Notes under the pieces: model-generated
What the model was told of the DNA's origin: nothing
Database searches by the model: none
Seen by the model: the letters and a program-made list of their open reading frames with translations, nothing else
Shown: piece after piece, positions 1 to 64,000 of the stretch
Layout of the letters: each line of letters opens with the position of its first letter
Numbering within the stretch: position 1 is the stretch's first letter
Translations under genes and position numbers: made by a program
IMG/VR virus record: IMGVR_UViG_3300009030_000001
Span: 9,155-73,154 of that record
Length of the DNA stretch: 64,000 bases
Source: a virus
Direction: 5' to 3' (one strand)

Positions 1-384
1 GGCATTCCGTACGCGGTGCAGTCCCTGGGATTCGATGCCCAGAACGCCCTTCGTCCGCAGGGGGATATGTTCCAGCTTCCACTGACCGGCATCGGCAACG
101 GATCACTGACGGTCACCGGCCAGCACGTCGCCTTCTTCAAGACGAAAGCGATGATGGACAACTTCCTGAACTTCGTGACGCGGTCGCTCGCGTACGTGGT
201 CGAGGATCCCGACGCCAATGTGTTCATCTTCGACTGGCCGCACGTCAAGTACACCGGGGGCAGGCGGGTCGGTGGCGGAATCGATACCGACATCTTCGCG
301 GAGATGACATGGGAGGCGTTCGCGGACACCAAGTCGTCGGCGACGGATCCGGACACACAGATGCGCATCGCCTGGATCGGATAG
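1..384 (+). CDS. phage tail tube protein, C-terminal part (truncated at window start)
   Basis: Open frame from the window edge; beta-rich tail-tube-like C-terminus; lies directly upstream of the chaperone and tape measure genes. Confidence 0.65.
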   Translation, partial: GIPYAVQSLGFDAQNALRPQGDMFQLPLTGIGNGSLTVTGQHVAFFKTKAMMDNFLNFVTRSLAYVVEDPDANVFIFDWPHVKYTGGRRVGGGIDTDIFAEMTWEAFADTKSSATDPDTQMRIAWIG

Positions 385-463
385 ACCTGAATTCCGCCGG
401 GCATGGGTGGCGTCGTGCCAAGAGCCATGCCCGGCATCACAACAACACGATAGGTACGACAGT

Positions 464-955
464 ATGGTGGACCTTCTAGATTACTCGGTGGACGTTCCTG
501 CGGTCACATCTGGGGCCTGGGCGCGATGGCGCGACGACGGGTGGGTCAAGATTGGATGTGCGACGAGCGACGAATGGCGCGACGCATCGTCCGACGCTTT
601 GGCTCAACATCAGGAAGCGGTCAGACAAGATCTGGATCCAGACGACCCGAGCAAGACCGCCGAGGATGAGGCTGAAGCGAAGTGGAACAAGATCCACATC
701 CGCCTGTTCTGCCGAATCCTCATGAAGGAGTCCCGCAACATCACCGTGGCTGGGAAGCCGGTCGACTTGTCGGACGAAGACGCAGCCTACGCTGTGTTCA
801 TCCAACCAAAGCACCAGCCGTTTTGGGTGTTCTGTCAAACGCTGGCGCACAACACCGAACGGTTCACCGAGAAGAACGTCGCCGACATGGCAAAAAACTT
901 CGACGCCGCCTGCTCTGGGACTTCAAGTTCGGAAGCTACGCCTCAACCCTCCTAG
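464..955 (+). CDS. tail assembly chaperone (lambda gpG-like)
   Basis: Between tail tube and tape measure; carries slippery heptamer A AAA AAC at 892-898; start taken at ATG 464 (MVDLLDY). Confidence 0.75.
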   Translation: MVDLLDYSVDVPAVTSGAWARWRDDGWVKIGCATSDEWRDASSDALAQHQEAVRQDLDPDDPSKTAEDEAEAKWNKIHIRLFCRILMKESRNITVAGKPVDLSDEDAAYAVFIQPKHQPFWVFCQTLAHNTERFTEKNVADMAKNFDAACSGTSSSEATPQPS

Positions 956-1236
956 CGCAGAAAGAGATCGATGGAAAACCGAATCCGATCGACGATCGAT
1001 ACGCCATCCGGGATTGGGAGCGCCCGGTGTGGGAGGCGTTTCTTCGGCTGTCGGCAGGCCGTAGATTGGCTCACGACGGTAGTCCACTTCGGATCACGTT
1101 CGTGGAGATCCGCGGACACTTCGATCTCTACGCCGTGCGTAGCAACAGAGCAAGGCGGCTATTCGCCACGATCATCGACAGTCTCGACACCGCATTCATG
1201 CAACACGCTCGCAAGGAGATGAAGCCCAATGGCTGA
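892..1236 (+). CDS. -1 frameshift extension of the tail chaperone (gpGT-like)
   Basis: A -1 slip at 892-898 enters the frame KKLRRRLLWDF...WEAFLRLSAGRR...LDTAFM, which ends overlapping the tape measure start. Confidence 0.75.
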   Translation, partial: KKLRRRLLWDFKFGSYASTLLAQKEIDGKPNPIDDRYAIRDWERPVWEAFLRLSAGRRLAHDGSPLRITFVEIRGHFDLYAVRSNRARRLFATIIDSLDTAFMQHARKEMKPNG

Positions 1237-3976
1237 TGTAGACATTGAAGTTGGCACCGACAAGGCGGTGAAGAACGTAAAGAAACTCGGTACCGAGACC
1301 GAAAAGCTGACCAAGTCGACGGATAAGGCCGACAAGTCAACCCGCAAGTTCGAGGGTGGTCTAACCAAGACCGAGAAGAAGGCTGGCCTATTGACGGGCG
1401 CCATGAAGAAGCTAGCCGTCGCCGCGGCGGCATTCTTCACGATTCGTGCCGGTGCACAGGTCATCAAACAGATGGCTGCCTACGAAACGCAGTTAGTCGC
1501 CGTAGGAAAGACGGCCAACATCTCCGGCAAGGAACTCAAGGACATGGGGAAGCAGATCCAACTGATCGCTGCCCAATCCCCGCTGACGATCAAGGAGTTG
1601 TTGGACATCGCTGCCGCTGCGGGTCAACTTGGAGTTACCGGGGCCAGCAACATCATCGTGTTCGCCGAAACTGTGGCGAAGCTCGGCAGGGTATCAGACG
1701 TTGCAGGCGAAGAGGGCGCGAAGCAACTGGCCCGATTGCTTGGAGTCACCAGAGAATCGATCCAGACGATTCCACGACTTGCCGCCGTCATCACCGAACT
1801 CGGTAACACGTCGAAGGCGACAGAATCCGAGATTCTACGCACCGGCCTTGAAGTCGCGAAGGCTACGGCGATCTTCGATATCTCATCGGGTCAAGCCCTA
1901 GCCTACGGCGCGGCGTTGGCTTCCATCGGTGTGCAGGCGGAACTAGCGTCGAGCACTCTCGGTATGGCGTTTCGTTCCATGGACAAGGCGATTCGAGCGG
2001 GCGGTGATGAACTTGAACGCCTAACCAGGATCACCGGCGGTACAGGAAAAGAGATCGCTGACTTGTTTGGCCGGGATGCACCAGCAGCGTTCAACAAGTT
2101 CTTGGAAGGACTCGGGAAGATCAAACGAGAGGGCGGCGATGTGACCGCGGCGATGAAGTTGATCGGCCTGTCGGGACGCGGGATCAACAAGGTGCTGCCT
2201 GCCTTGGCCCTGAATGCCGACATGGTAGCGAAGAAGTTCCATGACATGGAGGCAGAAGCAAAGGTCGCGACAGCCACAGACATTGAGTTCGGGCGGTCGG
2301 CAGACACCTTGGACGGCTCGTTCGTGAAACTCGGCAACACTTGGGACATCTGGATTGCGACTCTGTCGAGCAGCAACTCCGACATCCAGGGAACGATCGA
2401 GATGTTCACAAAGTGGATTCAGGAGATCACTGGGGTTAGCGAAGCTCTCAAGAAGCTAGAATTCGACCGAGCGAACCTCACACAGTTGGGACCGCAGTTC
2501 GGGAGGCAGGGACTCGAAAGGGCTCAGGCGGTTCAAGTCGGCGATCCGGAGCGGGAACAACAAGCAATTCAAAACCAGATCGCGATTCTGGAGCAATTAC
2601 GTGAACGTGCGGTCAAACAAGGATCAGCAGCGACGAGCACGCTGTTCCAAGTCGGTTTCGGAGTTCCTGGAGCGAAGGATCTCCAACAGGTTATCGATCA
2701 GTTGCGTAGCGAGCGCATCAAAGATGCAGCAGATCCTCGGGTGGGAGTGAGAAGGATAGCAACTGAGACCCAACCTCAGATCGTGGCTACACGATTCTTA
2801 GATCAGTTGATTAGTACACTGCAATCGAAACTAGCAACAGTCACGCTACGAATCGATGCGACTGGACGAGGAGCAGTACCACCCGGAGCACCGACGGTTC
2901 CAGGTGGTGGTGTTCCATCACCGTCGGGAGCAGTGGTTGGTGGCGGTGCATCTCCATCCGAAACAGGTAGAGACATAGGCGGCCCGGGTGCAAACGCTGC
3001 GCTGGATACCTTGCGCGCTACGACTCTGGAACGGATGGAGCAGATTCGACTACTCGGAATCGAACTGGAGTTCGGTGAAGAAGTCGCGCAGCAAGAGAAG
3101 GCACGTCTCGAAGCTGCGAAGGCAGCGAAGGACGCGTTCAAAGACCTCGGTGGGTTCCGAGAACTAGCTGTGAAGCGTGCTGGCGATGAGGCTGCCAAAC
3201 AAGTCAAAGCCCAACAGGATGTGATAGCCCTGTTGGAGCAGAAGGATGCGCTGGAATCGGCGAGCCAAGAGGTCGAGAACCTGCAACGCGGACTGAATCT
3301 CCTGAAGGCGACCGTGGACGAACGCGCACGAATGCAGGCGCAGCAGACACTTCTTGAGATCGGACTTAGCAAGGAGCACGAGCAGTACGAAGAGATCCTC
3401 GCGACGCTTATCAAGATCAACAAGGCTCGTGACGACGAGACTGGGAAGTCGAGGGAGTTGACCATTCTGGAAAGGGCCAAGGGCGACGCAGCCGACCGGG
3501 TCCTTCAGGCATCGGTTGATCACTTGGTGAATCTGAGAAACGGGATCAGGGAGACGAAGGCTTTGATTCAGTCTCTTCTAGACGATCTGCTTCGGATAGC
3601 GGCCAACGCTGCGATCAGCGGCATCATCAGATCGAACACGACCAACGCTTTGGGGAACGTGTTCAGCGGTGGGAGAGTGATACAGCACGCGCTCGGCGCG
3701 GTCGTTACGGTTCCATCCGCGTTCCCGATGGCAGGAGGAAACATCGGCACGATCGCCGAGAAGTCACCGGAAGGGATCTTCCCGCTTGGAAGGAACTCGC
3801 GCGGCGAGTTGGGCGTGAAGAGTATCGATGGCGGTGGGCAAGCGACGATCATCGATCGACGGCCGACCACCCACAACTACTTCGGGGTCCAGGACACCGG
3901 AGATGCGATGCGCCGCAGCCGCAGGCAGGAGGTCAGGGACACCCGTGACAGCACGGTGAGGAGTGGACCGCTGTAG
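1229..3976 (+). CDS. tail tape measure protein
   Basis: 915 aa, helical and Ala/Gly-rich; TP901-type core (AAAAGQLG, LGNTSKATESEI); C-terminal HALGAV...EKSPEGIFPL motif. Confidence 0.92.
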   Translation: MADVDIEVGTDKAVKNVKKLGTETEKLTKSTDKADKSTRKFEGGLTKTEKKAGLLTGAMKKLAVAAAAFFTIRAGAQVIKQMAAYETQLVAVGKTANISGKELKDMGKQIQLIAAQSPLTIKELLDIAAAAGQLGVTGASNIIVFAETVAKLGRVSDVAGEEGAKQLARLLGVTRESIQTIPRLAAVITELGNTSKATESEILRTGLEVAKATAIFDISSGQALAYGAALASIGVQAELASSTLGMAFRSMDKAIRAGGDELERLTRITGGTGKEIADLFGRDAPAAFNKFLEGLGKIKREGGDVTAAMKLIGLSGRGINKVLPALALNADMVAKKFHDMEAEAKVATATDIEFGRSADTLDGSFVKLGNTWDIWIATLSSSNSDIQGTIEMFTKWIQEITGVSEALKKLEFDRANLTQLGPQFGRQGLERAQAVQVGDPEREQQAIQNQIAILEQLRERAVKQGSAATSTLFQVGFGVPGAKDLQQVIDQLRSERIKDAADPRVGVRRIATETQPQIVATRFLDQLISTLQSKLATVTLRIDATGRGAVPPGAPTVPGGGVPSPSGAVVGGGASPSETGRDIGGPGANAALDTLRATTLERMEQIRLLGIELEFGEEVAQQEKARLEAAKAAKDAFKDLGGFRELAVKRAGDEAAKQVKAQQDVIALLEQKDALESASQEVENLQRGLNLLKATVDERARMQAQQTLLEIGLSKEHEQYEEILATLIKINKARDDETGKSRELTILERAKGDAADRVLQASVDHLVNLRNGIRETKALIQSLLDDLLRIAANAAISGIIRSNTTNALGNVFSGGRVIQHALGAVVTVPSAFPMAGGNIGTIAEKSPEGIFPLGRNSRGELGVKSIDGGGQATIIDRRPTTHNYFGVQDTGDAMRRSRRQEVRDTRDSTVRSGPL

Positions 3977-4986
3977 TGGGATTCCATCGGGCAGTCCTAC
4001 CGAAGAAGTTCTTCGGCCGAGGATCGGTGATCGGACCGGGACACAAGACGATGATTCCGGACGCCCACAGTGGTGTTGTGGATACCAGAGTCTCCCGGTG
4101 GCCGCAGTCGCGTCGGCTGTTCACGATCAAGAACGAATTGAGCGGTGACGATGCTCGCGAGTTGATGGAGTTCGTGATTGCTCGCGCTGGGATGGCGCAT
4201 TCGTTCCTGATCCAAGACGAAAAGGACTTCTCCACGGCCGCGGACGATACCGGTGCCTCCGCGTTTGGCGACGTGGTGATTGGTGTGGGGGATGGTGCCA
4301 ACACCGAGTTCGAACTACAGAAACTGTACGGCGCATCCGGATTCGAACAGACCCGGATCCTACGCAAACCCCAACGGGACAGCGTCCTGATAGGGGTGGA
4401 CGGTGCGCAGAAGATTCCCGAACAGGAATTCACGATCGATCACGATCTCGGACGCGCATCCTTCGATATACCACCCGCCGATACGCTTGACGTCACCGCC
4501 GGGTTCAAGTTCTACAACCATGTCCGCTTCACTGAGAAGGTTGATACGTGGTTGAACTCCGCACACGTCGATACTGACATGCACGATGTCAACGTGGAGA
4601 TGATGGAGGAACACGTCACGGTAGGCGTCGCGGGCCCAGTGGAATGCGTGACCGATCTAGACTACTACGGCGGCGCGTTCAACTTGCCCGAGGTCTCGGG
4701 GGTTGCGTTCCTGTCCTTCAATTTCGGTCGATTCCTGGTCGCGACACCATCGTCGCCGCTGACGCTCCGATTCCCATTCCCCGGCCTGCTGGAACTTGGT
4801 GGCCCATACTTCGCCGTGTACAACGCGGGCACGGCGGACGTCACCTTGGATGCCTACACGAATCTCGCGCACAGCGCGATCTTTGCTTTCGCCCATGGAT
4901 CAGTTGTGAAGCCGCACCGGCTTCGCGAGTGCTTCATCGTGAAGGGCGTTTCTCCAATCTTCGACAGTGAGTGGATAGCGAGGTGA
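3976..4986 (+). CDS. DUF2460-like distal tail protein with C-terminal extension
   Basis: GPGHKT...RW...ARAGMAHSFLIQDEKDF...GVGDG..FELQKLY...TAGFKF..VRF motif series; follows tape measure. Confidence 0.8.
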   Translation: MGFHRAVLPKKFFGRGSVIGPGHKTMIPDAHSGVVDTRVSRWPQSRRLFTIKNELSGDDARELMEFVIARAGMAHSFLIQDEKDFSTAADDTGASAFGDVVIGVGDGANTEFELQKLYGASGFEQTRILRKPQRDSVLIGVDGAQKIPEQEFTIDHDLGRASFDIPPADTLDVTAGFKFYNHVRFTEKVDTWLNSAHVDTDMHDVNVEMMEEHVTVGVAGPVECVTDLDYYGGAFNLPEVSGVAFLSFNFGRFLVATPSSPLTLRFPFPGLLELGGPYFAVYNAGTADVTLDAYTNLAHSAIFAFAHGSVVKPHRLRECFIVKGVSPIFDSEWIAR

Positions 4987-4989
4987 ACC

Positions 4990-5652
4990 ATGGCAGATGA
5001 AGTTCAACTGAATGCAGGATCCGGTGGTGACAAGATCGCCGCGGATGAGATCGCCGGACTCAAGCATCAGCGGGTGAAGATCCAGCACGGGGGGGATGGC
5101 GCGGCTACCGATGTCAGTACCGCGTCGCCACTCCCAACTCGCCTCACCCTACCGGGAACGCCATTCATCCGGTACCTGGACATCGTCGGGGATGGAACCG
5201 GAACGAAACAGGCCGCGGTGGACTATTCGGGAGGCGCCGAAGAGTTCTTCATCGCGCCACCGAGCGGCGACGACTTCGTGATCCAACAGTTCGCGATGGT
5301 GATTGCCGATACAGGATCGTTCGATGGCGACTTCTTCGCGGCCACTGCTGGCCTACTCAGCATCGGGCTCGCTATCGCCGTGACAGACGCGGTTCCGGTC
5401 GTTCAGATCAACCTGCTCGATGGAATCCCGATCAAACGGAACTCGGAGATCTTCAACATCTTCTCCCGTGTGGTCCTGAACGATCTCGGATCCGGCCGAA
5501 AGATCCTGCACGCCGTGATCGACTTTGATTCCATGGGATTCCCGCTCGAACTGGACGGAGGGATCAACGATCGTCTGATGGTTACTCTGAACGATGACTT
5601 CTCCTTGTTGGATGACTTCTACTTCGTAGCGCGAGGGTACGAAAAGGATTAG
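4990..5652 (+). CDS. putative virion structural protein
   Basis: 220 aa inside the tail operon, beta-rich. Confidence 0.45.
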   Translation: MADEVQLNAGSGGDKIAADEIAGLKHQRVKIQHGGDGAATDVSTASPLPTRLTLPGTPFIRYLDIVGDGTGTKQAAVDYSGGAEEFFIAPPSGDDFVIQQFAMVIADTGSFDGDFFAATAGLLSIGLAIAVTDAVPVVQINLLDGIPIKRNSEIFNIFSRVVLNDLGSGRKILHAVIDFDSMGFPLELDGGINDRLMVTLNDDFSLLDDFYFVARGYEKD

Positions 5653-5654
5653 CC

Positions 5655-6806
5655 GTGCTGCTACCACTGCTAGAAAATCTGCGGGCGCCTCCGCTTATTG
5701 CGGATCCGGACTTTAGTGTCCCCGAAACATCCGGTGCACCGTTAGCGTTGCTGGGTGGTCATCACGACGTACTGATGCCGAGAAAGTTCGTCGATACGCT
5801 GCAAACCTACGGTCCAGGCCATCGGACAACCCGATTCACCGCTGCGGCAGGAGCGGATCGATTCCAACAGCATTGGTCACAGGCGCAGCGTCAGTACGTC
5901 TCTTCGATCAGCAATCTTCCGACGGCTGACATCGATGAGTTGGTCGATTTCGTACTTGCCAGGAAAGGGGGCGCGTTCTCGTTCAACATCGAGGATCCGA
6001 ACGACTTCACGACCGCGTCGAACCACATCGCAGCGCACACAGCTTTCGACGTGACGGAGGGCCCGACCAAGGAAACTGGCACGTTCGTGACGCCGATCTA
6101 CAAGCGGTATGCGGACGACACCAGATTCGAGGTAACCCGAAGGCTGCACTACGTCGAGGAGATCCTTGTCGCTGTCGATGGATCTCCGGTGACCGCAGGC
6201 ATTAATTACTTCCTGACGAAGTCGCCGGCGACCATCAACTGGATCCTGGCACCAGGGCAGGGCAGCGTGGTTACCTGGGGAGCACTGTTCTACACCCGAG
6301 TCCGGTTCAACGCGGATCTTGACCAATGGTTGAGGGCTATCCGAGATGTCGAAAGCGGAAGCACCGAACTTCCCCTGATCGAGGAGAAGGTGGCCGGCCA
6401 GATTCTGACGCTGGACGATGTCGATAGGCTACGACCGAACGCGCTTGAAGACGGCGCGCATGGCGTCACCGGACCGCTGACCAACGTCGAGTTCAGCCAG
6501 GGCTTCATCCACTTCTTCAATCCGGCTGGGTTCACTCACGTCCGGATGCCGCCAATCCTGCTGAACGGGGAGATCGTCGGTTTCGACTGGCGTACTCCCA
6601 AGGGTGGACCGCACTTCTGGATCTTCAATCAGTCCGCGGCCAACAAGCTCCTGCTATTCGAGTACTTCCCCACGGGAACCAGTGGTGGAACCATTTGGCA
6701 GCCGATTCAGGCCGGAGGTCCAAGCACGGTGGAAAATAACATCATCGGACCAGGACAAGCCCGCAAGCTGTGGGTGACGTTCGACTCGCGATGGAGGGCG
6801 TTCTAA
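5655..6806 (+). CDS. second DUF2460-like distal tail protein
   Basis: GPGHRT...FVLARKGGAFSFNIEDPNDF...VTWGALFYTRVRF, parallel to 3976-4986. Confidence 0.72.
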   Translation: MLLPLLENLRAPPLIADPDFSVPETSGAPLALLGGHHDVLMPRKFVDTLQTYGPGHRTTRFTAAAGADRFQQHWSQAQRQYVSSISNLPTADIDELVDFVLARKGGAFSFNIEDPNDFTTASNHIAAHTAFDVTEGPTKETGTFVTPIYKRYADDTRFEVTRRLHYVEEILVAVDGSPVTAGINYFLTKSPATINWILAPGQGSVVTWGALFYTRVRFNADLDQWLRAIRDVESGSTELPLIEEKVAGQILTLDDVDRLRPNALEDGAHGVTGPLTNVEFSQGFIHFFNPAGFTHVRMPPILLNGEIVGFDWRTPKGGPHFWIFNQSAANKLLLFEYFPTGTSGGTIWQPIQAGGPSTVENNIIGPGQARKLWVTFDSRWRAF

Positions 6807-6808
6807 CC

Positions 6809-7201
6809 ATGGCGTCGCGAGTCGAAGTTATGATGGGTGGGGCTGATGTCGTTTGCCTCGCTGGGAATGATCTGCATCAGTTGCACGCCAACCGTCTCCT
6901 GTTTGTGGACACGACCGCGCCGGGAGGGGTTGCTGACATTCGACTGCCTTCGGCCAAAGGATTGCCTACGGGGTCGACTCAATACAAGATCATCTTCGCG
7001 ACGACCAGCATCGTAGATTTCCGGATATTGGATCGAGGCGACAACATCCTGGACATCTTCGACCGGAACCAAGATATACGGACACTGATCGACGTCAGCA
7101 TTACGGCGCAGTGGTCGACACAGCCCGCTATCGAATGCACGTTGTTAGTAGCGAGCACGAACAACGGCGTTTGGATCAACCGATTCTGGGGTGAGACATG
7201 A
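6809..7201 (+). CDS. small tail-associated protein
   Basis: Coupled within the tail operon; VDTT...IRLPSA motif like the C-terminal extensions of the DUF2460 proteins. Confidence 0.45.
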   Translation: MASRVEVMMGGADVVCLAGNDLHQLHANRLLFVDTTAPGGVADIRLPSAKGLPTGSTQYKIIFATTSIVDFRILDRGDNILDIFDRNQDIRTLIDVSITAQWSTQPAIECTLLVASTNNGVWINRFWGET

Positions 7202-8172
7202 CCACTGGAGCGTTCCAAGGCAACATCGATGCGATCGACCGGGGCACCTCGGCGTTTGCTTTCCTGTGGGCGATCAAACGCATCGATGGGAAGTTCGAAT
7301 ACTTCACGTCACATGATCAGGACATCGTGATTGGCATCACCATCCCTGTGGTTGATGGCGGCACCAAGGTAATTCGATTCGTAGCAACCGGTAGCTTCGC
7401 GTTTTCGAACGCCCGCAAGGAGGTTGGTCTGCGACCGGAAAACCGAGAAGCCAACGCGGTAGTCAACGGGTTCAACTTCATGGCGAGCGGGGGATGGAAC
7501 GCGTTTCGCGAGAGGCGATACCTCGGCGCCGATATCATTCAGTGGCGGGTGGATTGGCGTTGGCCGAAGTGGTCAGCGTTGGATCAGATCACCTACACGA
7601 TCACATCCGTCGAGTACGATCGCGACACGGTGACGCTTGAAATGCAGCAGAAGCACCTGACGCGGGCGCGTGAACACTTCGGGGTGGCGTTCTGTCGGAA
7701 CTGCCGATTCTCGCTAGGAGATCATGACGCTGATGGTCGCGGCTGTGGGCGTGATCGAACTTCACAGGGTGGCGTTCACATCCAGATCGAAAACCGAACC
7801 TATACGAATCGTGCGATTGCTACGGTGATCACGCAACGGCGATCCTTCCAGATATCGAGTCTCGGTCTTCCAATCGGTCACACGTTCACCCAGGGAGCGG
7901 TGAAGTTCCAGTCCAGCGACAACGTCGACATCACCCTGGAGGTTTCGTTCTACGATGAAGCAACCCTGACGCCGTTTTTATCAGGGACGATTCACCTCGT
8001 CGAAGACACTCCGAGGGACTTCGCTATCAACGATATCGTTACCGTCATCGAAGGTTGCGACGGCGAGTTCACTACCTGTAAGGATACGTACAAGAACGAA
8101 CTGAACTTCGGCGGTGAAAAGGACATGCCGGGGCCACGCAAGGCAAGGCAGCCGGCGAGGGAGAAGGTGTAG
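7198..8172 (+). CDS. DUF2163/BR0599-like tail hub protein
   Basis: WAIKRIDG..YFTSHDQD N-terminus; CRFSLGD..C and GCDG.F.TC...N..NFGG Cys motifs. Confidence 0.85.
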   Translation: MTTGAFQGNIDAIDRGTSAFAFLWAIKRIDGKFEYFTSHDQDIVIGITIPVVDGGTKVIRFVATGSFAFSNARKEVGLRPENREANAVVNGFNFMASGGWNAFRERRYLGADIIQWRVDWRWPKWSALDQITYTITSVEYDRDTVTLEMQQKHLTRAREHFGVAFCRNCRFSLGDHDADGRGCGRDRTSQGGVHIQIENRTYTNRAIATVITQRRSFQISSLGLPIGHTFTQGAVKFQSSDNVDITLEVSFYDEATLTPFLSGTIHLVEDTPRDFAINDIVTVIEGCDGEFTTCKDTYKNELNFGGEKDMPGPRKARQPAREKV

Positions 8173-8174
8173 AC

Positions 8175-11048
8175 ATGGCCCTTCGGGATTTCGGCGCGAC
8201 TCTCATTCAGTTGGTATTCACCGTTGCCGGCGCCGCGGCTGGTGCTTACTTCGGCAACCCGATACTCGGTGCGAAGGCTGGTGCAGCAGTAGGCGCAGCG
8301 GTCGGCGGCGTGGTGGGATCTCTCGTCGCCAACGAACTGATCTATCCCGATGGGAGAATCGGTGATAGTCCGGCGACGATACTTCCAGATTTGACCAATA
8401 CCGCCGAGGGCGGTCCTGCGATCTATGCGTTCGGCAGCGGTGTCAGGGTGCGTGGTCAGTTGATCTGGATGTCGACAGTCTTCATCGACAACGGGCACCG
8501 AACAGCGCATGTGGCGATAGCCGTAAATCGTCGCCTGACCAATTCCTTGTTCGCGATCTACGCGGACGGCTACAAGATTTTCACCACGATAGGCACGCGG
8601 GTGATCGGCACTGGACAGGTCCAGATTCGTCACTTCTTGCAGACTCCGAACCTCGTATTCACCCGCCTAGATTCTCCAGGGGGGCAGGTTGATCTGACCC
8701 AAATCAAGGTCGGTGGTGGGGAGTTCAAGATCACCCTCAGTGGATTCTCCAAGCCACAGAACAATGCGGCCAAATTCTTGGTCTTGTTTACCGGCCGATT
8801 CAAATCAGGCGGCGGCACATACGTGATGCTGCGGGCTGAGGACATGACCACCTTCCTTCCGACGCCGTCGAACTTTGACGAGGGGATCACCCCGAATGTC
8901 ACGGTTACCGAAAAGATCACGATCGGTGTCAATCGTGATTTCGCGAAGGCGATCACGTTCCATGACGGCACAGCGGGACAGGCACTGGACCCTCTCATGG
9001 TTCAGCATCAAGTCGAGCCGGTCGCGCATGAAGGGCTGTCCTACTACGTCATCGACTCGCTGCGTCTGACGCAATTCGGCAACCGTGTTCCTCTAGACAC
9101 CACACATATACTGGTCGCGGACGATGCTACGTACACGCTGGGCGACGTGATTCGCGACGTGTTCGCGATCGGCGCTGCTCCGGCTCACCCCGACGGTCCA
9201 GTCGTCCCGAATACTGACGGCGTGACTGGCGCCTTGGATCAATTCAGAGGATTCGTCAGCTACGGTAACAATTCGATCGTCGGCAGGATGCAATCGCTGA
9301 TCACCGCCTACAACCTTCTCGCTCAGGTTCGCGACGATACCGTTTACATCTTCACCCCAGACAACGCCCGCATCTCATTCATCAACGAGTTCGAGTTCGG
9401 GATCACATCAGCGGCGACCGGTGCCGGGATCCGATTCTCCCCGGAGCGATCCGACAGCGAACTACCATCCGGCGTCACGTTGCATTTCTCCGATGTGGAC
9501 AAGAACCTGGAGGATGCGGCGGTCGACGAGCACAAGACGAGGAACGAATTTCGCCATGACAACATGGTGAATGTGGACCTTCGCGCCCATTCGCTAACAG
9601 TGTCTGAGGCACGTTCAATCGCACTTCGAATTCTGTGGGAGCCGTCACGACAGCGACAGGCATGGCGTGGGTCATTGCCGGCGAATTTCTACTACCTGCT
9701 CGAAAACGACGCGATCAACACCACGGTGAACGGGGAGAAGGTGAAGCTCCTGATCAAGAAGATTGACCAGGGCGCGATGGGGACGATTGAGTTGGAGGGG
9801 TTCGTGATCACCGATCCCATCACCCTCAGCATCGCTGAGTCATCTACCTTCGAAGACTTCTCGACCGACGATTCAGAGGTCAACGATGGCCGCTCCCAGT
9901 TGACTCTTGCGATCTGCGAACTGCCTGCACTGACGCCGGACGAGATCGTAGAGCCGTCCTATTACCTGCCGGTCGCATCGTACGGCGAGCGTCGGATCGA
10001 GTCGGCGCAGATCCAACAGACCTGTGATTGTGACGGGGTGACATTCGAGAAGATTGCGGATGTAGTTGATGAGGCGGCGATAGGGATCGTCGTCGATGGC
10101 TCAGACTTCCAAGACCGCGCGATACCGAATCAGTTTGATCGAGAGTCGTCGATCGATGTCGTGCTATTTCAGGGCACGCTACGAGCGCATGAAGAGCCGA
10201 TGGTGCTGTGCGGTTCGAATCTAGCCTGCGTCGATGGCGAGGTATTCGCGTTCTCTGGCGTCGAGGATCTTGGGTTCGTCGATGATGAACTCGGTCGAGT
10301 CTACCGGCTGACTACGATGCTGCGGGGCATGATGGACACCGATCCTAGCCACCGGCCCGAGCGTGGCGTTCAATTCGTCATGCTCACGAATCACGCCGCG
10401 TTGAACCCGATCAGAATCCCCTGGGGGTCGATCGGATCCCCACGCACGGTACGAGCCACAACTGGCGGCGATGTTCTCGATGACGAGGTATTCGATGCGG
10501 ACACGTTCACCCCGCTCGCGCACAACCTTCGTCCGTTCGCGGTTGTCAACATCACCGGGTCGATCGATGGCTCGGACAACTGGAACATCTTCTGGGTTCG
10601 ACGCTCGCGTTACCCCGGGTTCCGAGTCGTGTCGCAGTTCAACGATCAAGACGTGGACGCCAGACTGTACCAAGTAGAGATCTTGGATGGCCCGAACGGA
10701 ACGATCAAGCGATCGACGACGGGGGTCACTGAGTCGTTCCAGTATCTGTCCGCTGATCAGGTCACCGACTTTGGTTCCAACCAGACCCGAATCTACGTGC
10801 GGATCAGTCGCATCGGAACCTGGGGCATCGGTAAGCCTGCTGAAGCTACGCTCCCAGGTGACATCGTCTACGGCCGGTCAAATGCTGACGGTGTTGCCAC
10901 TGCGGTAGCCACTGGCAAACTCATCGCAGGCGGAAAGGCGTTGGCTGACGGCGTTGCTACAGCGACGGCGCGAGGCGTCCGAATCATCCAGGGAACTGCT
11001 ACAGCGGCAGGAACATCAACAGCAACCGCAGATGGAAACGTGATCTAG
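8175..11048 (+). CDS. tail tip / host-specificity protein (GTA-like phage tail protein)
   Basis: 957 aa; G..IYAFG..RVRGQLIW, L..FGNRVP, ELPSGV.LHFSD, NLACVDGEVFAF, LRG..DT, W.RRSR motifs. Confidence 0.82.
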   Translation: MALRDFGATLIQLVFTVAGAAAGAYFGNPILGAKAGAAVGAAVGGVVGSLVANELIYPDGRIGDSPATILPDLTNTAEGGPAIYAFGSGVRVRGQLIWMSTVFIDNGHRTAHVAIAVNRRLTNSLFAIYADGYKIFTTIGTRVIGTGQVQIRHFLQTPNLVFTRLDSPGGQVDLTQIKVGGGEFKITLSGFSKPQNNAAKFLVLFTGRFKSGGGTYVMLRAEDMTTFLPTPSNFDEGITPNVTVTEKITIGVNRDFAKAITFHDGTAGQALDPLMVQHQVEPVAHEGLSYYVIDSLRLTQFGNRVPLDTTHILVADDATYTLGDVIRDVFAIGAAPAHPDGPVVPNTDGVTGALDQFRGFVSYGNNSIVGRMQSLITAYNLLAQVRDDTVYIFTPDNARISFINEFEFGITSAATGAGIRFSPERSDSELPSGVTLHFSDVDKNLEDAAVDEHKTRNEFRHDNMVNVDLRAHSLTVSEARSIALRILWEPSRQRQAWRGSLPANFYYLLENDAINTTVNGEKVKLLIKKIDQGAMGTIELEGFVITDPITLSIAESSTFEDFSTDDSEVNDGRSQLTLAICELPALTPDEIVEPSYYLPVASYGERRIESAQIQQTCDCDGVTFEKIADVVDEAAIGIVVDGSDFQDRAIPNQFDRESSIDVVLFQGTLRAHEEPMVLCGSNLACVDGEVFAFSGVEDLGFVDDELGRVYRLTTMLRGMMDTDPSHRPERGVQFVMLTNHAALNPIRIPWGSIGSPRTVRATTGGDVLDDEVFDADTFTPLAHNLRPFAVVNITGSIDGSDNWNIFWVRRSRYPGFRVVSQFNDQDVDARLYQVEILDGPNGTIKRSTTGVTESFQYLSADQVTDFGSNQTRIYVRISRIGTWGIGKPAEATLPGDIVYGRSNADGVATAVATGKLIAGGKALADGVATATARGVRIIQGTATAAGTSTATADGNVI

Positions 11049-11052
11049 AGCC

Positions 11053-11559
11053 ATGGTAACGACCAAGAATCTCAACCTCACCCATATCGCCGACAGCGCG
11101 AACCAAGCCGCGGCGGTCAACACGGCATTGAACATCATCGACGCGATGACGCGCGGCGGCGTTGCCATCAACGAGACCGACACGCCGCCTGGGTCTCCAG
11201 GAGAAGGTGATACCTACATCGTCGGCACGGCACCGACAGGTCTATGGTCTTCGAACCCGGAGGACATAGCGATGTACTTCACCGGTTGGGTGTTCGTCAC
11301 GCCGAAGAAGGGTTGGCTCGTGCACGAACAGACCAACGACATCGACAGGTTCTTCGATGGCGCGAGCTGGATCAACCATCGGCAAGGCGATGCGGTAACC
11401 AGCTTGACCGACAACAGTGGCGGTGCCGCCTCCAATACGATCGCATCGATCGGTGCGACCTACGATCAGAACGAGGTCCGCAACGCGGTGGCGTCTCTCG
11501 CAGCCAAGATCAACACGCTCATCTCGCGAATGGAGGGGAACGACTCCCTGGCACCATAG
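11053..11559 (+). CDS. DUF2793-like tail fibre-associated protein
   Basis: VNTALNIID...PPGSPGEGDTYIVG..PTGLW...W.F.TPKKGW. Confidence 0.8.
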   Translation: MVTTKNLNLTHIADSANQAAAVNTALNIIDAMTRGGVAINETDTPPGSPGEGDTYIVGTAPTGLWSSNPEDIAMYFTGWVFVTPKKGWLVHEQTNDIDRFFDGASWINHRQGDAVTSLTDNSGGAASNTIASIGATYDQNEVRNAVASLAAKINTLISRMEGNDSLAP

Positions 11560-11561
11560 CC

Positions 11562-11876
11562 ATGCAAGCATCGAAGGTAGTACTGGCCCGTGACGGCGAG
11601 CCTTCGCTCGCGTTCCACGGTGTCATGATTGCGCAGGCTGGTCGGCGACGAAGCGGACAGATCCGTTGGCATGTACTACGGGTCTACCAGACCGACGATG
11701 AGCCGTCACGTTTCGTGGTGCACACGATCAAGTACAGCACTGAGTCGACGGAACGGATCCTGTCGTCGGTGGAAGTCTTGGAATCGCTCGACGACTTTGG
11801 ACAGCAATTCGGTGGAAAGGCGCTCGGCAAGATCGTCTGTGAGCAGTTGAAGATCGACAACGTGGAGGAAGTGTGA
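11562..11876 (+). CDS. hypothetical protein (RDG-x-L-F-G / RW-L-VY family)
   Basis: Start ATG 11562; paralogous to 11873-12175 and 18864-19175. Confidence 0.6.
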   Translation: MQASKVVLARDGEPSLAFHGVMIAQAGRRRSGQIRWHVLRVYQTDDEPSRFVVHTIKYSTESTERILSSVEVLESLDDFGQQFGGKALGKIVCEQLKIDNVEEV

Positions 11877-12175
11877 GGTACACGTTCACGGACGAAGATG
11901 GTGGCACGCACGAGTTCGTTGCGGTGAGCGTGGTGGTGCACTCCACTCGTGGGGCTAGGAGTCTGCGATGGTACGAGGGCACGCTGATCAAGACCGTCGA
12001 TGGTACCTGGGCGTGCCAGATCCTGGGGAAAAGTCAGGTGGAAGGGGAGACAACCCGAGTAGTTCTGCACACGGCCCGAACCGACCGGGAGTTGACGGCC
12101 AAGTTAGGGCAGACTCCGGTGGCGCAGAAGCTGTACCAGTTGGCCAGAGTGGACAACGTGGAGTGGTTGGAGTAG
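11873..12175 (+). CDS. hypothetical protein, paralogue of the upstream gene
   Basis: GTGA overlap; RW-E-L-T-G motif; shared DNVE ending. Confidence 0.6.
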   Translation: MRYTFTDEDGGTHEFVAVSVVVHSTRGARSLRWYEGTLIKTVDGTWACQILGKSQVEGETTRVVLHTARTDRELTAKLGQTPVAQKLYQLARVDNVEWLE

Positions 12176-12294
12176 GGGTCCAGGTTTTTCGCTACCCCCA
12201 CATCTTGCGGCTTCCATCCAGCGTCGTAGACGGTAGTCTACCGGTCTATCAGAACCGTATACGGTAACCAACCAAACCCACGGAGGAAGGCCCC

Positions 12295-12669
12295 ATGGCC
12301 CTGGAACAGTTCAATCTGGAATCCCTGAACACGATCGACGATGGTCGCATTCGCGAGGCGGTGAACGCCGCTCTGAAGCGGTGCGATGCGGATTGTCGCG
12401 ATCGGCCAGCGTTGAAGGACGCGCGGAAGGTGGTCGTCGAAATCTCGCTCGAACCACAGGTCGGCGACGACGGCAATCTGCACAGCGTGGACGTATCGTT
12501 CTCGGTGAGCGACAAGCAGCCGAAGCGGAAGTCCCGCACCTACAACATGGCGTCGGTTCCCGGCGGCCTACTTTTCAACGAGCGGTCTCCCGAAGACATC
12601 AAGCAGGGAACGCTCGACCTAGATACCGGCCCCACGAAGGCCGTAGGAGAAGCTGCCGATGCTCGCTGA
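12295..12669 (+). CDS. conserved phage protein (partner of DUF2303-like gene)
   Basis: RBS GGAGG; DRP...RKVVVEISLEP motif. Confidence 0.6.
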   Translation: MALEQFNLESLNTIDDGRIREAVNAALKRCDADCRDRPALKDARKVVVEISLEPQVGDDGNLHSVDVSFSVSDKQPKRKSRTYNMASVPGGLLFNERSPEDIKQGTLDLDTGPTKAVGEAADAR

Positions 12670-13408
12670 ACTCGTAGACCGTCTCGTCAATCTCGGTCAG
12701 GAAGTTGACGATCCAAGGTTCGTCACGATCGAAGCACTTCGCAAGATCATCATCAAGGGTAAGGATGGCGAGAGCGAAATGCTGGACATCCCGCCGCCGG
12801 ATCGGGCGCACTTCATTAACTCCTACGACGACATAGCGCGGGTGGTCGAAATCCTTGGGAGTGAAGATTCTGAGGTTTGGGTCGGCGCAAAAGCAGTGCA
12901 TATCGTTCTTGATGGCGAGAAGCGACGCGACAAGGTTTTAGTCACGGTCGGCAGATCTACGATGTTCGGGACACTCGTAAACATGGAGTGGGATCCGCTT
13001 CGCCTGTCGCCGCGCGCCGCGGTTAAGTTCATGCGCTTCGAGATGTCAGGTAGGTTCCCGAATCTGGAACAGGCGTTTGGCCGTGTCGACTTCAAGCGCA
13101 AGAGCGACGGCAGCGTGGTAACGGAGCACGGCAGGGAATCGATGGGGAAAGCCGTGGAAGCTGTTGTGCAGAACATCGAGAGCATCCCGTCCACGTTCAC
13201 GGCGGAGATCCCGATCTGGAAGAACAGCGGATTCCTGGGCTATAAGGCTTCGATCTCTGTCGGGGTCTACATCGACATGGAGGAGGAGTTGTTCGAGTTC
13301 CGGACGCTGCCAGACCAGTGCGAATTGGCGGTGAACTCCGCGGTCAGCCAGTTGGCGACGGATCTGCGCGCGAACCTGTCCTGCCCTGTCTTCGAGGGCT
13401 GCCCGTAG
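12659..13408 (+). CDS. DUF2303-like phage protein
   Basis: 249 aa; IPSTFTAEIPIW motif; typical gene pair with 12295-12669. Confidence 0.5.
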   Translation: MLAELVDRLVNLGQEVDDPRFVTIEALRKIIIKGKDGESEMLDIPPPDRAHFINSYDDIARVVEILGSEDSEVWVGAKAVHIVLDGEKRRDKVLVTVGRSTMFGTLVNMEWDPLRLSPRAAVKFMRFEMSGRFPNLEQAFGRVDFKRKSDGSVVTEHGRESMGKAVEAVVQNIESIPSTFTAEIPIWKNSGFLGYKASISVGVYIDMEEELFEFRTLPDQCELAVNSAVSQLATDLRANLSCPVFEGCP

Positions 13409-13511
13409 GGTCGGCGAGGATCGCCTGTGCTGGCCCCGTCGCCTGATCTCGCCATGATCGGACACGGGGCTGGCCGGGGGCGGTAGGCGGGAACGTGGGC
13501 TGGATTGTGGG

Positions 13512-13540
13512 TTGACTCGGACTCTGCTACTGCCTATGAT
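13512..13540 (+). promoter_or_regulatory. sigma70-type promoter, probably giving a leaderless mRNA
   Basis: TTGACT-17 nt-TATGAT; ATG at 13547 lies 6 nt downstream with no RBS. Confidence 0.65.
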
Positions 13541-13546
13541 TCCGGC

Positions 13547-13747
13547 ATGAGTGACACGCCAAGGATGGTTGCGGCTCGGGCTGGCCTCAAGCGGTTCGAA
13601 GGCAACCCCTGTCCCAAGTGCGATGGCACGATCCGGCACACTTCGAGTGGTTCATGCGTCCGCTGCACCATCAAACGGGCGACCGCCAGGACCAACGAGA
13701 TCCGTGAGACGCTGCGGGAGGCTGCGAAGAATGAGGCTGATTCCTAG
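13547..13747 (+). CDS. small zinc-finger protein
   Basis: CPKC...CVRC. Confidence 0.6.
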   Translation: MSDTPRMVAARAGLKRFEGNPCPKCDGTIRHTSSGSCVRCTIKRATARTNEIRETLREAAKNEADS

Positions 13748-14480
13748 GCACTGGGACAGGTTCCAGCACTACCGGCATCGTCGACCACCGTGGATCAAGG
13801 TGCACCGGTGCCTTCTAAGCGATCCCGCTTTCATGTCGCTAGCACTTGCTAGCAGGGCGCTAGCAGTATGCCTCTGGTTGCTGGCGTCCGAATCCAGTGA
13901 TGGCACCTTCGATGCGGATGCGGACCAACTGTCATTCGACCTTCGCATTACAGAAGCCGAACTACTGTCGGCATTTACGCCTCTTCTTGAATCGGGATTG
14001 TTTCTTGATGCTAGCACTATGCTAGCGCCTGCTAGCAATCCCCTCTGTACCTCTGTACCTCTGGACTCTGTACCTCTGGACTCTGGCCGTACTTCTTCAG
14101 CATCTCTCAACGGCTCTTCTGATTTGGTAGAGCAACAGACCCAAGGTACTCCAGTACGTACACACCGACCTTCAGTCGACCTTGAGCCTTTCGAGAGGTT
14201 CTGGGAAGCCTTCGACAAGAAGATTGAGAGGAAGAAGGCCGTAGATGTCTGGAAGAAGATCAGGCCGGACGATGCCCTGACGGAGATGATCCTTCGCGCC
14301 GCCACGGCCTACCGGGAGGCGACCCCGGACAAGTCATTCCGCAAGGGCGCGTTCCGGTGGCTCAGGGACGAGGGTTGGACTGACGAGATAGTGAAGCGTG
14401 GGGGTAAGTGCCACGACGGCCCAGCCCACCCCGCAGAGACTTTCAACGATACGGACTACGGAACGACAGGGGCGATCTGA
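13731..14480 (+). CDS. phage replication initiator (lambda O-like)
   Basis: WDRFQHY..RRPPWIK N-terminus; C-terminal FERFWEAF.KK...WL..E.W.DE; sits upstream of a DnaC-like gene. Confidence 0.8.
   Translation: MRLIPRHWDRFQHYRHRRPPWIKVHRCLLSDPAFMSLALASRALAVCLWLLASESSDGTFDADADQLSFDLRITEAELLSAFTPLLESGLFLDASTMLAPASNPLCTSVPLDSVPLDSGRTSSASLNGSSDLVEQQTQGTPVRTHRPSVDLEPFERFWEAFDKKIERKKAVDVWKKIRPDDALTEMILRAATAYREATPDKSFRKGAFRWLRDEGWTDEIVKRGGKCHDGPAHPAETFNDTDYGTTGAI
13838..14088. repeat. probable origin iterons inside the initiator gene
   Basis: Six GCTAGC palindromes in two triplets (13838, 13848, 13859; 14010, 14021, 14031), then tandem CTCTG(T/G)AC repeats at 14043-14088. Confidence 0.55.
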
Positions 14481-15103
14481 TGGAGATTGACACCGCACGA
14501 TTGGATGCTATGGGGATTCCTCTCCGGTTCCAGTCTGTCACCTTGGACAACTACGTCGCGGAGACCGATGGGCAACGGGCCGCTCTCAAATGGGCGATGG
14601 AGTTCGCGGCAGGATTCCAGACTAACAGTCGATCCGCACTTCTCGTCGGCAAGCCTGGCACCGGCAAAACCCACCTTGGGATCGGGATTGCCATGGAGAC
14701 TCTGAAGTCCCCATGCGCCGCTAGGTTCTGCGAGGCGACCGTATCCTATGTCTATTTTGAACCCGTGCTCTACATCTCGGTATCGGATGCGATCCAGAGG
14801 GTGAAGAATTCATGGAATGAAGCTGGTGAATCCGAAAGTCAAGTTCGCGAATCGATGACCAAACCGCGGCTCCTGATCCTTGACGAGATCGGCATTCAAT
14901 TCGGTACCGACTTCGAACGAAACTTTCTGTTCGACATCATCGACAAGCGGTATCTGGACATGAAGCCGACAATACTGATTAGCAACAAGACGCTGGAAGG
15001 TGTCACCGACTACTTAGGCCCGCGGGTGATCGATCGTCTTCGTGAGGACGGCCTGGATTTGATTGCCTTCGGTTGGGAGTCTCACCGAGGAAAAAAGACA
15101 TGA
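14480..15103 (+). CDS. DnaC/IstB-like helicase loader ATPase
   Basis: Walker A GKPGTGKT, Walker B LLILDEIG, IIDKRY...PTILISN, RVIDRL. Confidence 0.9.
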   Translation: MEIDTARLDAMGIPLRFQSVTLDNYVAETDGQRAALKWAMEFAAGFQTNSRSALLVGKPGTGKTHLGIGIAMETLKSPCAARFCEATVSYVYFEPVLYISVSDAIQRVKNSWNEAGESESQVRESMTKPRLLILDEIGIQFGTDFERNFLFDIIDKRYLDMKPTILISNKTLEGVTDYLGPRVIDRLREDGLDLIAFGWESHRGKKT

Positions 15104-15351
15104 CTTATTCCTATCCTGGATTCCGCCGCAAGATCGTCGTCTTCGGCGAGACCTACAAGGCGCTCGACGTGGATGACAAAACGAACCCGGAAGACCCGAT
15201 TGTCCTCTACCAGAACGTGACGGAGAAAGGCAGTTCGCCCCGCGCCGCGCCGATGTCCGATTGGATTGCTTGGGACGTGAACGCCACCAACGCTCGGCAA
15301 AGGGTGATCGACTGCCAAAACGGCAGAGCGGAAGGCGAGAAAAACCGATGA
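15100..15351 (+). CDS. hypothetical protein
   Basis: ATGA-coupled ORF. Confidence 0.5.
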   Translation: MTYSYPGFRRKIVVFGETYKALDVDDKTNPEDPIVLYQNVTEKGSSPRAAPMSDWIAWDVNATNARQRVIDCQNGRAEGEKNR

Positions 15352-15356
15352 TTCCC

Positions 15357-15425
15357 TTGAACAACCGCACACAACCCCGATAGTGAACCCGTCGGCCATG
15401 TGGCCAGCACGAACACGGAACCAGG
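15357..15425 (+). promoter_or_regulatory. diverged third copy of the repeated promoter/leader cassette
   Basis: TTGAACAA...CCCCGATAGTGAACCCGTCGGCCATGTGG...GGAACCAGG resembles the copies at 27483 and 58251. Confidence 0.5.
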
Positions 15426-15444
15426 AAGCCCACAGGAGGGCGCG

Positions 15445-15696
15445 ATGCAGAACAGCACGGACAGGACCACCAAGAACGAGCCGAGGATCCTTTCCATCCA
15501 CCGGGTGGGCGGACTTGAACTGGCTAGATTCCTCACCCGCTTCGGCGACGTCGTCTGGATGGTTTCGGATCCCAACGAGAGCGGACACCATGGCGTGTGC
15601 CAGGGCGATCGATTCAAAGCGATCAACTTCCTTCGCGAGATGCGAACCGCGGCGGCTAGTCGGTACGCTCGGTGGGTTGCGAGGCAGATACGATGA
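15445..15696 (+). CDS. hypothetical protein
   Basis: RBS AGGAGG; coupled to the next gene. Confidence 0.5.
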   Translation: MQNSTDRTTKNEPRILSIHRVGGLELARFLTRFGDVVWMVSDPNESGHHGVCQGDRFKAINFLREMRTAAASRYARWVARQIR

Positions 15697-16007
15697 GCAA
15701 GCACACACATATACCTTGGCCGGAACTTGCAAAGCCGCTCGTTCGGACCGGGAAACGTCTATTCGATCAGCGGCCTCGACACTACGGAAATTGCGCGGTG
15801 ATGTCCTACGACGACTACGCCTACGCTCGGAGTTGTGTGAATGTGCATGCCGGACTCGTGGCTGCGCTGAAGAACGCAGTACAAGAATTGGAGCGGTTGC
15901 GGGATGTCCACCTTCCTCGTTTCGATGACAAGATCGGTGAACCCGACCTTGATGTGCTGGACCAAGCCCGCGCCGCACTCAAGGCCGCTAAGGAAGACAC
16001 GCCATGA
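15693..16007 (+). CDS. hypothetical protein (HTPxPW family)
   Basis: MSKHTHIPW...CVNVHAGLVAAL...ARAAL. Confidence 0.55.
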   Translation: MSKHTHIPWPELAKPLVRTGKRLFDQRPRHYGNCAVMSYDDYAYARSCVNVHAGLVAALKNAVQELERLRDVHLPRFDDKIGEPDLDVLDQARAALKAAKEDTP

Positions 16008-16315
16008 CCGACCAATCGAACATGCACCCTGCGGTTCTCCTGAAGCGCATCATCACGCTTGAAGACGGCGCATCCCGACTGGAGGCCAAACTCGACGAGG
16101 CCGCTCGTCGCCTAATCGACGTAATCGAAGCGACGGGAAGCGGTCTCCACAAACGTATCGATGATCTAGATTCCATGCGAGCCAACATCGCGGCCAGGGC
16201 GTTACAGAGCATCCTCGTCTCGCCTACGGAGCCGACGACTCCACCAGTGATACAAGCTGTGCGGCTTGCGGATATGCTCCTAGACGAACTCGCAAAAGAC
16301 AAAGGTGAAGCATGA
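16004..16315 (+). CDS. hypothetical protein
   Basis: Coupled ORF; IAARALQSIL...AVRLADMLLDEL phage motif. Confidence 0.55.
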   Translation: MTDQSNMHPAVLLKRIITLEDGASRLEAKLDEAARRLIDVIEATGSGLHKRIDDLDSMRANIAARALQSILVSPTEPTTPPVIQAVRLADMLLDELAKDKGEA

Positions 16316-16653
16316 TGACCAAGACCAAGAGCACAGCAGTCGAGAGCAAGCACACGCCGACGCCTTGGGTAGTTGCCGCCGGTAGCGACACCGTTTACGC
16401 GGGTCCAATCTTCGTCTGTGACCTTGAATTGGACGACGGCGACCTTGAGGTAATGGCCGCCAACGCCGAGCACATCGTCCTCTGCGTGAACGCGCACGAC
16501 GGGTTGGTGGCTGCGTTGGAGTCGATCCTTGAGGAAGCGGTGTACATCGTCAAGCACGATTCACCGGGGGGCGAGTTGCTTGGCTATCTGCAAACGGTTC
16601 GAGGAACATCCCGCGCCGCCCTCACCCGCGCCGCCAATGGAGAAGACTCATGA
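16312..16653 (+). CDS. hypothetical protein (HTPxPW family)
   Basis: HTPTPW...ANAEHIVLCVNAHDGLVAAL. Confidence 0.6.
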   Translation: MMTKTKSTAVESKHTPTPWVVAAGSDTVYAGPIFVCDLELDDGDLEVMAANAEHIVLCVNAHDGLVAALESILEEAVYIVKHDSPGGELLGYLQTVRGTSRAALTRAANGEDS

Positions 16654-17045
16654 CCACAACCGACACCAAGCAACAGCACACGGCGGGACGGTTGGCGGTC
16701 GCTGACAACGACTCCGATTCGGGATGCAAGATCATCAACGCCGAGGGTCGAACGGTTGCGCTGACGAATCCGCCCGGGCCTCCTGTGAAAGAGTGTCAAG
16801 CCAACGCCGCCCACATCATCCACTGCTGGAACATGCATGACGAGTTGGTGACGGCGCTGGAAACCATGACGAGATATGCCGAGACGCTCGCTGAGCACGT
16901 CGACTTGCGCGACCTCGGCGGTGATGACGGCCAAGGTCACTTCGAAGGCCCAGCCCTGTTCGCCGGAGCCGTCACACATGCCCACGAAACCCTCGCCGCC
17001 ACCCAACAACCCACCCCCAACACGGAGACCATCGATGCCGACTGA
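16650..17045 (+). CDS. hypothetical protein (HTPxPW family)
   Basis: HTAGRL...ANAAHIIHCWNMHDELVTAL. Confidence 0.6.
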   Translation: MTTTDTKQQHTAGRLAVADNDSDSGCKIINAEGRTVALTNPPGPPVKECQANAAHIIHCWNMHDELVTALETMTRYAETLAEHVDLRDLGGDDGQGHFEGPALFAGAVTHAHETLAATQQPTPNTETIDAD

Positions 17046-17253
17046 CGAAGACCTGATGACGATTCGACAGAAGCTCCAGGAGACCGAGAGCGAGCGGGAC
17101 ATCCTCCAGGGAGAGTTGAACTTCCACCGGAAGCGCGATCCATTGCTGGTGGAGTTCATCCGCAAGTACTCCTACCACTCCACCAACTGTCGCTACCCAC
17201 AACTGTCCTGTAACTGCGGGTACTCAAGAGCCCGTGCGAGGTGTGATGTATGA
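17035..17253 (+). CDS. small His/Cys protein
   Basis: H..NC.....CNCG; RBS GGAG. Confidence 0.5.
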   Translation: MPTDEDLMTIRQKLQETESERDILQGELNFHRKRDPLLVEFIRKYSYHSTNCRYPQLSCNCGYSRARARCDV

Positions 17254-17789
17254 GTGAGAAGACTACGGACGAGTGTCGTCACAAGATGGTGATGCTGAAG
17301 GATTCCGCCCACGCGTACTGCGAAATCTGCTGCGAGTGGGAATCGAAGATTCAATCCAAGCGCATCGCCGAACTGCTCGCCCTCGCCTACGAAGGTGATA
17401 TCCACTACCCCAGTCACACCTACAAGACACGGCTGGAGGAAACGAAGGAAGAGTTAGACACGGTCAAAGATGCGGGCCGCGCCATGGAAATCGAGCGGAA
17501 CACCGCGAACGATCTAGCAGAGAAGGCGGTCGAAGAGGCCAACGGCCTACGACGAGAGCGGGACGAACTCAAAGCCGAAGTTGAGCGGTTGCAGAAAGAA
17601 CCAATGCACCCCGCCCATCTGTACCGAGACCACATCACGAAGTTGCTGGCCGAGATTGCTAAACTACAGGCTGTGGAGAAGGTGGCGCGGTTCATCTTCC
17701 CGATGAACTCAAGACGATGGCCAGAGACTCTGCGTGATGCCCTTGCCGAATATGCTGCCATTCCTGACAAGGAGCCCGCCCATGACTAA
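17250..17789 (+). CDS. hypothetical coiled-coil protein
   Basis: Coupled ORF with heptad-rich centre. Confidence 0.55.
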   Translation: MSEKTTDECRHKMVMLKDSAHAYCEICCEWESKIQSKRIAELLALAYEGDIHYPSHTYKTRLEETKEELDTVKDAGRAMEIERNTANDLAEKAVEEANGLRRERDELKAEVERLQKEPMHPAHLYRDHITKLLAEIAKLQAVEKVARFIFPMNSRRWPETLRDALAEYAAIPDKEPAHD

Positions 17790-18252
17790 CCCCACCATAC
17801 GCAAAGACGTGAATGACACCATGAGTGAGAAGACGGCAAGGGAGTTGGTTCAGCATCTCGGCATCGTTGCGTTCAACCATGGCGTATTCTGTGAAAGGGG
17901 CGACGGGAAACGGCCAGAACGGAACGAAGAACGCACCAAACGCGCGGAGTTGGAAGACACCCTTACCACCACTCTAGAAGAAGCGCGGAAGGACAGGGAC
18001 ACGGCTATCGGCAACCTCAATCACACCTGTGACGAGCAGAACGAAGTGATCGCGGACTGGAAGCGAGAAGAAGCTACCATCCGTGCCGAGAACCTGCGCC
18101 TGCGGGCGGCGTTGAGACACGCCCAGAGCTGGATGTACTGGATGGCGAGGATGGACAGTTTCCACGACGGCGCTCACAAGGATACCTTCAACAAGGACAT
18201 CGCCGATATCCGCGCCGCCCTATCCACACCAACCCCAACGGAGGGTTCGTGA
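17782..18252 (+). CDS. hypothetical coiled-coil protein
   Basis: RBS AAGGAG; coupled ORF. Confidence 0.5.
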   Translation: MTNPTIRKDVNDTMSEKTARELVQHLGIVAFNHGVFCERGDGKRPERNEERTKRAELEDTLTTTLEEARKDRDTAIGNLNHTCDEQNEVIADWKREEATIRAENLRLRAALRHAQSWMYWMARMDSFHDGAHKDTFNKDIADIRAALSTPTPTEGS

Positions 18253-18438
18253 TCACTTCCCCGCCGCGTCGAGAACCAACTTCTTCGCGAAGCTCGCCAT
18301 GTCGACCGCCTTCTTCCGCCTCACTGCGGCACGGATCAATCGCAGTTGCGCAGCAGTCACCCGGAACGAGACTACATGCTTCATCGGAGGCCCGCCCCCG
18401 GTTGGACGACCGCCACGATTCTTCAGCTTTTTCGACAT
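18253..18438 (-). CDS. small ribbon-helix-helix DNA-binding protein
   Basis: GGRP...HVVSFRVTAAQLRLIRAAV...MASFAKKLVL fits the RHH pattern; lone reverse gene filling a gap. Confidence 0.6.
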   Translation of the reverse strand: MSKKLKNRGGRPTGGGPPMKHVVSFRVTAAQLRLIRAAVRRKKAVDMASFAKKLVLDAAGK

Positions 18439-18513
18439 CGGTTTGGAATCCTAGCCCAGATCATGGGTAACGTATACACCAATCCCCGGCAGTACCGGGA
18501 AGGAACCAGGAAC

Positions 18514-18867
18514 ATGGAAAGGATGCCGAAGCGAAAGCCGGGCGAGACCCTGACCGATCATCAGGCCAAGATGTTGAAGTGGATGGGGTGGCAGCGCGAT
18601 CAAAATGGATCGATATCGAAGGCCGACGAAGAGTTGTCGCCTCAACAGATCGACGCGATGCTGGCGGACGCCACGCCTGTTCCGATCAGCGAAGAGATAG
18701 TACGACGCACCCTGGAATCGATCGCGGCTCAAGAACATTGGATGGAGAAGTATGCCTTGCTAGCTGACATACGATCGTCCAAGCGCCGAGTCTTCTCCGA
18801 TGGCATCGTTCTTGGCGTAGTGTTGGGCACAGGGATAATGTGGTTGATCGATTGGCTGACATCATGA
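18514..18867 (+). CDS. hypothetical protein with C-terminal TM helix
   Basis: GIVLGVVLGTGIMWLIDW; RBS CAGGA. Confidence 0.5.
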   Translation: MERMPKRKPGETLTDHQAKMLKWMGWQRDQNGSISKADEELSPQQIDAMLADATPVPISEEIVRRTLESIAAQEHWMEKYALLADIRSSKRRVFSDGIVLGVVLGTGIMWLIDWLTS

Positions 18868-19175
18868 AAGAGATCACATTCCCACGCGACGGCGACCGGC
18901 CTCTACGATTCGTAGGCGAGGAGATAGTTTCGGTGTCGTCTCAAGCTGAGGGCAAGGATCGATGGACCGAGTTGGTGGTGTACCGAACGTCAACAGGCAA
19001 GTTCGTACTGCATTCGATCGGATGTTCCGACAGGGAAGGCGAGGACGACCGGAGCAAGGCAATCGCGGTTGACGAGTTGACACGCGCGACGATGGAACCG
19101 TTCTTCAAGGACTCGGGACTGGTTCGTAAGCTGTACGGTTTGCTCGGCCTGAACGAAGATGCGGAGGTGATCTGA
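18864..19175 (+). CDS. hypothetical protein (RDG-x-L-F-G / RW-L-VY family)
   Basis: PRDGDRPLRFVGE...RWTELVVYRT. Confidence 0.6.
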   Translation: MKEITFPRDGDRPLRFVGEEIVSVSSQAEGKDRWTELVVYRTSTGKFVLHSIGCSDREGEDDRSKAIAVDELTRATMEPFFKDSGLVRKLYGLLGLNEDAEVI

Positions 19176-19177
19176 CC

Positions 19178-19537
19178 ATGAACCGAACCGAAGCGATCAA
19201 GCGACACAAGGCGCGTCTAGCCAACCTCACCGATACCCAGGTACGTAACCTGATGACGCACGCCTCGAACGAGACGCCGCTGTTGCCTATCAGCCTGTTC
19301 TTCAGCGGGTACGAGCGAGACGGCAAGTGTTGACCCTCCCGGCTTGCCGGTTCCCGTGTGGAACCACATGGCAAATATCGCTACAGCGAGGCTTGGCGTC
19401 ATGCGCTGATGCGGCTCATCCATGTGGGCAGTGGGAGTTACTACCAAGAGATGAACGCCATCGGCACCCACGCCGCGCTGCGTCGCCTCTGGATCGCCGA
19501 AGGCAAGCGCCGCGGCTACGAACTGGTGAATGCATGA
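19178..19537 (+). CDS. candidate selenoprotein, 119 aa, in-frame TGA at 19331 (GKC-U-P)
   Basis: Read-through frame exactly fills the gap and ends in an ATGA overlap with the next gene; hairpin GGTTCC-CGTGT-GGAACC with its loop 21 nt after the TGA. Confidence 0.6.
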
Positions 19538-19752
19538 AGGTCACCTACTACGGCAAGGTGAGCAAGACCTGGGAGGGTCAGCCGGAGTGCCTGTTCTGCG
19601 GCGAGCCGGTGACCGAGCCGTCAGCCGATGGTCCCGGGGTGTGCGGGTGGTGCGACTGTGGATGCCACCGGAACGGAACCAAGTGGACCTATCAGGAGTA
19701 CCGTAAGTTCCAGCAGACCGCTAACGCGAAGCTGGAGGAGTGGGCGGCATGA
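19534..19752 (+). CDS. small zinc-finger protein
   Basis: CLFC...CGWCDCG.HRNGTKWTY; paralogue of 24831-25052. Confidence 0.6.
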   Translation: MKVTYYGKVSKTWEGQPECLFCGEPVTEPSADGPGVCGWCDCGCHRNGTKWTYQEYRKFQQTANAKLEEWAA

Positions 19753-19985
19753 AGCTCTTCTCCGGCTACTTCAAGACCAGCGACGGCCGCAAGTGGTCGG
19801 TAGCGTTCCGCGCCCATAGCTGGGACGACGCCTTCTCGCTTGCAGACCTGTTCGGGGTCACGGTCGAGGGAACTCTCGTCGCTACGTACGACGCTGACAC
19901 GGGCGAAGAGAAACCGGGCGTTGCTCACTTCGCGGCATGGAACTGCGACGGAGAGCGTTTCTACCAGGAGGTTGAGACCCCATGA
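19749..19985 (+). CDS. hypothetical protein
   Basis: ATGA-coupled on both sides. Confidence 0.5.
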   Translation: MKLFSGYFKTSDGRKWSVAFRAHSWDDAFSLADLFGVTVEGTLVATYDADTGEEKPGVAHFAAWNCDGERFYQEVETP

Positions 19986-20479
19986 AGCTCACCAAGAATC
20001 TCTGGGACGTAGCGAGGGAGGAGATGCCCGAGAAGGTGCAGGATCGGTTTTGGGACAAGGTGCGGAAGCCGAACGCCAACGGCTGTTGGCTGTGGAATGC
20101 CGCAACAGACACGGGCGGCTACGGTCAGTTCTGTTACCCCAGAGACAAGGCCCTCTTGTCTCACCGAGTTGCCTACGAGTTACTGGTAGGACCAATCCCG
20201 GCAGGGCTTGTGATTGACCACTTCTACTGCCAGACCCCGGCCTGTGTGAATCCGTCACACCTTGAGGTGGTGACCCACAGGGCCAACACTCTTCGCGGCA
20301 AATCCGTTCCCGCTGAGAACGCCAGGAAAACCGAGTGCAAGAACGGCCATCCATTCACCGAGAAGAACACACGCATCAGTTCGATCGGAGGGAGGGTTTG
20401 CAGGGAGTGCCGCCGGGCGTACGGCAGGCGCTACTATCAAGAGAACTATTCGGTAGCAGCGAGGGAAGCCACCCAATGA
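19982..20479 (+). CDS. HNH homing endonuclease (HNH_3 type)
   Basis: RFWDKV...CWLW...GYGQF...HRVAY...DH..C....CVNPSHLEVVT...N; C-terminal CKNGH...CREC. Confidence 0.9.
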   Translation: MKLTKNLWDVAREEMPEKVQDRFWDKVRKPNANGCWLWNAATDTGGYGQFCYPRDKALLSHRVAYELLVGPIPAGLVIDHFYCQTPACVNPSHLEVVTHRANTLRGKSVPAENARKTECKNGHPFTEKNTRISSIGGRVCRECRRAYGRRYYQENYSVAAREATQ

Positions 20480-20814
20480 AACTCACCGCGGACCTATGGA
20501 CTGTCGCTATCAAGGCGTTGGACGACGTGAAGGGGTTGCCGGACAAGGTGGTATCTGATTGGGAGGGCATGGTTCGGCTGAGTACGACTGGTAAGTTCCC
20601 TTGACCTGGGCTCGCCCTGGGCCTCGCGTGCGAGGGCAACGACAATAGGTTGAGCCAGGACAGTGAAGAGTTGGTTGCGAACGAATACGCACGGATCCTC
20701 GCCAGTGCTGTTTATCTCGATTTAGATGAGTACCTCACACTCCTTGGTCGCGGCCAATCCGGCATAGCCGAACTCCGCAAGAAGTTCGTGCAGGCGAGGG
20801 AGGTATCGGCGTGA
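20476..20814 (+). CDS. candidate selenoprotein, 112 aa, in-frame TGA at 20602 (GKFP-U-P)
   Basis: Read-through frame runs from an ATGA overlap to a GTGA overlap; hairpin CCTCG-CGTG-CGAGG with its loop 22 nt after the TGA. Confidence 0.58.
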
Positions 20815-21068
20815 GCGACGCAGGACAGAAGGTCTACGAGTGCATCTACAACGCAGTTATCGCCGCCGATCCTGACCAGCCAATCCTGGCTGCACTTGAC
20901 GCTTTGTGCGAAATGATTGCTCGCATGGAAACCCACCACGCCCTTGCAGAGAAGGTGGTGGAGGTTGTGAGATGCATCGACCCGGATTGGCTGGCAGAGC
21001 ACATGCCGACACTCGCCCACGTCCTCGCTGAGTTCGAAGCCCTTCCCCCCAAGGAGCCCCCCGAATGA
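20811..21068 (+). CDS. hypothetical protein
   Basis: RBS GGAGG; coupled ORF. Confidence 0.5.
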   Translation: MSDAGQKVYECIYNAVIAADPDQPILAALDALCEMIARMETHHALAEKVVEVVRCIDPDWLAEHMPTLAHVLAEFEALPPKEPPE

Positions 21069-21313
21069 GTCTCGACGCCACACACATCGTCTGCGAACTC
21101 TGCCTGCGTGACGGGAACACGGTCAGCGCCTTCAGCTACGAGATCACCAGTGGGTCACTGCGGATCCGAACCTACCTCTGCGAAAGGCACTCGGAGCAGG
21201 CGGAGGACGCCAAGATGCCTGATCTCAAATGGACCAAAGCCGATGAACTGAAAGGCATCTCGCCACACGATCCCAACTTGCCGGGTAACCCCAAGGAGCC
21301 CCCCGATGCCTGA
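21065..21313 (+). CDS. small Cys-containing protein
   Basis: CELC...CERH; RBS AAGGAG. Confidence 0.5.
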   Translation: MSLDATHIVCELCLRDGNTVSAFSYEITSGSLRIRTYLCERHSEQAEDAKMPDLKWTKADELKGISPHDPNLPGNPKEPPDA

Positions 21314-21491
21314 CCGGACCAAACAACGCTGCGTCTGCGGTGACGAGATCCTTTTGCGTGGCCCAGCGCAGGGAATGTGTCCAACCTGCGAAGACACCGA
21401 CAAAGCCTACCGAGAAGCCGCGGAGGAACGGTACCAGGACCGCCTACACGAGGCGGAGATAGAGCGGCAGTACGGAGGGTTCGATGCCTGA
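21306..21491 (+). CDS. small zinc-finger protein
   Basis: CVCG...CPTC; RBS AAGGAG. Confidence 0.5.
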   Translation: MPDRTKQRCVCGDEILLRGPAQGMCPTCEDTDKAYREAAEERYQDRLHEAEIERQYGGFDA

Positions 21492-21888
21492 CCCGACCAC
21501 AGCAACAGTCACGCCTCGCTTGGTCATCGTGATGGACTACCCGAGAGTGTGTGGGTCCGGTGGCGCATCCGTCTTGACTGGATGGGATCACGACACAGAG
21601 ATCGAGTTTCCAAATCCGCACGACAAGGCGTTTCGATTCATCGCTGTCTACGGTGAAGGCATCTACGAGATTACCCACGCAGAGGCGAGACGTTGCTTGC
21701 AAGCGTGGGAGATGGGCGACGAAGATGGACCGGTTGCGCCAGCGCCGAAGTATCATTCGGGACATCGATCTCTCAAGCGGGCTAAGGAGATCGCACGGAT
21801 GCAACCCATGGCCGAAATTCTGGATCGACTGCAACGAATCGAAAGGATGATACGAGATGACAACGACGAAAGGCCCCCCGGTCCATGA
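21484..21888 (+). CDS. hypothetical protein
   Basis: RBS GGAGG; coupled ORF. Confidence 0.45.
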   Translation: MPDPTTATVTPRLVIVMDYPRVCGSGGASVLTGWDHDTEIEFPNPHDKAFRFIAVYGEGIYEITHAEARRCLQAWEMGDEDGPVAPAPKYHSGHRSLKRAKEIARMQPMAEILDRLQRIERMIRDDNDERPPGP

Positions 21889-22918
21889 CCGGACGATAGG
21901 ACTAGGCGCGACGGACTCGGCCGGGCTCGCGAACAAAGGATGGAAGACCAGAGTTCGGATCTACCGGGAGACCATCGGTGAGGTGAAGCAGGACGAAGAC
22001 CTTCCCGAGGTTGTGAAGATGGGGATCATCCTGGAGCCGGTGGTGGCGGATCTTTACACGGCACAAACGGGAGTCAAGTTGGCGAGGGTGAACAAGACGC
22101 TGCGCCACCGCGAACACGACTTCATCGTGTGCCATCCGGATCGGCGAGTGATCGGATCGGTTGGCAAGAAGATCGTCGAGATCAAGAACGCGTTTCCGCG
22201 GAACCAGGAACAGCGGGACCGATGGGGCAAGGAGGGGTCCGACCAAGTCGCAGCCTACATCCTGTTCCAGGTGCAGCATCAGATGGCGGTGACTGGTGCG
22301 GAGGTTTGCGACGTCGCGGTGCTGATCAACGGCCACGACTTCCGGATCTACACCGTGCCGCGCGACGAGGCGTTGATTCTCTTCATCATCGAGAACGCCC
22401 AACGGTTCTGGCACGACCACGTCATGCCGAGGATTCCACCAGAGCCGACGCTGGCCCAGGAAGATCTCGACTTCGCGTATCCCACATCGAACGGGGTCGC
22501 GGTCATGGCGGACGCGGATGCGGAACAGGCGATGTTGGAGTACGCTGCGTACAAGCAGTTGGAGAATCTTGCGGAGAAGAAGTGCAAAGCCCTTCGCCCG
22601 ATCCTTCACAAGGCGCTCGGCAACAACGAACGGTTCGATAAGGCAACCGGAAAGTTGGACAAGGACGGCAAGCCGATCGTCGAGACGTTGCTGTCCTACA
22701 AGCACCAGAGCAGCTTCAGTTGGGACACCGGGAGGATCGAGGTTCAGTGCGAACGTACGCCCGACAGGAGTTACACGCTCGAAGAGTTGCGACAGGAGTT
22801 CAAAACCCAGAAGACTTGGCGAGTCATGCGGGTAAAGAAGGCACTGACCGCTATAGTGGGAGCAGTGACGCCGGGCGTTCCGGCGTTGAACCAAGAAAAC
22901 GAACAGGAAGAATCATGA
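21857..22918 (+). CDS. YqaJ-type viral recombinase exonuclease
   Basis: R.IGLGATD, G..LEP.VA..Y, HPDR, VEIKN, Y..QVQHQMAVTG, FW...V...IPPEP. Confidence 0.92.
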   Translation: MTTTKGPPVHDRTIGLGATDSAGLANKGWKTRVRIYRETIGEVKQDEDLPEVVKMGIILEPVVADLYTAQTGVKLARVNKTLRHREHDFIVCHPDRRVIGSVGKKIVEIKNAFPRNQEQRDRWGKEGSDQVAAYILFQVQHQMAVTGAEVCDVAVLINGHDFRIYTVPRDEALILFIIENAQRFWHDHVMPRIPPEPTLAQEDLDFAYPTSNGVAVMADADAEQAMLEYAAYKQLENLAEKKCKALRPILHKALGNNERFDKATGKLDKDGKPIVETLLSYKHQSSFSWDTGRIEVQCERTPDRSYTLEELRQEFKTQKTWRVMRVKKALTAIVGAVTPGVPALNQENEQEES

Positions 22919-23439
22919 AGACCATCGAGTACAGGACACGCACGGACAAGTTGGAACAATGGGGCGCTGGTCCCTGGGTCGACGAACCCGACAAGAAGCA
23001 GTGGCCAGATGCATCGACCGACATGCCTTGCCTGATTGTCCGTAGCCGCAGAGGGGCGTTGTGTGGATACGTTGGTGTGCCTCCAGGGCATCCCGCGCAT
23101 GGTGCCCACTACGACAGCGTGGATCCACATCCCGACAACGTGGAGTTGACGTTTTCGGAATCGTGTGATCCAAAAGGAGAATCGGAACCGGAGCATCACA
23201 TCTGCCACATCGTAGAACCGGGCGAACCGGATGACGTGTGGTGGCTAGGATTCGACTGCGCCCACTATGATGACTATGTCCCAGGGATGGATGTCGGATG
23301 CGATGATCGGAGTAGCTACAAGGAGATCGCCTACGTTGAAGAACAGTGCGCGGCATTGGCGCATCACATGAAGCACCGATTCCGTGTGGGAATCATCGCT
23401 ATGATCCGACGCATCTTCACAAGGGGGTCGGGATCATGA
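22915..23439 (+). CDS. conserved phage protein
   Basis: GALCGYVGVP..HP..G...WWLGFDCAH motif. Confidence 0.7.
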   Translation: MKTIEYRTRTDKLEQWGAGPWVDEPDKKQWPDASTDMPCLIVRSRRGALCGYVGVPPGHPAHGAHYDSVDPHPDNVELTFSESCDPKGESEPEHHICHIVEPGEPDDVWWLGFDCAHYDDYVPGMDVGCDDRSSYKEIAYVEEQCAALAHHMKHRFRVGIIAMIRRIFTRGSGS

Positions 23440-24827
23440 CGGAAGAACAGACAGTCGAAGCGGACGCACCTCCTGCTGAGAAGAAGCCACCGACGGAGGC
23501 CGAGAAGGAAGCGTTCATGCTGGCGCCGGTCGGGAACCGAACCAGTCTCGACCTATTGCTCAAACAGAAGTCGGATGCGCTGATTGAGTTGGTCGGCAAG
23601 CCGAAGATCGCGCGGTTCCTCGCCATCGTGAAGACGCAGAGTCGACGCCAGCCCGAGTTGCTGGAATGCACCCGCGAATCGATGATGGACGCGGTGATCC
23701 TGTGCGCGCTGACCGGATGCATGCCGGGCCCGATGGGTCACATGTACCTGATTCCGCGATACAACAAGCACAACCGGGACGAGAACAACAAGCCGCGACA
23801 AGAGGTGTCGCCGATGCTGGGCTACAAGGGCCTGCTCAAGCTGAGTCGGGATCATCCAATGGTTGCGCTGGCCGAAGCGAAGGTGGTGTACGACGGCGAC
23901 GATTTCCACGTTGACCACGGCAACCACACCATCCGACACATCGAAAATGCGAAGAGCAAGACCGGCGACAAGGTGACGCACGCGTACTCGCGGGTCTATC
24001 TCAAGGCAGCGATGGATTACCCGCTGATCCATGTGTTCAACCGTGAGCAGATCGAGGCAGCGCGTGCGAAGTCGCAGAAGCCGACCGGATCCTTTTGGAA
24101 GGACAATTACGCGGCGATGTCGTGCAAGTCGGTAATCCGATCGCACCACAACGGCGGGCAGGTTCCGCTGACCGACGCCCTCGAAGACGCGATCAGTCAG
24201 GAGTTGGAAGAGGAGTTCAAGGAGGCCGACGTGATCGTGCACGACGTCGCAGGCAGCGGGGTCGGAGCGTTGAAGGCGCAGCTTGGAATCACCGACCCGA
24301 CGGACGATGGGGCAGCGGACGACGGATACCCCGACGCGCAGACGGAGGTTGACGCCAACCGTGGTGGTGTCGCGCATGACGACGACGGCGACCTGACGGT
24401 GATGCCGTGCGGCACGTGCGACCAGCCGGTGGAATTCACCGGGTCTGCTCCAGAGGATTGCCCCCACTGCGGATCCAAGCTCGGAATCCGAACGAGCGCA
24501 GGAGGCGGCGCCGCTCCGGGCACCTTCGAGGGTGCCGAACAGGCGCACGGCGAGCGAGCGAGACGGATTGACGCGGAACGCGCCGCCGATGAGTCGAAGG
24601 ATCAGGGCGTGGAAAACCCGCCGCCCAATTCCGACCGCGACATCATCATGGAGGACATCGCGAAGCAGACAGAGCGGTTGCAAATCAACCGTGCCTCAGT
24701 TATGCGCGAAGCCAGCCTCGTGCTTGGCAAGTCGTGCACCGATCTCGGAGAACTTCACATCGACACGCTGTCCGGATTGCTTGGCGCCCTGGAATCGAAG
24801 ACCGAAGAGGATTTTTTGCCTTTCTGA
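23436..24827 (+). CDS. recT: RecT-family single-strand annealing protein with acidic/Zn-finger C-terminal extension
   Basis: PELLECT..S, G..YLIP, GYKGL..L, W...Y.AM..KSVIR; lies near YqaJ. Confidence 0.88.
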   Translation: MTEEQTVEADAPPAEKKPPTEAEKEAFMLAPVGNRTSLDLLLKQKSDALIELVGKPKIARFLAIVKTQSRRQPELLECTRESMMDAVILCALTGCMPGPMGHMYLIPRYNKHNRDENNKPRQEVSPMLGYKGLLKLSRDHPMVALAEAKVVYDGDDFHVDHGNHTIRHIENAKSKTGDKVTHAYSRVYLKAAMDYPLIHVFNREQIEAARAKSQKPTGSFWKDNYAAMSCKSVIRSHHNGGQVPLTDALEDAISQELEEEFKEADVIVHDVAGSGVGALKAQLGITDPTDDGAADDGYPDAQTEVDANRGGVAHDDDGDLTVMPCGTCDQPVEFTGSAPEDCPHCGSKLGIRTSAGGGAAPGTFEGAEQAHGERARRIDAERAADESKDQGVENPPPNSDRDIIMEDIAKQTERLQINRASVMREASLVLGKSCTDLGELHIDTLSGLLGALESKTEEDFLPF

Positions 24828-24830
24828 GCC

Positions 24831-25052
24831 ATGAAGACAACCGAGTTCAACCCTGCGTTCCTCTGCATCTACTGCGAGAAGCCTGTGGAGGAGTTGAGCG
24901 TCGGCGGGAGTGCCGTCTGTCCGTGGTGTGACAGCGGATACCACCGTGACGGCACGAAGTGGACCTACCGCGAGATGGTCAAGCTCTTCGAGAACGGGAG
25001 GCGACGGATTGAATCTGACGACAAGGCCCGGGCTGCGGGAGGGGGGCCGTGA
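24831..25052 (+). CDS. small zinc-finger protein
   Basis: CIYC...CPWCDSG.HRDGTKWTY. Confidence 0.6.
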   Translation: MKTTEFNPAFLCIYCEKPVEELSVGGSAVCPWCDSGYHRDGTKWTYREMVKLFENGRRRIESDDKARAAGGGP

Positions 25053-25798
25053 ACAGAAATACGTTGAAGAAGCTCCGACGTGGGATCCGAGATCGCGAAG
25101 CCCAACACGAACGTGCCGAGGACTACGCGACCAACGCGGCATGGCGACTCCGAAAGATCTGCGCAAGCGGTCGAAATGAGCGCGGGGATTTCGATACATC
25201 GGCTGCCGCGTCGGGTGCTGCGCGGTTCCTGTCTCTACTAGTACACAACGATTGGGATAGCGGCGAATTCCTCTGCGTCGAATGGGCTTTGGATCGCCTC
25301 TTGGGCGAGTTTGTGAAACGGCACGCTCGCTGTGTAGACAGAATTCACCACGCCTTACAGCACGGTGCCCATGATCGCAGGAACCCGATCGTCTGGAACG
25401 ATTTGGACAACTCAGCATTCTTCGTTCCATGTCCATTGGATGATCGACACGACGACCGCCGTGCATTCGTCCTCGATTCGCAGGGCCGCAGCACTCTATT
25501 CGTCCAGGAAAGAAACGCGGCACTTGAGAGCCGCACGATTCACGTCCGCCACCTTCATAGACGCACCGGGTCCAGCGGACTGCGGGAGCAACGGAGTCTC
25601 GCTTCCTATATTCGCGATGGTATGAAGCTGGAGTACAACGACTGTCGTGACGCTGGCTACATCCTGTCGTGCAGTTGGGGAGGCATCCCGAAAGAGGCAA
25701 CCGTCGACCGCGGACATCTCCATTTCTCGGAGATCACACACATTCTGTGGTGGTTGCGGCAGGCACTGGAAGCGGTCAAAACGGGATGCTCCCCATGA
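25049..25798 (+). CDS. hypothetical protein
   Basis: 249 aa coupled ORF. Confidence 0.5.
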   Translation: MNRNTLKKLRRGIRDREAQHERAEDYATNAAWRLRKICASGRNERGDFDTSAAASGAARFLSLLVHNDWDSGEFLCVEWALDRLLGEFVKRHARCVDRIHHALQHGAHDRRNPIVWNDLDNSAFFVPCPLDDRHDDRRAFVLDSQGRSTLFVQERNAALESRTIHVRHLHRRTGSSGLREQRSLASYIRDGMKLEYNDCRDAGYILSCSWGGIPKEATVDRGHLHFSEITHILWWLRQALEAVKTGCSP

Positions 25799-26430
25799 CG
25801 AGAACCGAGGTCGAGATAGCTCTCGCAGTCATCGCTTTCCAAGAAGATGAAGGGTACGAGACGTTCAAGGAAGTCTTCTACGAGGGGTGGACTGCCGACA
25901 TCGTCTCGACCAGAGGTCGGGACACGATCGTAACCGAGGCCAAGCTGTCCCGGTCAATCGCAGTGGTCACGCAAGCGACTCGCTGGAAAGGCTATGCCAC
26001 TCAAATCTACGTCGCAGTGCCGAAGCGGAAACAGGGCGACAGCTACGAATGGGATCGTGCGCTGCACCTTGCCGGAATCGGGGAGTTCACGGTTGACGAC
26101 GAGGGCGAAGTCATTCGTGCACGATCGCCTCTGCGTTGGCGCGTTGATGGACTCGGCATTCGCGCAGTCCTGAAAATCCAACACAAGACCTTCGCAGAGG
26201 CAGGCAACGCCAAGAGCGAGAGGTGGTCACCGTTCAAGGAGCAGGCCCGCGCCCTGCTCGCCGCCGTCAAAGCCAAGCCAGGGATCACGCTGCAAGAGTT
26301 CACTCGTGGCGACGACTACGCGTCGGCTTCTCTGCGCCGCAACATCAAGCGCGGTGCCATCAAGGGTCTCGTCGTCAGGTCAGGCAAGGTCTACGAGGAA
26401 GGATTCAATCGGCATAAGTTCAAGCAGTAG
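25795..26430 (+). CDS. PD-(D/E)XK nuclease-fold protein
   Basis: EV......ADIV.......TEAK...Q...W....YVAVP. Confidence 0.65.
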   Translation: MTRTEVEIALAVIAFQEDEGYETFKEVFYEGWTADIVSTRGRDTIVTEAKLSRSIAVVTQATRWKGYATQIYVAVPKRKQGDSYEWDRALHLAGIGEFTVDDEGEVIRARSPLRWRVDGLGIRAVLKIQHKTFAEAGNAKSERWSPFKEQARALLAAVKAKPGITLQEFTRGDDYASASLRRNIKRGAIKGLVVRSGKVYEEGFNRHKFKQ

Positions 26431-26441
26431 GAGAAGATCCG

Positions 26442-26648
26442 ATGACGACGACCGTAGGCGAAGACTTTCCAGTTCAGCAGGCCCGCGTCCGCACGATCAG
26501 AGGGCACGCAGCCGAGATCGGCCCCTCGGGCGGGTTCCTCGTGGCGATGTGCGACCAAGCCTTGAAGGAGGCCGAAGAGGCTGCGATCAGCGGCGACGTG
26601 GTTCGCATCCTTACGGCCTACAAGCGGCTCCAGGAGTTCCAAGAATGA
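26442..26648 (+). CDS. hypothetical protein
   Basis: RBS AGGAG; AEEAAISGDVVRILTAY motif. Confidence 0.6.
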   Translation: MTTTVGEDFPVQQARVRTIRGHAAEIGPSGGFLVAMCDQALKEAEEAAISGDVVRILTAYKRLQEFQE

Positions 26649-26818
26649 AGGCCCTGACCATCCGCGAGGTGCGCGATGCCCTGGAAGACTAGACACCAAC
26701 ACTCTTTGGCGTGGTAGACTGGCCTTCTCCATCGCGGGCAACCGTCGATCGCGGGGGGTGGTTCCAAGCCGCCCTGCCCAGCGGTGGTTTTCTTGGACGC
26801 ATCACTTGGAGGTGCAAC

Positions 26819-27283
26819 GTGAAGACAATCGAAGAACGGTTCTGGGCGAAGGTCGAGAAGAGACCTGACGGATGCTGGGAGTGGACCGGGGGCACAACAG
26901 GGAGCACCGGCTACGGCCAGTTTTGGGTAAAGCATCGGCACCAACTGGCTCACCGATTCTCTTACACGGTGATTCACGGCTTGGAGATCCCTCCAGGGCT
27001 GACCATCGACCACCTGTGTCGGAACCGGCTGTGCGTGAATCCGGCTCACCTAGAGCCCGTGACCAATCGGGTGAACGTCCTGCGAGGTAATGGGCCTGCG
27101 GCCCGGAACGCGAAGAAGACCCACTGCAAACGCGGCCACGAGTTCACGCCAGAAAACACCTATCGACAACGCCGCAAGAGGGGAGTCGTCGCTAGGTTGC
27201 GTCGGACGTGTCGGACGTGCCGGCGCCGCCTCGAACATGAGTATCGGAGGAGGGTGCGATTATCGGCACGGCCGAAGTCGTAG
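26819..27283 (+). CDS. HNH homing endonuclease (HNH_3 type)
   Basis: ERFWAKV..CWEW..GYGQF..AHRFSY..DHLCRNRLCVNPAHLEPVT..N; CKRGH; RBS GGAGG. Confidence 0.92.
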   Translation: MKTIEERFWAKVEKRPDGCWEWTGGTTGSTGYGQFWVKHRHQLAHRFSYTVIHGLEIPPGLTIDHLCRNRLCVNPAHLEPVTNRVNVLRGNGPAARNAKKTHCKRGHEFTPENTYRQRRKRGVVARLRRTCRTCRRRLEHEYRRRVRLSARPKS

Positions 27284-27482
27284 GTGTCGGACCCCACCCC
27301 ACGTCGCGTTGGGCGGGCCCAGTAGCGGTACACTGGCTCCTAGCGAGACCAAGGGCGATCGAGACGCCAATCCCCTGCAAGGGCGCACTGGGCCTGTGGG
27401 ACGTCCCTGGGGACATCTTGGAACGGCTCGTCGTATCCGGCGTGGCGGAATACACCGATCCGCCGAAAAAGGTGGAGAAGGC

Positions 27483-27528
27483 TTGAACAATCCCACCCCT
27501 CCCCTATATTGATACCCGTTGGCCAAGT
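27483..27528 (+). promoter_or_regulatory. repeated sigma70-type promoter cassette, copy 1
   Basis: TTGAAC-16 nt-TATATT; 46 bp identical to 58251-58296. Confidence 0.7.
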
Positions 27529-27555
27529 TGGTCAGCAGAACCAGGAACACGGAAC

Positions 27556-28002
27556 ATGACCAAAACGATCGAAACCCTCTCTCCCAACGACACCGGCAAG
27601 GCGCTCCGCGCCGCACTGAAGACGACTTTTCCCGGCGTGAAATTCAGCGTTCGCAAGGACGGCTACAACACTTTCCGGATCCGTTGGACCGATGGACCGA
27701 TGCAAACGGAAGTCGACGTGATCGCGAACGCGTTCCAGGGAACGACCTTCGACGGTTCTACCGACTCGACGATCTACCTCCATACGCAGATCGAATGGAA
27801 TGGCGGGATCTACGAGACCGGCGCCGGATACGTCTTCACTAGCCGCGATCTGAGCGATGGGTGGAAAGCCGCCGCAGAAGAACGCATCCGATTCCTCGGC
27901 TACAACGGCAGCGACTTGGACATGGCTTGCGCCATTCGGATGTTCCTCAACGGGGAGAGCATCGAGAGTGCTGCGCACCACAACCACCTTCAACTGAACT
28001 AG
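27556..28002 (+). CDS. LPD29-domain protein
   Basis: K.LRAALK..FPGVKFSVR......I.WTDGP. Confidence 0.75.
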   Translation: MTKTIETLSPNDTGKALRAALKTTFPGVKFSVRKDGYNTFRIRWTDGPMQTEVDVIANAFQGTTFDGSTDSTIYLHTQIEWNGGIYETGAGYVFTSRDLSDGWKAAAEERIRFLGYNGSDLDMACAIRMFLNGESIESAAHHNHLQLN

Positions 28003-28005
28003 AAC

Positions 28006-28380
28006 ATGAAGACCGTCGAACAACGCGGTCAGGAACCGACACTCGAATGCAAAGGACTCTGCCAGGACTCGTGCGGCCCAGTCCCCATGACCGCGGAACA
28101 GGTGGCGACTCTCCAAGACGCCAGCGGCGAGACCTACAGCGTGAGTCCGTTTCCGATGTTTCCCACCATGTTCATCTTGCAGCTACAGGAAGGTGGCTAC
28201 TGCCCCGCTCTAGATGTCGAGAGTGGCAAGTGCAAGGGCTACGAGGGGCGCCCGAGAATCTGCCGACTGTTCGGTATGGTCGAGAAGATGAAATGTCCAC
28301 ACGGGTGCGAGCCGTCCCGGTGGATCACTGACGAGGAAGCGGCGATCATGATTCCAACCATCATCAGATCGGAGGACTAG
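28006..28380 (+). CDS. YkgJ-like Cys-cluster (Zn or Fe-S) protein
   Basis: CKGLCQDSC...CPAL....C..YE.RP.ICRLFG. Confidence 0.75.
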   Translation: MKTVEQRGQEPTLECKGLCQDSCGPVPMTAEQVATLQDASGETYSVSPFPMFPTMFILQLQEGGYCPALDVESGKCKGYEGRPRICRLFGMVEKMKCPHGCEPSRWITDEEAAIMIPTIIRSED

Positions 28381-28382
28381 CC

Positions 28383-28760
28383 ATGCCACAGGAACCGAAA
28401 CCAGTCTGGTCGGCCCTTCACAAGCTGTGGACGAAGGCCGTCGGTACTCCCGACTACGACAAGAAGGAATGGCAAGCGTTCGAACTGCTCGTCTGCGGGA
28501 CAGATAGGGACGGACTGTCAGCGTATCGGGACGACACGCCCACCGGCAAAAGTCCGGGAGGGTTCCAACTACCGGAGCCATCGGCGAAAGCGAAGGCGGT
28601 CAACGTCCTGAGCGAATTGATCGGCGGCGAGTTCCCGTACGACCCGTCACCGGAGGAGTGCAGGAACCGGGAAGCGTTGATGGACAAGGTATCCGATGCC
28701 GTAGATCACATCATCGCTGCGTCGGTGAATGAAACCCTTGGAAGATTCCGACCGACATAA
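28383..28760 (+). CDS. hypothetical protein
   Basis: RBS GGAGG; LHKLWTKAVG.PDYDKKEW motif. Confidence 0.55.
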   Translation: MPQEPKPVWSALHKLWTKAVGTPDYDKKEWQAFELLVCGTDRDGLSAYRDDTPTGKSPGGFQLPEPSAKAKAVNVLSELIGGEFPYDPSPEECRNREALMDKVSDAVDHIIAASVNETLGRFRPT

Positions 28761-28770
28761 GAGGCAAGAC

Positions 28771-28926
28771 ATGACACACCACCCCCGAGAGTGGCCGAAA
28801 GAACAGGAACCGATCGACTGGGATTACGGCGTCGACCACAAGATGTCAGGCGTGGCGCTGGTCTTGTTGGTGGCGGCGTTCGTTGGGTGCTTTTGGGGAG
28901 TGTCTGGATTCTGGGGGTTCATCTGA
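28771..28926 (+). CDS. small membrane protein
   Basis: One hydrophobic helix at the C-terminus. Confidence 0.4.
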   Translation: MTHHPREWPKEQEPIDWDYGVDHKMSGVALVLLVAAFVGCFWGVSGFWGFI

Positions 28927-28935
28927 TGCAAATTT

Positions 28936-29008
28936 GCCGCCAATGGTTGAGCCGGAGGTCTGCTTTCATCCTCCTGGTGGCGAGGTTCGATTCCTCGCGG
29001 CGGCACCA
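28936..29008 (+). tRNA. atypical tRNA-like RNA (Glu-TTC-like loop, reduced D arm)
   Basis: GCCGCC/GGCGGC acceptor plus A-CCA; T arm GCGAGG-TTCGATT-CCTCGC; GGAGG/CCTCC stem enclosing TCTG-CTTTCAT. Confidence 0.55.
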
Positions 29009-29088
29009 TCTTGAGGTAGCTGTTACCTCTTTACAGCCCAGCCATGGGCGCCATCAATCCACAGGCCCGCAAGGGAAGGAAAACGACA

Positions 29089-29718
29089 ATGGCAGACAAA
29101 GTAGAAAGGCTAGTAATCCCCCGTCCGAATCTCCAAACCATCAAGATTCCGATTCGTGGAACTGCGCCATACGTGCAGCATAAGTTCTCTGCGAAGGTTA
29201 GCCAGGAGATGCTACAAGCGCAGGTGGATGGGGCCAAGTCGAAGAACCGCAAAAAGACAAAGCCGCGCGACGTCGATGCGGACTACGAGAGCGCCATCCA
29301 CTACTCGACGGAGGGGTGGATCGGCATCCCTGCGCCAGCATTCCGTAGCGCGTGCATCCGAGCGTGCAAACTCGTCGGCATCGAGATGACGATGGCTAGA
29401 ATGTCGGTGTTCATCGAGCCCGACGGATTCGATGCTGACGAAGGGACGCCGCTTGTCCGCATCTATGGTAAACCAGAACGGAACGAGTCCCCCGTCCGGA
29501 TCGGACAGGGTACCGTTACCATCGCCATCCGCCCAATGTGGCGAAAGTGGACGGCCAAGGTCAAGGTCACGTTCGATGGCGACCAGTTCTCAGCACAAGA
29601 CGTGCTCAACCTGATGCATCGCGCAGGGCTCCAAGTTGGAGTCGGGGAGGGTCGTCCCTTCTCCAAGAAGAGCGATGGGGTGGGGTGGGGTACCTTCGAA
29701 GTAGATGATACCAAATGA
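29089..29718 (+). CDS. stand-alone RAMP/Cas7-like protein (Vipr-like)
   Basis: N-terminal IRGTAP strand, IPAPAFRS helix motif, C-terminal Gly-rich loop AGLQVGVGEGRP...GWGTFEV; upstream of a GGY-NN array. Confidence 0.72.
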   Translation: MADKVERLVIPRPNLQTIKIPIRGTAPYVQHKFSAKVSQEMLQAQVDGAKSKNRKKTKPRDVDADYESAIHYSTEGWIGIPAPAFRSACIRACKLVGIEMTMARMSVFIEPDGFDADEGTPLVRIYGKPERNESPVRIGQGTVTIAIRPMWRKWTAKVKVTFDGDQFSAQDVLNLMHRAGLQVGVGEGRPFSKKSDGVGWGTFEVDDTK

Positions 29719-30188
29719 TGAACGACGAACAACTGGCAGCCTTGCAGGCTATCTATGACCGCGATGGGAACCTCAAGGCCAGCACTGTGCTGGCCGAGGC
29801 GACTCCGCCGGATGCTCCGTGCCACTCGCTGTTTGAGTGGGATGTGGAGAAGGCGGCACGGGAATTCAACCTCGACATTGCGCGGCAAATATGCCGGACC
29901 GTCGTCATCAGTCATGATGGTTTGGCGGAACGGTTGGTCAACGTCCCATCAATCCGGCGGGAGGGTGAGGAAAGTCAAGAGGGCTACTACCAGTTCCCGG
30001 GTGTGATGGTGCAGGACGAACACGATCGAGCGATGGGTCAGGCGTTGTCGGCGCTGCACGCGGCCCATGAGAATGTCGATGTGCTTGCCAAGGGTCCGAA
30101 GGGTTCACCTAACCTGAGGAAGGCGTTGAAAGGCATCAAGAGGGCTCAGGATCTCCTAGAATCTGAGCGTCAAGGCCCGGCGTCGTGA
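29715..30188 (+). CDS. partner protein of the RAMP-like gene
   Basis: ATGA-coupled; A..PDAPCHSLFEWD..KAA....AR motif; array starts at the base after its stop. Confidence 0.65.
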   Translation: MMNDEQLAALQAIYDRDGNLKASTVLAEATPPDAPCHSLFEWDVEKAAREFNLDIARQICRTVVISHDGLAERLVNVPSIRREGEESQEGYYQFPGVMVQDEHDRAMGQALSALHAAHENVDVLAKGPKGSPNLRKALKGIKRAQDLLESERQGPAS

Positions 30189-30506
30189 GGCTGGGCAAGG
30201 CAGGTACTGCGAGGCACGGCAGGCAATGCGCGGCGTGGCACGGCGAGGCGGGGCAGGGCGTGGCTCGGTCCGGCACGGCACGGCAGGCGGGGCGCGGCGG
30301 GGCCTGGCCCGGCATGGCGAGGCGCGGCACGGCACGGCAGGCGAGGCGGGGCAGGGCGTGGCTCGGTCCGGCACGGCACGGCAGGCGTAGCGCGGTGTGG
30401 ATAGGCAAGGCATGGCGAGGGCGGGCATGGCAAGGCAATGCAGGCATGGCACGGTGTGGCTTGGCAGGGCGCGGTACGGCACGGCTTGGCAAAGCAGGCA
30501 TGGCAT
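30189..30506 (+). repeat. GGY-NN pentamer array, putative guide ncRNA (VIPR-like)
   Basis: About 65 GGC/GGT-type triplets at 5-nt period with variable dinucleotides, punctuated by 4-nt (G/T/A)GCA steps into units. Confidence 0.8.
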
Positions 30507-30759
30507 AGTTTCCCACGACAAATGAACCAAGGTGCAGGCAGCCCAGAACAAATACCGCCGGTCAGGAGCCGGCTTGGCCTATCTGGTTTGCGTCTTCGTT
30601 CGAGGCAAACACCAACCCAATAACGGTGCTGCCTGCACCGACTTCTACGATGATGGATTCGACGAAACCTCAAGATTCCAGTTGAACAAACCAACCTGAC
30701 CCCCATACTGCACACAGGCTGATCGAGTTGGTCAGCTAGAACACGAAAAAGGAACGGCC

Positions 30760-32097
30760 ATGACTGAAGAGACCTTCTCCGACCTGACACTGATCGGGCT
30801 TCGCGTCCGTGATTTCATGCGTGTCAGTCTTGTCGAACTCAAACCGGACGAGTCTGGAACGATCGAACTACGCGGTGCGAATGCTGCTGGCAAGACGAGC
30901 GTGATTTGGGCGATCTGGGCGGCCTTGGGCGGTGGCCGCGTGTCGCCGGATCGACCCATCAAGGAAGGCGCGGAAGAAGCGTCGGTCATGCTCGACTTTG
31001 GTGACATCCTAGTCAAGCGGACCTGGGACGAGACCGGCACCAAGCTCGAAGTGCGACGGTCCAGCGATGGCACCACGATCAAGTCGCCGCAGAAGCTGTT
31101 GGACTCGCTCGTGTCCCAGTTCGTCGACCCGTGCCAGTTCCTCATGCTTCGACCCGAGGATCAGGCCGCGCAGGTTCTCGCCATGACAGGGTTAGCCGAA
31201 CCACTGAGAGAACTGGACGACAAGGAAGAACGGGCGACGGAGGTTCGACGGGATCTTGGTCGAGATATGAAGCGGGCGCAAGGCGCCCACAGAACCGCGG
31301 CGGATGATCTTCCCGCACTCGACAAGGACGCGCCATCCATCTCGGATGCGGCGGTAGCACTGAAGACGGAGACCGATTACTTTTTGCTACACACGTCGGA
31401 GAAGGAGAGTTTGGACTATGCCGTGCGCGACATCGATCGTGTGAAGGGATATATCACGACGCTGACCGAAGAGATCGCAGCGCGGACCACGCAGATTGGC
31501 GAACGCCAAGAGCAGTTGACGCGAACCCAAGGGGCGATTGTCGCGCACACGAAATACCTCGCCGACAATCGCCAACCGGATCTTGACGGTGCGCAGAAGG
31601 CTTTGGACCTTGCAGAGACCCAGGCTGGAGCAGTCGCGGCACACAAGAACGAGAGGGATCTCAACACGGCGTTCTGCGCCGCGAAGAAACTGCACGACGG
31701 CGCCGAACATCGGGTGAAGGAGATTCGGTCGAAGCGCGCAACGATTCTGGAGGGCGCGGAGTTCCCGGTGGCCGCAATGAGCTACGACGCGGACGCGAAG
31801 ACCCTGATGCTCGGAACGGTATCGTTCACGCAGGCGTCCAGCGCGGAACAGTTGAAAGCATCGATTGAGTTAGCCATTGCGGGCAGCCCTGGGATCAAGC
31901 TCCTGTTCGTGCGCGACGCTTCGCTGCTAGATTCGGATTCGCTCACCGTCATTCGAACCATGGCCGCAGAGCGAGGGTACCAAGTCATCCTTGAGATCGT
32001 AGACGAAGACCCGGAAGGCCCAGGCGTGTTCATCGAGGATGGATGCGTACGAGAACAGAGTGAACCAAACAAACCGACACCCAAGGCATATGAGTGA
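30760..32097 (+). CDS. SMC/Rad50-like ABC ATPase with coiled coil
   Basis: Walker A GANAAGKT; long coiled coil; signature SSAEQ; Walker B LFVRDASLLD. Confidence 0.85.
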   Translation: MTEETFSDLTLIGLRVRDFMRVSLVELKPDESGTIELRGANAAGKTSVIWAIWAALGGGRVSPDRPIKEGAEEASVMLDFGDILVKRTWDETGTKLEVRRSSDGTTIKSPQKLLDSLVSQFVDPCQFLMLRPEDQAAQVLAMTGLAEPLRELDDKEERATEVRRDLGRDMKRAQGAHRTAADDLPALDKDAPSISDAAVALKTETDYFLLHTSEKESLDYAVRDIDRVKGYITTLTEEIAARTTQIGERQEQLTRTQGAIVAHTKYLADNRQPDLDGAQKALDLAETQAGAVAAHKNERDLNTAFCAAKKLHDGAEHRVKEIRSKRATILEGAEFPVAAMSYDADAKTLMLGTVSFTQASSAEQLKASIELAIAGSPGIKLLFVRDASLLDSDSLTVIRTMAAERGYQVILEIVDEDPEGPGVFIEDGCVREQSEPNKPTPKAYE

Positions 32098-32869
32098 GCC
32101 AGACAGTCCGATACACATGCTCTCAGAGCGAACCAAGCCCCGCGATACCCACCGAGAATGAGTGAGCCAATCGTTGCGATACTCAGTCACTCCGAACGAG
32201 CCATCCACGTCGACACCCATACCACATGAGCGAACCAACTCCCCCGAAACCCAGAGACGATGAATGAGCCAGACTCTGCGATACCCACAGACGTCGATCG
32301 AACCAGAGACCCAGACACCCAGGCAAGAAGAGTGAGCCATCACGCCCGATACACACCCGTTGAGAGCGAACCACAGCCCTCGATACCCACGCACAGCGAG
32401 TGAACCACGTGAACGAACACCCAAGTGCAACGATTGATCCACACAACCGGCGATCGAGCCAAGGATACTGATGTCCAAATCGTTCGAGCGAGTCAAAGAA
32501 ACAGATACCCACACCATATGAGCGAACCAGCCGACCGGATGCCTAAAACCACAGAGTGAACCATCCAACATGATACCCACCCCCACGGAGTGAGTCAGGA
32601 TCGTTGAAACACAAGGACTCGAAACGAACCACATGCCACGATGCCCAATTCGACAGAGTGAGCCACACCGAGTGACGCCCACTAGGCACGAACGAACCAC
32701 GATGACCGATGCACAGAAAACAAGAGTGAACCAGGGCCACCGATACCCAGATGCGATGAGTGAACCATGAGGGCCGATATCCAAGTCGGGTGAGTGAGCC
32801 AATAGCTGAGATACCCAGACGTCGTGAGCGAACCAGTACGAGCGATACCCAAACAGAACAAGTGAACCA
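32058..32869 (+). repeat. TIGR-like dual-spacer array 1 (23 full 34-nt units, one 20-nt short unit, terminal repeat)
   Basis: GAGYGARCCA-N8-GAYACCCA-N8 at exact 34-nt period (32058, 32092, 32126...); spacers vary between units. Confidence 0.88.
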
Positions 32870-32884
32870 AACAGGATAACAACC

Positions 32885-33997
32885 ATGACCGATACGAGTG
32901 TGCAGACCGCGTTAGACCTGACCCCCGCTGTTCAGCGGATAACGAAGGATCTACGCGAAGCCGTGAAGACCTTGAACGTGCAAGAGGCCCGGTACCTGGT
33001 CGACTACTACTACCAGATGCAGGAGGATCGGAAGCGGTCGGCGAATCAGGAGCGGGCGGTGAAGGACGGCGCTGATACGGAAGGCCCGTCCGGTGCGGTG
33101 GCTTGGCTCGCTGCGCAGGGAAGGTGCATGGAAAGCCGGGTCAGGACGTTCCTGGACATCTACTCCGGCCACCACCCTCTTGGGATCTGGGCCCGATCGA
33201 ACGTGGGAATTGGCCCTGTTATCGCAGCCGGATTGCTCGCGCACATCGACATGGCGCAGGCGCCGACCGCAGGACACATCTGGTCGTTCGCAGGATTGGA
33301 TCCACGGGTGAAGTGGACCGGTGCAACCGAGACGGCGAAGGAACTGGAAGCGTGCCTCGGCGGGCGGCCCGACAAGGTGTCCTACGAGCATCTCGTCATG
33401 GCGTGCGAACACTTCCGGCGCAAGCCAGCCACGATTGAACGCTACGCCAAGCCGCTCAACTGGACGACGTTGGTGAAGGCGCTGAACCGGCGGCCGTGGA
33501 ACACGCCGCTCAAAACTCTGTGCTGGAAGATCGGGGAGAGCTTCTGCAAGGTCTCGGGTAATCCAGACGCCTTCTACGGCAAGCTGTACGCCGAGTACAG
33601 GGTCGAAGAAGACCGGCGGAATATCGCTGGCGAGTACATACAGCAGGCGTATGACAAACTCGAACGCTTCAAGATCGGCAAGGACACCGACGCGCACTTG
33701 TGGTATGCGGGATGCCTTACTTCTGTCAACGCGAAAGACATTCGAAAGGCGGAGTCGAGCAAGCGTATGGGAATGGCGAAGAAACTGGCAGGCGATCCCG
33801 GAAGCGGACAGCCGATGTTGCCACCGGCCCACTTGTTCGCTCGCGCCAAGCGCCGTGTTGTCAAATTATTCCTCAGCCACTATCACCACGTCGGCTACAT
33901 GCTCTCGCACGACGGCGAAGAACCCCCGCGCCCCTGGGCCCTTTGCCAAGGGGGGCATACCCATTTCATCCCGCCGCCCAACCTAGACAAACTGTAG
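32885..33997 (+). CDS. Nop/IS110-C-terminal domain protein without nuclease domain (TasA-like)
   Basis: LVDYYYQMQ..RKR..NQ coiled coil; GIGPVIAAGLL; IWSFAGL; WN..LKTLCW.IGESF; ARAKRR.VKLFLSH; no N-terminal DEDD/RuvC; flanked by arrays. Confidence 0.82.
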   Translation: MTDTSVQTALDLTPAVQRITKDLREAVKTLNVQEARYLVDYYYQMQEDRKRSANQERAVKDGADTEGPSGAVAWLAAQGRCMESRVRTFLDIYSGHHPLGIWARSNVGIGPVIAAGLLAHIDMAQAPTAGHIWSFAGLDPRVKWTGATETAKELEACLGGRPDKVSYEHLVMACEHFRRKPATIERYAKPLNWTTLVKALNRRPWNTPLKTLCWKIGESFCKVSGNPDAFYGKLYAEYRVEEDRRNIAGEYIQQAYDKLERFKIGKDTDAHLWYAGCLTSVNAKDIRKAESSKRMGMAKKLAGDPGSGQPMLPPAHLFARAKRRVVKLFLSHYHHVGYMLSHDGEEPPRPWALCQGGHTHFIPPPNLDKL

Positions 33998-34374
33998 TCA
34001 GAACCCACGACACCCAGGACATCAGAACGAGTCAGTTCGAATGACACACACACGATGAGAACGAGCCATGAAGTAGAATGCACAAAGTTGAGGATCGAGC
34101 CAAGATGAGCGATACCCAAACCCTCTGAGTGAGCCAACCCCTCCGATACTCATCATCTAGGAGCTAGCCACCGTAGGCGATACCCATAACGCAAGATCGA
34201 GCCATGACAGGTAACACCCACAACATTAGATCGAACCACCACTGGTGATACACACTACCTCAGAGTGAGCCATAGGAGTTGATACCCAACATGATCGAAC
34301 GAGCCACTTCTTGAGATGCCCAGAGCCTGAGATCGAGCCAGTCGCCAAGAGACCCATGAGAATCGAGCGAACCA
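33991..34374 (+). repeat. TIGR-like dual-spacer array 2 (11 units plus terminal repeat)
   Basis: Same 10+8+8+8 architecture at 34-nt period (33991, 34025 ... 34365). Confidence 0.88.
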
Positions 34375-34451
34375 CATAACCACATTTGGCACCGGGCAGG
34401 AGTTGACTCTCCTTCTTCCCCTTTTCCCGAACCCTGTCCGGTGCGTTTACC

Positions 34452-34775
34452 ATGACCAACCGCCCAGACCCATCGAGCACCCACATCCGAATCCACATCC
34501 TGTCCATGCTGTCGCCGACTGAACCGAAAGCTGGCGAAGACATCAGGGCCGAAGTTGCATGGGTGCCTTCCGTCGCGGCCTTCCTGAACATGCTTTCTGG
34601 CATGGATGATTGTGACTACGTCGCAACCCACAGAACGCCACGGTCCAGGGATGGACACGGCACAACCGTAAACGAATACACCATCACAGCGCGCGGTCGC
34701 CAAGTTCTAGAGGAGGCTGTCGCCTTCTACGCGGACTTGTCGAAACCAAACGCAAAGGAGACTGAGACGAGATGA
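34452..34775 (+). CDS. PadR-like winged-helix protein
   Basis: C-terminal YTITARGRQVL motif. Confidence 0.55.
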   Translation: MTNRPDPSSTHIRIHILSMLSPTEPKAGEDIRAEVAWVPSVAAFLNMLSGMDDCDYVATHRTPRSRDGHGTTVNEYTITARGRQVLEEAVAFYADLSKPNAKETETR

Positions 34776-35284
34776 CAGCGACCGAAGATATGAAGACGGA
34801 AGAACCGAAGACCGAGAAGCTTGCGAAGATCGATGCGGTGACGTTCCGAATCGAACTCACGCCAGGGATGGATCCGTGCGACGCTGCGGCGAGCGACGAC
34901 AACCGCAAGGTGCGACCACACCGTTTGCTCATCACTGCGAGGAATGGCAAGTGGGAGATCCAAGGTCTAGGTGTTCCAACTACCCGCAAGGGCTTGGACT
35001 ACAAGGCCGGAGACTCCAGGTTGATTCGGTTCTGCGAGGTAACGGCGCAACGGCTGGCCGACTCGTGGATAGAAGAGATCCTGTCGCAAACGGAGATGAG
35101 ATCGTTCGACCTTCCGCCAGCCCCGGTTCCTCTGCTCACGCCCAGCGAGAGCGACAAGATAGGCGTCCTGGGATCCATGTTCGGCGACGACGTCAGCGCA
35201 TGGCCAGCGGAAGTTCGTGAGAAGGCGAAGGCCGATGGTCTGCTCCGCTTCGAGCAGGAAACGTCCGCGCCGAGCCCGGACTGA
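34772..35284 (+). CDS. hypothetical protein
   Basis: RBS AAGGAG; coupled ORF. Confidence 0.5.
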   Translation: MTATEDMKTEEPKTEKLAKIDAVTFRIELTPGMDPCDAAASDDNRKVRPHRLLITARNGKWEIQGLGVPTTRKGLDYKAGDSRLIRFCEVTAQRLADSWIEEILSQTEMRSFDLPPAPVPLLTPSESDKIGVLGSMFGDDVSAWPAEVREKAKADGLLRFEQETSAPSPD

Positions 35285-36015
35285 TGCTGTTCTTCGACCA
35301 ACTACTCGTGGAGGACTGGTTCCCGCTGTTCAACATGCGCGACGGCAAGGAAACCAAGGAACGCGAGATGCCGATGGTGAAGGATGCGGTCGTGTTCGAG
35401 ATCACGAACTGCGCCGACTACCGGACCGAGCATCCGTGCACGGAGCCAATCCTGGGGCGCCGCATCGCGGTTCCTGATGACATCGAAGTGGCATGGTTCG
35501 AGTTCAAGGAGAAGCTGGCGGTTCCAGACGATGCGGTAGGCGCCGTTGAGCACGCCATGACGTCGGGCACCTACACCTCGTTCGGTCACGTCGTCAAGTT
35601 CATCGACCTAGAAGGCGAAGAGGCTCGGAACGACGAGTTTGTCAACCCGTCGCCAGGGTCGAAGTGGTGGATCATCTTCACCGACTTCATGCGCAAGAAG
35701 GTGGGTGGCATGGCACGGATCCTCGGCCCGATCTTCAACTGTCAACTCGTGGTCGGCCATCACGGCGATGTGCAGCACGTCGACTTGGGTCCGTACTTCA
35801 ACCGGGCCCGTTGGAACATGCCTCATCCTGACATCTCGCCGAAGCAGAAGACCGGCGCGAGCAGGATCTGCGAACCGGCGTTGTTTGCGATGCAGATGCT
35901 GGATGAATCGGGGTGCGAAGTGTTTGACCCAACACAGACAGGCCCGTCTCGCACTTACCGGCGCCAACACGGCCGCGACCTGTGCGTATACAACAAGGTG
36001 AGTGTACCAACATGA
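35284..36015 (+). CDS. hypothetical protein
   Basis: 243 aa, TGATG-coupled. Confidence 0.55.
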   Translation: MLFFDQLLVEDWFPLFNMRDGKETKEREMPMVKDAVVFEITNCADYRTEHPCTEPILGRRIAVPDDIEVAWFEFKEKLAVPDDAVGAVEHAMTSGTYTSFGHVVKFIDLEGEEARNDEFVNPSPGSKWWIIFTDFMRKKVGGMARILGPIFNCQLVVGHHGDVQHVDLGPYFNRARWNMPHPDISPKQKTGASRICEPALFAMQMLDESGCEVFDPTQTGPSRTYRRQHGRDLCVYNKVSVPT

Positions 36016-36028
36016 CCAGCGGTAGCCA

Positions 36029-36421
36029 ATGACTGACGAAGACCTACAAGTATCCATGGAGGAACATGCCAGGCGCGTGATCCGTCTCGCCCAGGTGTGG
36101 AAGTTCCCGATGGACGCCAAGTTCCACATCGGATCGACGGACCTACTCGGCGCAGGCAATTACCTGGAGCGTCTGGTCAAGTCGACTGTCCAGCAGACGG
36201 CAGGACTGGTCAGGCAGGCACATGCAGCGAAGACGGAGACGGTTGAGACGATCGCGAAGGAACTGGCGGACAGCGCCTACGAAACCACGACATACGATCA
36301 CTTCCAGGAGATGATTGTCGATCGGGACATCTTGGCTCGATTGGATACTGCATTGGCTGCGCCCATCCCGTTAGAATCCAAGCCAGAGGGGCCGGACAGT
36401 TCGCCGGCCGATGAACCATGA
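36029..36421 (+). CDS. hypothetical protein
   Basis: ORF within a co-oriented run. Confidence 0.5.
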   Translation: MTDEDLQVSMEEHARRVIRLAQVWKFPMDAKFHIGSTDLLGAGNYLERLVKSTVQQTAGLVRQAHAAKTETVETIAKELADSAYETTTYDHFQEMIVDRDILARLDTALAAPIPLESKPEGPDSSPADEP

Positions 36422-36834
36422 GACCAACCAGACGAGAGTTCTTGGCGCTGTTCGGCGGCGCGGTAGCGTCCGTGACGGTCCTTCGTAGGATCACCGACGG
36501 CAAGGTTGCCGCGCCGAAGAAGGCTATCCCCGACCCCAATGGAATCGGGCTACACCACCAAGACGGCACCGAAGTCAACGGTGGGGGCTATTCCCGCGTG
36601 TCGCTGCCAAGGGATTGGAAGACCGCGAAGGCCATCACGTTCCCCGTTGCGGAATCGGACTGGGGCGAGGTCTCGTTCATGTCGATCCCGCACGGCTCCG
36701 GCCGCGTCCTGATTCCGATGCTCGGCAGCAACATGGTCGCATGCACGAACCAGATCCGCATCGATGGCATCAACCTGCGCCCCGTACCATGGGAGAACGG
36801 GCAGGAGCGTGTGCTGTGTGGGAGGCGGGTATGA
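36418..36834 (+). CDS. twin-arginine-signal protein with virion-like beta domain
   Basis: TRREFLALFGGAVA; GTEVNGGGYSRV...ITFPVAESDWGEV. Confidence 0.55.
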   Translation: MRPTRREFLALFGGAVASVTVLRRITDGKVAAPKKAIPDPNGIGLHHQDGTEVNGGGYSRVSLPRDWKTAKAITFPVAESDWGEVSFMSIPHGSGRVLIPMLGSNMVACTNQIRIDGINLRPVPWENGQERVLCGRRV

Positions 36835-37118
36835 GCGACGAGCGCGAAGCGACCGAACTACCACCCGGCAAGTTCCGGATCTACCTAGCTATGGAGTCGT
36901 GGGATTACGAAGGCACGACTGTGCACGCGATTTTTGCGACTGCACAGGAAGCGGCGGAACGATGCTACAAGGCTTGGTGCGATGGCGTGTACGGTGATCT
37001 GACGCCGCACTTGGCACCGTCGCCGCACCCGATCGGTGACGACCCGGCGAGGTACGAGATCAAGCACAGAAGTTGTTCGATCTACGTGAAGACATGGACC
37101 GTTGAGCGGGAGTCGTGA
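36831..37118 (+). CDS. hypothetical protein
   Basis: RBS GGAGG; ATGA overlap. Confidence 0.5.
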   Translation: MSDEREATELPPGKFRIYLAMESWDYEGTTVHAIFATAQEAAERCYKAWCDGVYGDLTPHLAPSPHPIGDDPARYEIKHRSCSIYVKTWTVERES

Positions 37119-37122
37119 ACCG

Positions 37123-37323
37123 ATGACCGACGAGCACGAAGCACCGGAATTTTCAGGCGTCACGTCCGCCACTTACCGCGGATGCGGCTGCAAGGAGATC
37201 GAGTTCACGGATGGCCACAAGGTATTCGAACCGTGTCTCGCCTGCGCTCTATACCAAGCCGGTCATGCCCTCCAACAAGCATCGCTGCGGATCCGAGAGC
37301 AGCGGGAACGTGACGCTCTATGA
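37123..37323 (+). CDS. small Cys-containing protein
   Basis: GCGC...PCLAC. Confidence 0.45.
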   Translation: MTDEHEAPEFSGVTSATYRGCGCKEIEFTDGHKVFEPCLACALYQAGHALQQASLRIREQRERDAL

Positions 37324-37329
37324 CGATCC

Positions 37330-37599
37330 ATGGCCGATAAGTCCCCGTACCGAACCCGATGCGACTACTGCGGCGAGCACGTTGGCTACGACAAGCCGTG
37401 GGTGTTGCTGAACCGCTACGGTGTCGGAACTGGCTCGAAACGATGCCTCTCCGAGATCGTCACCGATGGTGAGTACCTGTGGGAAGTAGACGAAGACACC
37501 GGCGACGTCGAAGCTGGCGGCGCCCTACTCTGCTGGCCCCAGTGCCTCCATTCATGGATCGAGGGGAAGATGATCCAAGTCGACGCCGAAGCGCCCTGA
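37330..37599 (+). CDS. small zinc-binding protein
   Basis: CDYCG...LCWPQCL. Confidence 0.5.
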   Translation: MADKSPYRTRCDYCGEHVGYDKPWVLLNRYGVGTGSKRCLSEIVTDGEYLWEVDEDTGDVEAGGALLCWPQCLHSWIEGKMIQVDAEAP

Positions 37600-37652
37600 C
37601 TGGACACGGGGCCCGATTCGTTGTAGGTTCCCATCGTCTGGAACAACCCGAC

Positions 37653-37745
37653 CCGGCTGAGAGGCTGGAAACGAGAACCAAGTGACGAACATGCTGCCCG
37701 CCCTGAGAGGGGCGAACAGGACAGCGGACCTGAGAGGGGTCGCTG
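37653..37745 (+). promoter_or_regulatory. three boxB-like hairpins with C-TGAGA-GG apex
   Basis: CCGGC-TGAGA-GGCTGG; CGCCC-TGAGA-GGGGCG; CAGCGGACC-TGAGA-GGGGTCGCTG. Confidence 0.5.
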
Positions 37746-37746
37746 G

Positions 37747-37983
37747 ATGAGAGAAGACCAAGCACAACGCTACATCGTCGAACTTGACGATGGCGACGGT
37801 CTGTGGTTTCCGATTCACTGCATTGGAGACCACCCTCATGGACTGACGCAGGAACAGGCCAAGGTCCGCGCCCATGGCTACGCTGAAGGCCAAGCTACTG
37901 CGCGCATTGCTCCGGTCATAGGATTCAGGCGAGACAGCGGCGGACGCACCATCGAACCGATCTCGGGAAACGATGTCGTCTGA
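37747..37983 (+). CDS. hypothetical protein
   Basis: ORF overlapping the methyltransferase start. Confidence 0.4.
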   Translation: MREDQAQRYIVELDDGDGLWFPIHCIGDHPHGLTQEQAKVRAHGYAEGQATARIAPVIGFRRDSGGRTIEPISGNDVV

Positions 37984-39208
37984 CAACACGCACATCGTCG
38001 AACAGCTACGGTCGCTGGCGCGGCCCGTGGACGAGTTCACGCTCGATCCCACCAACGCCAGGATCCACGACGAAGACAACCTGGAAGTGATCAGGACTTC
38101 GTTGAAGAAGTACGGCCAGCGGCAGCCGATCGTCGTCCAGAAGGACGGCATGATCGTTCGGGCCGGGAACGCGCGCCTGATCGTCGCCAGGAAGCTGGGG
38201 TGGAAGACCATCGCCGCGGTGGTGATCGACGAGCCTGACCTTGCCGCAACTGCTTACGGCATAATCGATAATCGTAGCAGCGAAATGGCCGAGTGGAGTG
38301 ACGAGACCCTAGCGAAGCTGCTGGCGTCGATTCAGTCCGAGAATCCGGAGATGCTAGAAGCCACCGGATTCGACGAATCGGAGTTGGAAGAATTGCTAGC
38401 CGAGATCGCAGGCGAACCGGACGTGATCCAAGATGACGTCCCGGAACCGCCAGCGGAACCGGTCGCAAAGCTCGGGCAGTTGTGGGCGTTGGGTGATCAT
38501 CGTCTCTTATGTGGTGACTCGACGAAGACGGATGACGTGGAGCGTCTGATGGACGGCGAGAAGGCTCGGATGGTATTCACCGACCCGCCGTACGCGCTAT
38601 TCGGCAACTCGACTGGGGTTGCTGGGATAGTGGACGACAAGATGACGCGTCCGTTCTTCTTGGAGGTATTCAGGCAGAGCCGAGCCTTCACCAAGTTGTT
38701 CGCCCATATCTACGTCTGCTGTGATTGGCACTCGGCGTTTTCGTTGCAAGCAATGGCCCGAGAAGCCGGGCTGACGGAAAAGAACCTTTGCATCTGGGAC
38801 AAGGGGGACGGTGGCATTGGCGCTATGTATCAGCAGTGTTACGAAATGGTTTGGTTTTTCGCTAATTCCCCCATAGCCGCCGGGGCGACCGCCAAGAAAG
38901 CCGTAGGGGAACGAACAATCAACGGCAAGCCGAACATCTGGCGATTTCCCCGCGAGTTGGCGGACAGATCGCACAATGCGCAGAAACCGGTGGAGATGGT
39001 TGCTGGTGCGGTGAGTAACAGCAGCGACCCAAAGGATATAGTACTGGATTTGTTCTTAGGCGGTGGAACCACTCTGATTGCCGCCGAACAACTTGATCGC
39101 ACTTGTTACGCAATGGATCTAGAGCCAAAGTATTGCGACGTCACCATTGCCAGATGGGAGAAGCTGACCGGCCAGAAGGCAGAACTCTTGGAGGAATCCC
39201 ATGCCTAA
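37973..39208 (+). CDS. ParB-N domain fused to N6-A/N4-C DNA methyltransferase (beta class)
   Basis: NARIH...PIVV...AGNARL; HRLLCGDS; TDPPY; H..QKPV; VLDLFLGGGTT; DLEPKYCDV. Confidence 0.92.
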   Translation: MSSDNTHIVEQLRSLARPVDEFTLDPTNARIHDEDNLEVIRTSLKKYGQRQPIVVQKDGMIVRAGNARLIVARKLGWKTIAAVVIDEPDLAATAYGIIDNRSSEMAEWSDETLAKLLASIQSENPEMLEATGFDESELEELLAEIAGEPDVIQDDVPEPPAEPVAKLGQLWALGDHRLLCGDSTKTDDVERLMDGEKARMVFTDPPYALFGNSTGVAGIVDDKMTRPFFLEVFRQSRAFTKLFAHIYVCCDWHSAFSLQAMAREAGLTEKNLCIWDKGDGGIGAMYQQCYEMVWFFANSPIAAGATAKKAVGERTINGKPNIWRFPRELADRSHNAQKPVEMVAGAVSNSSDPKDIVLDLFLGGGTTLIAAEQLDRTCYAMDLEPKYCDVTIARWEKLTGQKAELLEESHA

Positions 39209-39683
39209 CCCACCGCAGGAACGCATGGACGCCTTCCTTCTTCCCGGCAACGATCCGGAACGGTCTGCGGAGCTACCATGGCATGCGGAACTGGAGCGAG
39301 CCGGATTCACCGTGAGGGTCTTCGCTGGCAACCGGACCCGGGACTACTCCAAGGATGGATCGGCCGCGTTCATCTGCTGGAAGGCGGAGCAGATCCGAGA
39401 ACTGGCCAGGATGTTCGACGCCGAGCAGGCACCGAGCAAGCGCGTCGTGATCGTCGCCCTAGACGCATGCCCCATGATCACGGCCGCAGTGCACATGATT
39501 CGAGTCGCAGCAGACCGACGCGACATCCGGTTCATCGCAGTTCACACAACCGACCGAGGGTGCGAGTACGATGGAACCCAACTTCCGTCGAACGTCGCAG
39601 ACGGCAAATTAGTCGGCGACAATCCCGGCTTCGAACCGGTGCAAGCGATCCGCGAAACGATCTTGCCATTCATCGAACGCTGA
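39201..39683 (+). CDS. hypothetical protein
   Basis: RBS GGAGG; 160 aa. Confidence 0.5.
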   Translation: MPNPPQERMDAFLLPGNDPERSAELPWHAELERAGFTVRVFAGNRTRDYSKDGSAAFICWKAEQIRELARMFDAEQAPSKRVVIVALDACPMITAAVHMIRVAADRRDIRFIAVHTTDRGCEYDGTQLPSNVADGKLVGDNPGFEPVQAIRETILPFIER

Positions 39684-39686
39684 CCG

Positions 39687-40304
39687 ATGGCAACCCCACC
39701 AACAGGCAAGCCGGAAGGGCGACCGAGCAAGCGGTCGGAGGAGACGGACACGACCATTCTGGCCAATCTGACCACGTTCGGATGCAACGAACATGCCGCA
39801 TCTACGGCCGGGGTTTCGTCGTCTACGTTCTACAAATGGATGCGCGAAGACCCCGAGTTTTCGCACAGATGCACGATAGCGCGGTCTAAGTTCACGTCTA
39901 CGCAGTTGACTAGGGTAGTGAAGCGATCGATGGAGAAGGCAAACGTGAAGGACAAGGAAGGCAAACCAAGGACAGACAAGGATGGCAAGATCATCGAGCG
40001 GTCAACGGACAAGGCGATTGAAGCCGCCCAGTGGCTGTTGCTACACCTGTCGCCATCGTTCCGAAGACGTCGTCCGAGTGATCCGGTGACCGACATTCTG
40101 GAGTTGCCGAAAGCGATTGATGCGGCAGGATGTCGCGCGGCGATGGATCTCGTCATCCAGGCCGCGTCACGAGGCGAGATCTCGATGTTGGGCGCGAAGG
40201 ACTACGCGGAACTGCTGGACCGTCAAGCGAAACGGATCACCGAGGAGGACTTGCAGGCCCAGATCGACGAATTGCGTGGGTTGATGGGCGATGCTGGCGC
40301 GTAG
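39687..40304 (+). CDS. putative terminase small subunit (HTH)
   Basis: GRPSK...AASTAGVSSSTFYKW...F...AAQWLL pattern; two genes after the ParB-methyltransferase. Confidence 0.6.
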   Translation: MATPPTGKPEGRPSKRSEETDTTILANLTTFGCNEHAASTAGVSSSTFYKWMREDPEFSHRCTIARSKFTSTQLTRVVKRSMEKANVKDKEGKPRTDKDGKIIERSTDKAIEAAQWLLLHLSPSFRRRRPSDPVTDILELPKAIDAAGCRAAMDLVIQAASRGEISMLGAKDYAELLDRQAKRITEEDLQAQIDELRGLMGDAGA

Positions 40305-40490
40305 TGGACCAGATCCGTCGAAACCCGCCGGATTCGCTTGAACAGATGCACATCACCCGTATAGTGCCTTGTGGTCAACCGAGTTGGTGGACGTGAACAG
40401 GAACCTAGAAATCGATGGCAAGTGACAACACGACGGGAGAAGAAGGCTGGGATAGGCACAGCGTTGTGAGATCAACCCCCGGAGACCCCC

Positions 40491-40778
40491 ATGAGTGAGC
40501 GAGATCGGGTTCGTAGAGGGCATCTGGTGACTCGTGAGAATCATCCACTGTGGGGCACCAACGATTTGTGGTGGCACGTAGGCGACTTGCACGTCTACAT
40601 CAAATCCCTACGGGACTCCCTCGCCGCCACTGAGAAGGTGGTGAAGTTTGCAAGGCATCGACCTGAGTGCCCCCTATGGCAGACCACTCGACCGCAGAAC
40701 TTCACTTGCGACTGTGGATACGACGAAGCCCTCGCCGCCCTAGACACCACCCCCAAGGGAGGAGAAGACCATGAGTGA
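40491..40778 (+). CDS. hypothetical protein
   Basis: H..EC.......CDCG motif. Confidence 0.5.
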   Translation: MSERDRVRRGHLVTRENHPLWGTNDLWWHVGDLHVYIKSLRDSLAATEKVVKFARHRPECPLWQTTRPQNFTCDCGYDEALAALDTTPKGGEDHE

Positions 40779-41016
40779 GCGATGGGAAGAGATCAGAGAC
40801 GAGATCAATAACGTCTACATCCCACTGCCAGCGTCCGGGGATACACGCTGGGATCAGCTAGGCATCGCTGCCAAGCGCATCGCTGCCGCTGAGAAGGTGG
40901 TGGAGGCTGCGAGGCCCCTAATGGAGACGGAGGTTGGAGACTACGCCGCGCACCTGACTGCGCTGCTGATTTTGAAGCAAGCCCTAGACAACACACCCAA
41001 GGGAGAAGAGTCGTGA
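40771..41016 (+). CDS. hypothetical protein
   Basis: RBS GGAGGAG; AAEKVVEAAR. Confidence 0.5.
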   Translation: MSERWEEIRDEINNVYIPLPASGDTRWDQLGIAAKRIAAAEKVVEAARPLMETEVGDYAAHLTALLILKQALDNTPKGEES

Positions 41017-41234
41017 CCAGCGTATTGTACTGCACGAAGCACGGCCAAGTATCGCCCACCACGGTTGGAACATGCCCGAACTGTCCCAGTCAGATCGACA
41101 TCACGCCGCTACCGGAACCATCCACACGGCCAAACCAAGGCTGGCTGTGCCCAGCGTGCGGACGAGGCAACGCGCCATTCGTGACGCAGTGCAGTTGTGA
41201 ACCCAAGGGAGTAGGAGAAGACACATGCAACTAG
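41013..41234 (+). CDS. small Cys-rich protein
   Basis: CTKH..CPNC..GWLCPACGRGNAPFVTQCSC. Confidence 0.55.
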   Translation: MTSVLYCTKHGQVSPTTVGTCPNCPSQIDITPLPEPSTRPNQGWLCPACGRGNAPFVTQCSCEPKGVGEDTCN

Positions 41235-41440
41235 CGAATGAATCAGCGGCTATCGCGCTCGACGTTGTGGACCCTGACCCGGAAACGGTGGAAGCCCTCA
41301 ACGCCAAGATTCGACAGTTCTTGGAGCTTGCCGTAGACACGCGAGACCAACACCGGGAAGTGACGTTCCGCCTCGCCTGCGCCCTCGCCGACTTCGCAGA
41401 CGTGTGGGCACCCAAGGGAGTAGGAGGCGAAGGCACATGA
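41225..41440 (+). CDS. hypothetical protein
   Basis: RBS AGGAG. Confidence 0.45.
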   Translation: MQLANESAAIALDVVDPDPETVEALNAKIRQFLELAVDTRDQHREVTFRLACALADFADVWAPKGVGGEGT

Positions 41441-42852
41441 TTGAGAACACACCAGACCCATCGTTCTATCACGAGTCGATCGCGACATGGCTGGCAGCAG
41501 GCGGTGACTTCACCGTGGAGGGGCAGTCGTTCGTGAAGTCGAAACCGGGGATGAGCGAGCGCAACGGCCGACGCGTGTTTGAGCAACACTTTTGGCTGAT
41601 TCAAGAACGCTGGGTGAAGCTCGCCGTGTCGATCCGGCCCACCAGCCCGCTCGCGGACTGCTTCGCGACGATGGGATACGGACACACCGCGACGAGTGCG
41701 CCTGTGTTCATGCGGCGTGGCACGTACATCGGTACAGGCGCAGCCGATGTCTATCTGGACTTCAACGAGGGCATGTGCGTGCATGGCCAAGGCGCATCGT
41801 CTGTCCATTTTACGTTCAACTTTGAAACCGGTAAAACCGGCCCCGTCACCACATCGAAAGACGCAACCAAGAACGTCCCGCATGACGGCAATCAGACCGG
41901 CGGGCACTGGCCGTACATGCAAGTCACGACGCCGTTGGAGACTGGCACGATTGACGACTGGCGCCGACGACTCTACGCGCACGCACGCTACGGCGGACGG
42001 TTCGTACACAAGGACACAGGCATCGTCGTAACCGAGACGGACTGGCCCAAGGCCGTGCTGCAAAACGGCACGCACTTCCACCGCGAGACGAAGACGTGGA
42101 TCAACTACACGCATCCATCAGAACCGTGGCGGGACAAAGGCGACATGCGCACCGCGGACGATCAGCACTTCAGCGTGTACGATGCGCTGTGCGAGGTCTA
42201 CACGGAATACCCATGGGACGAAGGGCTGCGCTGGGAGGTGATCTTCGCAGCGAACCGGTTCCTGTTCCAGATCCCGGGCCATGACAAAGGCACTTACCAG
42301 TGGGATCCGGGGCAGGCCAGAGCGATGGGGCGCATCCCGAAGTTTGCGGCGAAGTGCGTCAAGGCGCTCCTTGCTGCCGGAGAGGATGATCTTGCGAAAC
42401 AGGTAGGGATCCGGTCGGCGCAGCGGCTGAACAATCAGGTCAACGAGTTCCGTGACAACGTCGTCAACGGTCGGACGCCCTGGCCGAACTTCGAGGGGCG
42501 TGGCAAGCACTCGCCGGCCGAGATCGGTATCTGGTGGTGGGGTCTGGATGCGGCGCGGAAGATGTTCGCCGAATACGGCGTCGACTTCCTGGAGGCAGAG
42601 GTGCGCTACATGATGAACGTGATCGCGCGGTTCTGCTTCGACTCGTTCTTCTGGAAGGATGGCCGTCTGGAACTGCCGTACTACGTGCGCACCGACGACA
42701 CCCATCCGCGATCACCATCAGGCGGCAGACACTTCGCTTGGCTCGCGTCACGACACGCCGACGTCCGCACCCTCGACGACGAGACCAAGATGGATGCCAT
42801 GATCGATATGGGGAATGGAATCGAGGCCCGGTTCAAGGGTGATCTGGCGTGA
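41437..42852 (+). CDS. large hypothetical protein (471 aa, aromatic-rich, helical C-terminal half)
   Basis: Long ORF with RBS AGGAGG; no family recognised. Confidence 0.65.
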   Translation: MIENTPDPSFYHESIATWLAAGGDFTVEGQSFVKSKPGMSERNGRRVFEQHFWLIQERWVKLAVSIRPTSPLADCFATMGYGHTATSAPVFMRRGTYIGTGAADVYLDFNEGMCVHGQGASSVHFTFNFETGKTGPVTTSKDATKNVPHDGNQTGGHWPYMQVTTPLETGTIDDWRRRLYAHARYGGRFVHKDTGIVVTETDWPKAVLQNGTHFHRETKTWINYTHPSEPWRDKGDMRTADDQHFSVYDALCEVYTEYPWDEGLRWEVIFAANRFLFQIPGHDKGTYQWDPGQARAMGRIPKFAAKCVKALLAAGEDDLAKQVGIRSAQRLNNQVNEFRDNVVNGRTPWPNFEGRGKHSPAEIGIWWWGLDAARKMFAEYGVDFLEAEVRYMMNVIARFCFDSFFWKDGRLELPYYVRTDDTHPRSPSGGRHFAWLASRHADVRTLDDETKMDAMIDMGNGIEARFKGDLA

Positions 42853-43307
42853 CGGACAGACCGCCGATCAGGCTAATCCTGCCGTACCCGCCGACCATCA
42901 ACACGTACTACCGATTCGCGCCGGGCGATACCCAGCCGAGGATAAGCCCAAAAGGGCGAGCGTACCAAACGCGGATCACGATGCTATGCATGCGGGTGAA
43001 GCCATTCCGAATGGACGAACGCCTGCACATGACGATCGGCGCGTGGGTGCCAGACAAGCGGATGCGAGACATCGACAACATCGAAAAGCCGCTGATCGAT
43101 TCCATGGAGAAGGCTGGCATCTACCCCAATGACGAACAGATCGACGTGCTCTCGATCGATCGGTTGTTCTCTGATCCGATCCGTCCGGGTGTCCGGTTCC
43201 TTGACGGTGAGGTCTATGTGACGATCCGACTGGCCCAGGACATGGAGTTACGAGTGGCCGCGTTCCTCGAAGACTTCGGTTCCATCAAAACCGTCGACTC
43301 GCTCTGA
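42849..43307 (+). CDS. rusA: RusA-family Holliday junction resolvase
   Basis: LPYPPTINTYY; PDKRMRDIDNIEKPLIDSM..AGIYPNDEQID. Confidence 0.9.
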   Translation: MTDRPPIRLILPYPPTINTYYRFAPGDTQPRISPKGRAYQTRITMLCMRVKPFRMDERLHMTIGAWVPDKRMRDIDNIEKPLIDSMEKAGIYPNDEQIDVLSIDRLFSDPIRPGVRFLDGEVYVTIRLAQDMELRVAAFLEDFGSIKTVDSL

Positions 43308-43349
43308 ATTATGTATACGATGGCGGCATTCCAACCACAGGAGCAGAAC

Positions 43350-43454
43350 ATGCCAAGACACATCCCGGCCAGGAAGAAGACGAAGAAGGCCACGAAGAAG
43401 GTGGTGGTTCCCAAGAAGGTGACGAAGAAGAAGGGCGGGCGGCGGAGGCGGTAG
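43350..43454 (+). CDS. 34-aa highly basic peptide
   Basis: RBS CAGGAG; MPRHIPARKKTKKATKKVVVPKKVTKKKGGRRRR; fills a gap between genes. Confidence 0.55.
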   Translation: MPRHIPARKKTKKATKKVVVPKKVTKKKGGRRRR

Positions 43455-43459
43455 GGCGG

Positions 43460-43807
43460 ATGACAACCTGCGTCAATCACGAGTTCGAGAGCGATACGTC
43501 CACGACGTGCATGCATTGCGGCGATAGGTTCCCGCTCGTGAAGCGGAATCCTGGGTATCGAGATCGGTGCGAAGCCCAGATGGTGGCGTGGGTCGACGGT
43601 GATTCACGGCACAACGATATCGACGACGAGTGCTGCCCGGACTTTTCGTGCTGCTCCGAACAGCGGACGCCACGAGATCAGCGGGAAGCGTTCGCTGCTG
43701 CCACTGGCAGGGAACGGGAGATGATGCTGATGACGTTCATGAGTCGAGGAATCGAACTGATGGGACATGGCGGGAAGGTCCACATCGCAGGAAGGGAGGG
43801 CGGATAA
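43460..43807 (+). CDS. Cys-rich hypothetical protein
   Basis: WVDG.S.HN...DECCPDFSCC motif. Confidence 0.6.
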   Translation: MTTCVNHEFESDTSTTCMHCGDRFPLVKRNPGYRDRCEAQMVAWVDGDSRHNDIDDECCPDFSCCSEQRTPRDQREAFAAATGREREMMLMTFMSRGIELMGHGGKVHIAGREGG

Positions 43808-44145
43808 TGCCATATCACTCGTTCAAGATTACGAATCCAAAACCGATGCCGTTCCTCGGCGAACAGTTCATGCCGACGCCCGGTGGCATCCTCGTCCCGA
43901 AGGACTCCGACCTAGCGAAACCAGCGGCTGATCACTTTACGCTTGCCAGTTGGATGGATCCGAAGTACGTGATCGACCCGGCGATGATGAAGGCGCAATT
44001 CAGCACTGGTAGCTACGCATGCGCCAAGGTCCAGCAGGCCGAGATGGACAAGGTCATCGAGAATCCCAAACGGCACACAAGCTCCGAGATTCGCCGGATC
44101 GGTAACTGCGCCGTCGCCGACCTACTCAAGATGAGGCGGTGGTAG
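43807..44145 (+). CDS. hypothetical protein
   Basis: TAATG coupling; RBS GGAGG. Confidence 0.45.
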   Translation: MPYHSFKITNPKPMPFLGEQFMPTPGGILVPKDSDLAKPAADHFTLASWMDPKYVIDPAMMKAQFSTGSYACAKVQQAEMDKVIENPKRHTSSEIRRIGNCAVADLLKMRRW

Positions 44146-44155
44146 GCCCGTCGCC

Positions 44156-44695
44156 ATGAACCGCCGCGCCGTCCTGAAATCTCTGATCAGGTCCGACGAT
44201 GGCAAGCGTCTCGCGCTCGGAGTGCCAACTGATCTGTACGACCATCCACCGCGATGGGAACACATGCGCGGACGCAAGGCGATCGTCTGCCTGATGACCA
44301 GCTACGAACGTCTCATGGCTTCGGATGCACCGTTCAAAATCTCCGGGGTCGAGGGGAACACGATAGTCGTAGCAGCCACGGTCGCCCGCAATCTTCGCGC
44401 TCGTGCACCGTTGCCAACCGAGGCTACGCCACAGCCCACCGATACGATCCGAGTAGCGCCGACTCGTAGAGAAGTCAGTGTGATGGTTTGCGATCCTGTC
44501 GTGTTCGACCTGTCCAGCTTCCTCAAGATCTTTAGATGGAAAGTACCGCTGTCACACTACAGCGTGTCTTGGATGGGAGAAGACGGGTCGATTCAGCACA
44601 TGGCGAGTCCGTTCGGATTCCATCTGGAGACGAGGTACGCGAGTATCACGATGCCATTCACGGAGGGACTGGTCACATTTGCGCCCAATGGCTGA
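44156..44695 (+). CDS. hypothetical protein
   Basis: 179 aa; starts MNRRAVLKS. Confidence 0.45.
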   Translation: MNRRAVLKSLIRSDDGKRLALGVPTDLYDHPPRWEHMRGRKAIVCLMTSYERLMASDAPFKISGVEGNTIVVAATVARNLRARAPLPTEATPQPTDTIRVAPTRREVSVMVCDPVVFDLSSFLKIFRWKVPLSHYSVSWMGEDGSIQHMASPFGFHLETRYASITMPFTEGLVTFAPNG

Positions 44696-44998
44696 CGATC
44701 CAGCATGCTCGAAGTAGTCGACACAACCACCGCAGGATTCGGAGACATCGTGATCATCGACGGTCCGGTCCCTATCCTGCTGATCATCGAGCCGTATCGC
44801 GAGTCACGGCCTGAACTCATGACTCGCCCACGTTTGTTCGGCGTGGCCCCCGTCACCTGGGCGCCGGACCACCGTCGCAGGAAAGGTTGACCCGCGCCGG
44901 GGTGAGCCCGGCTGACTAAGCTCGCGGCGATCTACAACAATCGACCGCTGGCTTGGTTGCAATGGACATCGGCTCGCCCAGGGTGGCGGGCCGACTTG

Positions 44999-46576
44999 CT
45001 ACCAGAGCGCATCCTCGCCGTACTGCGCCCCGTCGATCGGGAAGTCGGCATAAATTCGGTAGCCAAATCCATCCGAACAATGGGTGAGCATGCTGCCTTG
45101 GGTCTTCTCGATTTCGCGCGTGCCTTCCTTCGGGCACACGTCTTCGAAGTCAGTCACGAGATGCGGTGCCTTGTCCGGGTCGATGAGAGTGGAAACCGTG
45201 CCGTCGGTTGCCATCAGGTGGGCATTGACGGCGTTGGTCCTGGATACTTCAGGTGGGTTGGCGCGTGGAACCCGGAACATACACCGATCGGGGAACTGCT
45301 TTCGCGCCATCTCGCGGATGATGTCCCAGTCTGATCCTCGCACGGATGTTGTCTTCTTCGCTCCGCCGGTAGCATCGCCGAAGAACCTGACCCGGCCCTT
45401 GTGCTGGCCCCAGTCCTTGTTGAACTGCTCCATGACCCGGGGCGTATTCGACATCGATTGGATCCAGACTTCGCCGATGACTGCGGTGACGACGTTGGCG
45501 ACATCGGATCTCGGCCCGGTGTAGGGTTGCTCCTGCGAGATGATCAGGACGCCGGGAGCAGTGTTGAAGTCGGCGGATACGTCGATCGGTAGACGTGGGT
45601 CGTAATCCAAGTGCACGAGGTGCGCTTCGCGGCTGAACTGGTAGTAGATTCGGTCCCCGGTAGTCTCGAACGATGCCTCCCATTCCGAGGCGAAGGTCAT
45701 CGGATCGGTGCGCCGCTGGATCCGTTCTAACTTGGCCGGCGACAGGATGTCCTTCGACTTCCAAGTGAACCCATCGAAGTCTTGCCAGTCTGGCGTGTCG
45801 AGCTTCGCGTTGTCGTAGAACTTCTTGTAGTGCGGCCGACCACGAGGCACGCCGAAGATCCATGCCCAACCCTCGCGACCAACTTCCGTCAGCACGGCTT
45901 CAAGGTGCTTCTCCCACAGCTTGTCGCCCTTCCGCATGTCGCCGAACTCGTCAACGATCATGCCGTCGACCGGCTTGCCTTCAACACGAGACGGCACGTC
46001 CAGTCCTCGGATTCGGATCTGCGCACCGTTCCACAGGTAGATGGTGAGTCGACCCTCGGAGATGTCAGTGATGAACCGCGGCGGGATGAATGCCTTGATG
46101 TCGTCCCAGAACAAGTCCCGAGCCTGATCGTGGGTTGGTGCACATGCGAAGAACCGGCCGTCGGGGTGGGCGTGAAACGACAGCGCACGCATGACGAAGA
46201 AACGCATCGCGCGCTCACTTTTGCCAGAACGTCTTCCCGACGGGATGACCACGAATCGAGCGACGCAGTTCCACAGCGCGTGCTGGATGGCGTGGATGAA
46301 CAGGGGGTACCAGCGCGGGGTCAGGACTCGGGGCCATTCCTCGCGCTTCAGGGCCAACACAGCCTCGAAGTCTTCTTCCGGGCCCGGTTTGTCGTAGTCC
46401 AGGTCCAGGGACTTCATCGCCGCGATGGTCTCGGCCAGATCCTCGCACCGGTCCTTCCACTTGGTTGGTGGTTCGTTGCCGGTTCTGAGGAAGTCGCGGC
46501 CAGCCTGTTGGAACCCACGGTCGCCGAACAAGGCGCGGAGCTTGCGCAGAGTGGTCTTGAGGGTTCGGGTGCTCAC
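44999..46576 (-). CDS. terL: terminase large subunit
   Basis: Walker A SGRRSGKS; APTHDQAR; Walker B MIVDEFG; GVPRG; nuclease motifs SADFN, GDATG, HCSDGFGY. Confidence 0.93.
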   Translation of the reverse strand: MSTRTLKTTLRKLRALFGDRGFQQAGRDFLRTGNEPPTKWKDRCEDLAETIAAMKSLDLDYDKPGPEEDFEAVLALKREEWPRVLTPRWYPLFIHAIQHALWNCVARFVVIPSGRRSGKSERAMRFFVMRALSFHAHPDGRFFACAPTHDQARDLFWDDIKAFIPPRFITDISEGRLTIYLWNGAQIRIRGLDVPSRVEGKPVDGMIVDEFGDMRKGDKLWEKHLEAVLTEVGREGWAWIFGVPRGRPHYKKFYDNAKLDTPDWQDFDGFTWKSKDILSPAKLERIQRRTDPMTFASEWEASFETTGDRIYYQFSREAHLVHLDYDPRLPIDVSADFNTAPGVLIISQEQPYTGPRSDVANVVTAVIGEVWIQSMSNTPRVMEQFNKDWGQHKGRVRFFGDATGGAKKTTSVRGSDWDIIREMARKQFPDRCMFRVPRANPPEVSRTNAVNAHLMATDGTVSTLIDPDKAPHLVTDFEDVCPKEGTREIEKTQGSMLTHCSDGFGYRIYADFPIDGAQYGEDALW

Positions 46577-46944
46577 GCCTTCACAACGGCCATCTGTTTT
46601 CGACTAAGTCCAAAACGGGCGAGGATGATGTCGGCAGCATTTGCGTTCAGCTTCGATATCGGATCTCCAGGATTCTTGCAGATCATCCTCACCACGGGCT
46701 CTATCGATGGATTTGGCTCGTACCACTCTCCACGTAGACGCGTGAACTGTCGCTTCAGAACACGGTGGCATCGCCTTTCGGTACGCTGTGACCCAGGTAA
46801 CGTGAACACGATCGTCATCGGCAAGTGATTACCACTTTGCAGGACTTGCCGTCTGCGGTTCACATCGCTGGATGAGAATCCGACCTTGATTGCCCCGTCG
46901 CAGGCGATGCAATATACGGTTCCTTGGTGATGCGCATCAGTCAC
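46573..46944 (-). CDS. GIY-YIG (T5orf172-like) protein
   Basis: VYCI....IKVGFS....RR..LQSGN...E...H......RGEWY. Confidence 0.8.
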   Translation of the reverse strand: MTDAHHQGTVYCIACDGAIKVGFSSSDVNRRRQVLQSGNHLPMTIVFTLPGSQRTERRCHRVLKRQFTRLRGEWYEPNPSIEPVVRMICKNPGDPISKLNANAADIILARFGLSRKQMAVVKA

Positions 46945-47474
46945 GACCGAACCTCATCGAACCTGATGTCTTCGATTGTGCACGGGGCGCCGTGGTACGG
47001 TGTCAACGTCCCTGCGCGGAATTGCTTTCCGCGGTCTTTCCCTAGCACGCTGTCTTGCACGTCTGGCGATTGCTTGCTCAACCATTTGCCGTAGGTCATC
47101 GACGATCCTTTCAGCCGGGCAATCTCAGCCTCCGCGTCGTCTAGTCGCTTGTGACACCAGCAGACTTCGCACCAGCCATTGGGACGGCCGTACTCGTCGA
47201 CCGTGTCATCCGGACCGTCATGTATTCCTGGCATCGATAGTCCAGGAATCCCGATGTAGTGCGCACAGTCGCCGCGATGCGGACCGGCATGAAGACATCC
47301 ATGCCGTAGCCTGAGATCGCCTCGTTGCCATCCACAGCATCTATCGTCAAGCAGCCACCGGTCCCGAGTAGTACCCCGAGGTTTCGACGCCGCAGCGAGG
47401 ATCGCACTGGGCAGCAGGCCAGCCAGAGGTAGCGGGATCAGTCCCGCGAGAAGTGCACGTCGGTCCATGGTCAT
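46941..47474 (-). CDS. twin-arginine-signal protein with head-morphogenesis-like C-terminal segment
   Basis: MDRRALLAGL; C-terminal TYGKWLSKQS...VLGKDRGKQFRAG. Confidence 0.5.
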   Translation of the reverse strand: MTMDRRALLAGLIPLPLAGLLPSAILAAASKPRGTTRDRWLLDDRCCGWQRGDLRLRHGCLHAGPHRGDCAHYIGIPGLSMPGIHDGPDDTVDEYGRPNGWCEVCWCHKRLDDAEAEIARLKGSSMTYGKWLSKQSPDVQDSVLGKDRGKQFRAGTLTPYHGAPCTIEDIRFDEVRS

Positions 47475-47501
47475 CCTGTTTCTCCTGTTGGTGTGCAGAA
47501 T

Positions 47502-48005
47502 CTAGACGCCGCGCTCCGCAGCATCCTTGATCCCAGCGGCAAGCCGGTTCGACTCCATGTACTTGTTGCGTCTCTGTGCCGGGTACCATTCATCCTCGCG
47601 CCAGCGATCTGCATGTCCCTTCCAGTCCCGCGCGAACTTGACCCTATTCGGGCGCCCATCGTCGGCTTCGCCTTCGACCCTCACAGATTCGTAGGCATCA
47701 AAGATCAAAAACCATGCAGAGTACATCGCACCCATCAGGCGCTCGTTCTCGGCCTTGAGTTCGTCGCGTTCCTTCGCGACTTCTTGGAGAGTGTCGGCCA
47801 CGCTACCGATCTCGGCCCGCTGATGTGCGATCAGACCGCCAACGGAAGTCGCATCGGTTCCATGCAGGGCTTCGAGGCATTCGGCCTTCCAACTATTGAC
47901 CTCGGCTTGCGCTTCGTCCTTCTTGGGCTTGGAGTCAAGCGAAGATCGGAACGAGAAGGGGATGAGAGCCGCAATAGCGGACAGCGAGAACAGTCGACGA
48001 TTCAT
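47502..48005 (-). CDS. twin-arginine-signal coiled-coil protein
   Basis: MNRRLFSLSAIAAL; RBS AGGAG; ERDELKAENERL. Confidence 0.5.
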   Translation of the reverse strand: MNRRLFSLSAIAALIPFSFRSSLDSKPKKDEAQAEVNSWKAECLEALHGTDATSVGGLIAHQRAEIGSVADTLQEVAKERDELKAENERLMGAMYSAWFLIFDAYESVRVEGEADDGRPNRVKFARDWKGHADRWREDEWYPAQRRNKYMESNRLAAGIKDAAERGV

Positions 48006-48094
48006 GATGGACTCCTAGTCACGGGATGAAAACCGGCCTGATGCCGTTGGCTTGGACAGCTTACCGTATACGGAACGTCGCCGGCTTTGAAGTG

Positions 48095-48658
48095 TCATTC
48101 CGTGGTTGCTGGCTTCGGAACCCTGATCCGCCTAGACCAGATCCGGAGCCCGATCAGGCCGAAGATCAGCACGACCACGATGCCGAACAGGCCGTAGCGT
48201 TCCCAGATGGCCTGGAAGTATCGGTAGTAGTCCTCCGATTCCGTCAGTTCGACGCGCAACTTGGCAACCTCCGCGGTTCGTTCCGTCAACTCTCGGGTGC
48301 GGTCGACTAGATCACGCGAGATCGCGTCCCGTTCGCGCGTGCGAGTGGACAGGTCACCTTCGATGTGAACGATCTGATCCCGCAGTCCCTGTGCGGCTGC
48401 GCGTTCCTTCGCGGCGTCAGCTGTCAGCGAGGTCACGCGTTCGGCAGTCCCCGCTCCGCCGGATCCCGTCCGTCCCCTGAAGATCTCCTTGGACTCGTCG
48501 TCCATGTGGAAGCCAGGAGCGAGCGTTGCCCCGACATGGTAGAACTGATTACCGGTCAACGGATCGTAGCTCACGCCACCGCTTGGCACGATGCGGTAGT
48601 TGCCCCAAGGCACGCAGGACGAAAGGGCTAGGAACGCCACCACGAACATGGTCTTCAT
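48095..48658 (-). CDS. lipoprotein with C-terminal TM helix (candidate unimolecular spanin)
   Basis: MKTMFVVAFLALSS-C lipobox; coiled coil; YGLFGIVVVLIFGLIGL followed by RIWSRR. Confidence 0.55.
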   Translation of the reverse strand: MKTMFVVAFLALSSCVPWGNYRIVPSGGVSYDPLTGNQFYHVGATLAPGFHMDDESKEIFRGRTGSGGAGTAERVTSLTADAAKERAAAQGLRDQIVHIEGDLSTRTRERDAISRDLVDRTRELTERTAEVAKLRVELTESEDYYRYFQAIWERYGLFGIVVVLIFGLIGLRIWSRRIRVPKPATTE

Positions 48659-48740
48659 GGGGGCAGAATGGTAGCCGAATCGGTGAAATCCGAGGTTTCC
48701 GTATACGAAACCGCACGCGGGCAAGGTAGAGTCTCGACTT

Positions 48741-49259
48741 ATGAAGTACTGTGCAGGTTGCAATGGCGCGATTTCGGACGGCAATGACGTGCAACGTGAT
48801 GGGGACGACTACCACACTGAATGCGCGTCCAAGTTTGATTCGGAGCATGGTGTTCCGTCTGTTGCGGCAAGTCCGTTGACCGAGGATGTCGAAGCTCGCT
48901 ACTGCCCACCGAAGGATGGTCCTCAAATCGAAGTGACCCGCCCCCTTCGCGGTTATCTGGGTGTCTACCCCAGTGCCCTGAGTGATCTTCGCGACATCGT
49001 GGAATCAGCAAGCTCGACCGAAGCGGACATCGTGACAGCTTCGATAAGACTATTTGATCGTACAACCAAGCCGCCTAGAAAACGGATGGCCGAAGCGATG
49101 ATCGAAGAACGCGGAACGGCGCGACTGGCCGAGCGGCACCGGTTGCTTCTGGCTGCTATGGAAGAACTTCGGCAGCCGGTCGATGAGATGACCCGCCGCA
49201 TTGCCGCGAAAGCAGTGGCGCAAGACCGTGAATTGGAAGACTACGAATCTGAGGACTGA
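48741..49259 (+). CDS. hypothetical protein
   Basis: CAGC...HTEC N-terminus. Confidence 0.5.
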   Translation: MKYCAGCNGAISDGNDVQRDGDDYHTECASKFDSEHGVPSVAASPLTEDVEARYCPPKDGPQIEVTRPLRGYLGVYPSALSDLRDIVESASSTEADIVTASIRLFDRTTKPPRKRMAEAMIEERGTARLAERHRLLLAAMEELRQPVDEMTRRIAAKAVAQDRELEDYESED

Positions 49260-49260
49260 C

Positions 49261-49599
49261 ATGGAACAGGGCCAGTTCAACTTCGAGGAAGGCAAGCGCA
49301 GGCGCGACGAGGCGATGGGACGGGCGGACAACCACGCCAACAACGAATGGAAGGTGCTCGCCAGCATGGCGGTCTTCCTGCTCGCCGGAGGAATGGAGAC
49401 GTTCACGACCGACGACGTGTGGCAGTTGCTCGCGACTCGACCAGAGGTTACTACGCACGAACCGAGGGCATTGGGGCCGGTGATGACCAAGGCCCAAGTG
49501 AGTGGACTGATCGAACCCATCGATGGACTGTTCAGGAAGTCGATTCAGTCGGTTTGCCATCGTAGATCCAAGCAGGTTTGGAGGGCGACTGATGTCTAA
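49261..49599 (+). CDS. hypothetical phage protein
   Basis: FTTDDVW...EPRALGPVM..A...GLI motif; RBS GAGG. Confidence 0.6.
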   Translation: MEQGQFNFEEGKRRRDEAMGRADNHANNEWKVLASMAVFLLAGGMETFTTDDVWQLLATRPEVTTHEPRALGPVMTKAQVSGLIEPIDGLFRKSIQSVCHRRSKQVWRATDV

Positions 49600-49783
49600 G
49601 CCTTGCAAGCCCAGATTCACCGCAGCGGACTTTCCGCCGCATCCCTACGAGCCATCGCCCACTGGCAAGCCGTGTCCGACATGCAAGCAACGGGAGGGCG
49701 ACAACAACCTGCTTGGAGACTGTCGCGTTTGTGCGGCGGTGTTCTTCAACAAGATCGCCGACGAGGATGAACCCCATGTCTAA
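49592..49783 (+). CDS. small zinc-finger protein
   Basis: CPTC...CRVC. Confidence 0.45.
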   Translation: MSKPCKPRFTAADFPPHPYEPSPTGKPCPTCKQREGDNNLLGDCRVCAAVFFNKIADEDEPHV

Positions 49784-50003
49784 GTTCGAGTTCTTCGAAT
49801 GCGAAACCTGTCAGGCCAAACCAGGATCGCCGAGTCTGTGTGCTGGCTGCATCAAGAATCGCGAGACCATTTCGGAGCTAAACCGATTCCTGCGCCGCGC
49901 CGAGCAGGGCATGGACGCAATCGAGTTGTTCCCAGGTGCAGCCAGGGCAATCGCTAGTTACTACAACATGGAACTTCGCTGCACCGGATACACCGATGGA
50001 TGA
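49776..50003 (+). CDS. small zinc-finger protein
   Basis: ECETC.AKPGSPSLCAGC. Confidence 0.55.
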   Translation: MSKFEFFECETCQAKPGSPSLCAGCIKNRETISELNRFLRRAEQGMDAIELFPGAARAIASYYNMELRCTGYTDG

Positions 50004-50442
50004 ATCCAAGGCCGAGGCAGTCGAGAAGGCAATCCTGGACGCGGTCCCCCACGTACGCGCGATCGTTCGCATGGTCGCTGGCGGTCAAGTAGCCGATGCC
50101 GCTTCCGATTCAGTGTTCGTGCCTGCTGCCAACTACCTGATGGGTGTGGTGAGTGAGCGCACATCCGAGTTGAAGGCCGAGCGGGACGACTCCTGGAAGA
50201 ATGGTAACGAGGCGATTATCGGTTGGGCAAAGGACAAGTCAGAGATGATCCGTATGGCCGTCGAGATCGCCAAGCTAAAGGCTGTGGTAGATGCAGTCCC
50301 GAAACTGCTGGAGCGAATTGAAGGTGTCGCAGAGTTCTACTACGACCTAGATCAATCCCCCGATGGGGCGACACCTGCATGGGACTTGCTCAAGTTGGCG
50401 ATGGATAAGATCCGTGCCACCACCGGAGCCTCCCATGAGTGA
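49996..50442 (+). CDS. hypothetical protein
   Basis: Coupled ORF. Confidence 0.45.
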   Translation: MDESKAEAVEKAILDAVPHVRAIVRMVAGGQVADAASDSVFVPAANYLMGVVSERTSELKAERDDSWKNGNEAIIGWAKDKSEMIRMAVEIAKLKAVVDAVPKLLERIEGVAEFYYDLDQSPDGATPAWDLLKLAMDKIRATTGASHE

Positions 50443-50914
50443 CCACGACAATACTGAGGATGAAAGGTGCCCAAAGTGCGGGTACACAGCCAAGGACGCT
50501 TTCATTCACGGCGATCACCACCTATGCGACGGCGAGATCCCGATCGCGATGACTCCTGACGAGTTGGTGATCGATACCCTACAAGACCGTATCATCGCCC
50601 TAGAGTCCGCCATGCCCAAGACCCCTGAAGAGTTGGTGTTCGAACAGTTCGTGACCGGTGCCTCGAAGGCGATCCAAGACCGCGACAAGTACCGTCGCGA
50701 CTACCACGAGATAGCCGGGATGCACATGGCTGCGGTCATCGAGCGGAACGAGATGCTGCGGCTTCTGCGGGAGATAGACTGCGTCTTGCCGGAGTCGAGC
50801 ACCGACATGGAAGATCGCATCACCGAATTGCTTCACCGGTACCGAGACGTCAGGATCCCGAACGTGGTGGTCGGCGAGGCGCATGCCACCGGCGGAAGCA
50901 GCGCGAAGGGCTAG
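50435..50914 (+). CDS. hypothetical protein
   Basis: CPKCGY...DHHLC; RBS GGAG. Confidence 0.5.
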   Translation: MSDHDNTEDERCPKCGYTAKDAFIHGDHHLCDGEIPIAMTPDELVIDTLQDRIIALESAMPKTPEELVFEQFVTGASKAIQDRDKYRRDYHEIAGMHMAAVIERNEMLRLLREIDCVLPESSTDMEDRITELLHRYRDVRIPNVVVGEAHATGGSSAKG

Positions 50915-50917
50915 CTC

Positions 50918-50947
50918 TTGCCTCGACAGGTCCGCTGGTGCTAGGAT
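50918..50947 (+). promoter_or_regulatory. possible sigma70 promoter
   Basis: TTGCCT-18 nt-TAGGAT with extended -10 TG. Confidence 0.35.
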
Positions 50948-50980
50948 TGTTCCAGCCGTTGGAACCCACCCGGCGAACCG

Positions 50981-51349
50981 ATGTCGATCTACAACAGAGT
51001 CACCGAACTCGAACGCGATGTCCTAGCGGCCCAGGCCGATGCTACCGCTGCACTTGCACCGGTCGAGGGTTCAACGATTCGTGTCGTAACTGCTGACGAC
51101 ACGCTGAATTCAGCGGACAGAGTTCTCCTGGTCGATGCCTCAAGCCGTCCGATCACCATCAGCCTTCCCGCTGCTGCGACTAGCACCAGAAAGCGGCAGG
51201 ATGTGAAGAAGACGGACAGTTCACGCAACCCGGTTACGCTCGCCGGCAACGGGTCGGAAACGATCGAAGGTGGTCCGACAGCCGTTTTGAGGGTGCAGGG
51301 TGAAAGCATTACGGTCATCTCGGATGGCCTAAACCGGCATATACATTAG
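50981..51349 (+). CDS. tail-fibre-like beta domain protein
   Basis: VLLVDASS.PITISLPAA...VKKTDSS.NPVT....SETI.G...SITVISDG pattern. Confidence 0.6.
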   Translation: MSIYNRVTELERDVLAAQADATAALAPVEGSTIRVVTADDTLNSADRVLLVDASSRPITISLPAAATSTRKRQDVKKTDSSRNPVTLAGNGSETIEGGPTAVLRVQGESITVISDGLNRHIH

Positions 51350-51354
51350 CACGA

Positions 51355-51528
51355 ATGGCCTACCAACCTATCCCCACAGATGTCAACCGCGGAGAAACCC
51401 GCATTGTCAGTAGCGATAGCACCGCCGAGGAACTTCTGCTGGCGATCGTGGTCCGGCTCGACATCTTACTGGCGCACCTCGCGCTGATCACAGAGACCGA
51501 AATCGGACCCTCTGACATAGGAGAATAA
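51355..51528 (+). CDS. small helical protein (57 aa)
   Basis: Fills a gap; EELLLAIVVRLDILLAHLALIT. Confidence 0.5.
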   Translation: MAYQPIPTDVNRGETRIVSSDSTAEELLLAIVVRLDILLAHLALITETEIGPSDIGE

Positions 51529-51532
51529 TCTC

Positions 51533-52072
51533 ATGACCACAATAAACGACCCAGATGGCAAAGCTGCCATGGTCAACGATGAAGGCCAGTTAGTCACTCG
51601 TTCCATTATCGAAACCGAGCTAGAGCACGCCTCGGTACAGGGCAATGCCTACTCTTGGGACTCGCTCGAACTGGATATCGCCGCTGGCGGCACGATGCTG
51701 TTCGTACGCAACGACAGCGACACGCTGCTGGTCTTGGACTTTCTTATCATCAATGGATCCGACGTGATCTGCACGTGGGATGTCGGCCTCGGTGAGGAAA
51801 CGACCACGCCTGCCGGGGGAACCGAGGTCATCGGCGTCAACCTGAACCGGGTCTTCAGTAGCAAGCGGGCCGCCGCGACTTCCAGGTCGGATGAGACGGC
51901 GGTGGCGGACGCGGATGTCATCGCTCGCATCAAGACCCCCATTAGTGGTCACCACATCCACCGATTGGACGGGGTGATTCTCGGCAAAAACCATTACATC
52001 CAGATCAATCAGGAAACCGAGTCAGTCTCTGGTTCCGTCGGCCTGGTCGCTCACTATGAGGCTCCGGAATGA
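51533..52072 (+). CDS. putative virion beta-sandwich protein
   Basis: RBS AGGAG; N-terminal DG..A.V...GQL motif. Confidence 0.5.
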   Translation: MTTINDPDGKAAMVNDEGQLVTRSIIETELEHASVQGNAYSWDSLELDIAAGGTMLFVRNDSDTLLVLDFLIINGSDVICTWDVGLGEETTTPAGGTEVIGVNLNRVFSSKRAAATSRSDETAVADADVIARIKTPISGHHIHRLDGVILGKNHYIQINQETESVSGSVGLVAHYEAPE

Positions 52073-52491
52073 TCAAGGTGAGGATTGCTGACGGCACCTC
52101 GGGCCGCGTCGCCAAGGTCACCAAGGCGGGAGGGCTGGCCCAGACTCCGCCCGCTTTCGACCTGACCAAGTTCCAGGAGTTGAGCATCGCCGACACGGCC
52201 TTCAACTTCTACAGCCCACGGCCCCAGCAGAAGTTCGTCATCACTGGGATGCGGATCAAGGCGAATCGGGCAGTCAGCAATACGGTGGACGCCACGATCA
52301 TCGTCTATGAAGCCGAGCAGGTCGATACGACTACGGTCGGCAAGGTTCTGCACGAAGAGGCACTGATTCGAGGCGAGGGAGCCACCTTGCTGCCCATCAA
52401 CCTTGAGGTCGCGAAGGGCAAGTGGATCAACGCCAAGACGGACGACGCTAGCGTGTTCATCACGATTCTGGGATTCTTCACCGCTGCATGA
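52069..52491 (+). CDS. putative virion beta-sandwich protein
   Basis: N-terminal DG.SGRVAKVT..G.L, similar to the upstream gene. Confidence 0.5.
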   Translation: MIKVRIADGTSGRVAKVTKAGGLAQTPPAFDLTKFQELSIADTAFNFYSPRPQQKFVITGMRIKANRAVSNTVDATIIVYEAEQVDTTTVGKVLHEEALIRGEGATLLPINLEVAKGKWINAKTDDASVFITILGFFTAA

Positions 52492-52644
52492 CCATGATCA
52501 TGGACGGAAGGCCCACCGTTCGTGTATACATGCGCACCGCTGGCACTGGGAGTGCCGGAAGTGGACTGCCCTGGTGGTTTGGAGGGGCCTTCGGCCACCA
52601 GGGCCTTTACTTCGTGACAGCCCAGAACATCGGTGGCAGTAACC

Positions 52645-52863
52645 ATGGTAGAAGCACGACGACCAACGAGTCGAGAGATCGACGCGGTCAACGAACGGAG
52701 ACGGGGACTCTCCACGGGCGAACGCCTTGAACTCTCGGCTGCGATTGGAGTCGAAAGGCAGATGATGGCGATGGTCGATTGTTCCACGGGCGAACGCGTC
52801 AGCGACGACGAATTTTACCGCCGATTGATGAAGCACTACGGGATCGAACTCGGCAGGGTGTAG
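52645..52863 (+). CDS. hypothetical protein
   Basis: Internal STGER repeat. Confidence 0.4.
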   Translation: MVEARRPTSREIDAVNERRRGLSTGERLELSAAIGVERQMMAMVDCSTGERVSDDEFYRRLMKHYGIELGRV

Positions 52864-52970
52864 GATCCCACAACTAACGCTGAGACGTCGAACAGCGACC
52901 GTGATTCCGCGGGGCACAAGCCGGCCCGGAACCGGGCCACAGGCGTGACGGGCCGGAGAGACGGCCAACA

Positions 52971-53067
52971 GGCAGCGCGCTTCGGGGGCGACCCCCGGAT
53001 GCCGAACGCAAGTTCGTGATGGGAATAGAAATCCCCAGCCCGGTGTGAATCCGGGGCGCTGTTTCCA
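52971..53067 (+). ncRNA. tRNA-like structured RNA (8-bp acceptor, 5-bp T stem, CCA end)
   Basis: GGCAGCGC/GCGCTGTT plus T-CCA; CCCGG-TGTGAAT-CCGGG; three internal hairpins. Confidence 0.5.
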
Positions 53068-53108
53068 CACACCCTGAAGGGGAGTTCGCTACTCCCCGTT
53101 GACTCCTG

Positions 53109-53146
53109 CCCACCGCAGTTCTCCCGGCTGCGGTGGGTTTTTCTTT
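53109..53146 (+). terminator. intrinsic terminator
   Basis: CCCACCGCAG/CTGCGGTGGG 10-bp stem followed by TTTTTCTTT. Confidence 0.8.
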
Positions 53147-53246
53147 CCATGCGTTGTGTCGTGCCTCGAATCGACTTGCATCGATCCGTCGAGAAATCTC
53201 GCTAAGGTTGCGGAGTAGTACGTTTCGTGGCTACCATGCGAACGCC

Positions 53247-53540
53247 ATGGATTCGTCTACGAAGTCGCCGCCGCCTGCTCAAGTCGTGATCGACAAGAAC
53301 AAGACATCCGTGACCCTGGGAGTAGCCGCCGCGCTTGTGCTAGCCTATTCTTGGAATGCCGTTGCCATCAACGACATGCAGAACGGCATCGCCAACAACG
53401 GCAAAGCAATCGAGGAGGTCAAGGTCCAGGTCGCGAAGATCGGAGAAGCGGTAACGGGTCACGCGCGAGACATCATCCGTCTCCAAGAACGAAGCCGCGA
53501 ATACGACAAGCGACTACAGGCTCTTGAAAAGGAGAAGTGA
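53247..53540 (+). CDS. single-TM coiled-coil protein (possible lysis-related)
   Basis: VTLGVAAALVLAYSW followed by heptad repeats. Confidence 0.5.
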   Translation: MDSSTKSPPPAQVVIDKNKTSVTLGVAAALVLAYSWNAVAINDMQNGIANNGKAIEEVKVQVAKIGEAVTGHARDIIRLQERSREYDKRLQALEKEK

Positions 53541-53824
53541 AATGGCTGAAACGCGAAAACATCGTCGTTACCGTCTTGATCGCGCTGCTGTTCCTCGCCA
53601 TCTACGATCGGTGGGCGACTAGCACGCTGTACAGAAGTGTCCAAACCGCCATCGAACTCAACAACGATCTTATGTCAAAGCTAAGCCAAACCTTCGTGAC
53701 TGATTCAGGCGTTACCCAGACCTACACGCTGACCCGGGACGAGGATGAAACCACCGAAGAGTTTCGTGATCGCTTCAAGGCCGACGTCGCCAAGCTGATA
53801 GACGACAACCCTCCGGCACCGTAG
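53537..53824 (+). CDS. single-TM protein
   Basis: IVVTVLIALLFLAIY; RBS AAGGAG. Confidence 0.55.
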   Translation: MKWLKRENIVVTVLIALLFLAIYDRWATSTLYRSVQTAIELNNDLMSKLSQTFVTDSGVTQTYTLTRDEDETTEEFRDRFKADVAKLIDDNPPAP

Positions 53825-54273
53825 TGGTAACCAAGCGGAGTAGGCACGGCGGCTTGTGGACCGAGACCAAGCGAGTCGTCGATGGTGAGGTAAAGCAGGT
53901 GATCTGCGCATGCCCGGAAAGAGGCGCGGCCGAGACTCGACGAGTCTGCGCTGACTTCAAACAGGCGAAAACGCCGTGTGCGTGCTACTGCCACAGCACG
54001 GAGATATTCCACGCTGGAGGCGCACTTGCCTGAGACGTCGTACTGCCCGTGGTGCAAACAGGATGTCGAGAAGGCTGTCCTCGCCGAAGCCTCGAACCTG
54101 CGTGAGATTGCCCTAGAGGACGTTGACGAACTCCTGTTCCATGCCGAGCACGATGAAGCCAACGACATGAAGACGGTTATGCGGCTTCGCGCTGCGATCC
54201 GTCAGTTGAGATGTTGCACCCGATGTCATTTTGTGACCTGTGAGTGTGAACCCGCCGCTGCCGGAGGTCCGTC

Positions 54274-54495
54274 GTGAGTGTCCAGACTGGAGGAGATCCT
54301 CCGACCTACACGACTCGCTACCGCTTTCCGCCCGATGATGGTCGGTGCGGCATAGGACCGAAGTTCGAGGATGAATTCGGGTTCGGAGTGCCGGTCGACT
54401 TCAGCGGCTTTCGAGATATTCCTACGCCACCCGAACCGCTCGGCTATCGATGCGACGGTTCGCTCCGACTTCCTCCAGAGGAGAACTACGAATGA
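54274..54495 (+). CDS. hypothetical protein
   Basis: RBS GGAGG; coupled on both sides. Confidence 0.4.
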   Translation: MSVQTGGDPPTYTTRYRFPPDDGRCGIGPKFEDEFGFGVPVDFSGFRDIPTPPEPLGYRCDGSLRLPPEENYE

Positions 54496-54695
54496 GCCAC
54501 CATTTGACAGACGACGGGGACTTCAAGAGCGATAAGTATCCGTGGTGTCCGGTTGGATTCTTCCCGCTGAATGTCACCGACCCAAGAGCGCAATCGTGCA
54601 TGTTGCTCTACGCTGAGTTGACGAAAGATCCAGAGTTGGCCGCCGATCTCCGGCAAGCTGTCATAAACCATCGGAAAATCCAATGCGAATCCTGA
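54492..54695 (+). CDS. hypothetical phage protein
   Basis: G.FKSDKYPWCP.GF.PL...DP.AQ motif; RBS GAGGAG. Confidence 0.55.
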   Translation: MSHHLTDDGDFKSDKYPWCPVGFFPLNVTDPRAQSCMLLYAELTKDPELAADLRQAVINHRKIQCES

Positions 54696-55183
54696 TCCTA
54701 TCGTTCATCGTGTGCTGCCTTCCGTCCTGCAAAATGGTCGGTGCGCTGTTGCAGAATCAGGACAGCATCCAAACGGTGATCGGTGGAGTGGCGAAGCTCG
54801 CCGAGGTGTACGAAGCGGGCGAGAAGAAGTTCGCTGAGTTGAAGAAGACGTTCGATTCAAGCAACGAGGATACGGCGGCGAAGCTCGCTGCGGTCGTCGG
54901 TGGCATGTCGGCGTTGAAGGGGTCATGGGACACCTACCAGAAGGCGAAGCAGGATGCTGACGCAGACGGCGACGGCGAAACGTCAATGGACGAGTGGATG
55001 AGGTATCTGCTCGCTGCTGGCGTTGGTGGCGGCGGCCTTGGTGCGGTAGCCAAGATGTTCGGTCAGCGCAGGGTGAACAAGGACTTGGCGGTTCGCAACA
55101 CCGCGTCTGATGAGCGGAAGGCCAGGATCGAGGAAGCACTGGCGGCGCTCACGGTCAAGGTCAACGGTGGCACCGGCACGTAG
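54683..55183 (+). CDS. lipoprotein
   Basis: MRILILSFIVCCLPS-C; EF-hand-like DADGDGETSMDE; Gly-rich hydrophobic segment. Confidence 0.6.
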   Translation: MRILILSFIVCCLPSCKMVGALLQNQDSIQTVIGGVAKLAEVYEAGEKKFAELKKTFDSSNEDTAAKLAAVVGGMSALKGSWDTYQKAKQDADADGDGETSMDEWMRYLLAAGVGGGGLGAVAKMFGQRRVNKDLAVRNTASDERKARIEEALAALTVKVNGGTGT

Positions 55184-55185
55184 CC

Positions 55186-55395
55186 ATGCGTCGCCTCCTG
55201 GTCGATCTGCTCGACAACGACATCGCGAAGATGGTGTTCATCCTCGTGGTGATCGGCGTCGTTATCGTGATCTGTGTCGGTTGTGCTACGATCGAGGCGG
55301 TTGGCAACGCGCCAGAGGAGTTTTGGTCAACGGCTGACCTGATCCTGGCCGCCCTCATCGAAGACATCTGGTCGATCATCAAACTGTTCTTGTAG
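55186..55395 (+). CDS. small membrane protein
   Basis: MVFILVVIGVVIVICVGC. Confidence 0.5.
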   Translation: MRRLLVDLLDNDIAKMVFILVVIGVVIVICVGCATIEAVGNAPEEFWSTADLILAALIEDIWSIIKLFL

Positions 55396-55397
55396 CC

Positions 55398-56918
55398 ATG
55401 GCACAACACGCAGCCAATCTGACACCGATCCATGGCGGGGGTCCAATCGACAACCCGCAAGTCGATACTCCGTCGACTGGGTACAAATCGATGATCCCTG
55501 CTTGGGACCGGGCAGATGCACTTCAAAGCACCGATCGAATGCGCGCCTCGGGGATCAAGTACTTGCCGGAGAACAACGGGGAAGAGACCGACGAATGGGA
55601 AGCAAGACGGGATCGGACGTTCCTTCTGACCTCGTTTCGCGACGCGATTCTGAAGACCGTTGCTCGACCGTTCTCTAGACCTGTCCAAATCGCTGGCGAT
55701 GACAACCCTGACATAGTTGACGAAATCGCGAAAGACATGGACCTTGCTGGTGCAAGCCTGCACGACTTCGCTCGCGATGCGTTCGAGGATTGCGTCCACT
55801 TCGGCAAGTGCCACGTCTTCGTCGACTTTCCGAACAACCCTGAGCGTTCCATCACGAAGCGTCCGTACTGCATTCTCTATTCGCCGCGTGATGTGTTGGC
55901 GTGGCGACACGAACGCGATGCGGATGGCAAGGATCAACTCACCCATCTCCGCGTCAGAACCCGATCGATCGAAGCGAAGGGAGATTGGGGTGAGGTAGCG
56001 ATTGATCAGATCAAGGTCTACGACGCGCCACTGAATGAGAAGAAGATCCAGGGATCGACCACGTTCCGAACCTTCACGCAGCAGGAGGGAAAGGATACGT
56101 GGGTCGAGGACACGACCGATAAAGGCACCGGGGTGCTGGACTATCCCGGCATTCCGTTCATCACGATCTACACGAGCAAGCTCAGGTTCTTCGTAGCTAC
56201 GTCACCGTTCGATGATCTCGGTTGGTTGAACATCCGGCATTGGCAAACCACGTCGGAACAGAACAACATCCTCCACATCGCGCGGGTGCCGATCCTTGTT
56301 GAATCTGGCGTACCGGAAACGAAAGGTGGCCCTCGGACAATCGGTTCGGGTCGACGCATTCGGATACCTGGACCGCAGGAAGCGAAGATCTACTATGCGG
56401 AGCACAGCGGCAAATCGATCGACTCCGGGTTCAAGGATATCGAGACGCTTGAGATCAAGATGCTCCGTCTCGGAAGCGAAGCGTTCGAGCAGAGGGAGAA
56501 GACCGCGACCGGTGAACGGATCGACGACAGCAAATCTAGCAGCCAAGCCCAGGAGTGGGTGATGTCGCTAGAGCAAGGCTTCAAGAAGGTTTTCGAGGCG
56601 GTGCAGATTTGGGATCAGTTGAAGGTGGATGGATCGTTGCGCGAAGATCTTCCAGACGATTTTGGCGTGGTGGTCTGGTCCGACTTCCAGGACATCGGCG
56701 GCGGCGTGAACGATCAGTCTCTCGATGCTGGCCGTGCACGAGGCGATGTGAGTCAGCGCCTTTGGTTGACAGAGATGCAACGGGGCGGGAAGATTTCAGA
56801 GACCGTCGACATCGACGAAGAGATCCAAGCCACGCAGGACGAGATCCAGCCCCCGACTCCACCGCCGATACCAACTGTTGAACCACCGGAAGTGATCGAT
56901 GGCGGCACGGCGGCGTAG
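55398..56918 (+). CDS. portal protein (DUF4055-like)
   Basis: YLP...E.....R..R; D.DL.G.SL..F; G..HVFVDFP; PF.DL..LNI.HWQ..S....LH.ARVPIL. Confidence 0.88.
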   Translation: MAQHAANLTPIHGGGPIDNPQVDTPSTGYKSMIPAWDRADALQSTDRMRASGIKYLPENNGEETDEWEARRDRTFLLTSFRDAILKTVARPFSRPVQIAGDDNPDIVDEIAKDMDLAGASLHDFARDAFEDCVHFGKCHVFVDFPNNPERSITKRPYCILYSPRDVLAWRHERDADGKDQLTHLRVRTRSIEAKGDWGEVAIDQIKVYDAPLNEKKIQGSTTFRTFTQQEGKDTWVEDTTDKGTGVLDYPGIPFITIYTSKLRFFVATSPFDDLGWLNIRHWQTTSEQNNILHIARVPILVESGVPETKGGPRTIGSGRRIRIPGPQEAKIYYAEHSGKSIDSGFKDIETLEIKMLRLGSEAFEQREKTATGERIDDSKSSSQAQEWVMSLEQGFKKVFEAVQIWDQLKVDGSLREDLPDDFGVVVWSDFQDIGGGVNDQSLDAGRARGDVSQRLWLTEMQRGGKISETVDIDEEIQATQDEIQPPTPPPIPTVEPPEVIDGGTAA

Positions 56919-58095
56919 GGGCCGCAGGAAATCGGTCGCCTCAAGTCGCAAGAGCAGCCGCAGGCTGACCGTCAACCAGCAGCTACTCGATCAGACCATC
57001 TCCCGGGCGCTGGATCTTGAGAGCCTGAAGAAGGGGCAGGTTAGGAAGATCCTGGCCGCGCTGAACAAGAACACCTACCCGAAGATCCTGGCCGCGGTGG
57101 GCAAGCTCGAAGCGCTGGAAGTCGAGGATTGGGGAGGCGTGGTCCGTGGCGGGAACAAGGAGTACCAGCGCATCCTGGCCGAGATCCGAGACATCATCCA
57201 GGACGCCGCGAACAAGACGATCAGCACCATGTCGGTGGACATGAACAAGCTGGCGGGCATGGAAGTCAGTTGGCAGTCGGCGGTGCTGAAGGACGCCCTG
57301 CCTGTGAGCCTCAGATTCGATCGTCCCAGCCCTACGCTGCTGAGAGCCATCCAGACCAACCGGCCCGCGAACGGTCACCTGATGAATGACTGGTATCAGG
57401 AGACGTACGACGCGCTGGACCGCGATGTCACGCGGGCGATTCAGAACGGCATCGCTAACGGTGACTCGGTCCAGCAGATGGTCCGGACGCTTCGTGGCAC
57501 CCGAGCGGAGCGGTTCAAGGACGGCTTGCTGGACAAGTCGAGGAGGCACACCGAGGCTCTAGTCCGTACCAACGTCACTCACACGTCGTCGCAGGCCAGG
57601 GAGTTGACCTACGAGGCCGTGAACAACGGCACGCTGGGTGATCTGCACGGGAACCGGAAAACGCCTCAAGTCCCGCTGATCAAGGGGATCCTGTGGGTGT
57701 CGACGCTCGACACGAGGACCAGCCTGATATGTGCTGGCCTTGACGGTACGCTGTTCCCGGTCGGCGAGGGTGAGCGTCCTCCTGCACATCCGGGATGTAG
57801 AAGCACGACCGTCCCGCAGACCGCCTCATGGAAGGAACTCGGCATCGATTTGGGCGAAGCCCCCGAGGGCACCCGGGCCAGCATGGACGGGAAGGTTGCG
57901 AAGTCGGTGACGTACGGGGACTGGCTGAAAGATCAGAGCTTCGAACGGCAGGTTCAAGTTCTTGGCAAGAGCCGCGCGACGGAGTTCCGTGCCGGGAAGG
58001 TCAAGATCGGCCAGTTCACGAACGATCGGTTGCAGACGAAGACGCTGGACAAGCTGGGGATCGATGTGGTGAGGGGGAAGAGGAAGTCAGCCTGA
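56899..58095 (+). CDS. head morphogenesis protein (Mu gpF / SPP1 gp7-like)
   Basis: LVRT; WVSTLDTRTS.IC..LDG; PPAH.GCRST; RASMDG.V....TYGDWL. Confidence 0.9.
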   Translation: MAARRRRGRRKSVASSRKSSRRLTVNQQLLDQTISRALDLESLKKGQVRKILAALNKNTYPKILAAVGKLEALEVEDWGGVVRGGNKEYQRILAEIRDIIQDAANKTISTMSVDMNKLAGMEVSWQSAVLKDALPVSLRFDRPSPTLLRAIQTNRPANGHLMNDWYQETYDALDRDVTRAIQNGIANGDSVQQMVRTLRGTRAERFKDGLLDKSRRHTEALVRTNVTHTSSQARELTYEAVNNGTLGDLHGNRKTPQVPLIKGILWVSTLDTRTSLICAGLDGTLFPVGEGERPPAHPGCRSTTVPQTASWKELGIDLGEAPEGTRASMDGKVAKSVTYGDWLKDQSFERQVQVLGKSRATEFRAGKVKIGQFTNDRLQTKTLDKLGIDVVRGKRKSA

Positions 58096-58250
58096 TCCGG
58101 CGGGAACGGCGCGCGGCAAACGGCCTATTTTGATGTGTTATGGAGCCTAACTGTTTACGTATCAATGACTTGATCGCGCGCGGCGACAATCTTGCGACTG
58201 ACGCTAACTGGCGCGATGTGGCGGAAGATGTCGGAATCTTCGGGATTGCC

Positions 58251-58296
58251 TTGAACAATCCCACCCCTCCCCTATATTGATACCCGTTGGCCAAGT
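58251..58296 (+). promoter_or_regulatory. repeated sigma70-type promoter cassette, copy 2
   Basis: Identical to 27483-27528. Confidence 0.7.
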
Positions 58297-58323
58297 GGCT
58301 GACACCGAACAGGAACCAAGAAC

Positions 58324-58620
58324 ATGAAGACCAGCGAACAAACCGGAACCGAAACCATGACGACGACCACCGACGAAGTTACGAACGCATCCATCATCGA
58401 AGGACTCAACGCCAGGATCTCGACCCTCACGACGGCGCTGCAAGCAATCGCGGATTTCACAGAGAACGACCAGACCGACTACCGGGAACTGCTGACCCTC
58501 GCGAAGGTCGTCGCCCGCCAGACTCTTTTGAACCAACTACCCGAGGTCGACAAGTCGGATGGATCATGCATCGGTAAGACGTGCACCATCACCCGCCACG
58601 TCTGCGGCAAGGAGAACTAA
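58324..58620 (+). CDS. hypothetical protein
   Basis: First ORF after the repeated promoter. Confidence 0.5.
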   Translation: MKTSEQTGTETMTTTTDEVTNASIIEGLNARISTLTTALQAIADFTENDQTDYRELLTLAKVVARQTLLNQLPEVDKSDGSCIGKTCTITRHVCGKEN

Positions 58621-58678
58621 CCCGCCAAGGGGTCCGCGGCTACTCGCCGCGCTGACGAGTCCCACAGGACGAAACCCC

Positions 58679-58891
58679 ATGAGTGAGCCTTACGACACGT
58701 TCTTCATCGAGATCGACCACGCTGCCGCACCGTTCCCGTGGCTGGAAAGTCTGCCGTTCCTGCAAGCACACGCAGACCGTTTGGGGATAACGATTCACTG
58801 GAGTTACGACCGCAATCTCATCATCGCGACTCCGGGCGGAGCCAAACCGCAGATCATCGAACTGTCGTCCGCGGCAGAGAAGAACGCCTAA
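58679..58891 (+). CDS. hypothetical protein
   Basis: RBS CAGGA. Confidence 0.45.
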   Translation: MSEPYDTFFIEIDHAAAPFPWLESLPFLQAHADRLGITIHWSYDRNLIIATPGGAKPQIIELSSAAEKNA

Positions 58892-58906
58892 CCACAGGAT
58901 GCGGCG

Positions 58907-59311
58907 ATGTCTGATCTGATACGGCACGATGTTCACCTAGCCTACGTGGGCGGGGTAGCTATCGGGACGGAGTTCATCCCAACGGACGGCGGCGACTGGG
59001 TGCGTGCAGACCTAGCCATAGAACGGATCAACGAACTGAAGGCCGACCGAAGCATCCGGGACGCGAAGGCGGATGGAGAACGCATCGAACGACTCGTCTT
59101 CGAACTCGCCGACCTAGAGCGCGATCTTGCCCAAGCGCGTGATGTCATCCCCAAGCTACAGGCGGTGGTGGACGCGTTGGACGCCGGACTTCACGACGCC
59201 CCGTGCCCGAATTGTGGTCAATCTGGACCCGCTGGATACCCCGAGCACGGACCGAACTGCAAGCTAGGACAAGCTCTCGCCGAGGTCGACACCAAGGAGT
59301 TGACGACATGA
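58907..59311 (+). CDS. hypothetical protein
   Basis: GDWVRADLA; coiled coil; CPNC...H..NC. Confidence 0.55.
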   Translation: MSDLIRHDVHLAYVGGVAIGTEFIPTDGGDWVRADLAIERINELKADRSIRDAKADGERIERLVFELADLERDLAQARDVIPKLQAVVDALDAGLHDAPCPNCGQSGPAGYPEHGPNCKLGQALAEVDTKELTT

Positions 59312-59472
59312 ATAGGAAGCAGATTGTGAAGCTCTGCGTTTGCGCGGTGCTTTTGGGATGGGTAGTTGCGTTTGCGCTGTATTTCTCCGGGGTACCGAGT
59401 GGTCCAGCCGGATGGTGGGGGGCTCTCGTAACTGGGGTCGTCTTCGTGGCGGAGGGCCGATTCCATGAGTGA
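59308..59472 (+). CDS. small two-TM membrane protein
   Basis: Two hydrophobic segments; RBS AAGGAG. Confidence 0.45.
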   Translation: MNRKQIVKLCVCAVLLGWVVAFALYFSGVPSGPAGWWGALVTGVVFVAEGRFHE

Positions 59473-59725
59473 GCACACGCCTAAGCCTTGGACGTTACAG
59501 AAAAGTTCGCAAGGGGCTCTGATCCTGTGTCGCCCAGGCATCACCCAAGACTTCTTGCAGATCCATCCCGAAGCGGACGCCTACCTGATAGCCGCCGCGC
59601 CTGATCTACTTTCCGCGCTGGAAGACTATGTCGCGCTGGACGAGAGCACTCCGGGCGCAGAAGCCGAGCCAGTATTCGCCCAAGCCCGCGCTGCCATCGA
59701 CAAAGCCAAGGGCGAAGACCACTGA
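59465..59725 (+). CDS. hypothetical protein (HTPxPW family)
   Basis: MSEHTPKPW...ADAYLIAAAPDLLSALE...ARAAIDKAKG. Confidence 0.65.
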   Translation: MSEHTPKPWTLQKSSQGALILCRPGITQDFLQIHPEADAYLIAAAPDLLSALEDYVALDESTPGAEAEPVFAQARAAIDKAKGEDH

Positions 59726-59735
59726 CCGCCCGCGT

Positions 59736-60143
59736 CTAGGCTGTCATCCCGGAGGTTCCACGTGCCTCCACCCTATTTCTCCTGAACTCTTCCAACGATA
59801 CCCATGGTGGCCGTACGAAGTCCTCATCGAAGTGGCGTTGAAGATGGCACGAGACACACAACCATTGGACTGTCAACGGCTTGCCGTAGTCTTCGTGATG
59901 CATCTGGCTGTCTTCGCTGCCGCATGATTCGCATGGCAGCTTGGCTAGTAGGCCGCGACGGACGTAGACGTTGGCGTAGCTTCTGGCATTCGCTCGCTGA
60001 CGCGCTTTCGGAATTAGATCGGAGTGGCGAGTTCTATTGGCTCGCATGTAGGCTGCGTGACACTTGAGGCAGGTCCGCTGATCCATCCGGGCGAGAACAG
60101 CGCACGCACAAGTGGTTACGAACATGGCAGCTATGCTACCCAT
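59736..60143 (-). CDS. small HNH-type zinc-binding protein (start may be 60086)
   Basis: CESCG....HHEDYGKPL.VQWLCVSCH...H. Confidence 0.7.
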   Translation of the reverse strand: MGSIAAMFVTTCACAVLARMDQRTCLKCHAAYMRANRTRHSDLIPKARQRANARSYANVYVRRGLLAKLPCESCGSEDSQMHHEDYGKPLTVQWLCVSCHLQRHFDEDFVRPPWVSLEEFRRNRVEARGTSGMTA

Positions 60144-60378
60144 CCCGGATGTTCAGGTGTACCATCTGCCGCTGTCGTGAATAATCCTTAGAAGGACGGA
60201 AGCCTTGCCGTATCCAGTGGTTCCATCGTGTCGCTGCCGTGCTTGGATGCCGGGCTCGTCACAAACCACGGTGAGGTCTCGGGTAACGGAAACGAACGAT
60301 TAGGGAGGATTCCTGATTGACTTGCCCCCCTGGGTACAATGGTGGGTTCGTTTTTACCCCCCAAACGGAGGACTACCG

Positions 60379-60813
60379 ATGAGACTTCTTCTTCCCATTC
60401 TGCTCTTTCTGGCCTTTTCCGTCCAAGCGCAGTCCGGTCCTGCCACGGTTCATGACTACGGCCAGTCCTGCCACGGCGCGCAGCTTGTGTCGGCACTCGT
60501 GAAGATCGGCCGCGATCATCACGTCGCTGTAAACAATGTGAACGCAACGGTATGTGTCCTCGTCATCGGAGCCGAAGCGTTGTTTCTGCCTGCACCGCAC
60601 TTCCCGAATCACGGATGCATGATCCATGCTTTCCCGATCTCAGAAGCGCATGTGCACGTCTTCGCATCTGCCAACGGCAGAGCCGATATCAACCTCGGGC
60701 CGGTTCCGAACGATCCCGCGCTGATCGGCACGAAGATCTACATGCAGGCGACCGGTAACGACAACCCCGGGCCGAGTTGGAGCCAGGGAGTCGAAGCAAT
60801 GATCGGGGGCTGA
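60379..60813 (+). CDS. secreted protein (moron) with host-type beta domain
   Basis: Signal peptide MRLLLPILLFLAFSVQA; YGQSC...VPNDPALIG..IYMQA...SQGVE..IG; RBS GGAGG. Confidence 0.65.
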   Translation: MRLLLPILLFLAFSVQAQSGPATVHDYGQSCHGAQLVSALVKIGRDHHVAVNNVNATVCVLVIGAEALFLPAPHFPNHGCMIHAFPISEAHVHVFASANGRADINLGPVPNDPALIGTKIYMQATGNDNPGPSWSQGVEAMIGG

Positions 60814-60927
60814 TACCACCAGACCGCGGACATGGGCCAGCACGTTCGCTGGCCATTTTCATGCTCGGAGGAAAAGTAAAGGGCTAGGGGTAGCGCGTAG
60901 ACGCGATCCATGAGAGGATTCGCGTCT

Positions 60928-61740
60928 ATGGTTCTCAAGACTCGGTTGCCGAATCTAGACGGGCTGTCGCCCGAGATCGCCAAGGAATACAAAAAGCTGG
61001 ACGATGACTCGTTCATGCTCGATACCGAGACCGTCGATGGCTGGGCGTTGGACGACGTCGCCACGCTCAAGACGAAACTCGAAGAGGCGGTCGACGCGAA
61101 GGGGCGCGGCGAAGAGAAGTTCAAGCGGTTCAACCACCCCGATACTGGCGATGGCTTGGATCCGGATGAAGCCTGGAAGGCTATTGGTTTGGTCAAGGAG
61201 ATGACCAACTGGACGCCACAGGAGAAGGTCGCCGAAAAGTTGAAGGTGACGGAAGAGAACCTGCGCGCGGAGTACGAGCAGAAGTTGAGCGTGTCCGAAA
61301 CCAAGGTCAAGAAGCTCACTTCTGCCGTATCTATCCAAACTATTCGCTCAGTAGCAAGCGATGCCATCTTGAAACTCAAGGGCAACGTGAAGCTCCTGAT
61401 GCCTGTCGTAGAGGCAGTGGCCGAGGTCGTGGAAGATACAGAAGGCAACTTCACCGCCCGCATCAAGGACGGCAAGGGTGGCCACTTGATCACCATGCGA
61501 ACCGGTGAAATGGGAAAAATGGGCATCGAAGAGTACGTGACCGATGTCCTCCACAAAGATCTAGATTACAGCAAGGGCTTCGAAGGCGCGGGCCAGCGCG
61601 GTAGTCAATCATCCAACAATCGAAGCGGTGGCGGCTCAGACGCCCCTGTCGGTTCGGTGCGTGATAATGACGCCCAAGGTTTGAGCGATAACATAGACGA
61701 CATCGCTTCAGGCAAGGTCGGAGTGAAGATGGGCCAGTAG
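60928..61740 (+). CDS. capsid scaffolding protein
   Basis: L..L...IAKEY.K.DD..F.LD N-terminus; coiled coil; Gly/Ser tail; directly upstream of the capsid gene. Confidence 0.8.
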   Translation: MVLKTRLPNLDGLSPEIAKEYKKLDDDSFMLDTETVDGWALDDVATLKTKLEEAVDAKGRGEEKFKRFNHPDTGDGLDPDEAWKAIGLVKEMTNWTPQEKVAEKLKVTEENLRAEYEQKLSVSETKVKKLTSAVSIQTIRSVASDAILKLKGNVKLLMPVVEAVAEVVEDTEGNFTARIKDGKGGHLITMRTGEMGKMGIEEYVTDVLHKDLDYSKGFEGAGQRGSQSSNNRSGGGSDAPVGSVRDNDAQGLSDNIDDIASGKVGVKMGQ

Positions 61741-61856
61741 GCTGAGAGGCCGAAAGCTAAGAAAGGCGTAGAGCCGACGCGCTGAGAGGCGCGGGACAAG
61801 AAAAACTTACCCTTTTCTAACCCAGGCTCTGTACCCGCAGGAAGGGACGCCCAGCT

Positions 61857-62993
61857 ATGGCAAACGTACTCACCGACATCATGCCGAAGATCCTCGCCCG
61901 AGGGCTTCTGCAACTTCGCGAAACGGCGATCATGCCGCGGCTGGTCAACGGCGACTATTCGACCGAGGCAAAGGAATTCGGCGACACCATCGACGTCATC
62001 ATTCCCGCGTCGACCACGTCGAAGCCGGTCGTTCCATCGAACATTCCTCCGGTCCCAGACAGCAAGACCCCGACGAAGGTTCCGATCCCGCTGGACCGCT
62101 GGGAGCACTCCGATTTCCACATGACCGACAAGGACATGAAGGAAGTCGATCGGAACGAACACTTCTTGCCGGGTCAGGCAGGTGAAGCGATCCGAGCTTT
62201 GGCGAACGAGGTCAACCTGTCCGTCTTGGAGGAGTACCGCGGCATCTATAGCCTCGTGGGAACTCCCGGAACCGTACCGTTCGATGGTGGCACCCAAGAG
62301 GCCACGCAGGCTCGGAAGATTCTGAACCAGCAACTCTGTCCGAAGCAAATGCGACGTGGTGTTCTCGATCACGACGCCGACGCTTCCGCGTTGGAGCAGG
62401 CCGCGTTCCAGGACGCGAGCAAGTCGTTCGATCCTCGCGTCATCACCGAAGGCGAGATCGGCCGGAAGTTCGGCATGGATTGGTTCGCGGAGGACAATGT
62501 TCTCACGCACGTCGCCGGTGGCGGATCTGGATATCTCGTCAACAACGCCGCGACGGCTATCGGCGACGCGACGTTGATCGTCGATACCGGAACAGGAACG
62601 CTTACCCTGGGCGACATCTTCACCATCGCGGGCGACACGCAGCAGTACACCGTGACCGCCGCCCAGTCGGGTGGCGCAGCTACTTGGCCGATCGCCCCCA
62701 CGCTAAGGGTCGCAGTGGCCGACGACGCGGTGATCACCATTGTCAACGCTTCCGATCACGTCGTGAATCTGGCGTTCCACAAGGATGCCTTCGCGCTCGC
62801 CATGCGGTCGTTGACTTCCGACATGGAGTTGGTCACGTCCGGTGGCCGCGTGTTGTCGATGCAGGATCCGGTCACTGGCCTCATCCTTCGCCTCGAAGTC
62901 GATCGTCAGTACAAGCAGGTCGCTTGGGACTTCGACATCCTCTGGGGCGTCAAGCTGGTCCGGCCCGAATACGCCGTCCGCATCGCCGGATAG
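61857..62993 (+). CDS. major capsid protein (P22 coat-like family)
   Basis: MANVLT...L.....MPRLVN.DY...GDTIDV.IP; G.IGR.FG.D; NLAFHKDAFALAMR.L; DILWGVK.VRPE.AVR. Confidence 0.9.
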   Translation: MANVLTDIMPKILARGLLQLRETAIMPRLVNGDYSTEAKEFGDTIDVIIPASTTSKPVVPSNIPPVPDSKTPTKVPIPLDRWEHSDFHMTDKDMKEVDRNEHFLPGQAGEAIRALANEVNLSVLEEYRGIYSLVGTPGTVPFDGGTQEATQARKILNQQLCPKQMRRGVLDHDADASALEQAAFQDASKSFDPRVITEGEIGRKFGMDWFAEDNVLTHVAGGGSGYLVNNAATAIGDATLIVDTGTGTLTLGDIFTIAGDTQQYTVTAAQSGGAATWPIAPTLRVAVADDAVITIVNASDHVVNLAFHKDAFALAMRSLTSDMELVTSGGRVLSMQDPVTGLILRLEVDRQYKQVAWDFDILWGVKLVRPEYAVRIAG

Positions 62994-63000
62994 CGAATGC

Positions 63001-63027
63001 CCCACGCCGGGAAGTACTCGGCGTGGG
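63001..63027 (+). terminator. stem-loop after the capsid gene (weak U-tract)
   Basis: CCCACGCCG/CGGCGTGGG stem. Confidence 0.4.
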
Positions 63028-63057
63028 TTCCATCAACCACTGATCAGGAACATTCCG

Positions 63058-63261
63058 ATGCTCAAGAAGTGCAGAATCCGAAAGGGCGACGACCCGGCAA
63101 CCGAGCGTGTCGTCGATGAGAGGCAGGCCGAAGCGTACGTCGAGATGGGGTTTGAAGTCATCGAAGTCCTCGATGAGGAGACGCCGGACCCGACAGGTGA
63201 TTCGCAGGCTGTTGACATTCCGACTTCCAGCGCCGGTGGAGCAGCGCCAACTCCTGGTTAG
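63058..63261 (+). CDS. small acidic protein
   Basis: RBS CAGGA; one of three similar small genes. Confidence 0.5.
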   Translation: MLKKCRIRKGDDPATERVVDERQAEAYVEMGFEVIEVLDEETPDPTGDSQAVDIPTSSAGGAAPTPG

Positions 63262-63324
63262 CAGACCTACGCGCGCACCGTGATGGTCTGCGGTGCGGTA
63301 TTCCCCAGTTGAAAAACAAGAACC

Positions 63325-63534
63325 ATGAAGATCCCCACGACTACCGTCAAGAAGGGCGACGCAACCAAAGTCATCAACACCAGCGAACTCGAAACAGCGA
63401 AGGCTGAAGGGTGGAAGTCCGTCGAGACGCAGGATGCGAAGGTTCCCGACAACGCCTCGAAGCCGAAAGACAAACCACCAGTCGTCCCGGCAGGATCAGC
63501 GCCCGGCAGCGGATCGGCTCCCAAGACTGAATAG
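63325..63534 (+). CDS. small protein
   Basis: KKGD..KVIN..E......GW plus Pro-rich tail. Confidence 0.55.
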   Translation: MKIPTTTVKKGDATKVINTSELETAKAEGWKSVETQDAKVPDNASKPKDKPPVVPAGSAPGSGSAPKTE

Positions 63535-63580
63535 ACCGCGTTTTCTCTAACACGACCAGCCCCAGGGAGGGGCCTATCCC

Positions 63581-63817
63581 ATGTCCGACTCCATCCCGTT
63601 GTGTTCGTTCCGCAAGGACGGTCGCATTCGTAGGATCCGGACCGACGAGCCGGGATCCTGGATCAGCCAAGGCTACGAACTGATCGACTGCACCCACGCA
63701 GACGAGAAGGCGATCAAGGATGCCGAGGCCAAGGCTGCGAAAGCACCGAAGCCAAAGCCGGAGCCTAAAGCCGATGCTGCCGCTGCGCCGTCCACGAAAC
63801 CTGACCCGGGGACCTAG
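63581..63817 (+). CDS. small protein
   Basis: RKDG..RRI...E...W..QGYELI plus Lys/Pro/Ala tail; RBS GGAGG. Confidence 0.55.
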   Translation: MSDSIPLCSFRKDGRIRRIRTDEPGSWISQGYELIDCTHADEKAIKDAEAKAAKAPKPKPEPKADAAAAPSTKPDPGT

Positions 63818-63820
63818 TGA

Positions 63821-64000
63821 ATGGTCCTGATCGTCGAGGACGGAACAGGGAAGGCGGACGCGCAGGCGTACGGGTCGATTGCTGACGCCGACGCATACCT
63901 CGCGTCCGTTGGTCGTGACGGCGATGCGACGAATCCATGGACCGGGTTTAGCGAACCGGAGAAGGAAGAATTCATACTCAACGGGACCGTCTATCTCGAC
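63821..64000 (+). CDS. head-tail connector (DnaT-like annotation family), truncated at window end
   Basis: MVLIVEDGTG.ADA.AY.S.ADADAY motif. Confidence 0.75.
   Translation, partial: MVLIVEDGTGKADAQAYGSIADADAYLASVGRDGDATNPWTGFSEPEKEEFILNGTVYLD

Follow-up and report, generated by a model that had tools for sequence, protein, structure and literature searches.

A VIPR system and a TIGR-TasA system probably lie side by side in an island of a 73-kb phage

The island at positions 28,936–34,775 of the window (the 64,000-nucleotide stretch of DNA that was analysed, taken from a record that represents a complete 73,154-bp virus with terminal repeats) very probably carries, side by side, two independent RNA-guided DNA-binding systems of already-described kinds, VIPR and TIGR-TasA, both of them phage-borne and nuclease-free; we put the probability of this reading at about 0.8. 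Neither system is new as a kind, both TIGR-Tas and VIPR having been published in 2025–26, and relatives of both kinds silence transcription of the DNA that they bind, as described in two preprints (bioRxiv 10.64898/2026.04.26.720920; 10.64898/2026.09.09.750476). Within this 73-kb phage with terminal repeats, both would belong to the accessory portion of the early region. All of the listed island elements were found at their positions on the plus strand, and their co-oriented order, as proposed in a first-pass annotation of the same DNA, was confirmed: tRNA-like RNA, RAMP-like gene, partner gene, GGY-NN array, ATPase, array 1, Tas-like gene, array 2 and winged-helix (wHTH) gene. The two RNA-guide systems recognised in that annotation are both real and mutually unrelated, and its view that the guide-binding proteins lack a nuclease motif is borne out by Pfam, by the predicted folds and by fold searches. 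The tRNA-like element, the wHTH gene and, most likely, the ATPase are neighbours and parts of neither system.

The first effector gene, vipr (29,089–29,718, plus strand), lies in an open reading frame that opens at 29,044 (29,044–29,718); its start is probably the ATG at 29,089, judging from an AAGGAA ribosome-binding site upstream, which gives a protein of 209 aa. Its assignment as a guide-binding protein of the RAMP/Cas7 fold draws on profile comparison with the PDB, on the predicted fold and on its association with an array. A profile built from 27 Vipr homologues matched SUSP1 Vipr (36pp_D) over nearly the full length with an E-value of 6.9e-8, profile positions 19–193 aligning with residues 3–181 and GVGeGRP falling opposite GVGDWRP, and the single Vipr sequence matched SUSP1 Vipr with an E-value of 1.8e-5. 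The AF2 model (pLDDT 81) found its best folds in Csm3, type VII Cas7 and Cmr4, with an E-value of 1.6e-4 for Csm3 and type VII Cas7. The family comprises 2,221 homologues at E ≤ 0.001, and among 80 homologous viral vipr loci a run of YNNGG pentamers, counted when it held at least five strict units, was present on the same strand in 64 and on the opposite strand in 4. Overlapping vipr by 4 nt and translationally coupled to it is a vap-like accessory gene of 157 aa (29,715–30,188, plus strand; phrog_15946, E 2.8e-13), a homologue of which lies beside vipr in 35 of the 80 loci by tblastn. The vap-like protein had no match in Pfam or the PDB, and its nearest Atlas clusters are viral hypothetical proteins.

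Three nucleotides past the stop of the vap-like gene begins the vrRNA array (30,191–30,508, plus strand), which register analysis resolved into about 64 YNNGG pentamers over 318 nt. Seven 4-nt CAGG units split it into in-phase blocks of 2, 3, 12, 10, 8, 11, 10 and 2 units, of which the five longer ones (12, 10, 8, 11 and 10 units) are guide blocks and the short ones lie at the ends; the 12-unit block has its 3' portion duplicated as the 8-unit block. This layout fits the "staggered arrays with overlapping vrRNAs" named in the legend to fig. S18 of the VIPR preprint (bioRxiv 10.64898/2026.04.26.720920). A structured RNA follows the array (30,530–30,637, plus strand; fold of 30,495–30,760, z −2.02), closed by a 12-bp stem that encloses two hairpins; it is about 90% identical in the sister phage, where two pairs are changed on both sides (G-C to U-A and U-A to A-U). 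If the system works as SUSP1 VIPR does, protomers of Vipr would assemble into a polymer on each in-phase block and grip the GGY bases, and the exposed NN dinucleotides would read double-stranded DNA while skipping one base; the bound Vipr-vrRNA complex would then stop transcription.

The published VIPR system (bioRxiv 10.64898/2026.04.26.720920; structures in 10.64898/2026.04.26.720927) is matched in having a small protein of the RAMP fold, here a homologue of SUSP1 Vipr, and likewise in a coupled small accessory gene, in being phage-borne and in doing without a nuclease. The YNNGG blocks of 8–12 units lie within or just below the range of 9–16 given there. The island protein is nevertheless distant from that of SUSP1 (the profile E-value of 6.9e-8 marks no close homologue), and its guides form one continuous staggered array with 4-nt CAGG breaks rather than separate vrRNAs, each with a tail; a single conserved structured element stands after the whole array, unlike the per-vrRNA tails.

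The second effector gene is of the tasA type (32,885–33,997, plus strand); its product combines an N-terminal coiled coil with a Nop-like domain and lacks a nuclease domain. Pfam assigned it to Transposase_20 (E 9e-7), and a phmmer search of PDB sequences returned TasR (9mty, E 5.3e-9) and TasH (21kl, E 1.1e-4). The AF2 model (pLDDT 85, pTM 0.81) is all-helical with an N-terminal coiled coil, and in a fold search with it each of the top ten matches was a TasH or TasR-tigRNA complex (E between 1e-5 and 4e-4; TM by target 0.52–0.71 for ranks 1–10), followed by the IS621 recombinase. No HNH, RuvC or other nuclease family was detected by Pfam or in the AF2 model. In a C-terminal loop that may correspond to the Y/H processing loop of the dual-repeat class, H358 is invariant in 18 clade members; the aromatic residue before it is W in the window protein and Y, F or W in other members of the clade.

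Arrays flank tas on both sides, with 33 full units in all. Array 1 (32,058–32,869, plus strand) holds 23 full 34-nt units, a truncated unit of 20 nt at 32,432 and a terminal edge repeat, and its first unit lies inside the 3' end of the ATPase gene in both sister phages; array 2 (34,025–34,374, plus strand) holds 10 full units and a terminal edge repeat. Each unit consists of the edge repeat GAGYGARCCA (10 nt), spacer A (8 nt), the loop repeat GATACCCA (8 nt) and spacer B (8 nt). Columns 1–10 and 19–26 carry 0.6–2.0 bits, columns 11–18 and 27–34 carry 0–0.3 bits, and the arrays are far beyond chance. A 12-bp hairpin with a 32-nt loop (34,389–34,444, plus strand), kept in the sister phage, lies between array 2 and the next gene. 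If the analogy with the studied TasA, TasH and TasR holds, each 34-nt tigRNA would be held by a dimer of Tas, its two 8-nt spacers would base-pair to the two opposite strands of the DNA, and repression by the complex would involve no cleavage.

Dual-repeat TIGR-Tas and TasA as published (Faure et al. 2025, PMC12045711; bioRxiv 10.64898/2026.09.09.750476) have the same features: the protein has a Nop domain and an N-terminal coiled coil and lacks a nuclease, arrays flank its gene, and edge and loop repeats alternate, with two spacers. The 16 variable nucleotides per unit equal those of the published SpTIGR (PMC12045711). An array unit within coding sequence is described there for tas genes, whereas in the island it lies within the neighbouring ATPase gene, and the unit here is 34 nt against the 36 nt typical of the dual-repeat class. 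The island Tas also has two insertions (about 55 and 35 aa) common to only some members of its clade, and no member of that clade was found in 50,697 GenBank phage records.

Guides turn over fast between the sister phages, and the arrays are very probably live. Identity to the window is 77% for Vipr, 90% for Tas and 41% for the vap-like protein; the vrRNA arrays have no 4-unit string in common, and TIGR array 1 has only its first unit in common. Array 2 is longer in the sister phage, and the units here are collinear with some of those there, orthologous units differing by one to three spacer changes, along with gains and losses of whole units. Two extra small genes lie between array 2 and the wHTH gene in the sister phage. 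It is very hard to credit that either array, or both, is a relic in decay or mere repetitive DNA that guides nothing in this phage. Such a reading would agree with the lack of targets for either array's guides in phage DNA (2.47 Mb) and, for the patterns searched, in IMG/VR, and with the presence of degenerate units (CAATG, CGTAG and CAAAG in the vrRNA array, and the truncated TIGR unit at 32,432). Against it, both effector genes are intact and well conserved, the TIGR repeat columns are strongly conserved while the spacer columns are near random, the arrays of the sister phages differ by whole units yet stay in register, and the degenerate units are concentrated at block boundaries. The target searches themselves were as follows: no TIGR spacer matched at 16/16 in 2.47 Mb of phage DNA, which included the phage itself, and the 15/16 matches came at the level of shuffled controls (9 in the real data, 65 across five shuffles); no vrRNA block gave a 1-nt-skip match within three mismatches in the same 2.47 Mb, and two 18-base vrRNA skip patterns had no exact match in IMG/VR. 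In these collections no target, shared or otherwise, was found for any guide. The searches favour neither inter-phage competition nor host silencing, the two uses proposed in the first-pass annotation.

The island probably comprises two transcription units and not one, because a second copy of a promoter-like motif lies inside it at 30,682. The first copy (27,483–27,545, plus strand; 9/12 matches in a promoter scan) reads TTGAAC, a 16-nt spacer and TATATT, followed by a hairpin ending TTGGTCAGC. It lies outside the island, upstream of LPD29 and CxxCxxCC genes. The second copy with its hairpin (30,682–30,745, plus strand) is near-identical, lies directly upstream of the ATPase gene and is kept in the sister phage; a regular-expression search found exactly these two copies genome-wide. 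The first-pass annotation had placed every element downstream of the repeated promoter at 27,483. The copy at 30,682 separates the VIPR part from the ATPase–TIGR part, so that the idea of a single arsenal under a single promoter does not stand. Unit 1 would start at the 27,483 promoter and contain the VIPR system, and unit 2 would start at 30,682, the ATPase mRNA continuing into TIGR array 1, tasA and array 2.

The ATPase (30,760–32,097, plus strand; 445 aa) is an SbcC/SMC-like ABC protein. It matches Pfam AAA_23 with an E-value of 8.6e-6 and 27 bits, which equals the cut-off, and phrog_1499 over its full length (E 7e-56), and its residues 7–54 match phrog_77, an SbcC-like N-terminus; the architecture is that of an N-terminal Walker A head (AAA_23), a central coiled coil and a C-terminal head. 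It is most likely a neighbour from a phage recombination module, because it has its own promoter copy and its family occurs in 213 GenBank phage records without the island-type Tas (30% identity, 96% coverage). In two actinophages (of Arthrobacter and Gordonia) a homologue heads a module that continues with a small HTH gene, a RecE-like gene and a RecT-like gene. Actinophage homologues are annotated as MRE11 double-strand break endo/exonuclease, DNA repair protein or AAA-ATPase. The island ATPase resembles these SbcC/Rad50-like "DNA repair" ATPases in sequence (30–31% identity over 96% of the length) and in its early-region position, but a search of the island phage's whole genome detected neither a RecE nor a RecT homologue, and the 3' end of the island gene overlaps a TIGR unit. 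It seems highly improbable that the protein is instead an effector or loader for TIGR-TasA or VIPR, acting on guide-marked DNA. Such a role would suit the promoter copy and probable transcript that it shares with TIGR array 1 in both sister phages, the embedded first unit that physically ties it to the array in that lineage, and the distant homologues that lie 5–8 kb from Tas in two other loci (L052 and L310). The family is, however, common in phages without Tas or Vipr, Tas occurring in none of the 213 records or elsewhere in that collection and the island's Vipr clade in only 6 GenBank phage records; the ATPase is missing from 78 of 80 viral Tas loci and from 79 of 80 Vipr loci, being present in 2 and 1 respectively; its homologues adjoin RecE/RecT-like genes in actinophages; and at L060 and L245 both guide systems are paired without it. 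Between the alternatives of the first-pass annotation, effector or mere neighbour, the surveys thus favour the neighbour, the ATPase being absent from most Tas and Vipr loci.

The other two neighbours are small. The last gene of the island (34,452–34,775, plus strand), perhaps a winged-helix gene, is weakly PadR-like, its Pfam PadR match (E 0.021, 15.2 bits) falling below the cut-off of 27, so that it is not assigned to that family; it was found at one Tas locus and one Vipr locus among 80 of each, both times in the sister phage. Neither this gene nor the ATPase travels with VIPR or TIGR-Tas in the 80-locus surveys. At the other end lies a degenerate tRNA-like element (28,935–29,008, plus strand). 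Its acceptor stem has 7 bp, its D region is weak, a 5-bp arm carries an 11-nt loop, the T arm is perfect and the element ends in CCA. It folds at −35.1 kcal/mol (z −1.72), and the sister phage matches it at 92.5% identity across 120 nt. Its best Rfam match, the tRNA-like mascRNA-menRNA model, scored 29.2 bits (E 0.0075) where the gathering score is 42.5. Reading it as a canonical tRNA was rejected: ARAGORN gave no tRNA here by default and called one, with an intron, only at 90% thresholds, and the Rfam scan gave no match to a tRNA family.

Co-location of the two guide systems is rare but recurrent, and no evidence of cooperation between them was found. By tblastn and HMM alike, Tas occurs in 1 of 80 Vipr loci, the sole case being the sister phage; Vipr occurs in 1 of 80 viral, 1 of 32 genome and 0 of 80 metagenome Tas loci, and a VIPR array in 3 of about 200 Tas loci. 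A VIPR array lies upstream of TIGR-Tas, on one strand and in the same order, in the window and its sister and, directly upstream, in L060 and in L245/L337, which together represent three unrelated backbones, and the pairing involves two different Vipr clades and array styles, the L245 Vipr belonging to a different, SUSP1-like clade (E 1.1e-23). L060 has only Tas and the arrays in common with L245/L337, and Tas and a ParB-methylase in common with the window; the comparison of L245 with the window covered ten island genes only. The recurrence argues against coincidence alone as the source of the pairing. The neighbourhood survey that had been suggested therefore gives a divided answer, the modules being independent in nearly all relatives and yet paired on three backbones. 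The first-pass annotation had set independent occurrence without enrichment against its own reading; the independence is found, but a lack of enrichment cannot be claimed, since the pairing recurs. A full-text literature search returned no paper describing VIPR paired with TIGR-Tas, the matching passages treating the two systems separately. Defence and counter-defence islands and variable phage accessory regions likewise cluster unrelated conflict systems, with gene content shifting between sister phages; here, by contrast, both clustered systems are RNA-guided silencers carried by the virus itself.

We regard it as unlikely that the two systems form a functionally linked arsenal kept together by selection because they cooperate, for instance as two orthogonal silencers directed at one competitor or by way of common regulation or host factors. 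In its favour, VIPR followed by TIGR-Tas on the same strand recurs in three unrelated backbones with two Vipr clades, and chance adjacency would be expected well under once in about 2.3 Mb of Tas flanks, a rough estimate, rather than a formal test, from 305 confirmed loci of the island Vipr clade in 2.9 million IMG/VR contigs. On the other hand, only one of the two systems is present at 79 of 80 Vipr loci, at 6 of the 7 SUSP1-like Vipr loci and at about 197 of 200 Tas loci; an unrelated gene and a promoter copy lie between VIPR and TIGR-Tas in the window, no target common to both arrays was found in 2.47 Mb of phage DNA, and the L060 contig has the VIPR array and TIGR-Tas without the vipr gene itself. 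Phage accessory genes commonly accumulate in one variable region, which can bring systems together without cooperation.

We therefore prefer two independent systems side by side; that the island is transcribed and its guides processed, that the complexes bind and silence DNA, and that they serve against competing mobile elements is something that we only infer. That phages repeatedly build guide-RNA islands, with VIPR directly upstream of TIGR-TasA, through cooperation or joint selection is a tentative idea that we think improbable. Were it true, layered, escape-proof repression of the same competitor would be possible, the SbcC-like ATPase or the tRNA-like element might be recruited helpers, and guide-RNA islands would be a place to look for more RNA-guided systems as yet unknown.

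The two guide systems that the first-pass annotation placed in a 6-kb island are borne out, and they can be identified as VIPR, in which a Vipr protein of the RAMP/Cas7 fold and a vap accessory gene accompany a YNNGG array of vrRNAs, and TIGR-TasA, in which dual-repeat arrays coding for tigRNAs flank the gene of a nuclease-less Tas protein. The stretch adds a new member to each of two known kinds of RNA-guided silencer, and as a kind of system it holds nothing new. The source record (73,154 bp) has direct terminal repeats and is rated complete in IMG/VR; in the window the G+C content is 57–61% and the + strand holds nearly all genes. Only one public run contains this sequence, a DNA run with the label subsurface metagenome that may be the source itself, and no RNA run is listed among the public runs with it.

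The Vipr protein (209/224 aa) has no Pfam family. Relatives in IMG/VR were found only with an alignment-based search, a single-sequence search having given none. The family is large, with 2,221 proteins at E ≤ 0.001. Its profile matches the solved SUSP1 Vipr over nearly the full length (E 6.9e-8), and the predicted structure is Cas7/Csm3-like. We surveyed 80 viral Vipr loci out of 305 confirmed. Strict YNNGG runs of at least five units lie on the vipr strand at 64 of these 80 loci, while any such runs on the opposite strand occur at four, and a tblastn homologue of the 157-aa vap-like partner is present at 35. The partner overlaps vipr by 4 nt in the window, and the vrRNA array begins 3 nt past the partner stop and ends at 30,508. 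Its register is shifted by seven 4-nt CAGG units, giving in-phase vrRNA blocks of 12, 10, 8, 11 and 10 units plus short ends, a layout that fits the "staggered arrays with overlapping vrRNAs" named in the VIPR preprint (bioRxiv 10.64898/2026.04.26.720920). The array contains a 98-nt tandem duplication (30242-30437, 86% identity), the product of which is the 8-unit block; since this block exactly repeats the 3' portion of the 12-unit block before it, tandem duplication is one route of array growth. Vipr homologues are also found in the Gordonia phages Pipp, ODay and Ecliptus, in Cyanophage Cy-LDV1, and in Gordonia phage UmaThurman (NC_031249.1, 32723-33632), where gene 39 encodes a homologue with 35% identity. 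The YNNGG array of the window aligns there with a stretch annotated as 'gene 40, hypothetical protein', and judging by this alignment the CDS annotation of gene 40 is probably wrong and the stretch a vrRNA array.

Directly 3' of the vrRNA array lies a structured RNA (30530-30637) in which a 12-bp stem closes around two hairpins. The sister phage keeps it at about 90% identity and with two compensatory pair changes; Rfam has no matching family, and no sequence relatives beyond the sister phage were found among loci L002-L222 of the comparison set. Possible roles are those of a tail common to the vrRNAs, of a processing element or of a terminator-like insulator.

In the TIGR-TasA half, the 34-nt unit consists of the edge repeat GAGYGARCCA, an 8-nt spacer A, the loop repeat GATACCCA and an 8-nt spacer B, and so equals in its sixteen variable bases the published SpTIGR unit (PMC12045711). 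Array 1, upstream of tas, comprises 23 full units plus a truncated one, and array 2, downstream, has 10 units and is followed by a 12-bp hairpin. The first TIGR unit (32058-32097) is embedded in the 3'-terminal codons of the ATPase gene, the stop codon of which falls in the second edge repeat; the sister phage is arranged in the same way (L002 9635-9671). The Tas protein (370 aa) matches Pfam Transposase_20 and, by sequence, the TasR and TasH chains. Its all-helical model (pLDDT 85) returned TasH/TasR-tigRNA complexes at ranks 1–10 of a fold search, followed by the IS621 bridge recombinase. No nuclease domain is present in Tas, which is therefore a TasA-type protein.

At the 5' end of the island, a tRNA-like element (28,935-29,008) features an acceptor stem, a perfect T arm and a CCA end, with an 11-nt loop at the position of the anticodon loop. 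ARAGORN at default settings called no tRNA there, and Rfam gave the mascRNA-menRNA model alone, at a sub-threshold 29.2 bits (E 0.0075). The sister phage has the element at 92.5% identity, and no other sequence relatives of it turned up among loci L002-L222. A different tRNA-like element, with an acceptor stem and the T arm GGGTTCGACTCCC, occurs in another Vipr subclade (L104 5938-6022, L110, L112 9856-9940 and L114 976-1060), where it lies 75–88 nt 5' of vipr, a position matching that in the window. A search for the T-loop motif found a tRNA-like element at five of the 80 Vipr loci, and relaxed ARAGORN settings on the + strand upstream of vipr gave calls in 6 of 79 windows versus 0–2 of 51–62 in each of four sets of control windows. 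The excess upstream of vipr is mild, and such an element is no general VIPR feature; found at few Vipr loci, it is lineage-limited but real. Alignment of the elements of the two subclades by MAFFT and RNAalifold was out of register and its consensus unusable, and a strict scan for an acceptor stem plus T arm did not pick up even the window's own element. As a guess, the element may serve as a processing signal. A second, non-canonical tRNA-like element in the window (52971-53067) was called by ARAGORN at 80% thresholds only, with a long 'intron'.

The earlier view that all of these parts lie under one promoter at 27483 does not hold. Promoter copy 1 (27483-27545, + strand) is sigma-70-like, with TTGAAC and TATATT separated by 16 nt and followed by a hairpin ending in TTGGTCAGC, and stands 5' of an LPD29 gene, a CxxCxxCC gene, a 125-aa gene and a 65-aa gene. 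The promoter-plus-hairpin motif has exactly two copies in the whole 73-kb genome, and the second, with the same hairpin ending TTGGTCAGC, falls within the island, 5' of the ATPase gene (30682-30745, + strand), and is kept in the sister phage. The island is probably expressed as two units.

The sister phage (loci L002, L082 and L162) keeps the full island order, with identities of 77% for Vipr, 41% for the partner, 83% for the ATPase, 90% for Tas and 91% for the small weakly PadR-like wHTH protein. It has extra small genes in two places, 3' of the structured RNA and 5' of the wHTH gene. A short ORF that is rich in Cys and zinc-ribbon-like separates its structured RNA from the ATPase promoter (L002 8040-8275); of this ORF the last ~45 nt remain in the window at 30640-30700, a remnant that indicates deletion. 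The sister vrRNA array is longer and has no 4-unit string in common with that of the window; the vrRNA guides have been replaced wholly. The TIGR arrays differ between the sisters by gain and loss of whole units and by point changes in spacers: array 1 of the sister has nine full units and a terminal edge repeat and shares the first, ATPase-embedded unit alone, and array 2 has at least 21 units, among which counterparts can be identified for five of the ten window units, collinear and with 1–3 spacer bases changed. The comparison thus gives the pace of turnover for each kind of array and bears on the question of TIGR spacer acquisition.

To what extent the two systems belong together was surveyed from both sides. 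The Tas-side survey covered 80 viral loci of 92 confirmed and was extended to 139 locus records on ~88 contigs. By tblastn and HMM, a Vipr gene was found at viral Tas loci in the sister phage alone, and real pentamer arrays in the sister phage and in L060, a 10.7-kb viral contig. One of 32 Tas loci from species genomes (L245) has Vipr and arrays, and none of 80 metagenome loci, 29 of which are at least 6 kb, has the pairing. Conversely, Tas was found at one of the 80 Vipr loci by the same two methods, again in the sister phage, and at one of seven relatives of the L245 Vipr, namely L337, which is the same phage as L245. Joint loci being few in both directions, most relatives by far carry the modules independently.

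The pairing nevertheless recurs. L060, the Tas of which is 36% identical to that of the window, has within 266-1930 a ~140-nt YNNGG array of ~26 units directly 5' of TIGR units, which tas and a TIGR array follow. Only 266 nt of contig precede the YNNGG array, so that no vipr is seen, and the partial upstream ORF is not recognisable as vap. L060 also has a gene combining ParB-N and a DNA methylase after Tas; the window counterpart lies further downstream (37,973-39,208). L245/L337 is a 61.6-kb IMG/VR virus contig that is also binned in a Pyrinomonadaceae genome, and its Vipr strongly resembles SUSP1 Vipr (E 1.1e-23). The order (L245 7255-10924) is vrRNA, Vipr and three vrRNAs each with a hairpin tail of its own, so that there are four tailed vrRNAs in all, then an ORF and an HNH gene, and last a TIGR array with tas; tblastx array matches suggest further TIGR arrays at ~1,400-1,590, 10,930-11,200 and 12,130-12,360. 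Among the tblastx matches listed, L060 and L245 have in common Tas (~50% identity) and array regions. The window shares Tas and the ParB-methylase gene with L060, and Tas alone, out of ten island and flanking genes compared, with L245. Since order and strand are the same in the window and its sister, in L060 and in L245/L337, the pairing stands on three backbones, and it spans two Vipr clades and two array styles. By a rough estimate, confounded by shared habitats and by the gathering of accessory genes in one variable region, chance adjacencies expected in the ~2.3 Mb of scanned Tas flanks number well below one. A full-text literature search found no description of the pairing, though supplements of the papers may list it or this phage. 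One paper covers both systems and, in its accessible text, treats each separately; the accessible text of the VIPR and TIGR papers mentions neither the other system nor SMC or ATPase proteins, and that of the VIPR preprints no tRNA either.

The first-pass annotation had left the SMC-like ATPase as perhaps an effector, perhaps a neighbour, and the evidence favours the latter. The protein (445 aa, SbcC/SMC-like, preceded by promoter copy 2) was found at two of the first 80 Tas loci, in the sister phage and in L052, where it is 8 kb off, and the wHTH gene at one. GenBank has homologues of the ATPase (~30% identity, 96% coverage) in 213 of its phage records, for the most part from Vibrio, Arthrobacter and Streptococcus phages; of all 50,697 phage records, none has the window Tas and six have the window Vipr clade. 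In Arthrobacter phage PrincessTrina and Gordonia phage TillyBobJoe, the homologue leads a module of ATPase, small HTH, RecE and RecT. We considered an insertion of TIGR-Tas between an ancestral ATPase and small-HTH pair. The wHTH protein (107 aa, after the array-2 hairpin, with a sub-threshold match to Pfam PadR) has no detectable similarity to those HTH proteins and neither RecE nor RecT was detected in the window phage genome, so this idea is unsupported. Like the wHTH gene and the tRNA-like element, the ATPase is probably a neighbour of the two systems.

The guides themselves point to no target in the sequences searched. The 33 tigRNA spacer pairs were searched in both arrangements, gaps of 0–2 being allowed, against the phage's own genome and 2.47 Mb of compared loci; none matched at 16/16, and 15/16 matches were at the number expected from shuffling. 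The vrRNA blocks had no match allowing 1-nt skips within three mismatches in the 2.47 Mb of compared loci, and two 18-base vrRNA patterns had no exact match in IMG/VR. Neither self-regulation nor attack on these relatives is thus indicated.

The proposed joint "arsenal" is a reasonable description of the island and is unproven as a functional unit. This reading draws most support from the pairing having been found three times over, and its main weakness is the occurrence of one system alone in almost all relatives. VIPR and TIGR-TasA are very recent discoveries, the natural roles of which are still being worked out, and a complete phage that has both, with five vrRNA blocks and 33 tigRNA units, offers a natural setting in which to ask whether two orthogonal programmable silencers are directed at the same or at different rivals. 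The pairing in three unrelated phages suggests that the flanks of these systems could be mined by guilt by association.

Follow-up and report, generated by a model that had tools for sequence, protein, structure and literature searches.

The locus described here is very probably a dual-repeat TIGR-TasA system of a tailed phage, with a probable role in RNA-guided DNA binding or repression. It consists of 34 two-part guide units of 34 nt each, 23 upstream and 11 downstream of a gene for a 370-aa protein, and lies in a 64-kb window (the whole stretch of DNA that was analyzed) of a complete 73-kb tailed-phage genome with 123-bp terminal repeats. This reading draws on the anatomy of the arrays, the fold of the protein, its lack of a nuclease domain, RNA-level covariation between repeats, and fast guide turnover. 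None of this is categorically new, as the family counts thousands of members, and flanking arrays, a nuclease-less TasA, and repressor activity have already been published; TIGR-Tas systems were described in 2025 with approximately 20,000 tas loci (Faure 2025, PMC12045711). Some details are modestly unusual, namely the 34-nt unit, a Trp in place of the Tyr of the processing dyad, and a 56-aa helical wedge insertion. The locus is also useful in that the phage genome around tas is complete, not fragmentary, and in that its guide repertoire is among the larger ones.

Array Anatomy

Each unit opens with an edge repeat of 10 nt, after which spacer A, the loop repeat, and spacer B follow at 8 nt each. 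Both repeat lengths fall in the 8-12 nt range of TIGR-Tas edge and loop repeats. With up to three mismatches allowed, the pattern GAGYGARCCA-N8-GAYACCCA has 33 matches in the 64-kb window, exclusively on the + strand and all within 32058-32885 and 34025-34356, compared to a chance expectation of 0.39 (maximum 3) in 100 dinucleotide-preserving shuffles. These matches, and the register of the units, bear out the first-pass annotation of this DNA in its count of 23 and 11 units, its consensus, its coordinates, and its placement of arrays on both sides of the gene. The column information content alternates sharply between 10 conserved, 8 variable, 8 conserved, and 8 variable positions, with 0.0-0.3 bit in the variable columns. 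The same profile shows that edge and loop repeats alike start with GA (box D) and end with CCA (box C), as had been read from the letters. In two related loci (L007 and L074) the edge repeat ends in CCG, and the loop repeat likewise.

The upstream array is divided into two blocks, both delimited by pattern and register: block 1 (32058..32431, + strand), with 11 units of 34 nt, and block 2 (32452..32859, + strand), with 12. Unit 1 overlaps the final 40 nt of an upstream 445-aa ORF (30760-32097). The 34-nt period, initially described as strict, holds throughout except at a single 20-nt partial unit (32432..32451, + strand), which comprises the edge-like repeat GATTGATCCA and 10 nt, lacks a loop repeat, and shifts the phase between the two blocks. 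Block 2 is followed by the terminal edge repeat AAGTGAACCA (32860-32869, + strand), which opens a decayed 24th unit (32860..32885, + strand). In this unit AAGTGAACCA is followed by AACAGGAT and AACAACCA, with three mismatches to the unit pattern, and within it lie the ribosome-binding site (AGGA) and the first letter of the tasA start codon, ATG. The downstream array (33991..34364, + strand) has 11 units of 34 nt, again by pattern and register; it begins with a degenerate edge repeat that overlaps the tasA TAG stop and closes with the terminal edge repeat GAGCGAACCA (34365..34374, + strand).

A hairpin whose stem has approximately 15 base pairs and whose loop is large lies 3' of the array (34389..34444, + strand; -26.4 kcal/mol, z -2.65, equally stable in 1 of 200 shuffles). 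This region has 83% alignment identity to the corresponding locus of a sibling phage (L001), and the hairpin may mark where the transcript ends. No T run follows the hairpin, and the terminator scan made no call there; scanning found neither a sigma-70-like promoter on the + strand nor a canonical terminator, with counts at or below those of shuffled sequence. A search of 31800-34600 against Rfam, at E values up to 1, matched no family, and a tRNA scan of the window found none.

CRISPR-Cas was considered and rejected. Repeat lengths here are 8 and 10 nt, with paired 8-nt spacers, rather than approximately 23-40 nt with single spacers, and no Cas family was found among the neighbors by PHROGs or Pfam.

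A period could be detected in 155 related arrays, taken from overlapping collections: it is 36 nt in 138, 35 nt in 7, 34 nt in 5, 37 nt in 4, and 38 nt in 1. Unit length in this sample is thus variable, from 34 to 38 nt, and where the layout is cleanly resolved it varies via the loop repeat. The commonest clean layout in the subfamily has 8+8 spacers with 10+10 repeats (48 of 103 arrays); here a loop repeat of 8 nt in place of 10 nt gives the 34-nt period. Proteins of the same subfamily are present among the rows listed of Table S1 in Faure 2025 (PMC12045711). A literature search found no mention of a 34-nt tigRNA, nor was there one in the main TIGR-Tas papers, whose supplements (Faure 2025 and bioRxiv) may show 34-nt arrays or variants with Phe or Trp at the dyad position.

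TasA, a Nuclease-Less Nop-Domain Protein

The tasA gene (32885..33997, + strand) encodes a solo Nop-domain Tas protein of 370 aa. It includes a coiled-coil hairpin (residues 32-96), a four-helix insertion of 56 aa at the wedge position (residues 145-200; 33317-33484), a second variable segment (residues 276-312; 33710-33820), and a C-terminal processing loop with W351 (33935-33937) and H358 (33956-33958). By sequence, TasA matches TasR 9mty (E 5e-9) and TasH (E 1e-4). The ten best Foldseek matches of its AlphaFold model (pLDDT 88.5, pTM 0.83) are all TasH or TasR, each with probability 1.0, and VIA-align superposes the model from approximately residue 28 to 370 on TasH 64-309 and TasR 112-322 with Z scores of 16.2-18.0, ahead of IS621 and ISCro4 (11.6-11.9). 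The proposed Nop fold and kinship to Tas proteins are confirmed by this comparison. A homodimer prediction scored 0.39 against a mark of 0.42.

The structural alignments start at residue 64-66 of TasH and residue 112 of TasR, i.e., without the nuclease domains of either protein. Neither Pfam nor structure alignment found an HNH, RuvC, or DEDD domain in TasA, which has merely 28 residues before the coiled coil, and the earlier description of a nuclease-less, TasA-like protein therefore stands. That description had also included two insertions in the Nop domain. Both are real, but their sites are not novel: the first occupies the wedge position, and the second is, by its position, probably the published "insertion 2." Among relatives the two occur in varied combinations.

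Several annotations point instead to an RNA-guided transposase of the IS110 type, which works with a bridge RNA. The sole Pfam match of TasA is PF02371 "Transposase_20" (residues 107-149), the matching PHROG 4285 is annotated as "transposase," and the fold resembles that of IS621 (Z 11.9). However, the protein has no DEDD/RuvC domain, the similarity to IS621 is confined to residues 125-319 of the latter, and there is a 34-unit array here versus a single bridge RNA in IS110, making this reading extremely improbable.

Inter-Edge Covariation and Proposed Guide Maturation

In 34/34 units, edge position 7 can form a base pair with position 4 of the edge repeat that follows, through 14 A-T, 19 G-C, and 1 G-T pairs. 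In shuffled controls the mean was 26.2, and 34 was reached in 0 of 2000; within one and the same edge repeat, positions 7 and 4 pair in just 25/37. The covariation is also found in related arrays that are variable at these positions (e.g., 30/31 in L001, 22/22 in L013, and 24/24 in L136). Inter-edge pairing is the signature of processed tigRNAs.

The one broken unit (32432-32451) and the degeneracy of some repeats, which have up to three mismatches, could be taken to indicate a decaying relic, or repeats that function at the DNA level as iterons or protein-binding sites, such that the units are not functional guide RNAs. A relic is difficult to reconcile with perfect inter-edge covariation and with an intact tasA ORF that retains His358 and the 39 family-invariant columns; moreover, the sibling phage retains the architecture while its guides have been replaced. 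We consider a relic or DNA-level repeat very unlikely.

As for the enzyme that would release these guides, H358 lines up with H296 of SpTasH, a catalytic residue, and is a His in all 75 rows of the family alignment (74 relatives and TasA itself). W351 occupies the position of SpTasH Tyr289, so the published Y/H processing dyad is incomplete. This position is Tyr in 62 of the 75 rows, Phe in 10, and Trp in 3, and the Trp is invariant in the closest clade of 12 sequences; a tas locus of this kind is informative in that 13 of the 75 rows have Phe or Trp at the dyad position. Because Trp stands at the position of the catalytic Tyr, self-processing by TasA is not assured. Trp and the 34-nt period are not strictly linked, because L050 combines Trp with a 36-nt array, while L003-L005 combine Tyr with 34-nt arrays. 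When metagenomes were scanned with the closest (Trp) clade in view, nothing above 47% identity was returned.

Genomic Context

The tas module is directly preceded by a gene for an AAA_23-like ATPase, and a ParB_N-N6/N4 DNA methyltransferase is encoded 4 kb downstream of tas, with eight ORFs between; the phage also encodes two HNH endonucleases. No neighbor of tas is conserved in 191 other related loci, and the module is thus self-contained. The neighbors are shared with the sibling L001 alone, the sole exception being a weak ParB-methyltransferase match near tas in L190. A tblastn search of TasA against 50,697 GenBank phage records (E 1e-5) returned no match. Among sequencing runs, a single DNA run, possibly the source, is listed as containing the locus, and no RNA run is.

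These neighbors are relevant to the suggestion that TasA is only a targeting subunit that recruits a separate effector, whether a nuclease, a methyltransferase, or the adjacent AAA_23 ATPase. The phage has candidates for each role, and occasional TasA-ParB operons have been reported (Faure 2025, PMC12045711). Such an arrangement is nevertheless quite unlikely, given that the candidates do not accompany tas in the related loci beyond the two just named and that the methyltransferase is not adjacent to tas.

It is also conceivable that the guides address RNA instead of DNA, in the manner of a box C/D sRNP or as antisense on phage or host transcripts. The Nop fold and box C/D-like motifs are common to snoRNPs (Faure 2025, PMC12045711), and both spacers are low in T (17-18%), i.e., U-poor on the RNA strand, which could reflect an RNA-level constraint. 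However, within the 64-kb window, scans of 92 proteins with PHROGs and of 17 neighbors with Pfam turned up neither fibrillarin nor L7Ae. Furthermore, the published TasR is inactive on RNA substrates (Faure 2025, PMC12045711), and the phage genome contains no self-complementary targets. RNA targeting is accordingly a highly improbable role for these guides.

Guide Turnover and Target Searches

The sibling phage, which is 90% identical, has just 5 of the 34 guides in common. It keeps the architecture of the locus with its guides replaced: whole guide units have been swapped, and a few colinear anchor units are kept. This replacement is far faster than the divergence of the flanking DNA. One conserved two-unit block has both of its ends within edge repeats, close to the predicted processing site. 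Guide turnover between the siblings bears on how TIGR arrays gain spacers. A more speculative scenario would connect the minimal 34-mer tigRNA of the clade and the loss of the dyad tyrosine, replaced by a Trp that is invariant in the clade, with maturation by different chemistry or a host RNase, and, in view of where this block ends, would have unit-length guides entering via recombination at the processing site or even from processed RNA. We regard this scenario as unlikely in its entirety. If it is correct, unit-length guide entry would provide the first handle on TIGR spacer acquisition.

The first-pass annotation had recommended a target search with spacer A joined to the reverse complement of spacer B, and this did not identify a target in the phage's own 73 kb, the 41-kb sibling record, or 936 kb of related loci. 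In the 73-kb genome, with the arrays masked, both orders, A+rc(B) and rc(B)+A, were searched with gaps of 0-2 nt on both strands. There were 0 matches at 0-1 mismatch, and the 3 and 5 matches at two mismatches compare to 5.6 and 5.6 for mismatched-pair controls. The sibling record (G001) has 0 exact matches and one 1-mismatch match versus 0.27 expected; in the reverse direction, sibling guides gave nothing above controls in the phage described here. The related loci have 0 exact matches and two 1-mismatch matches versus 3.8 expected. Chance matches swamp wide scans for 16-nt targets, a point made in the Xu 2026 preprint (10.64898/2026.09.09.750476).

Proposed Mode of Action

Based on analogy with published relatives, from which transcription, processing, dimer formation, DNA binding, and repression are carried over, TasA is most likely an RNA-guided DNA binder or repressor. 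Both arrays and tasA would be co-transcribed from the + strand, and cuts in the precursor would fall between positions 4 and 7 of every edge repeat. The predicted products, tigRNAs of 34 nt, would read 5'-(A)RCCA, spacer A (8 nt), GAYACCCA, spacer B (8 nt), GAGY(G)-3'. One tigRNA would be held per TasA dimer, gripped via the GA (box D) and CCA (box C) of its edge and loop repeats, and the two 8-nt spacers would pair with opposite strands of adjoining 8-bp target halves. On the bound DNA, belonging to the host or to a competing mobile element, transcription or replication would be blocked; because TasA has no nuclease, binding is expected to block rather than cut. TasA is reported to bind unit-length RNAs (Faure 2025, PMC12045711), and DNA binding and transcriptional repression by TasA RNPs are reported in the Xu 2026 preprint (10.64898/2026.09.09.750476). 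MbTasA, which has been shown to repress, and PlTasA, which has been solved in complex, are stem-loop types or distant relatives outside this subfamily.

Comparison with Known Systems

IS110/IS621 elements share the PF02371 match with TasA, and the resemblance of IS621 and ISCro4 in VIA-align resides in an RNA-binding Nop-like domain (their residues 125-322). They differ in having a DEDD catalytic domain, a single bridge RNA, and mobility, of which there is no sign here.

The best structural match is SpTIGR-TasH of Salicola phage CGphi29 (PDB 9W03, 9W04, 21KL; NAR 2026, PMC13421893), with Z 17-18 over 223-237 residues and approximately 20% sequence identity. It is similarly phage-borne and has a C-terminal processing loop, in which His296 corresponds to His358 here by alignment. 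It differs in its N-terminal HNH domain (residues 1-64, unmatched in TasA), its 36-nt tigRNAs, and its Tyr289 in place of Trp351. Its guides contain 16 variable nt, and 8+8 is the commonest clean layout among the related arrays, so the initial characterization of the 8+8 guide as "shorter" has to be withdrawn.

TaTasR (PDB 9MTY) has the same Nop core and coiled coil as TasA, superposing over 193 residues at rmsd 2.4 (Z 16.2) with 25% identity, but has an N-terminal RuvC domain and 9-nt spacers, in contrast to the 8-nt spacers here. Its wedge comprises 21 residues (G210-K230), versus approximately 65 residues between the flanking aligned blocks in TasA. Box D is GA here and UG in TasR arrays (Faure 2025, PMC12045711). 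The model adopted here is that of MbTasA, CsTasR, and PateTasR, which are nuclease-free or nuclease-dead RNA-guided DNA binders and repressors (Xu 2026, 10.64898/2026.09.09.750476); CsTasR and PateTasR belong to stem-loop systems without a C-terminal processing loop, whereas the present system is dual-repeat and has the loop.

Among published systems, FpTasA of Flavonifractor plautii (Faure 2025, PMC12045711) is likewise a solo Nop protein in a phage setting, and FpTIGR-like dual-repeat arrays have edge and loop repeats, two short spacers, and a position on both sides of the gene, as here. Repeats that end in the box C CCA and an inter-edge covarying base pair are also characteristic of dual-repeat TIGR-TasA (Faure 2025). 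The C-terminus of FpTasA reads P-Y...G-H, with Tyr where Trp is found here, and FpTIGR has 18 variable nt versus 8+8. Relative to dual-repeat TIGR-TasA in general, the unit is 34 rather than 36 nt, and the suggestion of a large repertoire holds up, with 34 units here versus the 5-15 that are typical (Faure 2025).

An array pair packed around tasA

The locus (32058–34374) consists of two + strand arrays with a 34-nt unit, flanking a 370-aa ORF, tasA (32885–33997). Column information per unit divides into 10 conserved (edge repeat), 8 variable (spacer A), 8 conserved (loop repeat), and 8 variable (spacer B) positions, the variable columns holding 0.0–0.3 bit. Laid in register on the + strand, the upstream array comprises a first run of 11 units starting at 32058, a partial unit of 20 nt that lacks the loop repeat (32432–32451), a second run of 12 units starting at 32452, and a terminal edge repeat (32860–32869); the downstream array comprises 11 units starting at 33991 and a terminal edge repeat (34365–34374). 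The consensus GAGYGARCCA-N8-GAYACCCA, with at most three mismatches, matches 33 times in the window, on the + strand only and in the two arrays only, versus a mean of 0.39 and a maximum of 3 in 100 shuffles of the window. The consensus and unit counts of the first-pass annotation hold, and its strict period is broken only by the single partial unit.

The array is tightly packed against its neighbouring genes: unit 1 shares sequence with the 3′ end of the upstream ORF, a decayed 24th unit contains both the AGGA ribosome site and the start codon of tasA, and the tasA stop codon falls inside the edge repeat that opens the downstream array. Beyond this array lies a hairpin (34389–34444; −26.4 kcal/mol, z −2.65).

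On the RNA strand, both spacer A (A 67, C 94, G 65, T 46) and spacer B (A 90, C 78, G 55, T 49) are U-poor and C/A-rich, and spacer GC is 54% vs 59% for the phage. Should spacers A and B read opposite strands of one site, a skew common to both would point to a constraint at the level of the RNA and not of the target.

A solo-Nop TasA with two insertions

The only Pfam match of the protein is PF02371 (residues 107–149, E 9e-7), and in PHROGs it matches phrog_4285, annotated "transposase" (E 5e-36). Among solved structures, its sequence matches TasR (9mty, E 5.3e-9) and TasH (E 1.1e-4). An AlphaFold model built on a 35-sequence alignment (pLDDT 88.5, pTM 0.83) has low confidence only at residues 1–12 and 351–358. 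The ten best Foldseek matches of this model are all TasH or TasR complexes (probability 1.0, E 3e-5 to 1e-3), followed by IS621 and ISCro4 (E about 0.1). VIA-align gives the same order: Z 17.1–18.0 for TasH (model 28–370 on chain 64–309), 16.2 for TasR (chain 112–322), 11.6–11.9 for IS621 and ISCro4 (chain 125–322), and below these only coiled-coil look-alikes (Z 8 or less). In these structure alignments nothing in the protein corresponds to the nuclease domains of TasH, TasR, and IS621; it has 28 residues N-terminal to its coiled coil. The protein is thus a solo-Nop TasA, and the structure comparison bears out the earlier reading of a nuclease-less Nop-domain Tas protein.

In SpTasH, the precursor is cut by Y289 and H296 (NAR 2026, PMC13421893). 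A HMMER alignment places W351 and H358 of TasA at these positions, with the 7-residue spacing kept. The histidine is conserved in 75 of 75 aligned rows (TasA of the window and 74 relatives). At the tyrosine position, 62 rows have Y, 10 have F, and 3 have W (those of the window, its sibling locus L001, and L050); across the 12 closest sequences the tryptophan is invariant. The low model confidence here fits a flexible dyad loop.

Two Nop-domain insertions, also proposed at first pass, were recovered. Residues 145–200 form four confident helices in the model and fall between blocks aligning to TasR 162–211 and 228–256; by alignment position, this insertion sits inside the wedge, which in TasR is G210–K230 in the numbering of Xu 2026 (10.64898/2026.09.09.750476). 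An insert of at least 51 aa occurs at the wedge site in 14 of 75 rows. The second segment (residues 276–312), which judged by position is probably the "insertion 2" that the same preprint describes as longer in dual-repeat Tas, is at least 32 aa long in 15 of 75 rows. Both occur together in four rows (the window, L001, L006, and L031).

Covariation between edge repeats

Two positions of the edge repeat vary, position 4 between T and C and position 7 between A and G. Position 7 of the 5′-side edge pairs with position 4 of the 3′-side edge of the same unit in 34 of 34 units (14 A-T, 19 G-C, 1 G-T); shuffles averaged 26.2, and 34 was reached in 0 of 2000. Within one edge repeat, positions 4 and 7 pair in only 25 of 37 cases, with 10 A-C combinations. 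Processed tigRNAs are reported to end in two different edge repeats that form a covarying pair (Faure 2025, PMC12045711), and the pairing in the window is this same arrangement. The covariation implies that the + strand is transcribed and that unit boundaries are as laid out (edge, spacer A, loop, spacer B), and it predicts a cut between edge positions 4 and 7. The same covariation is seen in related arrays with variable bases at these two sites (for example L001 30/31, L002 29/30, L013 22/22, L024 17/17, L136 24/24); because in some loci the search pattern picked up loop repeats as well (A/A classes), no pooled total was used.

A short loop repeat accounts for the 34-nt unit

Autocorrelation detected an array in 155 of 192 related loci, with a period of 36 nt in 138, 35 nt in 7, 34 nt in 5, 37 nt in 4, and 38 nt in 1; these counts are non-independent, as the three collections overlap, with 100% identity in 16 or more pairs of loci. 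Column-information segmentation of 103 non-identical arrays, each of at least 10 units, was noisy in 48 and clean in three classes, all with 8+8 spacers: 36 nt (10+10 repeats, 48 arrays), 35 nt (9+10 repeats, 4 arrays), and 34 nt (8+10 repeats, 3 arrays: the window, L001, and L003). Thus the 34-nt unit is due to an 8-nt loop repeat and not to short spacers, and the shorter 8+8 guide that had been proposed at first is equally that of the clean 36-nt class.

The edge repeat GAGCGAGCCA is common across the family, and the loop repeats differ between the two 34-nt clades (GAYACCCA and GAACATCA). A quick tree of 75 Tas proteins, from which five loci without an ORF by the motif rule and L038 (wrong ORF) are absent, places the 34-nt loci in two starred clades, window+L001 and L003–L005. 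Taken from the protein tree, this placement would need two changes, and the starred branches alone would also be compatible with a single origin. Other TasA lineages (L003–L005, L033, L119, L127, L128, L139) have dual-repeat arrays of 34, 35, and 37 nt, where in clean segmentations the spacers are constant at 8 nt and loop-repeat length alone varies.

Rapid guide replacement

L001 lies in a virus record of 41 kb with a completeness rating of 56%. Between L001 and the window, TasA is 90% and the flanking DNA 80–91% identical, yet only 5 of 34 window guides have an L001 counterpart with at most 3 differences in 16 nt; in composition-matched shuffles no guide came closer than 4. The other 29 differ by 6–10 nt, like random pairs, where 9–20% divergence predicts 1.4–3.2 nt (P of 6 or more, 0.002–0.08). 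Shared guides are colinear, with unrelated units between them in differing numbers. One two-unit block (34131–34201) aligns with L001 4519–4589, starting at edge position 5 and ending at edge position 7.

Other sibling pairs follow the same trend, scored at ≤3 mismatches per whole unit, a threshold whose power drops below about 90% identity: L015/L016 (97.8% identity over the longest alignment) share 17 of 20 units, L066/L070 (97.6%) 5 of 10, L018/L024 (92.9%) 1 of 25, and L062/L064 (92.6%) 0 of 8. Guide replacement, as the comparison of the window with its sibling phage shows, is fast.

The suggested search with spacer A plus the reverse complement of spacer B gave no matches above controls in the phage itself, the sibling record, or the related loci. 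The function of the locus in nature is therefore inferred.

Phage genome and neighbourhood

The genome, a single virus record of 73,154 bases, is probably complete, because its ends (window end at 64000) carry an exact 123-bp direct terminal repeat. PHROGs annotation of 92 window ORFs identified portal, major head, scaffold, tape measure, and tail proteins and both terminase subunits, as well as RecE/RecT, a DnaC-like loader, RusA, two HNH endonucleases, and a ParB_N-methyltransferase. The major head protein (61857–62990) is at most 43.5% identical to that of any GenBank phage; its closest relatives there are two uncultured Caudoviricetes records and MAR10-like Vibrio siphoviruses, and the 84 matches include two Salicola phage records.

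The genes around tas were not found beside tas in the 191 other related loci except L001, apart from one weak ParB-methyltransferase match in L190. Two paralogous HNH genes (19982–20476 and 26711–27280; phrog_826, E 4e-51 and 1e-52) within the replication and recombination region are probably homing endonucleases. An intergenic tract of ~310 nt (30195–30505), between ORFs 29715–30188 and 30760–32097, consists of degenerate GGC-containing pentamers (GGCAC, GGCAG, GGCGA, and similar) with TRF periods of 5, 10, 49, and 98, the period not being a multiple of 3; L001 has a similar 49-nt periodic tract in the same place (315–802).

Relatives and comparison with described systems

At least 5537 among 8000 scored candidates in the 90% cluster database reached E 1e-3, the best non-self match among them being 75% identical, as did 2126 50%-identity representatives. 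A TasA relative is encoded in 461 of 524 candidate IMG/VR stretches, in 32 loci of GTDB genomes, and in at least 489 JGI metagenome stretches among 594 candidates listed; tblastn of TasA against 50,697 GenBank phage records gave no match at E 1e-5.

Faure 2025 (PMC12045711) describes arrays upstream and/or downstream with 8–12 nt repeats, finds TasA to be the most common form, and already places such systems in phages; its Table S1 includes proteins of the same subfamily. Unlike the TasParB arrangement in that paper, the ParB_N domain fused to an N6/N4 DNA methyltransferase here (37973–39208), 4 kb downstream of tasA, does not share an operon with it. The SpTIGR guide is 16 nt in total. Xu 2026 (10.64898/2026.09.09.750476) reports that TasA binds DNA under RNA guidance and represses reversibly, and describes dual-repeat tigRNAs as "uniform" and "fixed" at 36 nt, with "typically 36nt" in its introduction. 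The locus is a genuine, intact dual-repeat TIGR-TasA of a kind already published, whose peculiarities are a minority 34-nt unit, a processing dyad with Trp in place of Tyr, and a helical insertion in the wedge.
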